From the IMG/VR virus record IMGVR_UViG_3300045988_155993: a stretch of DNA of 46,294 bases; one strand, given 5' to 3'. This stretch comes from a virus. Below the pieces are notes generated by a model. That model made no database searches, had not been told where the DNA came from, and saw only the letters and a list, made by a program, of their open reading frames with translations. Positions within the stretch are counted from its first letter, which is position 1, and the number at the start of each line of letters is the position of its first letter. The position numbers and the translations under genes were made by a program. This document shows positions 1-46,294 of this stretch, one piece after another.

Positions 1-55
1 CAAAAAGCTTTAGGAGATAAAAGGAAAGAATTCTCTTTATTTATTTGCCATTCAG
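1..55. repeat. Terminal direct repeat; identical to 46240..46294, consistent with overlap of a circular or circularly permuted assembly
   Basis: Exact 55-nt identity between the two window ends. The reading frame of the capsid gene is continuous across the junction. Confidence 0.9.
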
Positions 56-489
56 TTATCGCAACTCGTTTATTAAAATTAAACATTGCTGAATATCGTA
101 AATTCACTGTTGCGGGAGCCGTTGGAGAAATTGAATTAAAATGTATCGGTAATATGATCATTTTAGAAACTGACGACGGAACTGTTGACAGTACAACACC
201 CAACTTCCCTAAATATCATTCATATATGTTAGGTAGAGGTGTTATCTTAACAGCTACAAAAACAGTGGATAGACCATATTATCCTGATTATGACCCTGAA
301 ACTGATGGTGGTATTGATAAGCTTTACACTAAACAAGCTAGAGTATTCCATCCAAACGGTTTCTCAATCAAAGCAGATAGCATTGCAACAGAGTCTCCAA
401 CAAGAGAAGAATTAGCAACAGCATCTAACTGGGAATTAAAATTCAACCACCGCAATATTCGTATTGCTGAAATCATTTCAAACGGATAA
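1..489 (+). CDS. Major capsid protein, C-terminal part (continuation of 45715..46294 across the circular junction; unique sequence from 56)
   Basis: Frame 1 is open from base 1 with no start codon, and the terminal 18 residues of the 45715 ORF repeat at positions 1..55. The gene lies directly downstream of the scaffold gene. Confidence 0.8.
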   Translation, partial: QKALGDKRKEFSLFICHSVIATRLLKLNIAEYRKFTVAGAVGEIELKCIGNMIILETDDGTVDSTTPNFPKYHSYMLGRGVILTATKTVDRPYYPDYDPETDGGIDKLYTKQARVFHPNGFSIKADSIATESPTREELATASNWELKFNHRNIRIAEIISNG

Positions 490-497
490 TTTTATCT

Positions 498-770
498 ATG
501 GCATACATACTAGTAAAAGAAAAACCTTACTATACAAATGGCAGTAAGGTTTTTGCTTGTTCATTAAGTGCCGATAAAGTTACCGTTGATTTTAACAATC
601 CAGTTAGATTTAAAGAAGAAGTGGAATTTAACTGTATCTATACAGAAGATGAAATCAAAAGAAGATTAGGCATCTTTTTAGTAGATACATGGGATGAAGA
701 AAATCAAAAGGTCGTTAAAAAGACAAACAAAACGATTTCTACTATCCCTAACAGAACAAAAAAAGAATAA
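498..770 (+). CDS. Hypothetical head-associated protein
   Basis: 90-aa ORF immediately after the capsid gene. No recognisable motif. Confidence 0.45.
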   Translation: MAYILVKEKPYYTNGSKVFACSLSADKVTVDFNNPVRFKEEVEFNCIYTEDEIKRRLGIFLVDTWDEENQKVVKKTNKTISTIPNRTKKE

Positions 771-785
771 AAGGAGGTATTCATT

Positions 786-1118
786 ATGACGGAAGAAGAT
801 GTAATATCTTACGTTGTTGAAAAACTCCGTATCAAATACAGCGAGGATGATAAATCTAACGAGGAATTAGAGGATGCTGTAGAAGATTGTATATCAATGT
901 TCAAACGATTATCTAACCAACTTGAATTAGAAACATTTACCAATGTTGATGCAAACTGGATAAAGAGAGCTTGCGTTGAAACCATCCAACGTACAGATGA
1001 TGGAATGATAGGCATTAAAGAGTATCAAGAAGGCAATATAAGATATACATTTCAACGTGAAAATCTTTCAAGAGCCTTAGTGTTAGAGTTATTTCCTATG
1101 GTTGGTTATCCAAAATGA
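786..1118 (+). CDS. Head-tail connector protein (gp6 / SPP1 gp15-like)
   Basis: RBS AAGGAGG upstream. Size, acidic helical N-terminus and position after the capsid gene are typical of head-tail connector proteins. Confidence 0.6.
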   Translation: MTEEDVISYVVEKLRIKYSEDDKSNEELEDAVEDCISMFKRLSNQLELETFTNVDANWIKRACVETIQRTDDGMIGIKEYQEGNIRYTFQRENLSRALVLELFPMVGYPK

Positions 1119-1498
1119 GAGACAGTTTTAACCAAACTAAAAGATCATTTGATGATGTTGTCTATATTGCTCAAAAAGATACCGAAAGTAAGTTAGATGA
1201 TTACGGAAATAAAAAATATTTAGAGCCTAAAAAGTTGTTTTGTTGTGTTTCTCCTTTAGATGGCTACAGTGATGTAACAGCTTATGGAGAGAAAGTTACA
1301 AAGACATACAAGACGTTTTTAAGCAAAAGAATATTTAACAATGTTTTTCATGAAGGAGACAGAGTTTATTTAGATGGAGTTACTCCCGAAGGTGAAAAGA
1401 CATATGGTAGCAAAGCTAACTACTTGATAGACTCGGTTAGAAATCAAAACAAAAAGATATGTATTTATTTTCAAAAAATATCGAAAGGTAGTGAATAA
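1115..1498 (+). CDS. Head closure / head-tail joining protein
   Basis: ATGA overlap with the upstream gene; a 127-aa ORF in the canonical position. Confidence 0.5.
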   Translation: MRDSFNQTKRSFDDVVYIAQKDTESKLDDYGNKKYLEPKKLFCCVSPLDGYSDVTAYGEKVTKTYKTFLSKRIFNNVFHEGDRVYLDGVTPEGEKTYGSKANYLIDSVRNQNKKICIYFQKISKGSE

Positions 1499-1500
1499 AT

Positions 1501-1644
1501 ATGAAATTAAGAAATATTAAAACGAAAGTTGTAAAAGATGTTGAAGATAAAATTGTAGCTGATTATTTATCCACTAAAGAATGGGAGATTTTAGACGAAA
1601 AAGAAGATGTAGAAAAAACTCCTAAAACTCCTAAACAAGCCTAA
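1501..1644 (+). CDS. Small hypothetical protein (47 aa)
   Basis: A short ORF (MKLRNIKTKVV...) fills the gap. It is not in the supplied six-frame track. Confidence 0.3.
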   Translation: MKLRNIKTKVVKDVEDKIVADYLSTKEWEILDEKEDVEKTPKTPKQA

Positions 1645-1649
1645 TCACT

Positions 1650-2135
1650 ATGAAGTATCAAATCAACGTTGAATTAAGTCAACAAGGAATACAGCACGTC
1701 ATGGATGTGCTACAAGAGTATTCAAAAAGATTGCCTTTAGTAAGCAAAACATTTATTCAATATTCTCTTGATTTTTTAGAAAATCTAGCAAAAGAAAATA
1801 TTGATAATACTACTGGTTCAAGTGAATGGTATCAAGTAACGGGAACGTTGAAACATAGCTTTACAAAGCAATGGTCAAATTTCTACGGAGAGCTTATCAA
1901 CTATGCCATGTATGCTTGTTACGTAGAGTTTGGAACTGGTGAATTTGCTAGTAAAGGTGATGGAAGACAAGGCGGTTGGCTATTCAAAGACAAGGACGGT
2001 GTGTTGAGGTTTACACACGGGACAAAACCACATTTCTTTATGCAAAATGCAATAGACGTTTATTGGAGTGCAGGAACATATAAAACAATTTGGGATAAAG
2101 CTTTTAATGATGTTATGGGGGAGGTGCTTAAATAA
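1650..2135 (+). CDS. Tail component, HK97 gp10-family (tail-to-head joining)
   Basis: 161-aa ORF in the gp10 position with a YVEFGTGE-type motif. Confidence 0.55.
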   Translation: MKYQINVELSQQGIQHVMDVLQEYSKRLPLVSKTFIQYSLDFLENLAKENIDNTTGSSEWYQVTGTLKHSFTKQWSNFYGELINYAMYACYVEFGTGEFASKGDGRQGGWLFKDKDGVLRFTHGTKPHFFMQNAIDVYWSAGTYKTIWDKAFNDVMGEVLK

Positions 2136-2542
2136 TGGATGGTTACTTTGAAAAGTTGTTTCAAGGCTTAAAATCATATGTTAGTAGCAAAAGTATTTAT
2201 GCACCATATATTTCAAAAAAAGCGAAGGAGTCCATTTTCCCACTTGTTGTATTGTCTGTATCAAATAATACAAATATTGCAAATTTAGGATTTTATGAAC
2301 AAATCGACATGTTATCTCTAACTGTTGAAATTAGTACGATAAACCTTGAATTTGATGGAGAAATGGTGGATGCGATGATTGTAGCAAATGAATTGCATAA
2401 GTTAGTCAATGAATATATGGGTGTCATGTGCGGTTTAAAAAGAACATACGACTCGCCAACACCGAACGTGGATAAAAACGTATATCGAATTGTTATGCGA
2501 TATACAGTAAAAATTAACAGAACAAAAAATATGATCTATTAA
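2135..2542 (+). CDS. Tail completion / terminator protein
   Basis: Start codon overlaps the upstream stop. 135-aa ORF preceding the major tail protein gene. Confidence 0.5.
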   Translation: MDGYFEKLFQGLKSYVSSKSIYAPYISKKAKESIFPLVVLSVSNNTNIANLGFYEQIDMLSLTVEISTINLEFDGEMVDAMIVANELHKLVNEYMGVMCGLKRTYDSPTPNVDKNVYRIVMRYTVKINRTKNMIY

Positions 2543-2558
2543 AAAAGGAGGAAGTACA

Positions 2559-3266
2559 ATGCAATTATATGAAGAATTTGGCGATAGTCGTGTTATTACG
2601 GGTATTGGTAGTGCTTTATATTATAAAAATGGAAGCGGTAAGTTTTCTTTATTATTACCTTTAGAAACAGTACCTTCTATTGCAAGCAACCCTGAAAGTA
2701 TTGAATTTGATGTCACTACATCAACAACTAAAGGTAAAATCAACGGTAAAGTTACATTAGATGAAAAAGAAGTTGATGTATATAACCATCGAGACAATAT
2801 GAGACGTATCAAAGCTCTTGAAGGTAAGACTTTAGAATTCTTAAAAGTGTCTCCTGATTATTCAGCAGAAAGATTTACTGGTACAGTTTCAATTACTTCA
2901 CAAGACTCTACAAGTGATAACCCTGAAAAAGCAACAATGAAAATTGTTCCAAAATCATTTGAGGGATTTATTGAAAACTGTTACGATTTAATTCAACCTA
3001 CATGTCATTTTAGTTCGGAAATCGAAAGTGTTGTTTATTTAAATAGCGCTAGTAAAGACAAAACTTTCAAGGCAACAGTTGAGTTAATTCCTGCTGATGG
3101 TACAGTGAAAGCTACTTCTTTAACTCCTAGTGTTGCAACAGTTACTTGTACTGGTGGCAATTTAGTTATTACACCAGTTGTTAAAGGTAGCTGTATTGTT
3201 GAATTAGAAGCGTCTAAAGAAGAATACGCACCATGGACTACAACAATTTTAGTAATTGTTAAGTAG
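2559..3266 (+). CDS. Major tail protein with C-terminal Ig-like (Big_2-type) domain
   Basis: Strong RBS AAGGAGGAAG. 235-aa ORF with a C-terminal Ig-like segment (ATVELIPADGTVKATSLTPS...). Its position before the chaperone pair fits a major tail protein. Confidence 0.65.
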   Translation: MQLYEEFGDSRVITGIGSALYYKNGSGKFSLLLPLETVPSIASNPESIEFDVTTSTTKGKINGKVTLDEKEVDVYNHRDNMRRIKALEGKTLEFLKVSPDYSAERFTGTVSITSQDSTSDNPEKATMKIVPKSFEGFIENCYDLIQPTCHFSSEIESVVYLNSASKDKTFKATVELIPADGTVKATSLTPSVATVTCTGGNLVITPVVKGSCIVELEASKEEYAPWTTTILVIVK

Positions 3267-3300
3267 TCTTTTTTAGTATTAGAATTGGAGGATATGAATT

Positions 3301-3846
3301 ATGAAGTTATTTGAATATGAATATAACGGTGAAAACTATGTTTTTGAAACTACAAATAAAGCTAGAGCAGAATTAAAAGATTTACAAATGAAAGGTGTTA
3401 AAGATTTTAGTGCAGGTGATTATCTAGAATTAATGACAGACATTAAAAATTTAGAAATTGAAGGTGCTAAAATTGATGTAATGCCTGAAAGCGAAGAAAA
3501 AACAGAATTGGCTTCTCTTTTAGAACAAAAACTAACAGAAGTAGCAGACAAAACCCAAGCTATGTCTATCGTTTTAGATAATGCTGAATTAACAACGTTA
3601 GATACTATGTATGTGATCTTGAAAAATACTAGAAAATTCAAAGGCAATTTATCTAGAGAATTATTTGACGACATTATCTACGACATGGAAGAAAAAATGG
3701 GTGATTTAAAAGTATTTGAAATGTTGGAGGAAGCGAAGCAAAAAGCTTTTTCAGTATTCGAGGAAATGACGAAGGCGGAAGCAAAATTCAAAAAGAAAGA
3801 AACCTCACCCTCGAAGAAAAACTCGAAGAAATCCAAAATGAACTAA
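3301..3846 (+). CDS. Tail assembly chaperone (G-like)
   Basis: 181-aa acidic protein between the major tail protein and tape measure genes. The C-terminus is lysine-rich. Confidence 0.6.
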   Translation: MKLFEYEYNGENYVFETTNKARAELKDLQMKGVKDFSAGDYLELMTDIKNLEIEGAKIDVMPESEEKTELASLLEQKLTEVADKTQAMSIVLDNAELTTLDTMYVILKNTRKFKGNLSRELFDDIIYDMEEKMGDLKVFEMLEEAKQKAFSVFEEMTKAEAKFKKKETSPSKKNSKKSKMN

Positions 3847-4253
3847 AAGAATTTGAAGTAAGAAAAAAATACTCGACAGAGGAAGAATACTATTTGATGG
3901 AATTTCTTCCTCTTGCTTTAGAATATGGAATGAGCGTTGATATGTTTTGGTTTTATGATGAAGAATATTTCAAAGCATATCAAAAAGCTTATTTTAATCG
4001 TTTGAGCAGAGAAAAGTGGATAGAGGGTAAATATATCCTAGATGCTCTTTATGAAGTCTCAACAACAATTATGCCCGTTCTTTGCCACAACGGATTTAGT
4101 GGTTTCAAACCAAAGGACATAGACACAATACCTTATAAAAATAAGCCTATAGATTTTATGAATTTAGATAGGATGAAGGAGAAAGAAAAACATGAAATAA
4201 CAGAAGAAGAGAGAGAAAAAAGATACAGAGATAGATTGAATTATTGGGTGTAA
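3790..4253 (+). CDS. Tail assembly chaperone T-like extension, probably expressed as a G-T fusion by -1 frameshift
   Basis: The frame of the 3894 ORF is open upstream to about 3790 and overlaps the lysine-rich end of the G gene (AAAAAG at 3791-3796). This is the conserved G/T arrangement of siphoviruses. Confidence 0.45.
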
Positions 4254-4304
4254 TTCTAACTATCTCTTTTTTTGTTATCTCTTTTTTTATAAGGAGGTGT
4301 ATTT

Positions 4305-7300
4305 ATGGACAATCAAACGGATATTGGTGTTGTTATTTCAACAAAGATTGACAAAGCAATACAAAGTGCAAATCTTTTGAACAAAAAATTAAAAGAAACT
4401 CAAAAGAGTATGAAAAAGCTTGGTGTTGATAGTTCAAGTATTAACAGATCATTATCCAAAGTAAACACTTCTAAAATCAAAAACTTGTCTAGTGATGCAA
4501 AAAGAGCTAGTTCAAGCATGGGCGGTTTGTCAAAACAAATAAAAGAAGCTACAAACGGTTTACATAAAGGTTTTGACCTAGGAAAAATGTATTTCATGTT
4601 TAATACATTAAAACCAGTCATGCAAGGGATTGGTGGCATTATTGAAAAATCGGTTGATTATACTGAAACAGTCAACCTATTCGCTAATGCAATGGGCGAT
4701 TTAACAAGTCAAGCAATGACTTTCCAAGATAAATTGTCCGAAGCTTTCGGAACAGCTCAGACATCTATGATGAATTATCAAGCAACATACAAAAATATGT
4801 TGAGTGCATTAGGTGGTATGAGCAATGACGTTACAGAGAAATTAAGCGAGACATTAACATTGATGTCTATTGACTATGCTTCTCTTTACAACGTTGAAAT
4901 GGAGAATAGTGCTCAAAAGTTCCAAAGTGCATTATCAAGACAAGTTAGACCTATTCGTAGTACGAGCGGTTACGATATTACTCAAAATGTATTGAGCGAT
5001 TATTTACAACAAGCAGGTATCTACGATAAAGAAGTAAGTGATTTAAGTGAAATTGAAAAAAGATTATTAATTATATATTCATTGCAACAACAAATGGCTA
5101 ACTCTAGTGCATTTGGAGATTTTGCAAGAACAATTGAGAGTCCTGCCAACCAATTAAGGGTACTTCAAGAACAAATTCAAGAAGTAGGTCGTTGGTTAGG
5201 CTCTGTATTCTATGGAACTATTGGTAAGGTTCTTCCTTATATCAATGGTTTTATTATGGCTATTAAAGAAGCTGTTAAATGGCTTGCTTTATTTTTAGGC
5301 TATAGCGTAGAAGATTATGCAAGTAGCGGACAAACTTATTTTGACCAAGCTTTTGGAGACTCTGCCGACTCAATAGATGGTGTAGGGGATAGTGTTAGTG
5401 ATGTCAATGATAAGTTGGATGATACTAAAAAGAAAACAAAAGAAATCAAAGAGCAATTATCAGGACTTGATGAATTAAATGTCATTACTTCTACAAGTGA
5501 AAGTTCAAGTGGAAATGGTAGTTCAAGCGATAGTGGAGGTTTAGGAAGTGCAGGTGTTGACCCTAGACTTTTAAAGGCTATCGGTGAATATGACGATATG
5601 CTCGACAAAGTTAGAATGAAAGCTAACGATATTCGGGATAGATTAATTGAGTGGGGAAAAATCGTAGGTGGGTATGTAAACGAAAATATCTTTAAGCCTA
5701 TGGAATTTTCTTGGAATAAATACGGTGAGTCAATTCTTTCTAGGTTTCAAAGCGGATTTTCTAATTTTGGTTCAATCGTAGAAGATGCTTTCGGCATTGT
5801 TTTAAAACGAGTGCCTGAAAGTGTTGAGTCGGTAAGTTCATTATTCTTTTCTCTTTTAGATGATCTTGCGATTGCCTTTGATGGTATCTCTAAATTATTT
5901 AAAGGAATTTGGGATAACGGAGGAAATGTTTTATTTGAACAACTCATTAGATTAGCTAATGCAATCATTGATTTAGGAACATCTATTAATGATAACTTTG
6001 TTAAGCCTATTCTTAAATGGTTTGCAGATGATATTGCACCGACATTAGGTAAGGTTTTAGGTAAGATTTTAGGCTTATTTGGTAGTCTTGTAGGTTTACT
6101 TGCGGACGTTACAAAAGCTTTTGCAGAAAACAAAAATGCGGTTTCTCTCGTATGTACAGCCCTTACAGCTATGTTCACTTTATACAAAGGAGCAAAAGTA
6201 ATTGTATGGGTAAAAGGATGGATAGGTGTGTTTAAGGATTTCAAGAGTGAATTAGGACTTGTAAAAGGCACTCTATCATTGCTTGGTGAAACTAAATTTG
6301 GCGGTAAGATAGTAAATACATTTAAAGATTTGACATCTTCCGCTAAATCTACTGGAAGTACATTTAAAGATGCTAAAAACATCTTATCTAGTTTATGGAC
6401 CACTCTTACAGCAGGAAGCACACCTATGAGCAACACAGCTTCTATCTTTGGAAAATTAAGAGATATGGCATCAACTTCTACTGGTGCTGTTGGCTTATTT
6501 GCTAAAGGGTTATCTGCATTGACTTCTCCTTTAGGGTTGACGGTTGTAGGAATTACTGCTGTATCAGGTGTCTTAATGTATCTTACAAGAGATTACAACG
6601 GTACAACTGGTGCAACCGCTGAATACATCAATAAACTTAAAGATCAGCAAAAAGAATTGGATAACGTTACTAAAAAGACACAAGAAAATCAAAAAGTAAC
6701 AAGAGATAAAATTGCTACTATAGACAGCGAATACTATGCTGTTGAAAGAGCAATTTCTAAACTTGATGAAATGGTGGACTCTAACGGTAAAGTTAATGGT
6801 TCACAAGAAGTGGCTCAAACTTTAATAGATCAAATCAATTCAAAACTTGGTACTAACATCACTATTCAAGATGGTGTTATCAAGAATTGGAAAGATGAAA
6901 AAACAGCATTAGACCAAACTATTGAGTCTATGAAGTTGAAAGCCAAAGTAGAAGCTCATTATGATGCTTATGTCAAAGCTTTAAAACAAGAAAAAGATTT
7001 AAGTGTTGCTCTATCTACCGCAAAAAGGGAATTAGCTAGTAATACTGAAAAATTAAATCAAAAGAAAGAACGATTTGCTGAATTGACTAAAAAAGGCGCA
7101 TCTATGACAAGTTCAGAAGTTGCTGAATATAAAAAATTAGCAGGTCAAATTAGCGATTTAACAACTACTAATGCCCAACTTGAAAAAAATGTTAAGAGTG
7201 CACAAAAAGCTTTTGATACCAATAAGAAATCTATCACCGACTACGATAAGGCTGTTAAAGCCACAAGCGGTGATGTAAAAGATATGGCAAAAAGTATTGT

Positions 7301-8258
7301 TGCAGACTATGAAAAGATGGGCAACGACTCTAAAGCAACTTGGAAATCTATGGCACAAGGGCTTGTTGATTTAACAACTAAACATTCAGAATATGTAAAA
7401 AACAACGCTGATATGAACTCTAAAGAAGTTAAATCAAACGAAGAAGCTACTAACATTATTATCCAACACATGGTAGAAAAAGCTAAAAAGCATGGTATGA
7501 CATATGATGAAATGTTAGCTAAATTAAAAGATGCAGGGGTTAAGCTTAATGCAACTGAAAAAGCTCAATTACAAGAAGAATACAACAACTATGTTTCAAA
7601 CAAAAACAAAATAGCTAACTTGGAAGCTTCTAAATGGGCTAACATGTCAAGCCAAACATCAATCCAAATGTCTAGATTAAATTCTTATCAAAAAGCAAAA
7701 TTAGATGAAGCTTTGAATATGTTCCAACAAACTGGGGATAAATCAGGACTTCAATATTGTCAAAAATTAGCAAATGCTTTAGCAAGAAATGGTGGAGCTA
7801 CAGATGCTGAAACATTAAGAATTATCGGTCAAATTGAAAGCAGAGCAAGAGCTTGTAACCCTAATGTTAAAGTTCATACAGCTTTAGATTGGAATAGTTT
7901 GAGTAGTGTTGTTAATTCAATTTCAAGTACTGTATCAAGAGTTGTTTCAACAATTACTATGAGATTACCTCACTTTGCTACTGGTGGTTTCCCAGAAGAT
8001 GGTATGTTCATGGCAAACCACGGAGAATTAGTTGGTAAATTCACAAATGGTAAAACCGCTGTAGCGAACAATGAACAAATCGTTCAAGGTATCCAAAGTG
8101 GTGTATATAGAGCTGTTAAGGAAGCAATGGGAGAGTCTAATAACAATGGAAACAATGTTGTTCAAGTATATATCGGTAAAAAGAAAATTGCGGAGGAAGT
8201 TCAAAACGCAAACAAAGAGTCGTTGATGAAAACGGGAAAGGTAATATTTGGTACTTAA
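4305..8258 (+). CDS. Tape measure protein
   Basis: 1317-aa protein with TM-rich middle segments and coiled coils. RBS AAGGAGG upstream. Canonical position. Confidence 0.85.
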   Translation: MDNQTDIGVVISTKIDKAIQSANLLNKKLKETQKSMKKLGVDSSSINRSLSKVNTSKIKNLSSDAKRASSSMGGLSKQIKEATNGLHKGFDLGKMYFMFNTLKPVMQGIGGIIEKSVDYTETVNLFANAMGDLTSQAMTFQDKLSEAFGTAQTSMMNYQATYKNMLSALGGMSNDVTEKLSETLTLMSIDYASLYNVEMENSAQKFQSALSRQVRPIRSTSGYDITQNVLSDYLQQAGIYDKEVSDLSEIEKRLLIIYSLQQQMANSSAFGDFARTIESPANQLRVLQEQIQEVGRWLGSVFYGTIGKVLPYINGFIMAIKEAVKWLALFLGYSVEDYASSGQTYFDQAFGDSADSIDGVGDSVSDVNDKLDDTKKKTKEIKEQLSGLDELNVITSTSESSSGNGSSSDSGGLGSAGVDPRLLKAIGEYDDMLDKVRMKANDIRDRLIEWGKIVGGYVNENIFKPMEFSWNKYGESILSRFQSGFSNFGSIVEDAFGIVLKRVPESVESVSSLFFSLLDDLAIAFDGISKLFKGIWDNGGNVLFEQLIRLANAIIDLGTSINDNFVKPILKWFADDIAPTLGKVLGKILGLFGSLVGLLADVTKAFAENKNAVSLVCTALTAMFTLYKGAKVIVWVKGWIGVFKDFKSELGLVKGTLSLLGETKFGGKIVNTFKDLTSSAKSTGSTFKDAKNILSSLWTTLTAGSTPMSNTASIFGKLRDMASTSTGAVGLFAKGLSALTSPLGLTVVGITAVSGVLMYLTRDYNGTTGATAEYINKLKDQQKELDNVTKKTQENQKVTRDKIATIDSEYYAVERAISKLDEMVDSNGKVNGSQEVAQTLIDQINSKLGTNITIQDGVIKNWKDEKTALDQTIESMKLKAKVEAHYDAYVKALKQEKDLSVALSTAKRELASNTEKLNQKKERFAELTKKGASMTSSEVAEYKKLAGQISDLTTTNAQLEKNVKSAQKAFDTNKKSITDYDKAVKATSGDVKDMAKSIVADYEKMGNDSKATWKSMAQGLVDLTTKHSEYVKNNADMNSKEVKSNEEATNIIIQHMVEKAKKHGMTYDEMLAKLKDAGVKLNATEKAQLQEEYNNYVSNKNKIANLEASKWANMSSQTSIQMSRLNSYQKAKLDEALNMFQQTGDKSGLQYCQKLANALARNGGATDAETLRIIGQIESRARACNPNVKVHTALDWNSLSSVVNSISSTVSRVVSTITMRLPHFATGGFPEDGMFMANHGELVGKFTNGKTAVANNEQIVQGIQSGVYRAVKEAMGESNNNGNNVVQVYIGKKKIAEEVQNANKESLMKTGKVIFGT

Positions 8259-8625
8259 TATGGCGAATGAAAGAAGACATGACATTACAATTAGTGGTAT
8301 TACAATTAGCCTTTCCTCTAAAAAAGATACTTATTTTGACTTGGATGCAGAAGCGACAAGAAGTTGGAAAACTGGAATATTAAAAAGAAATAGAATTAGA
8401 AAGAACTGTTTAAAAATTGAGTGCTCTATGGAAAATAGGGATGCTGACTATGTGGATTTAGTTCTTGGATTGCTTGACCCTCAAGAGTTTCAAGTTGAAG
8501 TCTACGATAGATACAAGAGAGAAAAAGTTACAAAGACAATGTATTGTAGTGACCGCTCAACAGAAGATTATGAAACTGTTAGTGGTACAAAAACAACATT
8601 GTCTTTTAATTTGATTGAGGTTTAA
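8248..8625 (+). CDS. Tail component (short distal-tail-like protein)
   Basis: Overlaps the tape measure stop. 125 aa, positioned between the tape measure and tail-associated lysin genes. Confidence 0.4.
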   Translation: MVLNMANERRHDITISGITISLSSKKDTYFDLDAEATRSWKTGILKRNRIRKNCLKIECSMENRDADYVDLVLGLLDPQEFQVEVYDRYKREKVTKTMYCSDRSTEDYETVSGTKTTLSFNLIEV

Positions 8626-8630
8626 GAAAC

Positions 8631-11600
8631 ATGTATAAGATACTTTCAAATGGTATTGATTATGCTGAATATGTCACAGCAATGGAAAGCTCTATTTCTT
8701 TTTCAGATAATACAATTATCGGGAATGTTTCTTCTAAACAAGTTAAGTTAAGTATTGATAACAGCTCAAATGCTTTTAACGATATATTAGATCAAGAATT
8801 CGAGATTTACGACAATGACAACAAATTAGGTGTTTTTAGGATTTATGAAAAGCCTGAAAGAATGACAAGTAAGTTAGAAATTACACTATACGACAATGTC
8901 ATTCTTTCTAACGTTGCTTATAACTCGGCCATTGAATATCCTTCAACAATCAAAGGGCAATTAGATGAAATGAGTGGAATGATTTCTTGTCCTATTATTT
9001 ATGATGAAGTTCCACAAAAGGTTTTAGATACACCAGTTGGATGGAAAGACAACACATTATCTATTAGAAATTATTTAATGTTCATAGCTGAATTTTCAGC
9101 TTGTAACTGTTTTGCGGATGAAGAAGGAAACATTGTTTTTAAGAGGCTATCAAAAGAAAAGAAGTTTGATTTGCCTGAATATGAGGGTGTAGAAGAATTT
9201 GCTACTATTGAAGAATTTACTATTTCTAAAGTAATATTCGATAATGGAGTAGGGACCGTTCTTGAATATGGAACAGATGAAGGACAATCTTATTATTTGA
9301 TGGCTGACAACTCGTATATTGAGACACAAGAACAAGTTAAGGCTATTGCGACAAATATTATTGGCTTGTCTATTATGACAATGGAGAGTCTTAAATCCCC
9401 TGAAATCATAGGTTCGACAGTAGGAGATATTATTAAGTATTATGATGATGAAGATACTTACTATTTTATGTTGATGTCTATTGATATTGATTATTACAAC
9501 GCTGAATACAATATCATGAACGCAGAAGGGAAGCTTGAAACACAAGCGGTTGAAAGTGTTACCAACAGAGCAGATACAACAGTTAAAATAAAAAGAGTAC
9601 AAACTGAACTAGACCAAGCAAACAACAAAATCACAATCATAGCAAAAGATATTGATGATACAAAAAGTGAGGTCGGACAATTAGTCATTTCTAGCAAAGA
9701 CATTACAGCTCAATTAGAAAAGATTACTCAAAGTGTTTATTTGATTGAAGCAGGAAGTGGAAATATCTTTGACAACTGCGAATATTCATTGATTAAAACA
9801 AGTGAGGATTTAGAAAGAGCAACTTATTCCATTCCATCTTTAGGAATTACTAAAAATTATCTAAAAGGTAAGGATATTGTTATTTCTCTATCCGTTTATG
9901 TTTTGAATGGATATTTGAGTTTAGGAAACAGAGTCGGTGTTGAATTTGATGTTACTTATAAAAATGATGTCAAAAAGACATATTCTTTATATTGGTATTT
10001 AGGACAATACGATCTTCAATATTTGTTACAGACAAGTACAAACAATGTTGATAAGAGAATTTGGGCACATTATAAGCTCGAAGATGAAGATATTGTAAAT
10101 GTTTCTAACTTGCGAATGATTGTAGATGTCAATGCTGAAAGAGCTGTTGCTTCAAATCCTAAAGTTGAGTTTGGAACAACTCCAACGGGCTTTGAGTACG
10201 ATATGAGTACTATCAGAGACAATGTTCAAGTTCTTATTACTCAATATGCAGGAATTGAAACAACAATTGAAAAATTAACAGCTAGAGTAGAAAAGCAAGA
10301 GCAAGACACAATCAGTATCACGACAAACGTTGAAGGTTTAAAAAAAGAAATGGATACTATCGGCTTAAATGTGGATAGTATGAATGAAAGAGTGTTTACA
10401 AATGAGGATAGCATCCAAGCTAAAATCATAGAAACTCAAAATAACTACAGCTCAATTGTATCAACTATTGAAAACTTGACGATAAGAACAGCACATACAG
10501 AAGAAAATGTTGCTACGATTACTCAAAATGTAACAAATATTTCTAGCGACTTAACGGATGCCAAAGGAGATATTTCAAAGAATACTGAAAGTATTGGAAC
10601 TATCAACGGTGATATTTCAAGTATTAATGGAAGTATTGATACCATTGAAGGAGACGTGTCAAACAACAAAGAGTCTTTGAACAAGATAACAGCAACAGTC
10701 AATCAAACGGTAGAAAAATATACTGAAATAGAGTCAACTGTTAACACTTTATCTTTGAAAGCTGTTGATCAAGAAGAAAAGACAACAACTATTGAGAAAA
10801 ATGTCAATGGAGCTATTGAAAAGATTGAAACTGTTGAAAGCAGAGTCAATAATACAGAAATTGCTTTACAACCTAAAAACATTGTTTTAGCTGTAAATGA
10901 GCAATTAAGTAAAGATGATGCTATTTCAACAACAAGTTTCACTTTAGATAACAAAGGAGCACACATCAAAAATGGTGCTTTGGATATTACTAATGCATCA
11001 GAAGAAAAAGTTTTCTATACAGATGATGAAGGAAACTTGACAGTTACTGGTAATATCGTCGGTTCAAAGATTACTGGTTCAGCAATCAGTTTTAAAAATA
11101 TTGAAAATGGACAATCTCTTGAGCTTAATGAAACAGGTATTCATATTGATGGAATTCAAGATACTGGAAGCGGAGGGCTTGGAATTCATTTTAAAGTTCT
11201 AGGTGAGGAAGATAGCTTCTTATCCATTGATGAATACGGGATTGAAATAGACGGAAGTAACGCATCTACATTAGGCTCATATGGTGGAAGGCTATCGTTA
11301 TCTACTATTATGGTTGCTGGAAACTCGCCTATTATGTATTCAACAAGTGATGCTGTATGGCAGGGTGTTATGTCAGATTATGTAAACTGGTTAAGATGGA
11401 TTCCTCATCCCAATGGAGAATACGTTGAAATTACAACAGTTAACTCCACGAGATGGGGAATTTCTGTATGGCTTTCAGATGCTAGGTTGAAACAAAATAT
11501 AGTTGATACCTCTATTAATGCTTTAGATAGAGTAAATGCAATAAGACATGTTGATTTTGATTGGACGAACAAAGAGGGCCATGTAAAGTGTGGATATATC

Positions 11601-11783
11601 GCACAAGAACTTAAACAAATAGATGATGAATATGTCATTCCTATCGAACAAGATGATGGCTCTGTTATGTATCAAGTATGTAACAATACGATAACTCCGT
11701 TACTTTCAAAAGCAATTCAAGAATTATCAGCAAAAGTAGACACGTTAGAAAGAAGGTTAGAAGAAAATGGAATTAGTTATTAA
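8631..11783 (+). CDS. Tail-associated lysin-like / tail fibre protein with C-terminal intramolecular chaperone (Peptidase_S74) autoprocessing domain
   Basis: 1050-aa protein with a heptad-like central repeat region. The C-terminus carries the S-D-x-R-x-K motif (LSDARLKQNI) followed by conserved chaperone-domain helices. Confidence 0.65.
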   Translation: MYKILSNGIDYAEYVTAMESSISFSDNTIIGNVSSKQVKLSIDNSSNAFNDILDQEFEIYDNDNKLGVFRIYEKPERMTSKLEITLYDNVILSNVAYNSAIEYPSTIKGQLDEMSGMISCPIIYDEVPQKVLDTPVGWKDNTLSIRNYLMFIAEFSACNCFADEEGNIVFKRLSKEKKFDLPEYEGVEEFATIEEFTISKVIFDNGVGTVLEYGTDEGQSYYLMADNSYIETQEQVKAIATNIIGLSIMTMESLKSPEIIGSTVGDIIKYYDDEDTYYFMLMSIDIDYYNAEYNIMNAEGKLETQAVESVTNRADTTVKIKRVQTELDQANNKITIIAKDIDDTKSEVGQLVISSKDITAQLEKITQSVYLIEAGSGNIFDNCEYSLIKTSEDLERATYSIPSLGITKNYLKGKDIVISLSVYVLNGYLSLGNRVGVEFDVTYKNDVKKTYSLYWYLGQYDLQYLLQTSTNNVDKRIWAHYKLEDEDIVNVSNLRMIVDVNAERAVASNPKVEFGTTPTGFEYDMSTIRDNVQVLITQYAGIETTIEKLTARVEKQEQDTISITTNVEGLKKEMDTIGLNVDSMNERVFTNEDSIQAKIIETQNNYSSIVSTIENLTIRTAHTEENVATITQNVTNISSDLTDAKGDISKNTESIGTINGDISSINGSIDTIEGDVSNNKESLNKITATVNQTVEKYTEIESTVNTLSLKAVDQEEKTTTIEKNVNGAIEKIETVESRVNNTEIALQPKNIVLAVNEQLSKDDAISTTSFTLDNKGAHIKNGALDITNASEEKVFYTDDEGNLTVTGNIVGSKITGSAISFKNIENGQSLELNETGIHIDGIQDTGSGGLGIHFKVLGEEDSFLSIDEYGIEIDGSNASTLGSYGGRLSLSTIMVAGNSPIMYSTSDAVWQGVMSDYVNWLRWIPHPNGEYVEITTVNSTRWGISVWLSDARLKQNIVDTSINALDRVNAIRHVDFDWTNKEGHVKCGYIAQELKQIDDEYVIPIEQDDGSVMYQVCNNTITPLLSKAIQELSAKVDTLERRLEENGISY

Positions 11784-12003
11784 ACACACTAGAAACTACA
11801 AAGGTGAAGTAAAAAACGAAGATGGTAAAATCATCATGAACTTGTCACAAGGCTTTGATAACGCAGGAAATATGATTGGTGGTACAAATGTAGCAATCAT
11901 CAATAGAGAGCTTTATAAGGCTGATATTGAAGAATGTAGAAAGCAACAAGATGCCTTTACTGCTGAAATGCGTAAAATCGAAGATGAACTTTTAGGAGAA
12001 TAG
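11767..12003 (+). CDS. Hypothetical tail-associated protein
   Basis: 78-aa ORF overlapping the end of the upstream gene. Confidence 0.4.
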   Translation: MELVIKHTRNYKGEVKNEDGKIIMNLSQGFDNAGNMIGGTNVAIINRELYKADIEECRKQQDAFTAEMRKIEDELLGE

Positions 12004-12007
12004 AAAT

Positions 12008-12358
12008 ATGATCACATTAAAAAATAAAGATTTAGGAGCTGTTAATTCAGCTCTTTTAAGTTTGGGAAACCATCAAAGTGATATTGCTTTAAAGTGGGAG
12101 TTAGCAAAATATACAAAGAAGATAGATGAAGCTTATGCATTATTTAATAATCAAGTACAATTGCTTATCAAAGAAAAAGGCAAAAAAGATGATAAAGGAA
12201 ATATTTCATTAGATGTAAACAATGAAGATTATTTGAAATTATTATCACTTGATATTGATATTGAAGTTGACAAGCTTTCTCTTGAAGAAGTGAGCAAGTT
12301 CAATCCAACTATGCAGGAACTTATGAATTTATCTTCTATCATTAAAGAGGGTGATTAA
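12008..12358 (+). CDS. Hypothetical protein
   Basis: 116-aa ORF between the tail-associated lysin and the putative receptor-binding gene. Confidence 0.4.
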   Translation: MITLKNKDLGAVNSALLSLGNHQSDIALKWELAKYTKKIDEAYALFNNQVQLLIKEKGKKDDKGNISLDVNNEDYLKLLSLDIDIEVDKLSLEEVSKFNPTMQELMNLSSIIKEGD

Positions 12359-12360
12359 TT

Positions 12361-14202
12361 TTGGCGACATTGCAAATACCTAAAATTACTTATAAGGATA
12401 AAAAGGATTTTCAAACGCAAGGGCAGGATGATGAATACAAGATTTGTGCAAAAGATATGAACGAAATCAAGTCGGTTTTTAATAACAGCGCAGAGGCAAT
12501 TGAAAAAGGATTGAACACTATTGATGAAAATATCAAGAAAACAAATGATGCACGTGATCTAGCAAAACAGTACATGGAACAAGCTTCACAAGATGCTTTG
12601 GCAATCAACGGTACAGCAAATGGTATTATTGAAAAAGTAACTACCGAAGATGGATATGCTCAAATCAATGATAGTTCAAATAGAAGATTGAACAATATGA
12701 TTATCAGAGGAAACAGTGAACAAATTCAAACTACTGGTAAGAATTTATTATTAATATACAAACAAACACAAATTGTAAATGGTATCACTTTGACATATGA
12801 TAATGACAATAAAGTAATCATTGCAAATGGAACAGCAACCTCACGGACAAATATAGCTCTTGGAGTATTTGATTTCAAGAAAGGCATAACTTATAAGTTT
12901 GTAGGATGCCCTAAAGGTGGTAGTGTTGACACATTATATCATATCGAGCCTAACGGGGGATTGTTTTTTGACATTGGTAATGGCGCAACTTACACGCCAT
13001 CTGAAGATAAGTTAAACACACTTATTTATTTTGTTGTAACTAAAGGCGTTGTATTAAATAATTTGGTTATTAAGCCAATGATTACAACAGATTTAAACGT
13101 AACATATGATGATTATGAGCCATATACTGGTGGCAAACCTTCTCCTTCACCTGAATATCCACAAGAAATTAAAGCGGTTAATGAGTTAAGTGGAGTAATG
13201 AGCGGAAAGAATTTACTAAAACCACATGATAGTTATCCTAGAACTGGTTATGGAATTACACTTAATTTAATGAACGATGGTATTCATGTAAACGGCAAAT
13301 GTACTGCTTCAATTTGGCGTACATTTATATATTCTGATACTTTGCAAGCAGGAACATATTATATCAATGGAATAAAAGGCGCATCAAATTCACACTATCA
13401 AGTCGTATTATATAAAAACGATGTAATTATTGACTATATCACTACTAAAAATTTCAAATTAGTATTAAAAGAAAAAGCAAAAATTGAACTTTCGTTATAT
13501 GTATATCCTGGATATGGAACTTTTAATGATTTAGTTTTACCCTATATGATTTGTAGGAACGAAAATGATTTGTATTTGTACACTCCATATCAAGGTCAAT
13601 CGCTTTTAAACTACACTCTTCAAAACCCTCTTTATAAGCTAAGTGATGTATATGATTACATTGATGTTGATAAAAGTAAGATTGTAAGGAATGTTGGTGT
13701 TGTAACTTTCGATGGAAGTGATGATGAAGAAATCAGTAAGGTTAGCAATACAAATATCAATGTGTATCAGTTCAGTAGAGCGATTAATTCAATTGAAAAA
13801 TATGCTAAATATGCTAAATGTGATAGCTTTCAAACCGCAACAGCATATGCGAATGATTTACTGAGAAATGATAATAAAATATATGCAGCCACTGTTAGTT
13901 GCTATTTATCTTTTGACAAAATGAATACGGTTGAAAAATTAAAAGCCTATTTACAACAAAACCCAATTACAGTTTACTATCAACTTGCAACACCTACAGA
14001 AGAAGATATACCTGCAGAGTTGTTATCACAACTCAAGGAGCTTCAAACGTATGTTACAACGACAAATGTAATGTTTGAGGCGAGTGATGTTTATCCAATT
14101 GTTGATTTAGAATACATTGCAGATACGAAAACATACATTGACAACAAATTTAAGGAACTTGCAGAAGTGATTATAACAAGCACAAGTGAGGAGGAATTAT
14201 AA
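12361..14202 (+). CDS. Putative receptor-binding / baseplate protein
   Basis: 613 aa with a TTG start. It is the last large structural gene before the lysis cassette, and its C-terminus is beta-rich. Confidence 0.45.
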   Translation: MATLQIPKITYKDKKDFQTQGQDDEYKICAKDMNEIKSVFNNSAEAIEKGLNTIDENIKKTNDARDLAKQYMEQASQDALAINGTANGIIEKVTTEDGYAQINDSSNRRLNNMIIRGNSEQIQTTGKNLLLIYKQTQIVNGITLTYDNDNKVIIANGTATSRTNIALGVFDFKKGITYKFVGCPKGGSVDTLYHIEPNGGLFFDIGNGATYTPSEDKLNTLIYFVVTKGVVLNNLVIKPMITTDLNVTYDDYEPYTGGKPSPSPEYPQEIKAVNELSGVMSGKNLLKPHDSYPRTGYGITLNLMNDGIHVNGKCTASIWRTFIYSDTLQAGTYYINGIKGASNSHYQVVLYKNDVIIDYITTKNFKLVLKEKAKIELSLYVYPGYGTFNDLVLPYMICRNENDLYLYTPYQGQSLLNYTLQNPLYKLSDVYDYIDVDKSKIVRNVGVVTFDGSDDEEISKVSNTNINVYQFSRAINSIEKYAKYAKCDSFQTATAYANDLLRNDNKIYAATVSCYLSFDKMNTVEKLKAYLQQNPITVYYQLATPTEEDIPAELLSQLKELQTYVTTTNVMFEASDVYPIVDLEYIADTKTYIDNKFKELAEVIITSTSEEEL

Positions 14203-14444
14203 TGGCATTTAATTTACATGGCTTTGTAATGAAAACATTAGAAGGAATGAAAATTAACACTGATGAATACCAAGTAAGACAATATGCTCTTAAATGGTAT
14301 TCAAAAGGTGTTTTAAAAGATGAAGATTTAGAAACCATTGATGAATGGTATGAAGTTGAGGATGTTCCAACTGAATTGGATCCAATTGAAGATACTGATA
14401 TTGTAGAAGGTGAGGAAAATGAAGAAGATGGAAAAAAGTTTTAA
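14202..14444 (+). CDS. XkdX-like small phage protein
   Basis: 80 aa (MAFNLHGFVMKTLEGMKINTDEYQVRQYALKWY...) matching the XkdX family pattern. It directly precedes the holin gene. Confidence 0.5.
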   Translation: MAFNLHGFVMKTLEGMKINTDEYQVRQYALKWYSKGVLKDEDLETIDEWYEVEDVPTELDPIEDTDIVEGEENEEDGKKF

Positions 14445-14829
14445 TACGTTAGTAGCAATCATTGCTACTTTTTTTACTTATTTATTTGGTAGTTGGGATT
14501 TAGCTTTACAAGTTTTAATTGTATTTATGATTTTAGATTATGTTACTGGTGTATTATACGCATTTATCAGCAATCAATTAAACAGTGAAGTTGGTTCCAA
14601 AGGTTTAGTTAAAAAGCTAATGATTTTAGTTGTATTAATCATTGGTGTAATGTTAGATCGTATTTTAGGTACTGGAAATTGGGTGTTCAGAACGCTTGTA
14701 TGTTATTTCTATATTGCAAATGAGGGGATTAGTTTATTAGAAAATGTAGCAAACATTGGAATTCCAATTCCTAATAAGATTAGAAACGCATTAGAACAAC
14801 TAAATAAAGATGATGAAGAGAGCGAATAG
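14419..14829 (+). CDS. Holin (phage_holin_4_1 / TIGR01593-type)
   Basis: Hydrophobic helices (FNTLVAIIATFFTYLFGSW, VLIVFMILDYVTGVLYAF, LMILVVLIIGVML) followed by a charged C-terminus. The ORF opens at GTG 14410, but the ATG at 14419 or 14428 is the likelier start. Confidence 0.75.
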   Translation: MKKMEKSFNTLVAIIATFFTYLFGSWDLALQVLIVFMILDYVTGVLYAFISNQLNSEVGSKGLVKKLMILVVLIIGVMLDRILGTGNWVFRTLVCYFYIANEGISLLENVANIGIPIPNKIRNALEQLNKDDEESE

Positions 14830-14860
14830 CTCTCTTTTATATTACAAGGAGGAGAAAACA

Positions 14861-15337
14861 ATGAAATTTAAAAGAGCTTTTGAATTAATGAAAAATGGAG
14901 CAAAAATTAAGCTCCTTTCATGGGGTGGTTATTGGTATTGGGATGATGAAAAGAAAACAGTAATCATGCATACAAAAGATGGAAAAGAAATGGATATTAG
15001 AGAAACTGAAAGAGTTATCTATACGTTATCTAATATTCTTGATGATGGATGGGTTCTCGCTGATGAAAAAAACTGTCCCGAACTAGGTGGAGAAGCTACT
15101 TTTGGTTTTGATGAAGCTATCAAATATCTAAAAAGAGGAATGAAGCTTGCTAGAAAAGGTTGGAACGGTAAAGGAATTTTTATTCATTTATGTGAAACAG
15201 ATGCAACAACAAATCCTTTTGTTTGTATAGATTCATCTAATTTACAAACTGATAATCTAGATGCAAAGAAAAATATTGTACCTTGGGCACCATCACAAAC
15301 AGATATGTTAGCGGATGACTGGGTATTTTTTGAATAG
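14861..15337 (+). CDS. Tandem DUF2829 protein (Tad2-like anti-Thoeris sponge family)
   Basis: ATG follows the RBS AGGAGG. The C-terminal half matches the DUF2829 hallmark (FGFDEAIKYLKRGMKLARKGWNGKG ... IVPWAPSQTDMLADDWVFF). The N-terminal half is a degenerate second copy (FKRAFELMKNGAKIKLLSWGG...DDGWVL). Confidence 0.7.
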   Translation: MKFKRAFELMKNGAKIKLLSWGGYWYWDDEKKTVIMHTKDGKEMDIRETERVIYTLSNILDDGWVLADEKNCPELGGEATFGFDEAIKYLKRGMKLARKGWNGKGIFIHLCETDATTNPFVCIDSSNLQTDNLDAKKNIVPWAPSQTDMLADDWVFFE

Positions 15338-15350
15338 GAGGATGTTATAA

Positions 15351-15647
15351 ATGAAACTATTCATTAGTCAACCAATGGCAGGAAAAACAGATAAAGAAAT
15401 CCTAGATGAAAGAGAAAGGGTGCTATGCAATGTAAAAGAATTATTTCCTGATAAAGAAATTGAAGTGATTGATTCGTTCTTTGATGGTGAGCCTAAAACT
15501 CCATTATGGTATTTAGGCGAGTCCGTTAAGTTATTAGGTCAAGCTGACATTGCTTATTTCTGCAAGGATTGGGAAAAGTATCGAGGATGTTGTATTGAAC
15601 ATGAATGTTGTGTTCGGTATTCAATTAAACACGTGGAAGAAAATTAA
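15351..15647 (+). CDS. DUF4406 protein (nucleoside 2-deoxyribosyltransferase-like fold)
   Basis: 98 aa with the family pattern MKLFISQPMAGKTD at the N-terminus and DIAYFCKDWEKYRGCCIEHECCVRY near the C-terminus. Confidence 0.6.
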   Translation: MKLFISQPMAGKTDKEILDERERVLCNVKELFPDKEIEVIDSFFDGEPKTPLWYLGESVKLLGQADIAYFCKDWEKYRGCCIEHECCVRYSIKHVEEN

Positions 15648-15665
15648 TTAAGGAGGTAATGAAAT

Positions 15666-16670
15666 ATGAGTTTAATTGTAGGTTCAGCTAGAATTGATGA
15701 AAACGGTAATCTAAAAAATGGAAAGGCTGGCGATCAAACAGGAAAAGAAGTCTCAACACAAGCATACTATACACATAAAAAAGGTTGGTACATTTTTCGA
15801 CCAAAAAGTGTAGCTCATGCAAATGCTCTTGCTACTGCTATGAAACAAGCTTGTGACAATAATAAAATTGGATATGATCAAAATGAAAGAAACGGAGTTA
15901 TCACTCAATTAAAAAAATATGGTTCATTAGATAAAATTGCTACAGCTACTGAATGTGACTGTTCTTCACTTGTTAGAGCTTGTATCATTCAAGCTACTGG
16001 CAAAGACGTTGGGAATATCACAACAGCTAATGAAGCTAGTGTATTAGAAGCAAGTGGCTTGTTTGAAGCTAAAAAATCTGTTACTGGTGAAGGAATGCTA
16101 TACAATGGTGATATTCTTGTAACTAAAACTAAAGGTCATACAGTTATTGTAGTAAGCGGTAGAGCAAGAAGTACAGCCACTACTTCCAATACTTCTACAG
16201 CAACTAAATCATATCTTTCTAAAGGCGATAAAGGTAATGGTGTTAAAACAATGCAAACAATGTTGATTGCTTGTGGATATTCTTGCGGATCGTATGGAGC
16301 CGATGGAGATTTCGGAAGTGGCTCTGATAAAGCGTTAAGAAAATTCCAAGGAGATTATGGTTTAACTGTAGATGGAAAATACGGGTCAAAATCTAAAGCA
16401 AAATTAGAGTCTGTTTACAATCAAAAGAAATCTTCTAAATCTTTAGGAACATATAAAGTTACAGCTAAATCAGGCTTATACGTAAGAGAAGGTGCAGGGA
16501 CTAATTACGATATTGTTCCTAAAAACAAATTAACTAAAAATGCACAAGAACATGCTAAATCAAACGGAGCATTAAGATATGGTACTCGTGTCACAGTAAA
16601 AGAGTGGAAAAATGGTTTTGCTCGTATTCCTAGTGGTTGGGTAAGTGGGGACTATTTGAAAAAAGTGTAA
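15666..16670 (+). CDS. Endolysin (N-terminal Cys/His peptidase-like catalytic domain, PG_binding_1-like repeat, C-terminal SH3b)
   Basis: RBS AAGGAGG. Candidate catalytic Cys (ECDCSS) and His (KGHTVIV) about 57 aa apart, a DGDFGSGSDKALRKFQGDYGLTVDGKYG peptidoglycan-binding motif, and a C-terminal SH3b-like segment. Exact catalytic family not resolved. Confidence 0.7.
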   Translation: MSLIVGSARIDENGNLKNGKAGDQTGKEVSTQAYYTHKKGWYIFRPKSVAHANALATAMKQACDNNKIGYDQNERNGVITQLKKYGSLDKIATATECDCSSLVRACIIQATGKDVGNITTANEASVLEASGLFEAKKSVTGEGMLYNGDILVTKTKGHTVIVVSGRARSTATTSNTSTATKSYLSKGDKGNGVKTMQTMLIACGYSCGSYGADGDFGSGSDKALRKFQGDYGLTVDGKYGSKSKAKLESVYNQKKSSKSLGTYKVTAKSGLYVREGAGTNYDIVPKNKLTKNAQEHAKSNGALRYGTRVTVKEWKNGFARIPSGWVSGDYLKKV

Positions 16671-16784
16671 ATTGATGTATAATATATATGCACATTCATT
16701 GTATTAGTTAATAAAAAAAGCAAAAAGTAATATTATCTATTCTTCAAAAAATGTTTCAACAACTTTATTTATTAGCTAAACAGA

Positions 16785-16822
16785 AAGACCTACTCATTAA
16801 TTTGGGTAGGTTCTTTTTTTTA
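16785..16822 (+). terminator. Rho-independent terminator of the lysis operon
   Basis: Stem GACCTAC/GTAGGTTC followed by a T8 run. Confidence 0.6.
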
Positions 16823-16835
16823 TGCTATAAAATCT

Positions 16836-17170
16836 AGCGGGTTGGCAAAAAGTTGGCAAAAATATGGCAAATAAAAAACAACCCAAAAAACAATAAAGAA
16901 TAGGAGGTGCTATGCTTTGTGAAATAAAAATATAGAAATGAAAAAAGCCTTGATAAAATCAAGACTTTTTAATTTGAATTTGTGAATTATTTACAAGCTT
17001 CTTCGATAGCAACAGCAACTGCAACAGTAGCTCCAACCATTGGGTTGTTACCCCCATACCAAAAAAACACATAAAAAACGTGACTGTATCATAGGTGTAT
17101 CATAGGTGGGTTTCTAAAAATCGACTAAAAGGTTGGCAATTTGGGTGGCAAAAAAGGACACCTATTGATG
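16836..17170. promoter_or_regulatory. attP-like region with integrase arm-type direct repeats
   Basis: Five (G/T)TGGCAAA repeats (16843, 16853, 16863, 17132, 17145), a tandem GTATCATAGGTG pair at 17083-17106, and a bidirectional hairpin at 16936-16975. Confidence 0.45.
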
Positions 17171-17174
17171 CCCT

Positions 17175-18283
17175 TTAATTGTATAAGCTTGATGTGTTGA
17201 AATTAGCTGTTTTTTGTTGATCCAGTTCGGTGTAAATATCTGCTGTTGTTTGATAGCTCGAATGTCCTGCAAGGGATTGAGCAACCTTAATATCAACACC
17301 TTTGTTATAAAGTTGAGTTATAAACATATGTCTTAACATATGATAGTGAAATGGTATTCCTAATTTTTCAGAAGTACGATTAAGAGACTTACGAATTTTT
17401 TGAGATTTTACATAATTCATATCTCTACCAAAAATAACATATTCACTTTCAGGGTACTTCCTAAAATGATTTTCTAAAATATCATGTAGCTCATTTGAAA
17501 TAGGGAGTTCACGATAACTTGATTCTGATTTCAAAGTTGTTATTTTTGTTACTCCTCCAATTGTTTGAATTTGTTTATTGATTGACATTACATTGTTCAC
17601 TAAATCTATATCTTCTCTCTTTAAAGCTATACATTCACTTATTCTTATGCCCGTATATAAGCCGATATAGAGCGCAACTATATAATTATCACTTTCAAGT
17701 ACATTGTTTTTTACGGGATGTTTATATCTTTCAATAAACTTATTAAATTCTTCTAGTGTAATAGTTTTTTTCTTACTTTGTGTCTTAATCCCATTAACCG
17801 TTTTAATTTTACATATGGTTTTCTTGAAATATAGTTATTGTTATATGCGAAAGTAAAAACTCCGTTGATGATTTTATAAATACCTTCAATTGTTTGTTTT
17901 GTGTTGACTTTAGCTAATTCGTTCAATGTATTTTGAATATATTCGTAATCAATCTTTGCAATATCACATTTCCCTATAGTATCTTTCAAATGTTTGTTAT
18001 AGACGGATTTTCTAACAAATTTAGTAGTTTCTTTTGTAAAAGGATCATTAACAATATATATTTGAAACACATCATCAAACGTGCGCTTTTCGGTTTTCAA
18101 ATGTATATTCTCTTTTAACCTTGTTTTTGTTTCTTCTTCAAATCTTTCGGCATCTACTTTCCTAGCAAAACCGCTTTTAGTTATCCATTTTGTTTTTCCT
18201 GTTATGTGTTCTTTATATTTAATCAAAACTTCATAAACATAGCCATTTTTGGCTTTTTTAGACTCTCTTTTTCTTATTGACAT
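17175..18283 (-). pseudogene. int: Tyrosine integrase split by a frameshift in an A7 tract (an A8 tract would give one ~368-aa ORF)
   Basis: The N-terminal ORF (17753..18283) and the C-terminal catalytic ORF (17175..17600, with HxxR and the nucleophile Tyr in ...TADIYTELDQ) differ in frame by one base. A T7 run on the plus strand at 17764-17770 lies at the junction, and hand translation with +1 A restores the middle segment (...ISECIALKREDIDL...). Confidence 0.75.
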
Positions 18284-18375
18284 ATTTTATTTACCTCCAA
18301 TTATTTTTAGTGTATAATAGGAGAGTAAGAAGAATAACCTTACCGTCAAATTGGTTATCCTTTCTTACATCCTCA

Positions 18376-18417
18376 TGTCACTTCCGTTTCTCTATTGACA
18401 CATTAATTTGGAAGTGA
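18376..18417 (+). terminator. Hairpin with a 9-bp perfect stem plus T-run (plus-oriented terminator-like)
   Basis: GTCACTTCC ... GGAAGTGAC followed by GTTTTTT. Confidence 0.4.
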
Positions 18418-18423
18418 CGTTTT

Positions 18424-18900
18424 TTAATGCAATGAAATATCGTTATCATCAAGTGCTAAATTTTGAAACCATCTGTATAATTCATCATATGTTAAATCAT
18501 ATTTGTTCAGAAAATTTTCAAATTTTTTTAGCATTTTTTTATTGTCTTTGTTGTATTTCTTATAATCCTTATAATTTTTTTGATAAACACCATAAACACT
18601 TAATGCATCATCTGAATTACCGTTTTGATAAAATGAAACATAGTTAAGTAAATCTGATGGGCTACTATCAATTTTGTGGTTAATTGTAAAATGATATTTA
18701 CCTTTATCAATTGTCATAGTTGCCATATTATATTTTTCATCATAATCTAATCTTTCTAATTTATAAGGCTTTAACACATTATCTACTGCTGTAGCAGATA
18801 TTTTCTTTTTGTGTTTTTTAGACTCTTCTTTATTTGAAGAACACGCACATATACTAAAGATCATTAAAAAACATAGTGCTAATTTCATTAGTTTTTTCAT
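18424..18900 (-). CDS. Secreted protein or lipoprotein of the lysogeny module (superinfection-exclusion candidate)
   Basis: Signal peptide MKKLMKLALCFLMIFSICAC with an imperfect lipobox. Positioned between the integrase and repressor genes. Confidence 0.55.
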   Translation of the reverse strand: MKKLMKLALCFLMIFSICACSSNKEESKKHKKKISATAVDNVLKPYKLERLDYDEKYNMATMTIDKGKYHFTINHKIDSSPSDLLNYVSFYQNGNSDDALSVYGVYQKNYKDYKKYNKDNKKMLKKFENFLNKYDLTYDELYRWFQNLALDDNDISLH

Positions 18901-18920
18901 ATTCCCTTAATTCTCCTCTA

Positions 18921-19412
18921 TTAATGTTTTTCTAATTCATTAAGTGATTTTATAATTTTTTCGTGGCATTCATAATCTAATTTAGTAGCAACTAAATCTA
19001 GAACTTCAACCGCTTTGTTTACCAAATTGTCAACATCTTCTTTGTTGATGGCTGATATTTGCGAACACTTTCCAAAAAAGTGGTATTCTCCATTACTTTT
19101 CATCAAGTCAAATCCACAAACATTTAAAAGACATTTAATAGCTTGTTCTTCTTTTGTCAAAACTTCTTCGCCATCATCTATCAACAAGAAATGTTTTTCT
19201 TCTTTCTTTTCATCTTCCCAACCCATTAGATATGCGGGTGTAGTTTCTAAAGCATCGGCAAGTTTAGCAATTTTATCCCGCCTTACATTTTTGATTTCAC
19301 CTGATTCATAGCGTTGGATAGTAGCTTTGCTTACTCCAATTTTCTTACCAAGTTCTTCCATGATTAATCCTAAATCTAGTCTACGTTTTTTTATTAAATC
19401 CTTGAATTCCAT
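18921..19412 (-). CDS. cI-like repressor (XRE HTH N-terminus plus C-terminal domain)
   Basis: HTH segment LGKKIGVSKATIQRYESGE. RBS GAAGGAGGTGGG precedes the ATG at 19412. The ORF is open a further 14 codons upstream. Confidence 0.7.
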   Translation of the reverse strand: MEFKDLIKKRRLDLGLIMEELGKKIGVSKATIQRYESGEIKNVRRDKIAKLADALETTPAYLMGWEDEKKEEKHFLLIDDGEEVLTKEEQAIKCLLNVCGFDLMKSNGEYHFFGKCSQISAINKEDVDNLVNKAVEVLDLVATKLDYECHEKIIKSLNELEKH

Positions 19413-19454
19413 TTTCCCACCTCCTTCGCTTAAATTATATAATAACAGTACCAT

Positions 19455-19557
19455 TTACGCAACTTAAAACGCAAAAAAGTTAAAAAAGTTGCGAAAACGG
19501 GTTGACAATAAGTTACGTAAACGATATTATAGGTAACGTAGACGAAACGAAAGGCAG
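19455..19557. promoter_or_regulatory. Divergent genetic-switch region with operators
   Basis: Rightward promoter TTGACA-N17-TATTAT; leftward TTGCGT...TATATAAT. TTACGTAA palindrome between the -35 and -10 elements, AACGTAGACG and AACGAAAGG repeats, and an 8-bp inverted repeat CGCAACTT/AAGTTGCG. Confidence 0.6.
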
Positions 19558-19566
19558 GTGAAACAC

Positions 19567-19791
19567 ATGATTAACAACGAGAAGATTGCAATTCTTTTAA
19601 TCAAAAAAAAGAAAACTAAATCTCAATGGGCAGAGTATTTAGGAATCTCAAAATCAACTTTAACAAGAAAGCTCAATGGGACAAGTGATTTTTTTAGGGA
19701 AGAAATTATTAAAAGTTGTGAGTTCTTTGGAGAAGAAGATATGTCCGAATATTTTTTTGATAAAAAAGTTACGGAAACGGAACAAGGATAG
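19567..19791 (+). CDS. Cro-like HTH regulator
   Basis: HTH segment YLGISKSTLTRKLNG, with the ATG about 7 nt after AGGCAGGTG. The ORF opens at GTG 19558. Confidence 0.6.
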   Translation: MINNEKIAILLIKKKKTKSQWAEYLGISKSTLTRKLNGTSDFFREEIIKSCEFFGEEDMSEYFFDKKVTETEQG

Positions 19792-19805
19792 AAAGGAGGG
19801 AACAT

Positions 19806-20534
19806 ATGAACGAATTAAAAGTATTCCAAAATGAAGAATTTGGAGAAGTAAGAAGTTTAGTTATTAACAACGAGCCTTGGTTCGTTGGAAAGGATGTCGC
19901 AAAAGCTTTGGGATATGAGAATCCATCCAAAGCTATTAGGGACCATGTCGAAGAAGAAGACAAAAAGGTGGGGGTCCAAAATGTTACCCCATATATTTCT
20001 GATAATTTAGGGAGAAAACAATATCCAACATTTATCAATGAAAGTGGAGTCTACTCATTAATCTTTGGTAGCAAATTACCAACTGCTAAAAAATTCAAAC
20101 ATTGGGTAACAAGTGAGGTATTACCTACATTAAGAAAAACTGGAAAATATGAAATTCCTAAAGATCCAATGAGTGCTTTGAAATTAATGTTTGAAGCACA
20201 AACTCAAACAAATGAAAAAGTTGAAAAGCAAGAGCAAAGAATTACTAAGTTAGAAGAAAATTCTTATCTAACACCTGGGCAATATAACTATCTTTCAAAG
20301 GCTGTTCAACGAAAGGTTGCACGTGTCAAAAAAGAATTAGGTTGGGAGTTACACCCAAGACAAAATTCTCAATTATATCGTTCAATCAATCGTGATCTAG
20401 ATAGATATATTCAAATTAAAACTAGAAGTCAATTAAGGGTAAAAGACTTTGATAAGGCATTGGAATTTATTGAAAATTGGCAATTATCATATGCTGATAA
20501 AAAAATCATTGAACAGTTGTCTTTAGATGTTTAG
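19806..20534 (+). CDS. Antirepressor (Bro-N domain N-terminus, KilA-C-like C-terminus)
   Basis: N-terminal FQNEEFGEVRSLVINNEPWFVGKDVAKALGY is a typical Bro-N signature. RBS AAGGAGGG upstream. Confidence 0.7.
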   Translation: MNELKVFQNEEFGEVRSLVINNEPWFVGKDVAKALGYENPSKAIRDHVEEEDKKVGVQNVTPYISDNLGRKQYPTFINESGVYSLIFGSKLPTAKKFKHWVTSEVLPTLRKTGKYEIPKDPMSALKLMFEAQTQTNEKVEKQEQRITKLEENSYLTPGQYNYLSKAVQRKVARVKKELGWELHPRQNSQLYRSINRDLDRYIQIKTRSQLRVKDFDKALEFIENWQLSYADKKIIEQLSLDV

Positions 20535-20546
20535 GAGGATGAATTT

Positions 20547-20765
20547 ATGGCTTTTAATAAAAATTTGCAAAAGTTACGCATCAAACGTGGCTTATCTCAA
20601 CAAGACCGCGCAAATGCAATAGGTGTTACTAGAAGTAGTGTTGCAAATTATGAAAGTGGTAATAGAAGACCTTCATTTGAAAATCTAATTAAGTTTGCTG
20701 ATTACTTCAATGTAACGTGTGATGAATTGATAAGGGAGGAGAAAACCAATGTCAAAAAAGTATGA
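20547..20765 (+). CDS. XRE-family HTH protein
   Basis: HTH segment LRIKRGLSQQDRANAIGVTRSSVANYESG. Confidence 0.65.
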   Translation: MAFNKNLQKLRIKRGLSQQDRANAIGVTRSSVANYESGNRRPSFENLIKFADYFNVTCDELIREEKTNVKKV

Positions 20766-20922
20766 CCTAAACGAAATTGCTAACAAAATAGTTGAATTGA
20801 TTGCTGATGAAGAAGTGACTTTTGATGAAGCGTCTATAGTTTTGTCAAAAGCACAAGAAAAGATTAGATATGAAGCAATCATTAAATTAGAAGGCTATAG
20901 GGGAAAGCATAATGGAAATTAG
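20749..20922 (+). CDS. Small hypothetical protein (57 aa)
   Basis: ORF MSKKYDLNEIANKIV... overlaps the ends of its neighbours. It is not in the supplied track. Confidence 0.3.
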   Translation: MSKKYDLNEIANKIVELIADEEVTFDEASIVLSKAQEKIRYEAIIKLEGYRGKHNGN

Positions 20923-21175
20923 ACCTACAAGGATGTTCAAATGGGCGGAAGTTCAAGAGGACTTGGGAATTTCTCAAAAACAACTCCAAAACTTCATAGA
21001 GTTAGGCATTTTGAAACCTATTTATTTAGGCAATGGTTGGAAATTTTCTCAACAAGAAATCCTTGATTTTCAAAAAGATTATGCGGGGTTAGATGTTAGC
21101 AATTATGAAAAAGCAAAGGATTGTAAAAAGATAGTTGATGCTCAAAAGAAATTATTACAAGGAGGGGTTTCATGA
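20912..21175 (+). CDS. DNA-binding protein (HTH_17/excisionase-like)
   Basis: MerR/Xis-like helix segment KWAEVQEDLGISQKQLQNFIELGIL. Confidence 0.4.
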   Translation: MEIRPTRMFKWAEVQEDLGISQKQLQNFIELGILKPIYLGNGWKFSQQEILDFQKDYAGLDVSNYEKAKDCKKIVDAQKKLLQGGVS

Positions 21176-21423
21176 AAAAGAAATTAAATAAAGCAAAAGT
21201 TCTTGCAGTTGCATTAGGAATTTCACTTTCAGCAAATATCGGAATGTATTTACATGGCCAATGTTTGCAAAATGAAATCGTAGCCAGTCAAGAAGAAGTG
21301 TTTGACTTAAAAGCAAGGAACACACTTTTAAAAGACACTTACAATGACTTACTAGGTCAAATGCAAGAAACACAAAATGAAGTTCAAAGTCTACAAAGTC
21401 AAGTAGAAGAACTACAAAAATGA
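21172..21423 (+). CDS. Membrane-anchored coiled-coil protein
   Basis: N-terminal hydrophobic segment followed by a heptad-rich C-terminus. Confidence 0.45.
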   Translation: MKKKLNKAKVLAVALGISLSANIGMYLHGQCLQNEIVASQEEVFDLKARNTLLKDTYNDLLGQMQETQNEVQSLQSQVEELQK

Positions 21424-21704
21424 AGATCATTGGGTGTCTTTAGAATTACAGCGTATTGGATGAATGAGGATGAATACGGAGATATGACATCTACGGGAGT
21501 TAAAGCTCAAATAAACCATACAATTGCTGTTGACCCAACAGTTATACCCATACGGAAGCAAGGTTAAAATTGACGGTCAAATATATGTCGCAGAAGATTG
21601 TGGAGGAGCTGTCAAGAACAATGTCATAGATGTATGGGTGGAACATCCAAGCAATAGCTTTGGTGTTAAATACAAAGAAATTTATATAAGAATGGAGAAT
21701 TAGA
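21420..21704 (+). pseudogene. 3D-domain (MltA/YabE-like) gene disrupted by two +1 frameshifts at GGG (about 21432) and CCC (about 21557)
   Basis: ATGA start overlap with the upstream gene. Removing one G and one C gives a 93-aa ORF, MKIIGVFRITAYW...IAVDPTVIPYGSKVKIDGQIYVAEDCGGAVKNNVIDVW..., with all three conserved Asp motifs. Confidence 0.6.
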
Positions 21705-21707
21705 ATT

Positions 21708-22079
21708 ATGAATGAAGTATTAAAACAAATCGTTGAAGCATTAAAAGATGCAAGAGCTAAAGATGTAAACACAGTTGTTATTGAAAAAGGACAAGTAAAA
21801 AAGCCTAGAAACAGAACACCATATTTACCAGTTATTAGATTGTCTGCTTCTGTTGGATTTGATGAAGACGATGATTTCGGCATGGCTATTCGAGGTGGAA
21901 TTTATAATAACGGAGCTGATTTTCTTGCAAAAAATTTTGGCATTTCAAAAAAAGATATTAGAAAAATCTTTGAACCTGCTAGTGGAGCATTTGACAAATG
22001 TTGTAATGAATTATGCGAGTTGTTAAAAGAAAAATATTTTGAAATGGAAGAAGAAGAAAATGGAGATAGGGAAGATTAA
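21708..22079 (+). CDS. Hypothetical protein
   Basis: 123-aa ORF with RBS-like GGAG upstream. Confidence 0.45.
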   Translation: MNEVLKQIVEALKDARAKDVNTVVIEKGQVKKPRNRTPYLPVIRLSASVGFDEDDDFGMAIRGGIYNNGADFLAKNFGISKKDIRKIFEPASGAFDKCCNELCELLKEKYFEMEEEENGDRED

Positions 22080-22224
22080 GGAAAAAATTTCCAACATCAA
22101 CAGTGAATTGTTCTGCTTAAGTTGTAAAGACCATTTAGATAGTGTGGATTTAGATTATGAACGTGAGCTTGAAAGTGAAAAAACTGAACTTGAAAAAAAG
22201 TTAAAAGAGCTTGAAGGAAAATAG
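22060..22224 (+). CDS. Small hypothetical protein
   Basis: Begins with MEIGKIKEK... at an internal ATG within the 22039 ORF. Confidence 0.3.
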   Translation: MEIGKIKEKISNINSELFCLSCKDHLDSVDLDYERELESEKTELEKKLKELEGK

Positions 22225-22941
22225 ATGAAATTCATAAATACAAGTTATGAAGCTCTGTTCCCTAAATGTAATGTTGTTCATTTCAGCAATGAAGAAGAAT
22301 GGCACAAATTAAGGGGTAATGGTTTAGGAGGAAGCGACATTGCTAGTATGTTGGGTGAGAACAAATATAAGAGCAAGCACCAACTATGGCTTGAAAAAAC
22401 AAAGAGAGTCAAACCTGCACAACTAGACAGTGAAGCAATCGAAACTGGAAACTTAATGGAACCTATTCTTGTAGATCAATACTATGCTCTATACCGAAAA
22501 GAAATAGTAAAAGTGGTGGATGTTAAGTCTATTTCTATCTATCGAAAAGATAAGCCTTATATGAGAGCAAATCTTGATGGAGCATACATTGACAAAGACA
22601 GAAAGCTAACAATTCTAGAAATCAAAACAAGTACAATTCAAAACTATGCAATGTTGCAAGATTGGGGTGTAGATGATGACGGAAACGAGAAAATCCCATT
22701 CAATTACTATTGCCAATGTCTTTGGTATTTACTTGTTACTGGTGCTGATAGAGTTGTTCTATATGCTCATTTAGAAATCCCTTGGGGCAAACAACCTCAC
22801 GGAGAAACTAGAAGGGCTGTTATTAACAAAGAGGATGTAAGAGAGGATATGGAATATATCCAACAACATGCAGATGTATTTTGGAATATGGTAATTCAAG
22901 ATATAGAACCTGCTGTTGTAGAAAGAAAATATAGTTTTTAA
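22225..22941 (+). CDS. YqaJ-like recombination exonuclease (PD-(D/E)XK)
   Basis: GIGGSD-type motif GLGGSDIASMLG, plus D/E-K motifs (LDGAYIDKD, ILEIKTS). Confidence 0.7.
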   Translation: MKFINTSYEALFPKCNVVHFSNEEEWHKLRGNGLGGSDIASMLGENKYKSKHQLWLEKTKRVKPAQLDSEAIETGNLMEPILVDQYYALYRKEIVKVVDVKSISIYRKDKPYMRANLDGAYIDKDRKLTILEIKTSTIQNYAMLQDWGVDDDGNEKIPFNYYCQCLWYLLVTGADRVVLYAHLEIPWGKQPHGETRRAVINKEDVREDMEYIQQHADVFWNMVIQDIEPAVVERKYSF

Positions 22942-22952
22942 GGAGAAAAAGC

Positions 22953-24374
22953 ATGGATAAGTTAAAGTTATTTATTGACGGTAAAATAGCAATCACAGTT
23001 TACAACGCAGAAGAATTTAATCATGTTGTAACTTATTTAAGTATGAATAATATCTTTTTAGAAAACGGAGAACCTGCTAATAAAATGAAATTTATTGGTA
23101 TTTCAGAAATCATTTTCTTAAAAGGAAACGTCGCTCACGGGAAACCATTGGTAGAAGTGAGCGAAGAAATGCAAAACAGATGTATTAAATATGAATTTGT
23201 TAAAAAAGAAATTGAAGATGCGATTGTTCCTAATGTAGAAGAACCTGCTCCACAACAAAAAGAACAATCATTTACATCTGCTTATAACTCTCAACCTATA
23301 GATGCGGTTGTAGAAGAAAAAGAGGAAGTTGTACATGAAGTTGCTACTGATGTGCAATTAAAAGCTGATGCAGAGGTTGCTGAAATCACATCTAACATTA
23401 AAGAGTTCAAAGAAAACGTTATTCCCAAAATCAAAGAAAGAGCAAACCTAGTCATTACTAGAGATAATATCAATTTTGCTAAAAAAGAAATTTCTAATTT
23501 AAACAAGAATAAAACTTTGATGAAAAATGATTGTAAGAATTTAAAATTAAAAATTCTTTCTAACTTCAACGAGTACGAAAAAGAATGTAAAGAAGTAGAA
23601 GAAGTCATTGATCAAGTAGTTTCTACAATGAAAAGTTCAATCGCTACTTTTGAATTTGAAGATTTAGAAGCTCGTAGAAAAGAAAAAGCTGAATATGTAA
23701 ATAAACAGTTAGAAAAAGCTATTCAAGAAGGATTGCCTAAAGAATATGCTAATCACTTCATGTTTAACAAGAAATGGTGGGAAAACAAAACCTATCAAGT
23801 TACTAAATTTAAACAAGAGGTCGAAGCTGAAATCAATCGTTTAAAAGAAGCATATGAACGTTTAGTTAAATCTCATGAGTCAATCAAGAGCTTTATTGAA
23901 GTTCAATGTAAGTCAGCAGGAATTGAACCCTTAGACTCTGCAACATACATTAGATTTTTAGATAATGGAAGCGATATTGCAGATGTTATGAACGCAGTAA
24001 CTAGAGATATTCAAAATATTCAGCTTAATATCGAAAGAGCTAAAAATAAAGCTTTAGAGGAACAAAAAGCAAAAGAGCAACAATTTGTCGAACAATCTCA
24101 AAATGTCGCTCCACAAAGCGTTATTTCTAATACAGAAGTATCTGAACAAGATAAAGAAGCGGTTCAAGAAATATATGAGCCTAAATTTCCTCAACTCGTT
24201 CAAACAGTAGAAGCAACTCCTAAAGGTCACGAAGGAGATAAATACGAATACACATTTAGAATTGCGGGAGATTTTGGAACTATCAAAACAGTATCGAGTT
24301 TTCTTAAACAATTAGCGGTGTATGGCGGTTTGGAATATGAAAAATTAAGTGGAGGTAAAGTCAACAATGGGTAA
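22953..24374 (+). CDS. DUF1351-like phage protein with N-terminal extension
   Basis: 473-aa coiled-coil-rich protein between the exonuclease and RecT genes, as in P335-type phages. Confidence 0.4.
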   Translation: MDKLKLFIDGKIAITVYNAEEFNHVVTYLSMNNIFLENGEPANKMKFIGISEIIFLKGNVAHGKPLVEVSEEMQNRCIKYEFVKKEIEDAIVPNVEEPAPQQKEQSFTSAYNSQPIDAVVEEKEEVVHEVATDVQLKADAEVAEITSNIKEFKENVIPKIKERANLVITRDNINFAKKEISNLNKNKTLMKNDCKNLKLKILSNFNEYEKECKEVEEVIDQVVSTMKSSIATFEFEDLEARRKEKAEYVNKQLEKAIQEGLPKEYANHFMFNKKWWENKTYQVTKFKQEVEAEINRLKEAYERLVKSHESIKSFIEVQCKSAGIEPLDSATYIRFLDNGSDIADVMNAVTRDIQNIQLNIERAKNKALEEQKAKEQQFVEQSQNVAPQSVISNTEVSEQDKEAVQEIYEPKFPQLVQTVEATPKGHEGDKYEYTFRIAGDFGTIKTVSSFLKQLAVYGGLEYEKLSGGKVNNG

Positions 24375-24576
24375 ATTCATGAGAGGTGTCAAAAGAAGAA
24401 ATGCCATTAAGGCAATCAAAGAAATTAAACAACAACATCAAGGTAAAAGATATGATCCCGAACATGATGTTTGGATAGATGCACAAATTCCTTATGTTAA
24501 AGCAAATGAAACTTTAGAAGGTTATCAAGCTAAACAAATCAAGAAAAGATTATCAAAAATTGGAGGTAAGAAATAA
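24349..24576 (+). CDS. Small basic protein
   Basis: 75-aa lysine/arginine-rich ORF. Confidence 0.35.
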   Translation: MEVKSTMGKFMRGVKRRNAIKAIKEIKQQHQGKRYDPEHDVWIDAQIPYVKANETLEGYQAKQIKKRLSKIGGKK

Positions 24577-25397
24577 TGGCAGTAGGAAGTCAACTTACAA
24601 GAGGAACACAAAAAAAGAATGTTCCTACAACATTCAGTAGTTTTATGACAAGTCCAGTAGTTACAGCAAAAGTAAATAAACTTGTAGGTGGAGAAAAAGG
24701 AGAAAGATTTATTTCTTCAATCGTAAGTGCGGTTAGTACAAACCCTGCACTTGCTAAATGTGATTTCAACTCAATTTTAAGTGGTGCATTACAAGGCGAA
24801 AGTATCGGTTTAATTCCTTCACCACAATTTGGACAATATTACTTAGTCCCTTACGGAAATAAAGCTCAATTTCAAATTGGGTATCACGGGTACATTCAAT
24901 TAGCACACAATACTGGAATGTATAAAAAATTAAATGTTGCAGAGGTTAAATCAGGTGAACTAGTTAAATATGATCCTTTCAATGAAGAAATTGAATTTGA
25001 AGCTATTACTGACCCATTGCAAAGAGAAAACGCTGAAACGGTAGGATATTATGCAATGTTTGAGTTAAATTATGGACTTACTAAAAAAATGTACTGGTCT
25101 AAAGAAAGAATGTTAAACCATGCAAAAAAATTCTCGAAAGCTTTTAACTCACCAAGCAGTTACTGGCAAAAAGATTTTGATGCCATGGCTAAAAAGACAA
25201 TGCTTCGTCAACTGATTTCTAAATGGGGTTATATGTCTACTGAAATGCAAATGGCATTTGAAAGCGACATGGCAGTTATTAATGATGACGGGTCAAAGAA
25301 CTATGTTGATAACCCAAGTGTTGCAGATGCTTTCACTCCACAAGAAGATGCTATTGAAGTTCCACAAGAACAAATTCAAGAAGAGGAACCATTCTAA
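24576..25397 (+). CDS. recT: RecT-family single-strand annealing protein with acidic EEEPF C-terminal tail
   Basis: RecT core (GLIPSPQFGQYYLVPYGNKAQFQIGYHGYIQLA). Start codon overlaps the upstream stop. Confidence 0.7.
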   Translation: MAVGSQLTRGTQKKNVPTTFSSFMTSPVVTAKVNKLVGGEKGERFISSIVSAVSTNPALAKCDFNSILSGALQGESIGLIPSPQFGQYYLVPYGNKAQFQIGYHGYIQLAHNTGMYKKLNVAEVKSGELVKYDPFNEEIEFEAITDPLQRENAETVGYYAMFELNYGLTKKMYWSKERMLNHAKKFSKAFNSPSSYWQKDFDAMAKKTMLRQLISKWGYMSTEMQMAFESDMAVINDDGSKNYVDNPSVADAFTPQEDAIEVPQEQIQEEEPF

Positions 25398-25786
25398 TGC
25401 TTAACGCTTGTATCTTTCAAGGGAGAATAGCAAGTGACCCGACATACAAAATGAACGAAAAGGCAAAAGTTTCTAAATTTAGGTTAGCTGTTCAAAGAGA
25501 CTATAAAGACAGAAACGGAAATCTAAAAGCTGATTATATCAATTGTTCAGCTTTTGGAAAAAATGCCGAAGTAGTTGATAGGTATTGTCAAAAGGGACAA
25601 ATGATTATCGTTAAGGGAGCTTTCCAAAATGGAACTCCCTACGACGATAGCCAAGGGATAAGAAGATTTCCTTCTTTCTTGAACATAGAAAAGATTTATT
25701 TCGTAGATCATGGAAATTTAAAAAAACCGCAAGAAGTTGAGGAAGAAGAACCAACTTTAGTGCAAATGGGAGATATTCCATTCTAA
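25397..25786 (+). CDS. ssb: Single-stranded DNA-binding protein (OB fold, DIPF C-terminal tip)
   Basis: N-terminal OB-fold pattern (IFQGRIASDP...ADYINCSAFGKNAEVV) and an acidic tail ending in ...GDIPF. Confidence 0.7.
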   Translation: MLNACIFQGRIASDPTYKMNEKAKVSKFRLAVQRDYKDRNGNLKADYINCSAFGKNAEVVDRYCQKGQMIIVKGAFQNGTPYDDSQGIRRFPSFLNIEKIYFVDHGNLKKPQEVEEEEPTLVQMGDIPF

Positions 25787-25801
25787 AAAAGGAGAAAAGT
25801 T

Positions 25802-26563
25802 ATGAAGATTGTTAAAGAAGAAAAACATTTGTATAAGTTTTTAAAAACTGTTTTCGACATTCAAAAGTCGGCAAAACAAAAATATATTATCGGAAATTAC
25901 GGATTTTTATACTTCTATACACCTTATAGAAGTGGGAAATTCTATCAAAAGAGTGAGAAACGTATCGCTATGGAGTATAACTTCAACGAGTATGCATCAT
26001 ACACTCTTTCGCAATTACCTAACGGAGATTTTGAATTAAGAGAAAATGATGCGTTGGTCATTGAACAAATGATTAATTATATGGCTAAAATCAATGATAT
26101 TTTGAACAATGCAAAATTCAGATATTGCATTGACAAAGACGACACTTGTCAACTTGCTAAAATGACTAGTCTTACACATAAAATGCTATGTGATGATGAT
26201 ATGAAATACTTTAGAAGATTTGAAGATGTAGAAGTATTTCAAAATGAAGATTATTTAATTGCAGACAGTAACGTCGTTGATGATGATTTAAACATTCATG
26301 TGTCATTGGCTTTCAATACGTGTGGCCATGAAGTTGAACTTCAAGTTCAAGAAGGCATTTTCAAAACAATTCTTGATGCGGTTTCTGGTGAAGTGGAAGA
26401 AGAACCAAAACAAGAACAAGAAGTTCCTGCAGAAGATGAAGAAGTAGAAAATGAAAATTGCCCTATTACTGATTACAAAGTTGAAACAAGTTTTCAAGAA
26501 GAATTAGAAACTGACCTTGATAATGAGAACCCATTTGCCCAAGAAGAGGAAGAACCATTTTAA
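25802..26563 (+). CDS. Hypothetical protein with acidic C-terminal tail ending EEEEPF
   Basis: 253-aa ORF with RBS AAGGAGAAAAG upstream. Confidence 0.5.
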   Translation: MKIVKEEKHLYKFLKTVFDIQKSAKQKYIIGNYGFLYFYTPYRSGKFYQKSEKRIAMEYNFNEYASYTLSQLPNGDFELRENDALVIEQMINYMAKINDILNNAKFRYCIDKDDTCQLAKMTSLTHKMLCDDDMKYFRRFEDVEVFQNEDYLIADSNVVDDDLNIHVSLAFNTCGHEVELQVQEGIFKTILDAVSGEVEEEPKQEQEVPAEDEEVENENCPITDYKVETSFQEELETDLDNENPFAQEEEEPF

Positions 26564-26565
26564 AA

Positions 26566-27063
26566 GTGATATTTGCAATAGATCCAGGTAATGAGTTTTC
26601 CGCCTATGTTCTTTTGGATGATAATTTAAAACCAATAGACTTTGATAAATGTACAAACGAATTACTTATGAACAAGATAACAGAGCTGTTCCTTTTTGAA
26701 AACATCAAGTGTGATGTAGCAATCGAAATGGTTGCTAGTTATGGGATGTCAGTAGGTAAAACGGTGTTCGACACCTGCGTTTGGATAGGTAGGTTTTATG
26801 AAGCTATTTGGAGATACAGCAATGTAAATCCTACCTTCATTTATCGAAAAGACGAGAAGATGTGCCTATGTCATACAATGAAAGCTAAAGACTCAAACAT
26901 TGTACAAGCTTTAGTAGATAGGTTTGCTCCTGATACTCCTAACAAGGGTAAAGGAACAAAGAAAGACAAAGGCTTCTTCTATGGCTTTAAAAAAGACATT
27001 TGGCAAGCAATGGCTGTTGCATGTACTTATCACGATATGTATATCGAAAAAGGAGAATTTTAA
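26566..27063 (+). CDS. RuvC-like Holliday junction resolvase
   Basis: N-terminal IFAIDPG motif with downstream acidic residues. GTG start coupled to the upstream stop. Confidence 0.5.
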   Translation: MIFAIDPGNEFSAYVLLDDNLKPIDFDKCTNELLMNKITELFLFENIKCDVAIEMVASYGMSVGKTVFDTCVWIGRFYEAIWRYSNVNPTFIYRKDEKMCLCHTMKAKDSNIVQALVDRFAPDTPNKGKGTKKDKGFFYGFKKDIWQAMAVACTYHDMYIEKGEF

Positions 27064-27065
27064 AT

Positions 27066-27299
27066 ATGCCTATAAAATATGTCGATAGAGAGTATAAGGT
27101 CGGTCAAAGATATCTTGTTGATGAACCGTTAGCAAAACATTACGGAAAGATTGTCACAATTTCAAGAATTAAAGATGATTACTTTTCTAGTGAGGTTGAT
27201 GCTGATGTCTATTACACAGTCGAAGGAAACAAATATCAAGAATTTGGTTTTCAACGTCATTCAATTTTTAAGCAGGGGTTGAAGAATATACCGTTATGA
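27066..27299 (+). CDS. Hypothetical protein
   Basis: ATG at 27066 inside the longer 27000 ORF. 77 aa. Confidence 0.4.
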   Translation: MPIKYVDREYKVGQRYLVDEPLAKHYGKIVTISRIKDDYFSSEVDADVYYTVEGNKYQEFGFQRHSIFKQGLKNIPL

Positions 27300-27610
27300 G
27301 TGAATTCAAAGATTTAGTTAAACAAAAAATAGAAATTTGGGCAAATCAAAATTATTATCCACTTCAAAACAATTATAAATCTCTTCAAGAAAAATATGAT
27401 CTTCTAGAAAAAGAAAATAATGTACTTGCATATTCTGTTGAAAAACTTAACAAAAGAGTGTGTGAGTTAAAAGAAGAAACAAATCAATCAAAAAAACAGC
27501 TTGAAATAGCTGAAAAAAATATGTTGCGATATAGAGAAATGGCGCAGAACTATCAAAGTAAAGTTAAAAAATTAGAGGGAACGTTAAGAATGGAGCGTGT
27601 TAAGAAATGA
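27296..27610 (+). CDS. Coiled-coil protein
   Basis: 104-aa heptad-rich ORF. Confidence 0.45.
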   Translation: MSEFKDLVKQKIEIWANQNYYPLQNNYKSLQEKYDLLEKENNVLAYSVEKLNKRVCELKEETNQSKKQLEIAEKNMLRYREMAQNYQSKVKKLEGTLRMERVKK

Positions 27611-28062
27611 ACAACAAAGACGTAGAAATGTTTGAAGGGGCTTTAAGAATGTATTTCTATCTTAAAGAGAAAACAAACTATTTTAACGAAAAAGCAGATG
27701 ATTACTACGTAAAGGCTCACAATGAGTCGAGTGTCATGGGTATGCGCTACGATAGAGTAACAGCTTCTAATGGATGTTCTGTTTCATATGCAGGAACTTC
27801 TATATCTCACAACGTTAAAAAGAAAATAGAATTTGAACAAAAAGCAGAAGCTTGTAAGAAAGCTTACGAGTCGCTAGATGCGTACTATAACATAGAAGCT
27901 AATTTAAAGGCTCTCACGAGTGAGAAATTGAGTTTAGTATTAAGTGTTTACAAATATGGCAATTCGCTCTCTACGGTCTCAAAAATGAGTTCTATGAAGG
28001 TTTCTAAACAAGCTATAGCAAGTAAAGTGAAAAAAACCATTAAAGAAATGATGAAAGAATAG
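27607..28062 (+). CDS. Putative transcriptional regulator (RinA/ArpU-like sigma region-4-type C-terminal HTH)
   Basis: C-terminal segment GNSLSTVSKMSSMKVSKQAIASKVKKTIKEM. Confidence 0.3.
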   Translation: MNNKDVEMFEGALRMYFYLKEKTNYFNEKADDYYVKAHNESSVMGMRYDRVTASNGCSVSYAGTSISHNVKKKIEFEQKAEACKKAYESLDAYYNIEANLKALTSEKLSLVLSVYKYGNSLSTVSKMSSMKVSKQAIASKVKKTIKEMMKE

Positions 28063-28075
28063 GAAGTGAAAGAAA

Positions 28076-28792
28076 ATGGCGATTAGAAAAGAAACCTCAA
28101 AGGGGTATACGGTTATCAACAACCACCTTTTGAAGAATACAGATTTATCTTTGAAGGCTAAAGGATTGTTATGCTTGATGTTCTCATTGCCTGAAAACTG
28201 GAACTTTTCAACAATGGGACTTACTTCAATTGTGAAAGATGGAAAAACATCTGTATGTTCAACATTGAAGGAACTAGAAGAAAATAGGTATTTAATCAGA
28301 ACACCTATAAGAAATGATAAGGGATCGTTTATTGATTGGGAATACCGCATTTTTGAGGTGCCCTATGACCCTTCTGCTGAAGAACTAGATGCTAGTTACC
28401 CACATGCTGAAAATCAACATCTGAACAATCGACCACAATTAAATACTAATAAATCAATTAAAGATAAATTAAATACTAATATATATAAGAAAGAAAGTAA
28501 AAAGAAAGAATTTGAGGATATTTTAAGCAAGATTGAGGATGAAGATATCGTGAATGCTTTGGGTGAGTTTATTGAAATGCGTAAGACCGTTAAGAAACCT
28601 CTTACTGCTCATGCATTGGATCTAAACATCAAACACCTATTTGAGCTTTCAAACGATAAAACAACCATGATTGCGATTATCGAACAAAGCGTTATGCACA
28701 ACTGGTTGACATTCTATGCTTTGAAAGAACAAGATACATCATCTAACAAAAAACCTCAACAATCTATGTATCCTAATGATTTTGCTTTCTAA
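28076..28792 (+). CDS. Replisome organiser / replication initiator (N-terminal phage_rep_org domain, DnaD-like C-terminus)
   Basis: N-terminal YTVINNHLLKNTDLSLKAKGLLCLMFSLPENWNFS and a C-terminal DnaD-like helical segment. Confidence 0.6.
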   Translation: MAIRKETSKGYTVINNHLLKNTDLSLKAKGLLCLMFSLPENWNFSTMGLTSIVKDGKTSVCSTLKELEENRYLIRTPIRNDKGSFIDWEYRIFEVPYDPSAEELDASYPHAENQHLNNRPQLNTNKSIKDKLNTNIYKKESKKKEFEDILSKIEDEDIVNALGEFIEMRKTVKKPLTAHALDLNIKHLFELSNDKTTMIAIIEQSVMHNWLTFYALKEQDTSSNKKPQQSMYPNDFAF

Positions 28793-28804
28793 AGAGGAGT
28801 TCAA

Positions 28805-29356
28805 ATGAAATTAGAAGAAACAAGACAAATATTAAGCATTTTAAAAACAAACTATCCTCAAAGTTTTAGAAATTGGGATATTAAACAATCGCAGGACTTC
28901 TTAAACCTTTGGGCAGAAGCTTTCAAAGATGAACCAGTAGGGCTAGTTGCTACTGCTGTCAAGTCAATTATTTATTCTGATACAAGAGAATTTGCTCCTA
29001 ATATCGGTCAAGTAAAAGCCATGATCCATAAGATTTCAACAGTTAACAACTCCTTAACAGAACAAGAAGCATGGAACTTGGTTTATAAGGCACTTGAAAA
29101 TAGTGGTTATCATGCGGAGGAGGAGTTCAAAAAGCTTCCTCCTACTGTTCAAAAAATTGTAGGAAGTCCTTCTGTTTTAAAAGAATGGTGCATGATGAAC
29201 ATTGACGAGCTTAACTCGGTTGTAGCAAGTAATTTTCAAAGAAGTTATCGTGCAAGAGCTAGACATGAAGAAGAAATGCAGGCATTGCCAAACAGCGTTA
29301 AGGCTGTCCTCGGGAATATGGATCATACAAAAATTGGGTTTAAAGGAGGAAAATAA
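28805..29356 (+). CDS. Helicase loader, G39P-like (loader and inhibitor of phage G40P family)
   Basis: N-terminal pattern ILSILKTNYPQSF...DFLNLWAEAFKDEP resembles SPP1 G39P. Confidence 0.45.
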   Translation: MKLEETRQILSILKTNYPQSFRNWDIKQSQDFLNLWAEAFKDEPVGLVATAVKSIIYSDTREFAPNIGQVKAMIHKISTVNNSLTEQEAWNLVYKALENSGYHAEEEFKKLPPTVQKIVGSPSVLKEWCMMNIDELNSVVASNFQRSYRARARHEEEMQALPNSVKAVLGNMDHTKIGFKGGK

Positions 29357-29357
29357 A

Positions 29358-29534
29358 ATGTACTATATTTTAACAATAATAATTTTAGTTTTAATTGTTG
29401 TTTGCTTGTACTTATACAAATCGTTAAGAAATGTACGAGCTGATTTAGATAGCTATAAGAGAACTTATCTTAATGTTTATGACGACTCTTGTGCATATAG
29501 AAAAAAACAGAGTGATTGTAGAAGGCAATTTTGA
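29358..29534 (+). CDS. Small transmembrane protein
   Basis: MYYILTIIILVLIVVCLYLY followed by a basic tail. Confidence 0.35.
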   Translation: MYYILTIIILVLIVVCLYLYKSLRNVRADLDSYKRTYLNVYDDSCAYRKKQSDCRRQF

Positions 29535-29760
29535 AATAGTCAAAGATTTTATAAGTGTTTCAATAGATGAATTTGAACAATTTAGATATTTTGCAAAACA
29601 CAACTATGTTGCAGGGTGTTTGTTTAAAACGTTCATCAAAGATGGGATTTCTAAAGGATATGAAGAATTAGATAGGGGAGACTCTTATGATTATCCACCA
29701 CATTCAGTTAAAATTCCAAAAGATTTAAGAATAGAAATACTACATGTAAGAAAAAAATAG
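29473..29760 (+). CDS. Hypothetical protein
   Basis: 95-aa ORF whose start overlaps the preceding small ORF. Confidence 0.35.
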   Translation: MFMTTLVHIEKNRVIVEGNFEIVKDFISVSIDEFEQFRYFAKHNYVAGCLFKTFIKDGISKGYEELDRGDSYDYPPHSVKIPKDLRIEILHVRKK

Positions 29761-29772
29761 GAGGTGTAAATT

Positions 29773-30258
29773 ATGATTAAAGTAGAAGAAATCGCTGAAA
29801 AATACAAAGGCTACGAAGTGGACGAGGAGAAACTAAAAGAGTTTCTCACACCACCTAAACCTAAAACAGTATGGGATTTAAAAGAAAGTGATAAATATTG
29901 GTATATTTCAGATTATGGGCAAATTTGTAAAAGTACATGGACTAATTTTGAATGTGAGATTATTAGAAGAGCTATTGGAAATTGTTTCTTAACAAAAAAA
30001 GAAGGCGAATTTGAAGTTGAAAGACGCAAGGTTGAAACTATCTTGTTGAAATACGGTAGAAGAGAGTATAAAAGCAAAGATAATTATTATATGTATTGTG
30101 ATTATTACCAATCACCTTCAATTGAAATTAATTGGTGTGGAAGTGCCCAAAATCAAGGAACTATCTATTATGACACTAAAGAATTATTAGATCAAGCCAT
30201 TGAAGAAGCAGGAGAAGACAATATTAAGAAATATATTTTTGGAGTTGATGCAGGATGA
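29773..30258 (+). CDS. Hypothetical protein
   Basis: 161 aa with RBS AGGAGGTG upstream. Confidence 0.5.
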   Translation: MIKVEEIAEKYKGYEVDEEKLKEFLTPPKPKTVWDLKESDKYWYISDYGQICKSTWTNFECEIIRRAIGNCFLTKKEGEFEVERRKVETILLKYGRREYKSKDNYYMYCDYYQSPSIEINWCGSAQNQGTIYYDTKELLDQAIEEAGEDNIKKYIFGVDAG

Positions 30259-30700
30259 TAAATCAATCACTTTTTACAAGTGAAAAAGATTACTGGGAAA
30301 CACCTCAAGCGTTATTTAATGAACTTGATAGAGAATTTCATTTTACATTAGATCCTTGCTCAACTCATGAAAATGCTAAATGTCAAAAACATTTCACAAT
30401 TGTAGAAAATGGGCTTTTAAAATCTTGGGGGGGGAGACAGTGTTCTGTAACCCGCCTTACGGACGAAACAATACAGGTTTATGGGTTGAAAAATGCTATC
30501 TTGAAGCGCAAAAACCAAATACAACAGTTGTGTTATTAATTCCTGCAAGAACTGATACAAAATGGTTTCACAAATATATTTACAAGAAACATGAAGTTAG
30601 GTTTTTAAAAGGAAGAATAAAGTTTGAATTAGGAGGAGTTGCTAAAAATAGTGCAACTTTTCCTAGTATGCTAGTAATTATGAAAAACAAAAATATATGA
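30255..30700 (+). pseudogene. Phage Dam-type N6-adenine DNA methyltransferase split at a poly-G tract (G8 at 30427-30434; G9 would restore about 148 aa)
   Basis: The upstream ORF carries FTLDPCSTHENAKC. The downstream ORF carries FCNPPYG and ARTDTKWFH...RFLKGRIKF. The frame changes exactly at the GGGGGGGG run. Confidence 0.7.
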
Positions 30701-30729
30701 AAGAATACGTTAAGAAAGGTTAAGAAATC

Positions 30730-31236
30730 ATGAAAATAAGAGAACAATTAAAAGAAATGTTTCAAATACAAAGGGTGTTGAATGAAAATATTTTAGATGA
30801 ATTCGGTGAAGAAGCAATGACCGAAGAAAAATTAGAGTTAGCAATCATTGATGAATTAGGAGAACTAACACATGAACTCAAAGGTGATTGGTGTTGGTGG
30901 AAGAAAACCCAAAAACCTGTTGATAGAAAACGTGTATTAGAGGAATTAGTGGATGTTTACCATTTTGTTATGATAAATGAAATGGAGCGCAGATGTTCAA
31001 GTACAGATGAAGCAATTGATAGTATTTTAAATAAATATAAATTTTCAATTAGTCACTTCAATGAATTAGGGAAAGAAAGACTTGATTGTTTAATTAGCGA
31101 TATTTCAAGTACTTGTGATAAACTCGGGTATTTATTACATTTAACAGAATGTTTGAAATTCTCTTTTGATGAAATCTATCAAGAATATCTCAACAAGAGC
31201 AAAATCAATTATGAAAGGCTTAAAAACGGGTATTGA
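30730..31236 (+). CDS. Dimeric dUTPase-like all-alpha NTP pyrophosphatase (dUTPase_2/MazG-like)
   Basis: Motif ELAIIDELGELTHELKGDWCWWKK...LEELVDVYHFV. Confidence 0.55.
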   Translation: MKIREQLKEMFQIQRVLNENILDEFGEEAMTEEKLELAIIDELGELTHELKGDWCWWKKTQKPVDRKRVLEELVDVYHFVMINEMERRCSSTDEAIDSILNKYKFSISHFNELGKERLDCLISDISSTCDKLGYLLHLTECLKFSFDEIYQEYLNKSKINYERLKNGY

Positions 31237-31451
31237 TTATGGAATCAGAAAAAGCATTGGAACAAGCGGGTTTCTCTAAATTTTATGAGAGTAAGAATGT
31301 GGTTGGTTTTGCATCAATGAGAGACCGACTTAAATTCTATGAAGATACTCAAACGATTTGTCTTTGTGACGAACATTATGAAGTTAGTTTCAGTCCTAAT
31401 ATAATAAAAGCTATTTATCTCTATTGTGAGGAGAAAGGGTGGTTTAAATGA
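31233..31451 (+). CDS. Small hypothetical protein (paralogue of the next gene)
   Basis: 72 aa ending in ...CEEKGWFK. Confidence 0.4.
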   Translation: MIMESEKALEQAGFSKFYESKNVVGFASMRDRLKFYEDTQTICLCDEHYEVSFSPNIIKAIYLYCEEKGWFK

Positions 31452-31702
31452 CAGCACAAGAAATGTTCAAGGAGTTAGGTTTTAGAAAAAATACATCAAT
31501 TTGTTATGGAGTGGATCATATTGTTTATGAAAAAGCAATAGGCAGTGAAGATGATGATTGCGGATTTGATATATTTACAGTTGAATTCAAAGAAGGTATT
31601 TTCACTTACCACAACGCATGGAATAGCGCAATTAAAACGGATAAAGCAATGTTAAAAGCAATCAACCAACAATGTGAGGAATTGGGGTGGTTAGATGAAT
31701 AA
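31448..31702 (+). CDS. Small hypothetical protein (paralogue of the previous gene)
   Basis: 84 aa ending in ...CEELGWLDE. Confidence 0.4.
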   Translation: MTAQEMFKELGFRKNTSICYGVDHIVYEKAIGSEDDDCGFDIFTVEFKEGIFTYHNAWNSAIKTDKAMLKAINQQCEELGWLDE

Positions 31703-32150
31703 AAGAATACTTGATGTTTGTTGTGGATCAAGAATGTTTTGGTTTGATAAAACTAACAAAGATACCATATATATGGATATTAGAGAATTTGAAGATACTC
31801 TATGTGACGGAAGACATCTTTCGGTAAAGCCTGATGTAATCGGTGATTTTAGAAATATTCCATTTGATGATGAAACATTTAACATGGTTGTATTTGATCC
31901 ACCCCATTTAATCAAGGCGGGAGATAATTCATGGTTGGTAAAAAAATATGGAAAATTATCTAACGCTTGGCCACAAGATATCAAACAAGGATTTGATGAA
32001 TGTATGAGAGTTTTAAAGCCGAATGGTACTCTGATATTTAAGTGGAATGAAGAACAAATTAAATTGAAAGAAATCTTAAATTGTATTAATTACAAACCGC
32101 TTTTTGGGAACAAACGCTCAAAAACACATTGGCTAGTGTTTATGAAGTGA
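31695..32150 (+). CDS. Small class-I SAM-dependent methyltransferase (putative DNA N6-A/N4-C methyltransferase)
   Basis: Motif I-like ILDVCCGSRMFWF and motif IV-like VVFDPPH. Confidence 0.5.
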   Translation: MNKRILDVCCGSRMFWFDKTNKDTIYMDIREFEDTLCDGRHLSVKPDVIGDFRNIPFDDETFNMVVFDPPHLIKAGDNSWLVKKYGKLSNAWPQDIKQGFDECMRVLKPNGTLIFKWNEEQIKLKEILNCINYKPLFGNKRSKTHWLVFMK

Positions 32151-32174
32151 AAAAATGATAGGAGTGAAAAATAG

Positions 32175-32387
32175 ATGAATAAATATGAAAAAGCATTTAA
32201 TCATTTGAGAGAACATGCATCATTTGATACTGTGGATGAAATGATTGATATAAAAGAATTAGTGGAAAAAGCAATACCTAAAAAACCATTATTAGCATTT
32301 GCTGATGGTGTTACTGTTGATGGTTCGATTGTTCGAAGAACAGCATTAGTGTGTCCTTCTTGTCAATCGCTTTTAATAGAAGGATAA
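32175..32387 (+). CDS. Hypothetical protein ending inside a zinc-ribbon motif
   Basis: The ORF ends ...VCPSCQSLLIEG, followed by TAA, then in frame KYCHSCGQKPGG. Confidence 0.4.
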   Translation: MNKYEKAFNHLREHASFDTVDEMIDIKELVEKAIPKKPLLAFADGVTVDGSIVRRTALVCPSCQSLLIEG

Positions 32388-32429
32388 AAATATTGTCATT
32401 CGTGCGGACAAAAACCTGGAGGGTTGAAG

Positions 32430-32897
32430 ATGAAAAACTTTGAAAAATATGAAAAAGAGATTAAAGAGATAGTGAATCAAAATAAGCCTATTGCGGTTGT
32501 AAATAATAAACCATGTGTTTGTGAAGGTAAGTGTACTGGATGCAAATTTGATAAAAGTAAAGGCGATATGAGAGGTTGCATAGTAAAAGCTTTTGAATGG
32601 CTCTATGAAGAATATAAAGAACCTATCAAGCTATCTCGTTTAGAATTTGAATTGTTGAAATGTCTTAAAGGTGAAAAACTTGAATATCTAGCAAGGGATA
32701 AATGTAAAGTTTATGTTCATGCATATGGCACTAAACCTCAAAAAGGAAATCTCGGTTGGTTTACGGAGATAAGAGATTGCTGTTGTATGTCTTTATTTAG
32801 TAATTGTTTTAAATTCATCAAATGGGAAGATGAAGAACCTTACAAAATCCAAGATATTTTAGATAATTGCGAGGTGGTTGAGGATGGAGAAGCCTAG
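32430..32897 (+). CDS. Cysteine-rich hypothetical protein
   Basis: ATG preceded by GGAGGG. CVCEGKCTGC and DCCC motifs. Confidence 0.5.
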   Translation: MKNFEKYEKEIKEIVNQNKPIAVVNNKPCVCEGKCTGCKFDKSKGDMRGCIVKAFEWLYEEYKEPIKLSRLEFELLKCLKGEKLEYLARDKCKVYVHAYGTKPQKGNLGWFTEIRDCCCMSLFSNCFKFIKWEDEEPYKIQDILDNCEVVEDGEA

Positions 32898-33138
32898 TAG
32901 AGAAGAATATACAGATTTAAGCACTCAAATGGGTGGTGATGCAGTCCGTTTGTATGTAGAAGCTCTAGAAGCATATTGCAAGCAATTAGAAAAAGCTTAT
33001 GAAGACGTAAGAAAAGGTTTAGATAATGCTTGCAACAAACTGGAAGGTTTATATCTTTGCATTGATGTTTTAACAGATAAAGAATCTAAAAAAGATAAAG
33101 AATACTGGAAAAAGAAGGTGAATGAAGATGTACATTAA
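32884..33138 (+). CDS. Hypothetical protein
   Basis: Internal ATG (MEKPSREEY) within the 32878 ORF. Confidence 0.4.
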   Translation: MEKPSREEYTDLSTQMGGDAVRLYVEALEAYCKQLEKAYEDVRKGLDNACNKLEGLYLCIDVLTDKESKKDKEYWKKKVNEDVH

Positions 33139-33240
33139 TCCATTTGTAGCAGGAATCATCGTTACATTAACAGCAGAAACGTTGATTGTTATTTCAACTC
33201 TTACTTTAATAGCTGTTAAAGAATATAGGAGTGCAAAAAA

Positions 33241-33447
33241 ATGAAATTAAACGAGTATCTAGAAAAACACCAAAATGATATGATTTCTTTATTTGATGCA
33301 GATGCAAATTTAATTGTTAGGTTAAGAGGAGAAAATATGTATAAAAGCATTGGTGATAAGTTGGTTGATGCAGAGATAACAAAATATTATAGAAATCCTC
33401 TTGATAGAGGACGAAAAGTATTTATAAACGTAAGATTAGGAGTTTAA
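33241..33447 (+). CDS. Hypothetical protein
   Basis: 68-aa ORF. Confidence 0.4.
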   Translation: MKLNEYLEKHQNDMISLFDADANLIVRLRGENMYKSIGDKLVDAEITKYYRNPLDRGRKVFINVRLGV

Positions 33448-33448
33448 T

Positions 33449-33694
33449 ATGGAACAAACATATAGTATTTTACAAAGACAAGTGAATTTACAAACTGGGA
33501 AAGTTGCTGTTAGAGTTTGTAAAAAAGGAACAGAAGAAGAGCTTTCTAAAGATGTAAACTATTGCAAATTAAGAAGCATCTTCAATCAAGACTTAACTTA
33601 CTATCTTGTTAAGCAAGAGAATGAAAAAGAAGTTATTAAAATCTTAAAAAAGAAGGTTGTCGAAGAAGATGATCGTTATGTAGAAATTAAATAG
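33449..33694 (+). CDS. Hypothetical protein
   Basis: 81-aa ORF. Confidence 0.4.
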   Translation: MEQTYSILQRQVNLQTGKVAVRVCKKGTEEELSKDVNYCKLRSIFNQDLTYYLVKQENEKEVIKILKKKVVEEDDRYVEIK

Positions 33695-33711
33695 AGGAGG
33701 TTAAAAATCAA

Positions 33712-34002
33712 ATGGTACACGTTATGGATAACTACTACTTTGATGCTGATAGCAACTGTTATACAGCTCTCGAAGATACTTTGAAGAAAGATAAAGACGA
33801 TAAACCAGTTTATCGAACAATCGGCTATTATCCTTCGGCTAAAGATGCTGTAAAAGGAATTGCTAAATACATTCATAAGAAACTTGCAGGGAATGAAGAA
33901 AGCTCAAGCATTGAATTAAGCGAATATATCAAAAAATGTGAAGATGTAAGCATCAAGCTACAAACAACACTTGACGATATTTTCAAAGCTGTTGACTTCT
34001 AA
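33712..34002 (+). CDS. Hypothetical protein
   Basis: 96 aa with RBS GGAGG upstream. Confidence 0.45.
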   Translation: MVHVMDNYYFDADSNCYTALEDTLKKDKDDKPVYRTIGYYPSAKDAVKGIAKYIHKKLAGNEESSSIELSEYIKKCEDVSIKLQTTLDDIFKAVDF

Positions 34003-34028
34003 ACAGATGAAAGGTAGGACATAGGGTC

Positions 34029-34634
34029 ATGAACACATTGGAGTGGATTGAAGCAAAAACGAGTCTTATTGAAATTCAGCTAGAGGATTTCTTTAAAATC
34101 AACCAACTAAAATTGCATATGATCAATACATATCCCATCATCTGCAATTATTTGAGTGTCAACAACGACATTGAAGGATTAGAGCAACGCTCTTTTGAAG
34201 ATTATAACGTTTTATATCAAGCGTTTATGAAGTATCAAAACATCATTTCTAAAATCAATCTAGAAGTCGTGTTTGTAGCATCCAAAGAAAATTTCTGTTT
34301 CTTCATGGGATGGACTGCAAAATTCTATGATGATATGCTAAATAGTACAAATGATGATATTAGAGCAATGATGGAAATGATTAATGACTATATCATTGAC
34401 TCTCAACTTTCAGCAGGTCAGCGAGGATTTATCAAGGCGAACCTTACAAAGTTCAGAGCACAAACCGCAGGAGAACATGGTCATTCGTTGATAACTCAAA
34501 AAGAACAATTAAGCTCAGGTGGAAAGAGCACAGAGCTTAAATCCAAAGAACAGTTGATAGCTGAACTAGAGGGAATGGGACTTAACAAACAGTTAGTAGG
34601 TAACACATACCCTCACGGTAAAAAATCAAAATAA
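34029..34634 (+). CDS. Hypothetical protein (last gene of the plus-strand early block)
   Basis: 201-aa ORF followed by a strong terminator. Confidence 0.45.
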   Translation: MNTLEWIEAKTSLIEIQLEDFFKINQLKLHMINTYPIICNYLSVNNDIEGLEQRSFEDYNVLYQAFMKYQNIISKINLEVVFVASKENFCFFMGWTAKFYDDMLNSTNDDIRAMMEMINDYIIDSQLSAGQRGFIKANLTKFRAQTAGEHGHSLITQKEQLSSGGKSTELKSKEQLIAELEGMGLNKQLVGNTYPHGKKSK

Positions 34635-34672
34635 AAAAGGTTGTGAAATTAAATCACAGCCTTTTGTTTTTA
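34632..34672. terminator. Bidirectional rho-independent terminator
   Basis: Stem GGTTGTGA/TCACAGCC with A-run and T-run flanks. Lies between convergent genes. Confidence 0.65.
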
Positions 34673-35356
34673 TTAGTATTTTGATAAAAGCTCTTCAATG
34701 AAGTTTTTACCTTTTTCGGTCCATCTTAACCAACTGGCTGAACCTTGGGTAAGGCCTTTCTTACTATACTTGCTGTAGAGATACCATCTACCTTTACGAG
34801 TATATTGAACACCCGTGACATTTAGGAATTTATTCAACTCTCTAGCGGTCATATGATGTGTTCTTGCTATTTCGTCAACGGTGTATAATCTTTCATCCTC
34901 AACTTGTTTAACTTCTTTACCTTCAAGTTTAAATCTTAATTGCCTATTTTCTAAAACCAGTTGTTCATTCATCTTAACTTCATCAACTAATCTTTCAAGT
35001 GCTTCAAGATAGTTGCTAGGAAGGGCGGGTATTTGTTGTTTGATATGATTTTCCATTTCTTCAAAACGATTAACATATTTAGCGGTAAAGATTACACCTT
35101 TTTCACCAGTTAATTTGTTTGCTACCATTTCACAACCTTTCTTGGTTAATAGGTAGCATTTACGTGTCTCACCTTTACCATCTTTATACTCATTTGGAAT
35201 AAAGAAATCTAACGGGCGCAATTTTGCGCTGGTTAATATTCCCTCATAATTACGTACTTTTTTCAATAAATCCTTATGTTGAATACCAACCATTTCAGCA
35301 ACTTCTCTACTGTCGATTGTTTCAACGGGTGATACATTTATTAATTGGTTGCTCAT
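34673..35356 (-). CDS. Rha-family phage regulatory protein (pRha N-terminus, KilA-C/ORF6C-like C-terminus)
   Basis: N-terminal VETIDSREVAEMVGIQHKDLLKKV... is typical of Rha. Confidence 0.6.
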   Translation of the reverse strand: MSNQLINVSPVETIDSREVAEMVGIQHKDLLKKVRNYEGILTSAKLRPLDFFIPNEYKDGKGETRKCYLLTKKGCEMVANKLTGEKGVIFTAKYVNRFEEMENHIKQQIPALPSNYLEALERLVDEVKMNEQLVLENRQLRFKLEGKEVKQVEDERLYTVDEIARTHHMTARELNKFLNVTGVQYTRKGRWYLYSKYSKKGLTQGSASWLRWTEKGKNFIEELLSKY

Positions 35357-35547
35357 TTGAAAGCACGACCTTTCTTTTGTGCCTTAACACCTTGCATATA
35401 GCCTAGTATAAATGCGTTACCGATTAATTCTCCTCTGTCATTAGACATATTGTTTATCTCATACATTTGGTCCGTGTATAGATCATAAAACGGATTTATT
35501 TTACCTGATATTTTCTTGATTGTTTTTTCTACATTAACTCGTGCCAT
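35353..35547 (-). CDS. Hypothetical small protein
   Basis: 64 aa with an ATGA overlap onto the Rha gene. Confidence 0.35.
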   Translation of the reverse strand: MARVNVEKTIKKISGKINPFYDLYTDQMYEINNMSNDRGELIGNAFILGYMQGVKAQKKGRAFK

Positions 35548-35573
35548 TTTTATTTACCTCTTTCTTTAAATTT

Positions 35574-35604
35574 TAGGCACTTAATGTTATAATATAAGTG
35601 CCTA
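35574..35604. promoter_or_regulatory. 10-bp perfect inverted repeat (TAGGCACTTA / TAAGTGCCTA), operator-like
   Basis: Read directly from the sequence. The loop contains TTATAAT. Confidence 0.4.
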
Positions 35605-35615
35605 GATGTGTGTAA

Positions 35616-35657
35616 TAGTGAGATTAACTTTGGCGAGTGGCTCACTATTTTTATTTT
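35616..35657 (+). terminator. Plus-oriented terminator-like hairpin inside the minus-strand cassette
   Basis: TAGTGAG ... CTCACTA followed by TTTTTATTTTT. Confidence 0.4.
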
Positions 35658-35824
35658 TCCAATCCTAACAATTTTTCTAACCCTAAACGTGTAGCTTCGG
35701 TTTTTGTTATGTTATGTTCATCACAATATTTCATTAGTTCTTCATAGGTAATATCATCAATCCTAATTTTAATATCATGCTTTTTAGGGTTTTCAATTTT
35801 AGGTCGCCCAGTTCTTGGACTCAT
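35651..35824 (-). CDS. Ribbon-helix-helix (CopG/Arc-like) DNA-binding protein
   Basis: RBS GAAAGGAG precedes the ATG at 35824. N-terminal beta-strand RTGRPKIENPKKHDIKIRIDD followed by helices. Confidence 0.5.
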   Translation of the reverse strand: MSPRTGRPKIENPKKHDIKIRIDDITYEELMKYCDEHNITKTEATRLGLEKLLGLEK

Positions 35825-35854
35825 GATTTCAACTCCTTTCTTTTTGGTTACCAC

Positions 35855-35890
35855 AAATTAATTATATTTAATGGTTACCATAAAGCCAAC
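35855..35890. promoter_or_regulatory. Direct repeats TGGTTACCA (x2, 27 bp apart) upstream of the RHH gene; operator candidate
   Basis: Repeats at 35855-35863 and 35882-35890. Confidence 0.4.
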
Positions 35891-35901
35891 TACTAATTTC
35901 A

Positions 35902-35940
35902 CAAAAAAGGGGACTCCTTAATTTTGAGGAGTCCTTTTCT
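35902..35940. terminator. Bidirectional terminator downstream of the serine recombinase gene
   Basis: GGACTCCT ... AGGAGTCC (8 bp, perfect) with a T-run on both strands. Confidence 0.6.
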
Positions 35941-36554
35941 TATGCATATTCCTTCTTGATCTTGCAAACATATTGTCTAGATTTACCCGTTTTAAATTGA
36001 ATTTCTCTCGTTGAATAACCTTCTTTTGCCATTTTAACAATTAGATCAATAACTTCTTGCGCTTTTTTTGTTGCAGGTCTACCAAGTTTGACACCTTGTT
36101 CTTTTTTAGCTTGAAGCGCATCTTTTGTTCTTCGTGAAAGTTTTTCTCTTTCATTTTGAGATGCAAAGCAATAAGTATCTAAAACGATTGATTTAATTAA
36201 CTTGATATTTAAGTCAACTGTTCCGTCTTCTTTGTAGATTGACATAGATAGAGCAGGGACTTCTAAAATAATGACATTAACAACGTTATCTTCAAACCAT
36301 TTGTATTCTCTTTTAATTCCGTCCCAATCACGACCTAATCTATCAACTTCTGTAAAGTACACGGTATCTTCTCCACTTTTGACAGTGTCTTTTAATTTTG
36401 AAAATTCGGGTCTATCAAAAGTCTTACCAGTAATGACATCAATAAACCATCCGTCAATATGAATGTTATTCTTTTCAAAATAATCTTTCAAAATGTACTC
36501 TTGTCTATCTGTATGTTGTTTGTTTGTACTAATTCTCATGTATGCGTAATTCAT
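35940..36554 (-). CDS. Small serine recombinase (resolvase/invertase family) with C-terminal HTH
   Basis: N-terminal YAYMRISTNKQ serine motif plus RLGRD, and a C-terminal HTH (GYSTREIQFKTGKSRQYV). Confidence 0.75.
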   Translation of the reverse strand: MNYAYMRISTNKQHTDRQEYILKDYFEKNNIHIDGWFIDVITGKTFDRPEFSKLKDTVKSGEDTVYFTEVDRLGRDWDGIKREYKWFEDNVVNVIILEVPALSMSIYKEDGTVDLNIKLIKSIVLDTYCFASQNEREKLSRRTKDALQAKKEQGVKLGRPATKKAQEVIDLIVKMAKEGYSTREIQFKTGKSRQYVCKIKKEYA

Positions 36555-36627
36555 TATATATTCCTCCTTGAATGAATTTGTTTAGTTTCGATATTTACCG
36601 TCATATATCGAGAACGCTCCTATTTCT

Positions 36628-36647
36628 TTGTGAAGCGCTGTTCACAA
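36628..36647. promoter_or_regulatory. Dyad TTGTGAA-GCGCTG-TTCACAA in the recombinase promoter region (contains GAAG-N4-GTTC, one mismatch from a Cheo/LexA box)
   Basis: Read directly from the sequence. Confidence 0.35.
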
Positions 36648-36735
36648 TATTTTTGAATAAGTCTTAACCTTGCTTAAAACACTTCTCTACGAGCCTTTAT
36701 ATCTAATCTTATGATATGTGTTGAATGTGATGTGA

Positions 36736-36987
36736 TTAATCGACATCTGTTATATCATCAGTATCCAATTTAATGACATCTTTATTCTTGCCTTTGTCTC
36801 TAATAACAATTTCTAGATCAAGATAATCACAAATCTTAATCAATTCATCAGCGGTTATAAACCCACTTCTTATTTTATTGCTCAACGCTTGTTTAGAAGA
36901 CATTCCTAAAACATCTTGCAATGAATTTTGTCTGACATTCTTATAGCCTAGCAAAAACTGAATTTTATTCTTTAACATTTTTTTCAA
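36736..36987 (-). CDS. XRE-family HTH regulator
   Basis: HTH segment VRQNSLQDVLGMSSKQALSNKIRSG. TTG start at 36987, or ATG at 36978 with a G-rich RBS. Confidence 0.5.
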   Translation of the reverse strand: MKKMLKNKIQFLLGYKNVRQNSLQDVLGMSSKQALSNKIRSGFITADELIKICDYLDLEIVIRDKGKNKDVIKLDTDDITDVD

Positions 36988-37223
36988 CCCCTCGCCCCCC
37001 TAAAACAGATGCGTACCTAGACATACCCCCATACACACCCCCTTAGAGTTAATTCTTTGTTCTCTTTATATATAACATAGTCATTTTATAAAGTCAATAG
37101 AAAATGAATAAAAATGATAATTTAATATTTACAAGTACATTTAAGAAATTTACAAAAAAGTATTGAAAAGTAAATAACGTGGGTGTACTATATGGGTGTC
37201 AAGAGGAACGGAGGACAAGAGAA

Positions 37224-37544
37224 ATGGCAAAAATTAGAAAAGTAGAAGTTAAAACAATCTACACAATAGAATACACATGTAAGGAGCTTTTAAATATTAT
37301 CGTTGATGCTCCAAAAGACAAAACAAATATAAACGGTATCTTTGATGACCTAGGCGGTGAAGATTGCAAATTGAACAGAGTCAAAGACATTTATAAAGGT
37401 GAAGAAATGCTAACCGCTGATGAACTTACATATATAGCAAATAAGCTAGGTTTTGACGGTTGGGAGTTTGCAGGAACTTATAACAAAGAAAGAAAAATAA
37501 GAACAATAACCGTTTATAACAACGGTGATACAATCAACATTTAA
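37224..37544 (+). CDS. Hypothetical protein
   Basis: RBS GGAGGA precedes the ATG (MAKIRKVEV...). Confidence 0.45.
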   Translation: MAKIRKVEVKTIYTIEYTCKELLNIIVDAPKDKTNINGIFDDLGGEDCKLNRVKDIYKGEEMLTADELTYIANKLGFDGWEFAGTYNKERKIRTITVYNNGDTINI

Positions 37545-37566
37545 CAGAAAGAGAGGAACAAAAAAC

Positions 37567-37968
37567 ATGGCAAGAACAATATACCAAGACCCATATAACT
37601 CAATAAAAACATGGGAAGTAACAGAATTAAACGGTGGGTATTACCTAAAACAATTTATCAACGGAAAGCAATTCGGCAGAGGTTTAAGAACAACAAAAAA
37701 ACATCTTAAAGAAATCGGAATTTTTGAAATGAGTTGTATAAAAGTTATAGACAACTGGAAAGAAGAAAGCAGAAACACAGAAAAAAGAAAGCTAGAGCTT
37801 AACCGCTTCTACTTCACTAACAAAATAATAACAAGAATGATGCTAGAAGTTAGAAGAGCGCTAAAGGAAGAAAAAGCAAGCAACAAAAGGCTTGAGCTAA
37901 AAGAAAAATATGCGGAGCTAGTGGAAGTAAGCAAAAAAATATTTGTTATGAAAAGAAAATACTATTAA
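37567..37968 (+). CDS. Hypothetical basic protein
   Basis: ATG at 37567 (MARTIYQDP...), 133 aa. Confidence 0.45.
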   Translation: MARTIYQDPYNSIKTWEVTELNGGYYLKQFINGKQFGRGLRTTKKHLKEIGIFEMSCIKVIDNWKEESRNTEKRKLELNRFYFTNKIITRMMLEVRRALKEEKASNKRLELKEKYAELVEVSKKIFVMKRKYY

Positions 37969-37983
37969 AGGAGGAATAGAGCA

Positions 37984-38484
37984 ATGGAAGCATATGTTAC
38001 AAATTTAGGAAAATACAACGAAGGGGAATTGATTGGAAAATGGGCACAATTCCCAATGGATGAAGAAGAATTTACGGAAACATTGAAAAGTATCGGAGTT
38101 CAAGAAGGTTCAGCTTATGAAGAATATTTCATAACTGATTATGAAACAAGCTACGTAACTGCATACGAAGAATTAGGAGAATACCCAAATTTAGAAAGCT
38201 TGAACGAGTTAGCAGAGCTAGACAACAAAATCGGAGAAAATGAAGCACTTCAAGCATTGATAGAAGCGATTGGGGACATTCAAGAAGCTTATGAAACTTT
38301 TAAAAATGAAAGATATGTTTTTTATAAGGGTCAAACATTGGAAGACGTAGCTTACGAACTTGTGCAAGATAGGGAAGATCTAAGCGAATTCGCTAGAAGA
38401 TACTTTAACTATAAATCATTTGCTAATGATTTAAGCTACGAAGGTTATGACAAAGTAGAAAACGGGGTTATTTATTTTTATTAG
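37984..38484 (+). CDS. ardA: Antirestriction protein ArdA (DNA mimic, anti-type-I R-M)
   Basis: N-terminal MEAYVTNLGKYNEGELIGKWAQFPMDEEEF matches the ArdA family start, and the protein is highly acidic throughout. Confidence 0.65.
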   Translation: MEAYVTNLGKYNEGELIGKWAQFPMDEEEFTETLKSIGVQEGSAYEEYFITDYETSYVTAYEELGEYPNLESLNELAELDNKIGENEALQALIEAIGDIQEAYETFKNERYVFYKGQTLEDVAYELVQDREDLSEFARRYFNYKSFANDLSYEGYDKVENGVIYFY

Positions 38485-38501
38485 AAAAGGAGAATAAAGG
38501 C

Positions 38502-38801
38502 ATGAAATATTATTATTTATTTCAACATGATAGCGTTGTAGGTCTTATGGATGAGCTACAAGAAAATTTATACATTTGCCATTTAGATGATGGATATATT
38601 GAAAAAATAAAAGATATATGGGAAGTGTTCAGCGCTTACAACAATCTAACATGGAATAGAAAATATAAGGGTATTTTAGTTGATGGGCTAGAAGATAACG
38701 GCTTTATTATTTCTTACATAAGCAAAGAGGGAAACATAACAGCTTATAACAGAGATATAGAACATCATATTTTTATCAGGATTGTGGAGGGCTTAGGATA
38801 A
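38502..38801 (+). CDS. Hypothetical protein
   Basis: 99 aa with RBS AAGGAG upstream. Confidence 0.45.
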   Translation: MKYYYLFQHDSVVGLMDELQENLYICHLDDGYIEKIKDIWEVFSAYNNLTWNRKYKGILVDGLEDNGFIISYISKEGNITAYNRDIEHHIFIRIVEGLG

Positions 38802-38956
38802 TGGAAAATGGTTTATTATTGGTTGTGATTTTCTTGATCTTTGGAAAATTTGCTTTAATTTGTCTATTTAGCATCAAGAAAGAATGCTATAATAGTTTCA
38901 AGAAAGAAAAAAAACAAAAAGAATTATTTGAAAAAATAGAAAGAATGAGGGTTTAA
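38801..38956 (+). CDS. Small hydrophobic peptide (51 aa)
   Basis: MENGLLLVVIFLIFGKFALICLF... The ORF is not in the supplied track. Confidence 0.3.
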   Translation: MENGLLLVVIFLIFGKFALICLFSIKKECYNSFKKEKKQKELFEKIERMRV

Positions 38957-39081
38957 GGATTATGTGGACATTATTTAAAATTTTCTTTTATATCGTTGTA
39001 TTACCTATTAGAGCTATGTGGTGTTTATTCATGAGCTTAGCAGGTATGTATAAATAGAATCAAATTAAATAGATAATAATA

Positions 39082-39117
39082 AACTAGGTTCAAATATAAA
39101 GAGCCTAGTTTTTTTGT
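39082..39117 (+). terminator. Rho-independent terminator ending the ardA operon
   Basis: AACTAGG ... CCTAGTT followed by a T7 run. Confidence 0.6.
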
Positions 39118-39129
39118 TTATAGATATTT

Positions 39130-39720
39130 AATACCCGTTTATTATTCTTAATACTTTAATACTTAAATACATAATACGTATTAATATATAAGTGCTTAAT
39201 ATTAAAGGAATGCGAATATAAGCCCGTATAAAAGACTTTTGCTATAACTGGAATAATTAACCTAGAACATATAAAACGTGCGTACAATCGAAAATATAAG
39301 CTATTTAAGTATATGTTATGCTATTTACGTATATAGACATAATTAACCATGAAGCATATAAAAGCCTCGTATGAGCGAATATAAGAGCGTATGAGGACAT
39401 ATAGCAGGGCTAGGGGATGCAGGTGTATAGCCATACAGCAAGGAGCAGGGCAAGGATTTGTATATTTGTTCTTGATGCGCTTGATCCAACGAATGTAGGA
39501 ACAATAAGAAACAATCGAAAAGCCTTTGCTTTTAGTTCTCTTGTATATTCCCGTGGGGTGGGTGTATCGCTGTTCTTTTTTCTTTCCCTCACTTTTATAT
39601 ATTTAAGTAACTATCTATATTATAACCTTTATATTTAATACTACTATAATACTTAATACTAATACTTAATTATTAATACTAATACTTAATATATAAGTAT
39701 GTATTAAGTATAAGGTTATT
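39130..39720. repeat. Repeat-rich noncoding region: two clusters of ATACTTAA/TTAAGTAT octamers flanking ATATAA(A/G)...GTAT iteron-like repeats
   Basis: Octamer clusters at about 39148-39215 and 39646-39715. ATAATTAACC(T/A)(A/T)GAA(G)CATATAAAA is repeated at about 39251 and 39338. Confidence 0.6.
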
Positions 39721-40186
39721 GTTTTTATAGGGGTATATATATTAATAGGGGGTATTAAATGCTTTTCTTATATTAATACTTTAATAATAAAAGTAATATA
39801 ACCTAAGGGGAACAGAGAGAAAAGAAGAGCACCAAGAAGAAGTATAAGGACAGATGAAAAGCTATATAGAATAGCATAATGTGTATATAATATCACGCGT
39901 TAATAGTACAACATAGGGCTATCGAGGAGCTAAAAATGACAATGTAAATAAAAACGTTCGTTTTGGTTGACACTTTAGAGCTAGAAAAACACTATACTTT
40001 TTATGCATAGCCACCCCTCCCTATTTTGCCGAGATCGGTACGGGGGTTAGTTACTCCACCATCCTACACACAAAAAATTTTCAAATCATAGAGCCTTTTT
40101 ATTTTTAAAAACACAGTATAAATTATATATTTTTATTTTTGCTAGGTTGTCTTGACAACTTGACAAATCGAGCGTAAACTCATGTA

Positions 40187-40252
40187 TGTAAGTGAAATAG
40201 CACTCAAAAGGGTTTTCTCCCTTCTTTAGCGCCCGTTGTGGGTGCTTTTTTA
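40187..40252 (+). ncRNA. Candidate small RNA (about 66 nt) with its own promoter and terminator
   Basis: Promoter TTGACA (40152)-N17-TAAACT (40175). Internal AAGGG/CCCTT hairpin, and a terminator AGCGCCC-gttgt-GGGTGCT followed by T6 at 40228-40252. Confidence 0.35.
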
Positions 40253-40484
40253 TTTACAAATTTGCAAAGCCATTCTTTAGCTTCTTATTAAATCATAAGT
40301 CCATCAAGCCTAAAGCTTGTAAAAGCACCGAGTACAATGACCAGAAGGTTGAACACTAAACACAGCAATGGTGGTGGTGAAAATAGCTGAATTAGTGTCG
40401 CTAAATACTTTACATGCATAACATTTCAAAAAAAGGAAGATAGTTGACGTAAAACAACTAAGGGAACAAAACGTTCCCTCATCT

Positions 40485-40576
40485 GCACATTTACCCAAGA
40501 GGTTTAAGGGGACTGTTTGCTAAACAGTTAGTAGATGTTAAATCTAGCGCAGGTTCAAATCCTGCAATGTGCGCCA
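40485..40576 (+). tRNA. tRNA-Ser (anticodon GCU), class II with long variable arm; CCA encoded
   Basis: Manual fold. Acceptor GCACATT/AATGTGC, 3-bp D-stem CCC/GGG, anticodon stem ACTGT/ACAGT with loop TTGCTAA, variable arm TAGAT/ATCTA, T-arm GCAGG-TTCAAAT-CCTGC, discriminator G, then CCA. Confidence 0.75.
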
Positions 40577-40627
40577 AAATCTATTCACATTACCAAAATA
40601 AAATTTTAAAGATAGGAGGAAAATTCA

Positions 40628-40828
40628 ATGCGAGGAACTGTTAAAAACTTTGACAATACAAAAGGGTTTGGTTTTATTATTCCTGAAGGTGAAGGAAACG
40701 ACATCTTTGTACATTACACTCAAATCGAGGGTGAAGGATATAAAACTTTAAGTGCAGGAGATCAAGTAGAATTTGATGTCAAAAACACAGAACGTGGTTG
40801 TCAAGCTCAAAAAGTTAAAAAAATCTAG
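40628..40828 (+). CDS. csp: Cold-shock protein (CspA family)
   Basis: RBS AGGAGGAAAA. MRGTVKNFDNTKGFGFI...DIFVHYTQI carries the RNP1/RNP2 motifs. 66 aa. Confidence 0.85.
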   Translation: MRGTVKNFDNTKGFGFIIPEGEGNDIFVHYTQIEGEGYKTLSAGDQVEFDVKNTERGCQAQKVKKI

Positions 40829-41029
40829 AAAAAGTTAAAAACCTAATAAAGAATTATATCATGACCTTAAAGTGGCTGTATTAACATTTCCATATGAATT
40901 CGACTGGTTTCATTTGTTATAATTTCCTTCTTGAAAACTATAAATTGTACAAAAAAGCGTAGTATTCATAATACAGTCAAGAAACATTTGATTAGTGGAT
41001 GTTTGTTGTCTTTTCAAACTAATCAACTT

Positions 41030-41091
41030 GGAAGATAATCGGAAGCATATTGGTGTTGGCAATTGCGGAGGTTCGAGTCCTTCATCTTCCA
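41030..41091 (+). other. tRNA-like 62-nt element lacking a D-arm
   Basis: 7-bp acceptor GGAAGAT/ATCTTCC, canonical T-arm GGAGG-TTCGAGT-CCTTC, and a 4-bp stem with loop GTGTTGG (GUU). Too short for a normal tRNA. Confidence 0.3.
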
Positions 41092-41190
41092 CCCCTTACT
41101 CTATTATTTACAAGCTAGGATTTAAAAAGTTTATGTCTTTTTATTTCCTAGCTTTTTTTATTTATGCAAAAAAACAAGGAGGTTGAGAAA

Positions 41191-41550
41191 ATGCTACATT
41201 TAGACGGTAGACCATGGGCTTTAAAGCCCTACAAAGATTACAAAAATCAACCCGAGAAATATCAAGAAAAAGCCGTTGGGATAAGGCCTAAATTTGGAGA
41301 GTTCCAACAATTCCAAGTTCATGACGTCAATTTCTCACAATTAAGGAGACCGATCTACGGATTTGTTTATCTACAGATATTCGGTTGCGAGATAGATTTA
41401 AGAGCAGGGGATTGTGTTACTGTCGACAAGATTTTGTATATTCAAAACAAAAACAAGCTTACGACTATTGGATGCACAATCAAAGAAAAATCGCCTTTCC
41501 AAAGTGATTATGAAGTTGGAAATCAAGAAGAAAACGGGCCTACATTTTAG
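41191..41550 (+). CDS. Putative terminase small subunit (P27-family-like N-terminus)
   Basis: RBS AGGAGG about 8 nt before the ATG. N-terminal LDGRPWALKPYKDYKNQPEK resembles the GRPPKP start of P27-family TerS. The gene lies directly upstream of the large terminase gene. Confidence 0.45.
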   Translation: MLHLDGRPWALKPYKDYKNQPEKYQEKAVGIRPKFGEFQQFQVHDVNFSQLRRPIYGFVYLQIFGCEIDLRAGDCVTVDKILYIQNKNKLTTIGCTIKEKSPFQSDYEVGNQEENGPTF

Positions 41551-41567
41551 GAGACATCTAAATATAT

Positions 41568-43340
41568 ATGGCTGAAAACATGTCTAAAGTAATCAACGAT
41601 TACAAGATTGCTTTACGAAATACGGGAGCTTCCACTTCAATTCAGATGTTAAAGATTGCTAAAAATCTATACGATGCAATGCTACAGCATTACGAATATT
41701 GCGAGGAAATGAATTTAACCAAACATGAGTATCGCATCTGCCAGTTAATAGACGAGGAGGTTCTTCCTAAACTTGACAAGGGAATAATCGGCACGAACAG
41801 CTTAAAGGTTGCTAACAATCTGTTTGGCATAAGAAAGAAATTCTTTGCTTTGTCTGCAAGAAGAATTCTAAAGAACTTTGCCTTGTACATAGAAAGTTAC
41901 AAGAAAAAGAAGATTTGGGACAAGACAATGGAGACGGTAGAGCCAGTTTTTTATTATGCTGACCAGTTTATTGTCAGCGATACTTTAAATCTAATGCGTG
42001 TATCGTGCATGCCCGGACTTGGTAAATCGTATATGGGCAACTTGCTTCTAGCAAATGCCTTTGGGAACAATCCTAATTTGAGTGCTTTAAGAATTACATT
42101 CTCGGACGACTTGGTTAAAATCACAACAGCCCAAACAAAAACTATTATGAATTCACAAGCATACAAGGAAATATTTCCAAGATATGACGATCCCAATGTA
42201 TTACATAAAGGAAAATACGTCTTCAAAAAAGACGACAACCATTCGTTTTGTTTATGTGATTGTGAGGACGAATTCAATCTATTCGCTGTTACAAGGGACG
42301 GTCAAGCGACTGGAAAACGTGCAAAACTTGTTGTTATTGACGACTTGCTAAAAGGAGAAGTTGAAAGCACAAACGTGACCCTTCACAATCAACTCGTAGA
42401 TAGATACGACTCCGACTGGTCTTCACGTGCTGACGACGACAACCAAAAAACATTGTTGCTAGGTACTATGTGGGCGAATACGGATTTATTGAATGTCATG
42501 TACGACAGAGCTTCAAGTGGTGCAGAAGATTTGATTGCTGACCATAAGCATAGATTTACCGAATTGACGAAAGATGGAAAGAGTGTGTTTATTGGAATAC
42601 CTGCTCTTGACAAATACGACAATTCGACATGTCCTAAACGTTTTTCTTCCGAGTCATTGAAGAACAAACGAAAATTCATGTCTAAATTCCTATGGCAAGC
42701 GGTTTATATGCAAGACCCTATTGCTCCTGACGGGTTGGAATTCAACTATTCGGTATTACAGACATACAAAGAGAAGGTTAAAAAACGTTCAGATATTAGA
42801 TACGGTGCTCTTGACCCTGCAAGACGTGGTAAGAACTATGTTTCAATGCCTATTGTCTACGGTTATCCAAGAGAGGACTCAATGGATAATATCTTTTATT
42901 TGGTCGATTTCTTGTATCAGAAGAAAGGAATGGATGATTTATACGACCCTATTGTCGATATGATCATCAAGCATCAATTAAACCAACTCGTTGTAGAAAA
43001 CAATACAGACACCTCTCTTAAAACTGTTTTAGAGGAGAGGTTACACAAAAAAGGTTACTACGGTTGCAATATCGTAGAAAAATATTCTACTCAAAATAAA
43101 GAGCAGAGAATTAAAGATTATCAATCCACGGTTAGAAATAGCATTGTTTATCCTGCACAGAATTTATTCAGTCCAATCACGCAAATGGGTGAAGCTATGG
43201 AGTCAATCACTTCATATTCTTTTAATTATCCAAACAAATTTGATGATGCGATTGATAGTATCGTGCTTTTATGTATGGAATTTATAAACAATAGATTGAA
43301 ATTTCCAACTGTTGGAAGCTTTAAAAGAGTTAATTTTTGA
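41568..43340 (+). CDS. Terminase large subunit (ATPase plus nuclease) with an N-terminal extension of about 140 aa
   Basis: Walker A-like CMPGLGKSY, Walker B-like KLVVIDD, and a C-terminal nuclease-domain acidic motif (DDAIDS). Confidence 0.8.
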   Translation: MAENMSKVINDYKIALRNTGASTSIQMLKIAKNLYDAMLQHYEYCEEMNLTKHEYRICQLIDEEVLPKLDKGIIGTNSLKVANNLFGIRKKFFALSARRILKNFALYIESYKKKKIWDKTMETVEPVFYYADQFIVSDTLNLMRVSCMPGLGKSYMGNLLLANAFGNNPNLSALRITFSDDLVKITTAQTKTIMNSQAYKEIFPRYDDPNVLHKGKYVFKKDDNHSFCLCDCEDEFNLFAVTRDGQATGKRAKLVVIDDLLKGEVESTNVTLHNQLVDRYDSDWSSRADDDNQKTLLLGTMWANTDLLNVMYDRASSGAEDLIADHKHRFTELTKDGKSVFIGIPALDKYDNSTCPKRFSSESLKNKRKFMSKFLWQAVYMQDPIAPDGLEFNYSVLQTYKEKVKKRSDIRYGALDPARRGKNYVSMPIVYGYPREDSMDNIFYLVDFLYQKKGMDDLYDPIVDMIIKHQLNQLVVENNTDTSLKTVLEERLHKKGYYGCNIVEKYSTQNKEQRIKDYQSTVRNSIVYPAQNLFSPITQMGEAMESITSYSFNYPNKFDDAIDSIVLLCMEFINNRLKFPTVGSFKRVNF

Positions 43341-43352
43341 TAGGAGGTAAAT

Positions 43353-44921
43353 ATGGAGACAAAAAATGAAACCTCAATGTTTAAAAAAGGCAATTATCGT
43401 TTCGGTAGAATTGTTATTAGAATTCCAGTTTCTAAATATTCTTTGAATGAGAATGTCATAAGCGCATATTTGCCTTATATCATGAGGATGCATGCATCAA
43501 ATGTTGCCGACTATATGCATTTAGATATGGTTTATCGAGGAAATTCCAATATTTGGCAAAAAGAAAGGCAATTTGTTGATGATGCAAGCGAAAAAATGAA
43601 TGCAATCGTAGAAGAAGGTCATCCCTTTTCAATGGTTGAATTCAAAAAAGGGTATATGTACGGGGATGATGTTAAATATTCATGCGCAGACGATACAATG
43701 TGCACAGACGATATTACAATCATCAATAGATACATGAAAAGTCAAAACAAATCATCTAAAAATGTTGAAATTGCACAAGATGTTTATGTCGCAGGAAGTG
43801 GAAATCGTATCGTTTTACCTAAACCGTTAGGTATTGACTACGATATTTCAAGAGACGCACCATTCGATATATACAATCTTGAGTATTGTAATTCGTTTAT
43901 TGTTTATTCAAGTAATTTTACGAAAGAAAAACTGTTCGGCGGAATTATCACAACGATAGACTCTACAGATCCAAACAACGTTATTTATCAATTGATGATT
44001 TACGATCATATGTGGGCCTATGAGTTTTATATCGGTGGAAATGCTACTGGATTTTATTTTGACTCGGGACATTTTGTTAAAAAAATAAGACATTACATAG
44101 GAATTTGCCCATTCGTTGAATGGAGAATTAACAAGGTGAGAATGGGAATTGTTGAAAGAGTAGAGTCGCTATGTGATGCGGTCAATACGATTTCTTCAAA
44201 CAGTGTTGATAACGTTGTTGACTTTGTAAATTCAATTTTAGTTGTCTACAACCAAAACATTGATAAAAAAGCAAAGAAAGAAGTAGACCAAAACGGAGCA
44301 ATGTCTCTTAATACAATCGACCCAAGCAGACCTGCTGATGCAAAATATCTAACTAACTTATTAAACAATGCGGATGTCAACACAAAGTACGAAGCGTTGG
44401 TTAAAGTTGCTTATGCATTGGTCGGCGTTCCACAAGCAAATACTCAAACTACCTCGGGTGGAGACACAGGAGAAGCAAGATTGCTTGGTGGAGGTTGGGC
44501 GAGAGCTGATATTGTCGCTAAACAAGACGAGATTCTTCTTAAAGACTCGGAAAGAGAAATGCTTGAAATAGTTATCAACATTTGCTCAAAACATCCACAA
44601 TGCGAAATAAATGACATTTACGCAAGTGACATTGAAATTAATTTCAGTAGAACTAAAAACGATAATCTTCTTGTTAAGGTTCAAGCTTTAACTCAATTAA
44701 TTCAAATGAACGTTCCCAAAGAAGTTGCTTTAAATATCGTTGGACTTGTAGGCGACCCTCACGAGGTTGCTCATGCATGGGAAGATGAAGTTAAAAAAGC
44801 TCAACAAAGAAGTCTTGAAATGATGCAACAAAAACAAAGTAACCCTAACAAGGATGATAAACAAAATAACCAAGATGATTTAGAAAACAAACCAAAACAA
44901 GACGAAAAAGACACTTCATAG
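43353..44921 (+). CDS. Portal protein
   Basis: 522 aa directly after the large terminase gene. The C-terminal tail is acidic and rich in Q/N/K. Confidence 0.75.
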   Translation: METKNETSMFKKGNYRFGRIVIRIPVSKYSLNENVISAYLPYIMRMHASNVADYMHLDMVYRGNSNIWQKERQFVDDASEKMNAIVEEGHPFSMVEFKKGYMYGDDVKYSCADDTMCTDDITIINRYMKSQNKSSKNVEIAQDVYVAGSGNRIVLPKPLGIDYDISRDAPFDIYNLEYCNSFIVYSSNFTKEKLFGGIITTIDSTDPNNVIYQLMIYDHMWAYEFYIGGNATGFYFDSGHFVKKIRHYIGICPFVEWRINKVRMGIVERVESLCDAVNTISSNSVDNVVDFVNSILVVYNQNIDKKAKKEVDQNGAMSLNTIDPSRPADAKYLTNLLNNADVNTKYEALVKVAYALVGVPQANTQTTSGGDTGEARLLGGGWARADIVAKQDEILLKDSEREMLEIVINICSKHPQCEINDIYASDIEINFSRTKNDNLLVKVQALTQLIQMNVPKEVALNIVGLVGDPHEVAHAWEDEVKKAQQRSLEMMQQKQSNPNKDDKQNNQDDLENKPKQDEKDTS

Positions 44922-44940
44922 CAGGTGTCTTTTTTATATG
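44905..44940 (+). terminator. Terminator-like hairpin after the portal gene
   Basis: AGACAC...GTGTCT followed by a T6 run. Confidence 0.4.
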
Positions 44941-45041
44941 TCAGAGAAGACACTAAAACGCAGATTGTGAGAGAACACAAGCCATAAAAAACGCAACACG
45001 GGGGCGGAGATGCCTACTTAACAAGCGCAAGGAGAATATTT

Positions 45042-45695
45042 ATGAATACAGAATTTTTAAGAACTTTATACGCTCCAACAGAAGGCGGAGCAAGTGGCGA
45101 AGGAGGAGAAGGTGGAACTCCTGCTAATGGAGAAAATCCAACTAATGAAGGTAGCAATCCAACAGAAGGAGGAACAAATAATCCAATATCCAACCCACAG
45201 CCAACAGAAGAAAAAACAATTTCAAAAGCTGAATACGATAAGCTTGCAAGTGAGTTAGCAAAGTTCAAAAGAGAAGTGAAAGCTAAAGAACGTGAAAAAA
45301 TGTCAGAAGAAGAAAGACAAAGAGCTGAATATGAAGATAACAAAAAAGAGTTAGAAGCATTGAGAAAAGAAAATTCTAAATCTAAAGCTATCAGCAAATT
45401 AAGCAAGACAAAAGCAAGTGATGAACTTGTAGAAGGTTTAGCAGAAGCTCTAGTTTCAAATGACACAGAAACAATTGTAGAGTCTATTGTCAAATTGGTT
45501 GAGTCTGTCACAAGTGCGACTAGCAAGGAATTAGAAACTGTTAAGTTAGGTGCTACTCCTCGACCACAACAAGGAGATAACACTACAACTAAAGTCCCTA
45601 GTGTAGAAGATTACAAAAAAATGACAATCGACGAAAGAATTCAATTAAAAATTTCTAACCCACAATTATACGCAGTCTTATCGAACAGCCAATAA
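45042..45695 (+). CDS. Scaffolding protein
   Basis: Low-complexity N-terminus (GEGGEGG), coiled-coil core, and position between the portal and capsid genes. Confidence 0.7.
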   Translation: MNTEFLRTLYAPTEGGASGEGGEGGTPANGENPTNEGSNPTEGGTNNPISNPQPTEEKTISKAEYDKLASELAKFKREVKAKEREKMSEEERQRAEYEDNKKELEALRKENSKSKAISKLSKTKASDELVEGLAEALVSNDTETIVESIVKLVESVTSATSKELETVKLGATPRPQQGDNTTTKVPSVEDYKKMTIDERIQLKISNPQLYAVLSNSQ

Positions 45696-45714
45696 ACGAT
45701 AGGAGGAAATAAAT

Positions 45715-46294
45715 ATGCCAAGAGAAGGTGTTTTTAACGGTGTAGTATTTGATCCCAATATTTTTGCGGGATATATGCAAGAACAATCATGTTTAAATAC
45801 AGCGATTATTCAATCAGGTATTTTAGTAGAAGACCCAATTATTAAAAAAGCGTTAGGGAGTGACGGGAATGTAGGAACAACTCCATTCTTCTTACCAGTG
45901 GATGAAGAAGGAGACGCTTTAAACTATGACGGTAAAACAAACAACGTCCCTAGTGAATTAAAAAATAGTAAGCAAATGTTTATGGCTATTGGTAGACAAA
46001 AAGCTTGGAAAGAAAATACATTTGTTCGCTATTTAAGTGGTAAATCACCATTACAAAATTTAGCAGATCGTTTAGTTGTACCTTATTGGACTTTCCAATG
46101 GCAACAAGATTTATTAGCAGTCATTAAAGGTGTTTTAGGAGTAACTGAAATGAAATCACATATTACTGATTTATCAGTAGCTAGCGGTTCAATCACAGAT
46201 GCAAATAAAATTTCTTTAGAAACACCTGTAGATGCAGGACAAAAAGCTTTAGGAGATAAAAGGAAAGAATTCTCTTTATTTATTTGCCATTCAG
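45715..46294 (+). CDS. Major capsid protein, N-terminal part (continues at 1..489; total about 337 aa)
   Basis: RBS TAGGAGG upstream. The frame is open to the window end and continuous with frame 1 at position 1. Confidence 0.8.
   Translation, partial: MPREGVFNGVVFDPNIFAGYMQEQSCLNTAIIQSGILVEDPIIKKALGSDGNVGTTPFFLPVDEEGDALNYDGKTNNVPSELKNSKQMFMAIGRQKAWKENTFVRYLSGKSPLQNLADRLVVPYWTFQWQQDLLAVIKGVLGVTEMKSHITDLSVASGSITDANKISLETPVDAGQKALGDKRKEFSLFICHS
46240..46294. repeat. Terminal direct repeat (identical to 1..55)
   Basis: Exact identity with 1..55. Confidence 0.9.

What the first reader, a model, noticed from the sequence alone, without database searches (positions are those of the whole stretch)
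14861..15337. Tandem-DUF2829 (Tad2-like) protein encoded between holin and endolysin
The 158-aa product carries two DUF2829 repeats in one chain. The C-terminal half reproduces the family hallmarks: F-x-x-A-x-x-x-K-x-G-x-K-x-A-R-K-G-W-N-G-K-G at its start and V-P-W-x-P-S-Q-T-D-M-L-A-D-D-W at its end. The N-terminal half is a diverged copy (FKRAFELMKNGAKIKLLSWGG...DDGWVL). DUF2829 is the Tad2 family, whose members sequester Thoeris cyclic-ADP-ribose signals and, in some cases, other cyclic nucleotides (established knowledge). Two things are unusual here. One is the fusion of two copies into a single polypeptide. The other is the placement: the gene is inserted into the late lysis cassette as an accessory gene, not placed with the early anti-defence genes. 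It may have its own promoter or a role late in infection, and with the adjacent DUF4406 gene it may form a two-gene anti-signalling unit.
Basis: partly seen in the sequence, partly recalled or inferred. Interest (0 to 1): 0.85.

Follow-up and report, generated by a model that had tools for sequence, protein, structure and literature searches.

The report
Two-domain Tad2-like sponge in lysis cassette
This prophage gene encodes two copies of the Tad2 immune-signal-sponge fold fused in one chain, one canonical and one altered; it belongs to a large, experimentally untested family of gut-Clostridia phages that habitually sits in late-gene slots.

Summary

The fusion defines a large family: PHROG 1048, 758 clusters at 50% identity, at least 575 viral loci, and prophages in at least 282 species of gut Clostridia. 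Family members habitually sit in late-operon accessory slots. A cultured Ruminococcus phage has the same holin-gene-endolysin order.

I found no sign of an own promoter. The DUF4406-like neighbour is a facultative partner (13 of 80 loci), and the pair moves together between slots.

New points: staphylococcal and Bacillus phages carry a split two-gene version (SpaA1 P60/P61); the domains recombine independently; and the C-domain insertion comes in at least five discrete types.

Most likely function is a pseudo-dimeric sponge for TIR-derived signals, made together with the late proteins that trigger Thoeris. This is a new variant of a known kind. Binding is untested.

The parts
14410..14829 (+). 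Holin (Phage_holin_4_1), the upstream gene in the late lysis cassette
   Evidence: Pfam PF05105 at 141 bits; PHROG 199 holin
14815..14837 (+). 9-bp hairpin spanning the holin stop codon, followed by an interrupted U-rich tract. It marks the conserved junction ahead of a variable accessory slot and may be a weak attenuator or an mRNA-stability element.
   Evidence: RNA fold -13.3 kcal/mol, z -3.2. Conserved in L001, L019 and L025, with a different but still pairing stem in L078. The sequence downstream differs between loci.
14847..14855 (+). Ribosome-binding site AAGGAGGAG of the tandem gene
   Evidence: Read directly from the sequence. Homologs start at the same MKF/MNF.
14861..15337 (+). Tandem Tad2-fold protein gene (158 aa plus stop)
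   Evidence: PF11195 at 82 bits with 2 stretches; PHROG 1048 full length, E 9.5e-45. AF2 pLDDT 89.7. Foldseek top 24 PDB hits are all Tad2/AcrIIA7.
14861..15070 (+). N-domain (aa 1-70): a minimal Tad2 fold with no insertion and altered ligand positions (W21, G22, G23, Y54, S57, N58). It also has a conserved DIRET loop (D45, I46, R47, T49).
15071..15106 (+). Conserved inter-domain linker (aa 71-82, NCPELGGxATFxF), the most conserved segment of the protein
   Evidence: Mean maximum residue frequency 0.83. N71, L75 and F81 are invariant; P73, G76, G77 and T80 are nearly invariant.
15107..15334 (+). C-domain (aa 83-158): a canonical Tad2 domain with W101, N102, G103 and W142, S145, T147, D148
   Evidence: PF11195 at 71.9 bits. 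phmmer alignments to 8sme, 8kbi, 8wjd, 9eib and 8v3e. Contact residues from 10.1101/2023.05.01.538930 and 10.1101/2023.11.15.567273.
15194..15274 (+). Variable insertion of the C-domain (aa 112-138). It is exchanged among at least 5 discrete sequence types across the family and corresponds to the region that forms the cyclic-dinucleotide pocket in HgmTad2.
   Evidence: Per-region identities: P0009 is 94% in the N-domain but 22% in the insertion; P0020 is 90% against 8%. Location of the HgmTad2 pocket.
15351..15647 (+). 98-aa DUF4406-like protein (nucleoside 2-deoxyribosyltransferase-like superfamily), a facultative cassette partner
   Evidence: PHROG 355 at E 5e-15. 10 of 10 family members hit DUF4406. 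Adjacent to the tandem gene in 13 of 80 loci, including head-module slots.
15666..16670 (+). Endolysin (ELLD + PG_binding_1 + SH3_3), the last gene of the late operon
   Evidence: Pfam at 145.6, 51 and 26.5 bits. It is the last prophage gene before host genes in L001 and L003-L006.
16787..16812 (+). Intrinsic terminator closing the late operon (10-bp stem followed by a T run)
   Evidence: Terminator scan

Best explanation
The gene encodes a fused, pseudo-dimeric member of the Tad2 (DUF2829) family of phage sponge proteins. It is carried as an accessory cassette in the late operon of a temperate phage of human-gut Clostridia.

The C-domain keeps the complete set of residues with which solved Tad2 proteins hold TIR-made ADP-ribose signals such as 3'cADPR. 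The N-domain is a minimal Tad2 fold that has replaced about half of those residues but is conserved.

In solved Tad2, each ligand pocket is built from two protomers of a homotetramer. I infer that two chains of this protein assemble into a Tad2-tetramer-like particle in which N- and C-domains take the places of separate protomers. That would give asymmetric or non-equivalent pockets.

The protein would soak up Thoeris-type signals. It would be made together with capsid and tail proteins, which are the known triggers of Thoeris.

Shown here: the fold of both domains, the residue conservation, the family size, the genomic slots, the recombination, and the split-gene relative.

Inferred: the oligomeric state, the ligand, the late timing (from operon structure only), and the anti-defence effect.
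For: - C-domain: PF11195 at 72 bits. Foldseek gives TM 0.76-0.79 and 30-35% identity to SPO1, Mod, Hgm and Spt Tad2.
- The SPO1 contacts W25, N26, W73, S76, T78 and D79, and the HgmTad2 contacts W21, N22, G23, W87, S90, T92 and D93, align with W101, N102, G103, W142, S145, T147 and D148. Of these, W101, G103, W142, S145 and D148 are invariant in 44 homologs, N102 is nearly invariant, and T147 is conserved in most.
- The conserved residues of the N-domain lie on the elements that form the Tad2 pocket: the beta1-beta2 loop (P19, S20, W21, G22, G23), the beta4-alpha3 loop (D45, I46, R47, T49) and alpha3 (Y54, T55, N58).
- Both halves are under purifying selection.
- A split version exists. SpaA1, BceA1 and phi4J1 carry abutting genes P60 (WGGYW type with a degenerate C-terminal motif) and P61 (canonical). 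The N-profile matches P60 at 96.7% probability and P61 at 2.6%. This argues for a hetero-assembly of one degenerate and one canonical domain.
- Accessory behaviour: the gene occupies variable slots, the cassette is shuffled, and one neighbour carries an Acb2/Tad1 hairpin domain.
- Rationale for late expression: Thoeris senses major capsid proteins (PMC12578639) and tail fibre proteins (10.64898/2026.06.04.730250).
- Co-transcription with holin and endolysin is indicated by 31-nt and 13-nt gaps, the absence of a promoter-like site, and a terminator only after the endolysin.
Against: - No binding or phage-rescue data exist for any tandem member. None of the 18 Tad2 homologs tested in 10.1101/2025.08.24.671296, and none of the 244 GWNGK-containing sequences in the stored part of the 2023 supplement, contains the N-type motif.
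- The N-domain lacks N26, W73 and D79 equivalents (it has G22, Y54 and N58). If pockets need two canonical half-sites, some or all of them may be inactive for gcADPR.
- The inter-domain geometry is only moderately confident (pTM 0.65), and no multimer model could be run.
- Tad2 family members differ widely in ligand: 3'cADPR, His-ADPR, N7-cADPR, cyclic dinucleotides, cCMP and cUMP. The ligand is therefore not determined.
- The published expectation is that sponges should be present early in infection (discussion of 10.1101/2023.05.01.538930).
- I did not establish whether the hosts carry Thoeris.
Confidence: 0.6

Rival explanations
1. It is a sponge, but the fused and altered N-domain creates a new pocket (using R47, T49, Y54 and N58). 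The protein would then bind a second, different signal, such as His-ADPR, N7-cADPR, a cyclic mononucleotide, a cyclic dinucleotide or an undescribed signal, either in addition to or instead of gcADPR.
For: - The Tad2 family shows wide ligand plasticity and has second pockets at other interfaces.
- The invariant polar and aromatic residues of the N-domain cluster on the pocket-forming loops.
- The C-domain insertion, which forms the cyclic-dinucleotide pocket in HgmTad2, is swapped among at least 5 types. This looks like diversification of specificity.
Against: - The HgmTad2 cyclic-dinucleotide residues R31 and N85 are not conserved (C111 and V140), and the insertion is short, 27 aa against 41.
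- Conservation of the N-domain could equally reflect a purely structural interface role.
- There are no ligand data.
Confidence: 0.2
2. It is not a sponge. It would be a virion-associated or assembly protein (for example a neck or head decoration protein or a chaperone), or a lysis-cassette accessory protein that merely shares the Tad2 fold.
For: - Family members lie inside head-morphogenesis or lysis modules.
Against: - The gene is accessory. It moves between slots and is absent from, or variable among, close relatives.
- The full gcADPR-contact residue set is conserved in the C-domain.
- Similarity to the 812 protein is remote (10% identity).
- The sequence has no transmembrane or signal features.
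Confidence: 0.07
3. It is an AcrIIA7-like anti-CRISPR that inhibits type II-A Cas9.
For: The best PDB sequence hit is annotated AcrIIA7 (9kzr, 8kbi). DUF2829 was first reported as AcrIIA7 in a functional metagenomic screen, as cited.
Against: Li et al. could not reproduce Cas9 inhibition by HgmTad2 or its homologs in vitro or in vivo. They concluded that it inhibits Thoeris and CBASS, not Cas9.
Confidence: 0.03

Closest known systems
SPO1 Tad2 (gp34.65; PDB 8SME, 8SMF, 8SMG), the founding Thoeris anti-defence 2 sponge
   Same: The C-domain shares the fold (TM about 0.76-0.79), 30-35% identity, and all principal gcADPR contacts: W25, N26, W73, S76, T78 and D79 correspond to W101, N102, W142, S145, T147 and D148. 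The insertion is of similar size (about 24-27 aa).
   Different: SPO1 Tad2 is a single 89-aa domain that forms a homotetramer. Here a second, degenerate Tad2 domain is fused in front through a conserved 12-aa linker. The host is gut Clostridia and the gene lies in the late lysis cassette of a temperate phage.
HgmTad2 / AcrIIA7 (PDB 8KBI-8KBM, 9KZR) and ModTad2 (9EIB, 8V3E)
   Different: The cyclic-dinucleotide pocket of HgmTad2 (R31, S47, F70, N85 in a 41-aa insertion) is not retained. Both are single-domain proteins. The AcrIIA7 activity is disputed.
Staphylococcus phage SpaA1 / Bacillus phages BceA1 and phi4J1: adjacent genes P60 + P61 (both annotated DUF2829)
   Same: The order and types are the same: a WGGYW-type domain with a degenerate C-terminal motif (P60, 80 aa), followed directly by a canonical GWNGK...WLASQTD domain (P61, 87 aa).
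   Different: They are two separate polypeptides whose stop and start codons overlap, not one chain. P60 keeps a longer middle region than the window's N-domain. They lie near the genome end, not in a lysis cassette.
Ruminococcus phage phiRg507T2_3 gp19 and Dorea phage DO134P1 DO134P1_00011 (both annotated hypothetical)
   Same: Both are full-length tandem homologs (49.7% and 54% identity) in cultured gut-Clostridia phages. gp19 occupies the same holin-X-endolysin-integrase position.
   Different: The holin and endolysin families differ. There is no DUF4406-like partner. The Dorea phage copy is in the head module.
PHROG 1048 (unknown function)
   Same: It covers the whole 158 aa at E 9.5e-45, so the tandem architecture is already a recognised phage orthologous group.
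   Different: The group has no functional annotation, and its two-domain nature and link to Tad2 are not recorded in the name.

Membership tests
Tad2 / PF11195 (DUF2829, Thoeris anti-defence 2-like) | Profile match above the Pfam gathering score (25 bits) | tested here: met
   Whole protein 82 bits; C-half alone 71.9 bits. The N-half alone fails at 16 bits, E 0.019.
Tad2 / PF11195 | Tad2 fold: N-terminal helix, antiparallel sheet, short C-terminal helix and final strand | tested here: met
   [not shown]
Tad2 / PF11195 | gcADPR-contact residues (SPO1 W25, N26, W73, S76, T78, D79; Hgm W21, N22, G23, W87, S90, T92, D93) in the C-domain | tested here: met
   W101, N102, G103, W142, S145, T147 and D148. 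W101, G103, W142, S145 and D148 are invariant in 44 homologs, N102 is nearly invariant, and T147 is conserved in most.
Tad2 / PF11195 | The same gcADPR-contact residues in the N-domain | tested here: not met
   Only the first Trp is kept (W21). N becomes G22, W becomes Y54, T becomes S57, D becomes N58, and the Ser position is lost (hhalign alignment; conservation).
Tad2 / PF11195 | Homotetramer with two pockets formed between protomers | not testable with these tools
   No multimer prediction was available. The monomer pTM of 0.65 leaves the domain arrangement uncertain.
Tad2 / PF11195 | Binds and sequesters gcADPR and rescues phage from Thoeris | not testable with these tools
   This needs biochemistry. 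No tandem member was among the homologs tested in published screens.
HgmTad2-type dual sponge (second pocket for cyclic dinucleotides) | Long beta2-beta5 insertion (about 41 aa) carrying R31, L36, S47, F70 and N85 | tested here: not met
   The insertion is 27 aa. R31 aligns with C111, L36 with T116 and N85 with V140.
AcrIIA7 anti-CRISPR | Sequence homology to AcrIIA7 | tested here: met
   9kzr_A at E 1.3e-12 and 8kbi_A at E 7.7e-11, C-domain only. The Cas9-inhibiting activity itself is disputed and was not testable.
DUF4406 (PF14359), for the 98-aa neighbour | Profile match above the gathering score (22 bits) | tested here: inconclusive
   The window copy scores 13.5 bits, E 0.099. All 10 aligned family members hit DUF4406, best E 2.1e-6, and it matches PHROG 355 at E 5e-15. 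A profile search found no PDB relative.
Two-gene anti-signalling unit (tandem Tad2 + DUF4406-like) | Conserved adjacency across divergent genomes and contexts | tested here: inconclusive
   Adjacent in 13 of 80 loci at 36-98% identity of the partner, and in two different slots (lysis cassette and head module). Absent from 67 of 80 loci and reduced to a remnant in L016-L018.

The most novel reading that the evidence does not exclude
The fusion, and its split P60/P61 form, would represent an evolved hetero-oligomeric Tad2. In it the degenerate N-type domain and the canonical C-type domain together build asymmetric pockets, using new N-domain residues such as R47 and T49. One small protein would then capture two chemically different immune signals. 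The swappable C-domain insertion would act as a specificity cassette exchanged by recombination among gut phages. The protein would be delivered in step with the capsid and tail triggers, and sometimes co-mobilised with a DUF4406 nucleotide-processing enzyme.
Probability: 0.2. Interest if true: 0.7.

Novelty: new variant of a known kind. Interest (0 to 1): 0.5.

Why it matters
Tad2 is one of the three main phage sponge families, and all solved or tested members are single-domain homotetramers.

A widespread fused form made of one canonical and one degenerate domain, together with a split-gene counterpart, would show how a symmetric sponge turns into an asymmetric one. It could also reveal new ligand specificities.

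The family is abundant in prophages of dominant human-gut Clostridia (Blautia, Dorea, Coprococcus, Ruminococcus and others), where signalling-based immunity and phage counter-defence are barely studied.

Its consistent placement in late operons is also a practical point. Searches for anti-defence genes that look only at early regions or dedicated islands would miss it. The placement fits recent evidence that Thoeris is triggered by capsid and tail proteins.

Tried and rejected
- Megablast of 14000-17000 against the phage collection found nothing. Only tblastn found relatives.
- A sequence profile of the N-half against the PDB gave only E of about 0.5 for Tad2, over aa 1-23, and a spurious nanobody hit. 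Sequence alone cannot place the N-half.
- NCBIfam has no model for the tandem protein and gave only a chance match (12.7 bits against a cut-off of 157) for the 98-aa protein.
- The 98-aa protein, as a single sequence and as a profile, found only chance hits in the PDB, such as designed TIM barrels.
- The own-promoter idea is rejected. Promoter-like hits are at shuffle level and none lies upstream of the gene.
- A compositional moron signature is not seen. GC is 0.30-0.35 across the cassette and its flanks.
- My first greedy six-frame gene caller produced spurious antisense ORFs, so I replaced it with same-strand calling.
- The AFDB fold library was unavailable. BFVD gave no full-length superposition, with TMq at most 0.41.
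- The full-text search for 'Tad2 + Thoeris + tandem' returned 11 papers (8 listed); none of the listed titles or abstracts concerns domain architecture, and I did not open them.
- A lysis-regulator (antiholin) role was considered and set aside. The protein has no membrane segment, and the family occupies non-lysis slots.
Full report
**1. The observation**

The ORF at 14861-15337 (+) is real. It encodes 158 aa, is preceded by AAGGAGGAG at 14847-14855, and starts 31 nt after the stop of a Phage_holin_4_1 holin (14410-14829). It is followed by a 98-aa ORF (15351-15647) and an ELLD/PG_binding_1/SH3_3 endolysin (15666-16670). An upstream in-frame ATG at 14810 would overlap the holin gene. Homologs begin at MKF/MNF, so 14861 is the start.

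**2. Are there two DUF2829 copies?**

By sequence alone, only one is established. The C-half (aa 71-158) scores 71.9 bits against PF11195 (cut-off 25) over profile positions 3-72 of 73. The N-half scores 16 bits (E 0.019) over positions 1-31 only. All PDB sequence hits (AcrIIA7 9kzr, SPO1 Tad2 8sme/8wje, HgmTad2 8kbi, SptTad2 8wjd, ModTad2 9eib/8v3e) align with aa 60-158, essentially the C-domain from about aa 81, and none reaches the N-domain.

The N-half is nevertheless a Tad2 domain:
- 27 of 28 N-halves from family members give the same sub-threshold PF11195 hit, best E 6.5e-5.
- hhalign of the N-half profile against the C-half profile gives 85% (local) and 78% (global, 62 columns) probability. 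It aligns FxxAFxxMKxGxKVKLPSWGG with FxEAIKYLKRGxKVxRKGWNG, and DEWxIAD with EDWxFxE.
- The AF2 model (pLDDT 89.7) has the same H-E-E-E-E-H-E order in both halves.

The full model's 24 best Foldseek PDB hits are all Tad2/AcrIIA7 (TM 0.76-0.79 normalised to the target).

**3. Ligand residues**

SPO1 Tad2 holds 1''-3' gcADPR with W25, N26, W73 and D79, plus T78, S76 and water-mediated contacts. Each pocket is formed between two protomers of a homotetramer, from the beta1-beta2 loops, the beta4-alpha3 loop and helix alpha3 (10.1101/2023.05.01.538930). HgmTad2 uses W21, N22, G23, W87, L88, S90, T92 and D93 (10.1101/2023.11.15.567273).

In the C-domain these positions are W101, N102, G103, W142, S145, T147 and D148 (alignment). 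Across 44 full-length homologs, W101, G103, W142, S145 and D148 are invariant, N102 is nearly invariant, and T147 is conserved in most.

In the N-domain the equivalent positions are W21, G22, G23, Y54, S57 and N58. Only the first Trp and the Gly are retained.

The N-domain is not decaying:
- Its column conservation (0.78) equals that of the C-core (0.78-0.79).
- Its dN/dS is about 0.1-0.6.
- Its invariant residues (W21, G23, W25, W27, I46, R47, T49, Y54, T55, W64) sit on the elements that build the pocket in Tad2.

The 12-residue linker is the most conserved segment (0.83).

The HgmTad2 cyclic-dinucleotide pocket is not retained. R31 aligns with C111 and N85 with V140, and the insertion is 27 aa against 41.

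**4. How common is the architecture?**

It is very common:
- PHROG 1048 (unknown function) covers all 158 aa at E 9.5e-45.
- The protein search returned 2,552 hits, and most of the 120 listed cover 99-100% of the query at 46-93% identity.
- A profile of the N-type domain alone finds 758 cluster representatives at 50% identity with E <= 1e-3, and 416 with E <= 1e-10. Most are 150-175 aa with the domain at residues 1-72, and the N-profile often also matches a second stretch.
- IMG/VR holds at least 575 loci, and nearly all of the best 80 cover residues 1-156 or 1-158.
- At least 282 loci among the species-representative genomes encode a relative. Nearly all are gut Clostridia (Blautia, Dorea, Coprococcus, Eubacterium, Faecalimonas, Anaerobutyricum, Roseburia, Ruminococcus, Oscillospiraceae), sometimes with two copies per genome.

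Other architectures exist: triple DUF2829 (P0125, P0121), a tandem of two short domains without a canonical C-domain (P0206), a dUTPase fusion (P0205), and an abundant form with an unrelated 85-aa N-terminal extension (P0047).

Among cultured phages, full-length homologs occur in Dorea phage DO134P1 and Ruminococcus phage phiRg507T2_3. Both are annotated hypothetical.

**5. A split version**

Staphylococcus phage SpaA1, and BceA1 and phi4J1, carry two abutting DUF2829 genes.
- P60 (80 aa) has the N-type WGGYW motif and a degenerate C-terminal motif (PAQAYQAD).
- P61 (87 aa) is canonical (GWNGK ... WLASQTDMLANDW).

The N-profile matches P60 at 96.7% probability and P61 at 2.6%. The C-profile matches both, at 97.9% and 99.4%.

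The pairing of a degenerate and a canonical domain, in that order, therefore exists both as two genes and as a fusion. This is what one would expect if the two domain types work together in one assembly.

**6. Genomic position**

The identical protein occurs in the same holin-X-98aa-endolysin arrangement in several human-gut assemblies. In the integrated copies the endolysin is the last prophage gene before host genes.

More distant homologs occupy other late or terminal slots:
- inside a myovirus head module, between capsid genes and connector genes (P0115, found in 174 blocks of the collection index);
- directly after holin and endolysin (P0037).

Across 80 IMG/VR loci:
- Upstream neighbours are most often minor capsid protein 2 (9), DUF6275 (8), Phage_holin_4_1 holin (4) and Mu-F (4).
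- Downstream neighbours are most often scaffold proteins (6-7), endolysin domains (PG_binding_1 6, GH25 4, Amidase_3 2, and ELLD, Amidase_2 and M15_4 once each), VG64 (5), DUF6275 (4) and DUF4406 (4).

phiRg507T2_3 has holin gp18 - gp19 - endolysin gp20 - integrase gp21, with different holin and endolysin families. So the holin/endolysin slot is recurrent, and late-operon placement is the norm for this family.

**7. Expression signals**

No promoter-like site lies in or near 14830-14860, and the count in the region is at shuffle level (34 found, 28.6 +/- 4.7 expected). The only strong terminator is at 16787-16812, after the endolysin.

A 9-bp hairpin (14815-14837; -13.3 kcal/mol, z -3.2) spans the holin stop codon. 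It is conserved wherever this holin occurs, and in L078 the stem differs but still pairs. The sequence after it varies: the tandem gene directly in the window, an extra 88-aa ORF first in L019, and other sequence in L025.

I read the hairpin as the conserved junction of a variable accessory slot. A modest attenuating effect cannot be excluded. GC content shows no foreign signature.

The late timing is inferred from operon structure, not measured.

**8. The 98-aa neighbour**

On its own it is below the DUF4406 cut-off (13.5 bits against 22). It matches PHROG 355 ('nucleoside 2-deoxyribosyltransferase') at E 5e-15. All 10 aligned relatives hit DUF4406, best E 2e-6. No PDB relative is detectable by sequence.

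A homolog is adjacent to the tandem gene in 13 of 80 loci, at 36-98% identity. In L039, L040, L051 and L066 the order is minor capsid protein 2 - tandem gene - 98-aa homolog - scaffold protein; in L066 a Prp protease gene follows the 98-aa homolog. The pair therefore moves as a cassette between different late slots.

It is absent from 67 of 80 loci. It is reduced to a remnant of 17-18 codons in L016-L018, whose tandem genes are 92-93% identical to the window's. The link is recurrent but facultative, and its function is unknown.

**9. Mosaicism**

N- and C-parts have different histories.

| Homolog | N-domain identity | Insertion (aa 112-138) identity |
|---|---|---|
| P0009 | 94% | 22% |
| P0020, P0025, P0055 | 87-91% | 8% |
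| P0007 | 63% | 96-100% across the whole C-domain |

Synonymous divergence disagrees between the halves of the same pair. Window against L019 gives dS 0.08 (N) and 0.99 (C). Window against L015 gives 0.49 (N) and 0.16 (C).

The insertion occurs in at least five discrete sequence types. In HgmTad2 this region forms the second pocket, and the authors report it to be highly variable among Tad2 homologs.

**10. Mechanism**

Best supported: a fused pseudo-dimeric Tad2 sponge. The C-domain supplies canonical half-sites for TIR-derived ADP-ribose signals. The N-domain takes the place of a second protomer, with altered chemistry. Two chains probably rebuild a tetramer-like particle.

Production from the late operon fits evidence that Thoeris is triggered by late proteins. 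Staphylococcal and streptococcal Thoeris cyclases recognise major capsid proteins (PMC12578639). Type II Thoeris sensitivity in Pseudomonas phages is set by side tail fibre proteins (10.64898/2026.06.04.730250).

The ligand is open, because the Tad2 family as a whole covers 3'cADPR, His-ADPR, N7-cADPR, cyclic dinucleotides, cCMP and cUMP (10.1101/2025.08.24.671296).

None of the 18 Tad2 homologs tested there carries the N-type motif. Nor does any sequence in the stored part of the 2023 supplement. The tandem form therefore appears untested.

Rivals:
- A new or second specificity created by the N-domain (0.2).
- A structural or assembly role (0.07). This is prompted by the head and lysis placement and by a Tad2-like fold in a phage 812 neck decoration protein.
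- AcrIIA7-type anti-CRISPR activity (0.03), which Li et al. could not reproduce.

**11. Verdict**

This is a member of the Tad2 superfamily with a distinct, widespread, uncharacterised two-domain architecture, so I class it as a new variant of a known kind. It is not unique, not oddly placed for its family, and has no sign of its own promoter.

Interest is moderate at 0.5. The value lies in three things: the hetero-domain design with its split-gene counterpart, the swappable insertion, and a large untested clade in gut phages.

Noticed in passing
window 17175-18283 (- strand): The tyrosine integrase is split into a 176-aa N-terminal ORF and a 141-aa catalytic ORF. The two reading frames join across an A-rich run (...RHKVRKKLLH* against ...QSKKKTITLEEF...). 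This is a frameshift, caused by either a pseudogene or an assembly error. The same split is called in contig L002.
   Followed up: partly
[not shown]
   Followed up: partly
L015:4643-4993, L020:3614-3868, L030:5836-6102 and others: DUF6275 (PF19791, unknown function) is a recurrent immediate neighbour of tandem Tad2 genes: 8 of 73 upstream and 4 of 65 downstream. One upstream neighbour carries an Acb2/Tad1 hairpin domain. This suggests small clusters of accessory or anti-defence genes.
   Followed up: no
L097:2277-2782 (Staphylococcus phage SpaA1 P60/P61; also BceA1 and phi4J1): Two abutting single-domain DUF2829 genes, one N-type-like (WGGYW) and one canonical. They form a split counterpart of the fusion.
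   Followed up: yes
proteins P0125, P0121, P0206, P0205, P0047: Further architectures of the N-type domain: triple DUF2829, a tandem of two short domains without a canonical domain, a dUTPase fusion, and an abundant form (998 member sequences) with an unrelated 85-aa N-terminal extension that has no Pfam match.
   Followed up: partly
window 14815-14837; L078:4880-5010: The hairpin across the holin stop codon is conserved with the holin gene and has a different but still pairing stem in L078. The DNA downstream of it is a variable accessory slot.
   Followed up: partly
L016-L018, about 5491-5544: Only the first 17-18 codons of the 98-aa DUF4406-like gene remain downstream of tandem genes that are 92-93% identical to the window's. 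This is a deletion scar and shows that the partner gene is dispensable.
   Followed up: partly
L022:5513-6517: An endolysin 93% identical to the window's follows a tandem gene that is only 64% identical, with no 98-aa gene. This is a sharp mosaic boundary at the slot.
   Followed up: no
window 14202-14444: An 80-aa acidic ORF overlaps the annotated holin start by 35 nt and has no Pfam or PHROG match. It is called as a gene in the related contigs.
   Followed up: no

What the first reader, a model, noticed from the sequence alone, without database searches (positions are those of the whole stretch)
30255..30700. Dam-type DNA methyltransferase interrupted exactly at a G8 homopolymer; phase-variable switch candidate
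The two ORFs (FTLDPCS... and ...FCNPPYG...ARTDTKWFH...) are halves of one phage Dam-family N6-adenine methyltransferase. The frame changes within GGGGGGGG (30427-30434), and a ninth G restores a single ORF of about 148 aa. A G8 tract is highly unusual in this genome, which looks AT-rich by eye. Homopolymer tracts of this kind are the classic slipped-strand ON/OFF switches of phase-variable methyltransferases. The alternative explanation is a homopolymer sequencing error.
Basis: seen in the sequence. Interest (0 to 1): 0.6.

Follow-up and report, generated by a model that had tools for sequence, protein, structure and literature searches.

The report
Poly-G on/off switch in phage methylase
A gut-bacterium phage carries a small DNA-methylating enzyme gene that is broken here by a run of eight Gs, and the same run is 6 to 11 Gs long in related phages from other samples, so it behaves as a mutable on/off switch rather than a sequencing error, a kind of switch already known from other methylase genes.

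Summary
G8 at 30427-30434 is the only G or C run longer than 6 in this 32.7% GC window. It splits a 148-aa PF05869 'phage Dam' N6-adenine methyltransferase five codons upstream of its NPPY catalytic motif. One extra G gives a protein identical to MCB7554092.1 of 'bacterium TM223'.

The window is a circular 46.2-kb temperate phage of Faecalibacillus intestinalis from the human gut.

In other public assemblies the same tract is G6, G7, G8, G9, G10 or G11.
- Identical gene haplotypes carry different lengths (G8 and G9; G9 and G10).
- An F. intestinalis genome (G8) and another assembly (G9) differ by that single G over 5.2 kb.
- A/T runs nearby do not vary.
- Every out-of-frame allele is otherwise intact.
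- The gene is under purifying selection (dN/dS 0.10 at dS about 1), yet the GGG-GGG codons persist in an AT-rich genome.

Random sequencing error and programmed frameshifting are therefore poorly supported. The tract is a hypermutable, heritable ON/OFF locus, and this window holds an OFF allele. Reversible high-frequency switching and any methylation phenotype remain untested.

A variable poly-G tract in an adenine methylase gene is already reported for Bordetella phage BPP-1. This is a new member of a known kind.

The parts
30255..30434 (+). 5' part of the methyltransferase gene in frame 0 (codons M1 to G60), ending in the G tract. The ATG overlaps the stop of the upstream gene (ATGA at 30255-30258).
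   Evidence: residues 1-60 are identical to the intact protein P0177
30342..30359 (+). Codons F30-T-L-D-P-C35, a conserved N-terminal motif of the family. F30 and D33 are invariant; T31, L32 and P34 are nearly invariant. It is present only in the ORF1 product.
   Evidence: alignment of 46 homologues
30427..30434 (+). G8 homopolymer, the hypermutable tract. It encodes W58(GG)-G59-G60-(G of E61) when it is 9 long. Here it is 8 long, which is out of frame (OFF).
   Evidence: lengths 6-11 in relatives
30434..30700 (+). 3' part of the methyltransferase gene in frame 2 (E61 to I148 plus the stop codon).
30449..30460 (+). Codons N66-P67-P68-Y69, the catalytic motif IV of N6-adenine methyltransferases. 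It lies 5 codons downstream of the tract and is invariant in 46 homologues.
30255..30539 (+). ORF1 as read in this G8 allele: 94 aa, made of 60 native residues plus a 34-residue out-of-frame tail. It lacks NPPY. It equals NCBI WP_256187085.1 (F. intestinalis).
30380..30700 (+). ORF2 as read: 106 aa. Only the last ~88-90 residues are native; the leading residues up to the tract are read out of frame. It is identical to P0117, found in two other assemblies.
29773..30258 (+). Upstream gene (161 aa, no family match), translationally coupled to the methyltransferase. It was used as a tract-independent anchor to sample relatives.
30730..31236 (+). Downstream gene, a dimeric dUTPase-like NTP pyrophosphohydrolase. 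It forms part of the conserved early/replication module.

Best explanation
The window is the circular 46.2-kb genome of a temperate phage of the human-gut bacterium Faecalibacillus intestinalis. Its early (replication) module encodes a 148-aa orphan N6-adenine DNA methyltransferase of the PF05869 'phage Dam' family. The codons for W58-G59-G60-E61, just before the catalytic NPPY loop, are written TGG GGG GGG GAG, which makes a 9-G homopolymer. Slipped-strand mispairing during replication adds or removes Gs. Lengths 9 (also 6 and 12) keep the frame, which is ON. Lengths 7, 8, 10 and 11 break it, which is OFF. This window carries G8, so it can only make a 94-aa fragment without the catalytic motif. 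These points are shown: the tract and the frame logic, the family assignment, heritable length variants in nature on identical backgrounds, the integrity of OFF alleles, and purifying selection on the gene. These points are inferred: that switching is frequent and reversible within a lineage; and that the tract is kept as a bet-hedging device. Under that reading, ON progeny and lysogens carry m6A marks (possibly at GATC, which is depleted in this genome) that protect against methylation-sensitive restriction. OFF progeny would avoid methylation-dependent restriction or the cost and regulatory effects of methylation.
For: Family and anatomy:
- Pfam Dam hit at 112 bits.
- NPPY and W58 are invariant in 46 homologues.
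- The AlphaFold model has pLDDT 85.9. Its best solved-structure matches are N6-adenosine methyltransferases: PCIF1 with TMq 0.72, and E. coli Dam more weakly.

Host: NCBI names F. intestinalis and bacterium TM223 for identical proteins.

Tract lengths at DNA level:
- G8 in the window, L003, L004, L018/19/21/24 and L040.
- G9 in L002, L020, L052 and L010-17.
- G10 in L044-49.
- G11 in L050.
- G7 in L039 and L041-43.
- G6 in L005-9.

Protein junctions in the clusters imply the same set of lengths on at least 9 haplotypes.

Variation on identical backgrounds:
- Identical 415-nt gene haplotypes carry G8 and G9, or G9 and G10.
- L019 (G8) and L020 (G9) have 0 mismatches in 5,203 nt apart from one G.
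- G8 also sits on a second gene haplotype and on divergent flanks.
- Control: A6-A8 runs within 1.4 kb are essentially invariant in the same contigs.

Gene integrity and selection:
- All OFF alleles give a full 147/148-codon ORF when the tract is set to 9.
- dN/dS is 0.10 at dS about 1.0 between the two clades, yet both keep GGG GGG GAG.
- GGG is only 10% of Gly codons.
- Distant homologues encode WGGE with mixed codons and have G runs of at most 7.

Other:
- GATC is depleted: 58 observed against 133 expected, z -7.9.
- Precedent: a poly-G tract in the adenine methylase ORF of Bordetella phages (PMC4791379), with G8 verified in NC_005357.
Against: - No read-level data were available, so within-population heterogeneity, switching rate and reversibility are not shown.
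- Tract length is partly lineage-specific, which means switching is not extremely fast.
- OFF alleles predominate in the two tract-independent samples (4 distinct G8 against 1 G9; 5 OFF against 1 ON). This also fits a dispensable gene being lost at a mutational hot spot.
- One sub-clade (G6) has lost the 3' third of the gene.
- Stable in-frame alleles with an interrupted tract exist (WRGE, WEGE).
- The target motif and the enzymatic activity are unknown.
Confidence: 0.62

Rival explanations
1. Mutational hot spot without a switch function. The G9 run arose by drift in this phage lineage. The methyltransferase is dispensable in lysogens, so frameshifted alleles accumulate and persist for a while as young pseudogenes. 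The length variation is real but not adaptive.
For: - OFF alleles are the majority in tract-independent samples.
- The G6 sub-clade has a truncated gene.
- Tract-interrupted ON alleles exist.
- Lengths are partly lineage-specific.
- The window's integrase is also frameshifted, at a non-homopolymer site, which shows that this particular genome tolerates lesions.
Against: - None of the more than 17 OFF contigs, on at least 7 haplotypes, has a second lesion.
- Purifying selection is strong: dN/dS 0.10.
- The tract is retained across dS of about 1 against AT-biased codon usage.
- The same haplotype occurs in both ON and OFF states in two separate clades.
Confidence: 0.25
2. Sequencing or assembly error. 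The true tract is always G9, and the other lengths are homopolymer miscalls.
For: Homopolymers of 8-11 bases are error-prone. Several contigs have low coverage (cov 2.4-3.0 in the names of L039-L041). No reads could be inspected.
Against: - G8 recurs in at least 7 independent assemblies made by different pipelines, including an NCBI genome.
- Lengths are lineage-specific: hap0 gives G8, hap4 gives G10, and the KDW sub-clade gives G7 four times. Random error would not produce this pattern.
- A6-A8 runs in the same contigs do not vary.
Confidence: 0.06
3. Recoding. The G8 allele is decoded into the full-length enzyme, either by a programmed -1 ribosomal frameshift on G_GGG_GGG or by transcriptional slippage on the G run. 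The gene would then not really be OFF.
For: In frame 0 the tract reads TG[G GGG GGG], which formally fits X_XXY_YYZ, and a -1 slip yields exactly WGGETVFCNPPY (read). Some leaky slippage on long homopolymers is plausible from general knowledge.
Against: - No downstream structure: MFE -14.3 kcal/mol against a shuffle mean of -13.8, z -0.19.
- Close relatives encode the protein in-frame with G9.
- Other alleles (G7, G10) would need a shift in the opposite direction.
- All-G heptamers are not among the efficient bacterial slippery sites (general knowledge).
Confidence: 0.07

Closest known systems
Bpm adenine methylase of Bordetella temperate phages BPP-1, BMP-1 and BIP-1 (Liu et al. 2004, as described in PMC4791379 and bioRxiv 10.1101/2025.10.21.683753)
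   Same: [quoted passage not shown] I verified a G8 run at codon 195 of bbp30 in NC_005357.
   Different: - Different enzyme family: Bpm is PF01555 N6_N4_Mtase, 251 aa, whereas this gene is PF05869, 148 aa.
- Different host: a GC-rich Gram-negative pathogen phage, whereas this is an AT-rich phage of a gut Bacillota host.
- The tract there lies near the C-terminal AdoMet motif. Here it lies 5 codons before NPPY.
- The present case has population-scale evidence from many metagenomes.
Phase-variable Type III mod (and Type I hsd) methyltransferases, the 'phasevarions' of Haemophilus, Neisseria, Helicobacter and Moraxella (e.g. PMC6902483, PMC5149525)
   Same: A simple-sequence repeat inside a methyltransferase ORF switches an N6-adenine methyltransferase ON or OFF by frameshift.
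   Different: - Those are chromosomal components of restriction-modification systems in host-adapted Gram-negative pathogens.
- They usually use tetra- or pentanucleotide repeats or poly-G.
- Their regulons are demonstrated experimentally.
- Here the gene is a small orphan methyltransferase carried by a phage, with no recognised restriction-enzyme family among the neighbours scanned and no expression data.
Phage contingency loci: poly-G tracts in receptor-binding genes of Campylobacter Fletchervirus phages (Sorensen et al. 2021), and homopolymer loci in T2 and T4 (bioRxiv 10.1101/2025.10.21.683753)
   Same: Hypermutable homopolymers of 7-11 G in phage ORFs generate mixed phage populations as a bet-hedging strategy.
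   Different: Those tracts affect adsorption or other functions in virulent phages. Here the target is a DNA-modification gene in a temperate phage.
Orphan PF05869 methyltransferases of Lactococcus 936-group (Skunavirus) phages, e.g. Phi17_03
   Same: They are the closest annotated phage homologues: 65% aa identity over 97% of the protein, with the same size and motifs.
   Different: They have no homopolymer; the equivalent codons are TGG GGC AAT. They are in virulent phages and sit next to the terminase genes.
Prophage-encoded Dam-like methyltransferase PamA of Staphylococcus aureus (Ulrich et al. 2025, cited in PMC13076061)
   Same: A prophage-borne adenine methyltransferase that changes the phenotype of a Gram-positive lysogen. 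It is a model for what the ON state could do in the host.
   Different: It is not reported to be phase-variable. Its family relationship to this protein was not tested here.

Membership tests
Pfam PF05869 Dam (phage-type DNA N6-adenine methyltransferase) | Full-length match to the family profile above the gathering score | tested here: met
   The repaired 148-aa protein scores E 2.7e-32 and 112.2 bits against a cutoff of 28.1, over profile positions 6-146 of 169 in one stretch. The precomputed PF05869 assignment applies to all 120 listed homologues.
Pfam PF05869 Dam (phage-type DNA N6-adenine methyltransferase) | Catalytic (D/N)PPY motif IV and a methyltransferase fold | tested here: met
   N66-P-P-Y69 is invariant in 46 homologues. 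The AlphaFold model has pLDDT 85.9 and pTM 0.83. Foldseek top hits are N6-adenosine methyltransferases: PCIF1 at E 1e-5 and TMq 0.72, and E. coli Dam at E 8e-4.
Pfam PF05869 Dam (phage-type DNA N6-adenine methyltransferase) | m6A activity on DNA at a defined motif (GATC in characterised members) | not testable with these tools
   There is only an indirect lead: GATC has observed/expected 0.43, z -7.9, in the phage genome.
Repeat-mediated phase-variable (contingency) locus | Homopolymer or short repeat, long enough to slip, inside the ORF or promoter | tested here: met
   The tract is G8 here and G9 when in frame, and it lies within the ORF.
Repeat-mediated phase-variable (contingency) locus | Repeat-number polymorphism among otherwise identical or near-identical genomes that toggles the reading frame | tested here: met
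   Lengths G6-G11 were observed. Identical haplotypes carry G8 and G9, or G9 and G10. A single-G indel is the only difference over 5,203 nt. Nearby A/T runs are stable.
Repeat-mediated phase-variable (contingency) locus | OFF alleles are otherwise intact and the gene is under purifying selection | tested here: met
   All OFF alleles are restorable to 147/148 codons. dN/dS is 0.10.
Repeat-mediated phase-variable (contingency) locus | High-frequency, reversible switching within a clonal population | not testable with these tools
   This needs read pile-ups or fluctuation assays. No sample was found that holds both states.
Phasevarion (phase-variable methyltransferase controlling a regulon) | ON/OFF state changes genome methylation and the expression of multiple genes | not testable with these tools
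   No methylome or transcriptome data are available.
Phasevarion (phase-variable methyltransferase controlling a regulon) | The methyltransferase is the mod or hsd component of a Type III or Type I restriction-modification system | tested here: not met
   It is a 148-aa single-domain PF05869 protein. Its neighbours are a 161-aa protein of unknown function and a dUTPase-like protein. No restriction-modification partner family was detected among the ten neighbouring early-region proteins scanned, 28076-34634.
Programmed -1 ribosomal frameshift site | Slippery heptamer, a downstream stimulatory structure, and conservation of the shifted arrangement | tested here: not met
   The heptamer fits formally. 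However, the downstream fold has z -0.19, and relatives are in frame with G9 or need shifts in the opposite direction.

The most novel reading that the evidence does not exclude
The poly-G tract is a selected bet-hedging device of a human-gut temperate phage. It continuously produces both methylating and non-methylating progeny. Some virions would then survive hosts with methylation-sensitive (for example GATC-cutting) restriction, and others would survive hosts with methylation-dependent restriction. In lysogens it would act as a prophage-borne 'phasevarion' that stochastically re-programmes the epigenome of a Gram-positive commensal.
Probability: 0.3. Interest if true: 0.75.

Novelty: new member of a known kind. 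Interest (0 to 1): 0.55.

Why it matters
Phase-variable methyltransferases are best known from chromosomal restriction-modification genes of Gram-negative pathogens. Contingency loci in phages have only recently drawn attention.

This locus is a clean, naturally replicated example in an abundant human-gut commensal phage. Dozens of independent metagenomes and two named genome assemblies carry the same gene with tract lengths from 6 to 11. An ON strain (bacterium TM223, G9) and an OFF strain (F. intestinalis GCA_024460545.1, G8) are both represented by NCBI genome assemblies, and the G9 contig examined here (L020) differs from the G8 one by a single base over 5.2 kb. If those strains are available in culture, the questions become directly testable: what the enzyme methylates, whether switching changes phage host range or lysogen gene expression, and how fast it switches.

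There is also a practical point. Annotation pipelines currently call the OFF alleles as two short 'methyltransferase' fragments.

Tried and rejected
Searches that found nothing useful:
- Megablast of 30100-30900 against the phage collection gave no match.
- An exact-pattern scan of IMG/VR viral contigs gave 0 hits.
- The GTDB representative genomes hold only relatives at 65% identity or less, so they gave neither the host nor tract information beyond codon comparisons.
- A sequence search of the PDB gave no meaningful hit. The fold had to be compared through a predicted model instead.
- Liu et al. 2004 (PMC344406) is not held. I therefore relied on two papers that describe it, and on the BPP-1 genome itself.
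- The CJIE1 prophage paper looked promising, but it concerns host-gene homopolymers and not the prophage methylase.

Ideas considered and rejected:
- Programmed -1 frameshifting or transcriptional slippage as the main explanation. There is no downstream structure, and relatives carry tract lengths that cannot be decoded by the same shift.
- The tract being a general feature of PF05869 genes. The distant homologues examined encode the site with mixed codons — WGGE in six of the eleven, other residues in the rest — with G runs of at most 7.

Left unexplained: the T6G7, T6G8 and T6G10 alleles. In these, TCTTGG... is replaced by TCTTTTTTGG... and the invariant W58 becomes F-L.

Full report
**Observation**

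The window reads ...AAATCTT GGGGGGGG AGACAGTGTTCTGTAACCCGCCTTACGGA..., with the eight Gs at 30427-30434. ORF1 (30255-30539, 94 aa) is in frame 0. ORF2 (30380-30700, 106 aa) is in frame 2. They overlap across the tract.

The window is 32.7% GC. No other G run exceeds 5 and no C run exceeds 6. A G run of 8 or more is expected about 0.06 times from base composition.

Inserting one G gives a 148-aa ORF. It matches Pfam PF05869 (DNA N-6-adenine-methyltransferase, Dam) as a single stretch over profile positions 6-146 of 169, with E 2.7e-32 and 112 bits against a cutoff of 28.1.

**What the gene is**

In the intact form the tract encodes W58-G59-G60-E61 (TGG GGG GGG GAG). The invariant catalytic N66-P-P-Y69 follows five codons later, at 30449-30460.

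In an alignment of 46 homologues, W58, NPPY and the N-terminal F30/D33 positions are invariant. An AlphaFold model built on that alignment is confident (pLDDT 85.9, pTM 0.83). Its best solved-structure matches are N6-adenosine methyltransferases: PCIF1 at TMq 0.72 and E 1e-5, and E. coli Dam more weakly. A sequence-only PDB search found nothing.

The G8 allele can therefore make only a 94-aa product, consisting of 60 native residues plus 34 out-of-frame residues, without the catalytic loop.

**Context**

- The first 55 nt of the window equal the last 55 nt, so it is a circular assembly with a unit length of 46,239 bp.
- It is identical over 5,486 nt to a human-gut metagenome contig, ENA ERZ913506 k127_84051.
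- It has tail, lysis, integrase/repressor, replication and terminase/portal modules.
- The methyltransferase sits in the replication module. It lies after a replication-initiator and helicase-loader pair and before a dUTPase-like gene and a second putative DNA methyltransferase.
- Its ATG overlaps the stop of the upstream gene (ATGA).
- NCBI names for identical proteins assign the element to Faecalibacillus intestinalis (Bacillota, Erysipelotrichales) and to 'bacterium TM223'.
- The closest annotated phage homologues, at 65% identity, are orphan methylases of Lactococcus 936-group phages. These have no tract.

**Relatives and tract length**

A search of 5.8 billion proteins found three kinds of close relative:
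- intact 148-aa proteins at 97% identity;
- an 86%-identity clade of 147 aa;
- fragments identical to ORF2.

I fetched the encoding DNA by exact protein look-up. I also used two tract-independent routes: the identical upstream neighbour protein, and a flank-only DNA pattern.

Lengths verified at DNA level:

| Length | Loci |
|---|---|
| G6 | L005-9 |
| G7 | L039, L041-43 |
| G8 | window/L018, L003, L004, L019, L021, L024, L040 |
| G9 | L002, L020, L052, L010-17 |
| G10 | L044-49 |
| G11 | L050 |
| T6G8 | L038 |

Protein junction sequences of cluster members imply the same states on many haplotypes:
- WGGRQCS corresponds to G8, on nine haplotypes.
- WGGGRQCS corresponds to G11.
- NRGGETVF and NRGGGETVF correspond to G7 and G10 in the 86% clade.
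- WGE corresponds to G6.
- WRGE and WEGE are tract-interrupted in-frame alleles.

By listed contig counts, roughly a third to a half of copies are out of frame.

**Is the variation real, and specific to this tract?**

- With the tract masked, identical 415-nt gene haplotypes carry different lengths. Hap0 has G8 six times and G9 twice. Hap4 has G9 eight times and G10 five times.
- The F. intestinalis genome contig (G8) and a contig from SRR18498134 (G9) have 0 mismatches over 5,203 aligned bases apart from the single G.
- G8 also occurs on a second gene haplotype, L004, which is closest to the G9 contig L002. It also occurs on flanks that differ by 3-7%.
- As a control, A6-A8 runs within 1.4 kb of the tract are essentially invariant in the same contigs.
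- Lengths are lineage-specific: hap0 gives G8, hap4 gives G10 and the KDW sub-clade gives G7. This pattern is what heritable alleles produce and what random miscalls do not.

**Is the gene alive?**

- Every out-of-frame allele with full coverage becomes an uninterrupted 147/148-codon ORF when the tract is set to 9.
- Between the two clades dS is about 1.0 and dN/dS is about 0.10. The enzyme has therefore been under purifying selection.
- Both clades nevertheless keep GGG GGG GAG, while neighbouring synonymous sites have changed.
- In this window GGG is only 10% of Gly codons and GAG 20% of Glu codons. None of the 32 other Gly-Gly pairs uses GGG-GGG.
- Homologues at 65% identity or less use mixed codons at the equivalent site (WGGE in six of the eleven examined), with G runs of at most 7.
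- One sub-clade (G6) has lost the 3' third of the gene, so the gene can be dispensable.

**Rival explanations**

- Recoding. A -1 slip on G_GGG_GGG would formally give the right protein. However, there is no downstream structure (z -0.19). Relatives are simply in frame at G9. G7 and G10 alleles would need a shift in the opposite direction.
- Sequencing error. It cannot be excluded for any single contig without reads. It does not explain the recurrent, lineage-specific, tract-specific pattern.
- Non-adaptive hot spot. This is the serious rival. OFF alleles dominate the two unbiased samples: 4 distinct G8 against 1 G9, and 5 OFF against 1 ON. Against it stand the absence of secondary lesions, the purifying selection and the retention of the tract.

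**Mechanism proposed**

Slipped-strand mispairing on the G run toggles the reading frame. ON genomes methylate adenines in phage and host DNA. OFF genomes do not.

The target motif is unknown. GATC is a lead for two reasons. Characterised PF05869 enzymes are Dam-like (general knowledge). GATC is also strongly depleted in this phage, with 58 sites observed against 133 expected, z -7.9.

A plausible benefit is bet-hedging between hosts with methylation-sensitive restriction and hosts with methylation-dependent restriction, or modulation of lysogen gene expression. That part is inference.

**Comparison with known systems**

- Frameshifting through a sequence repeat in a methyltransferase ORF is the classic phasevarion mechanism (PMC6902483, PMC5149525).
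- I confirmed a G8 run at codon 195 of bbp30 in NC_005357 and found that the protein belongs to a different family, PF01555.
- Hypermutable poly-G tracts are also known in receptor-binding genes of Campylobacter phages, and homopolymer contingency loci in T2 and T4.

The present locus is therefore a new member of a known kind. It is a different methyltransferase family, in a phage of a Gram-positive gut commensal, and it is supported by unusually rich natural-population evidence.

**Verdict**

My confidence that the tract is a real, heritable, hypermutable ON/OFF locus is about 0.85. My confidence in the full best explanation, including frequent reversible switching with a selected function, is about 0.6. 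Interest is 0.55.

Noticed in passing
window 17175-18283 (- strand): The tyrosine integrase is split into a 176-aa N-terminal ORF (18283..17753) and a 141-aa C-terminal ORF (17600..17175). An intact 368-aa form occurs in both named genomes and in more than 90 contigs, whereas the truncated form occurs in only 3 contigs. The junction is not a homopolymer: the window has ...AAAACGGTTAATGGG..., and the intact protein reads YVKLKLNGIKTQ. This circular metagenomic genome may be integration-defective.
   Followed up: partly
window 1-55 and 46240-46294: There is an exact 55-nt terminal direct repeat, so the window is a circular assembly of a 46,239-bp phage genome. It is identical over the 5,486 nt compared to ENA ERZ913506 contig k127_84051 from a human gut metagenome.
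   Followed up: yes
window 31695-32150 (+): A second putative DNA methyltransferase lies 1 kb downstream. It is 151 aa, matches PHROG 954 at E 1e-84, has an FDPPH motif, and NCBI names it 'class I SAM-dependent methyltransferase'. Its 90% cluster lists 91-93-aa members alongside the 151-aa form; the one retrieved (P0225, 93 aa) shows no evident similarity to the 151-aa protein.
   Followed up: partly
window 36990-37045: A C-rich patch (CCCC, CCCCCC, CCCCC, CCCCC within 55 nt) lies just 3' of a 36.9-kb ORF and upstream of the gene that starts at 37179. The resolvase gene (35940..36554, -) lies further upstream. It holds the only other G or C runs of 5 or more that cluster together in the window.
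   Followed up: no
L038 (PPYE01075934.1) and proteins P0122, P0127, P0128, P0141, P0189: In one allele family, TCTTGGGG... is replaced by TCTTTTTTGGGG... (T6 followed by G7, G8 or G10). The invariant W58 becomes Phe-Leu. T6G8 is in frame, while T6G7 and T6G10 are not. The origin of the four extra Ts is unexplained.
   Followed up: partly
L005-L009 (Logan contigs, 93% aa clade): This sub-clade has G6 (WGE, in frame), but the last third of the methyltransferase gene is replaced by unrelated sequence. The ORF ends at ...TKWFL* (105 aa) and is followed by different small genes. This looks like a mosaic recombination breakpoint inside the gene.
   Followed up: partly
whole window: Several short palindromes are strongly under-represented: CCGG has 1 site against 20.6 expected, CGCG has 2 against 15.2, and GATC has 58 against 133 (z -7.9). 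This suggests restriction avoidance in this phage's host range.
   Followed up: no
window 29356-29760, compared with L019, L020, L021 and L024: The segment between the 183-aa gene and the 161-aa gene upstream of the methyltransferase is mosaic among near-identical phages. The window has 58-aa and 95-aa ORFs there, whereas the others have a 133-aa or 136-aa gene.
   Followed up: no
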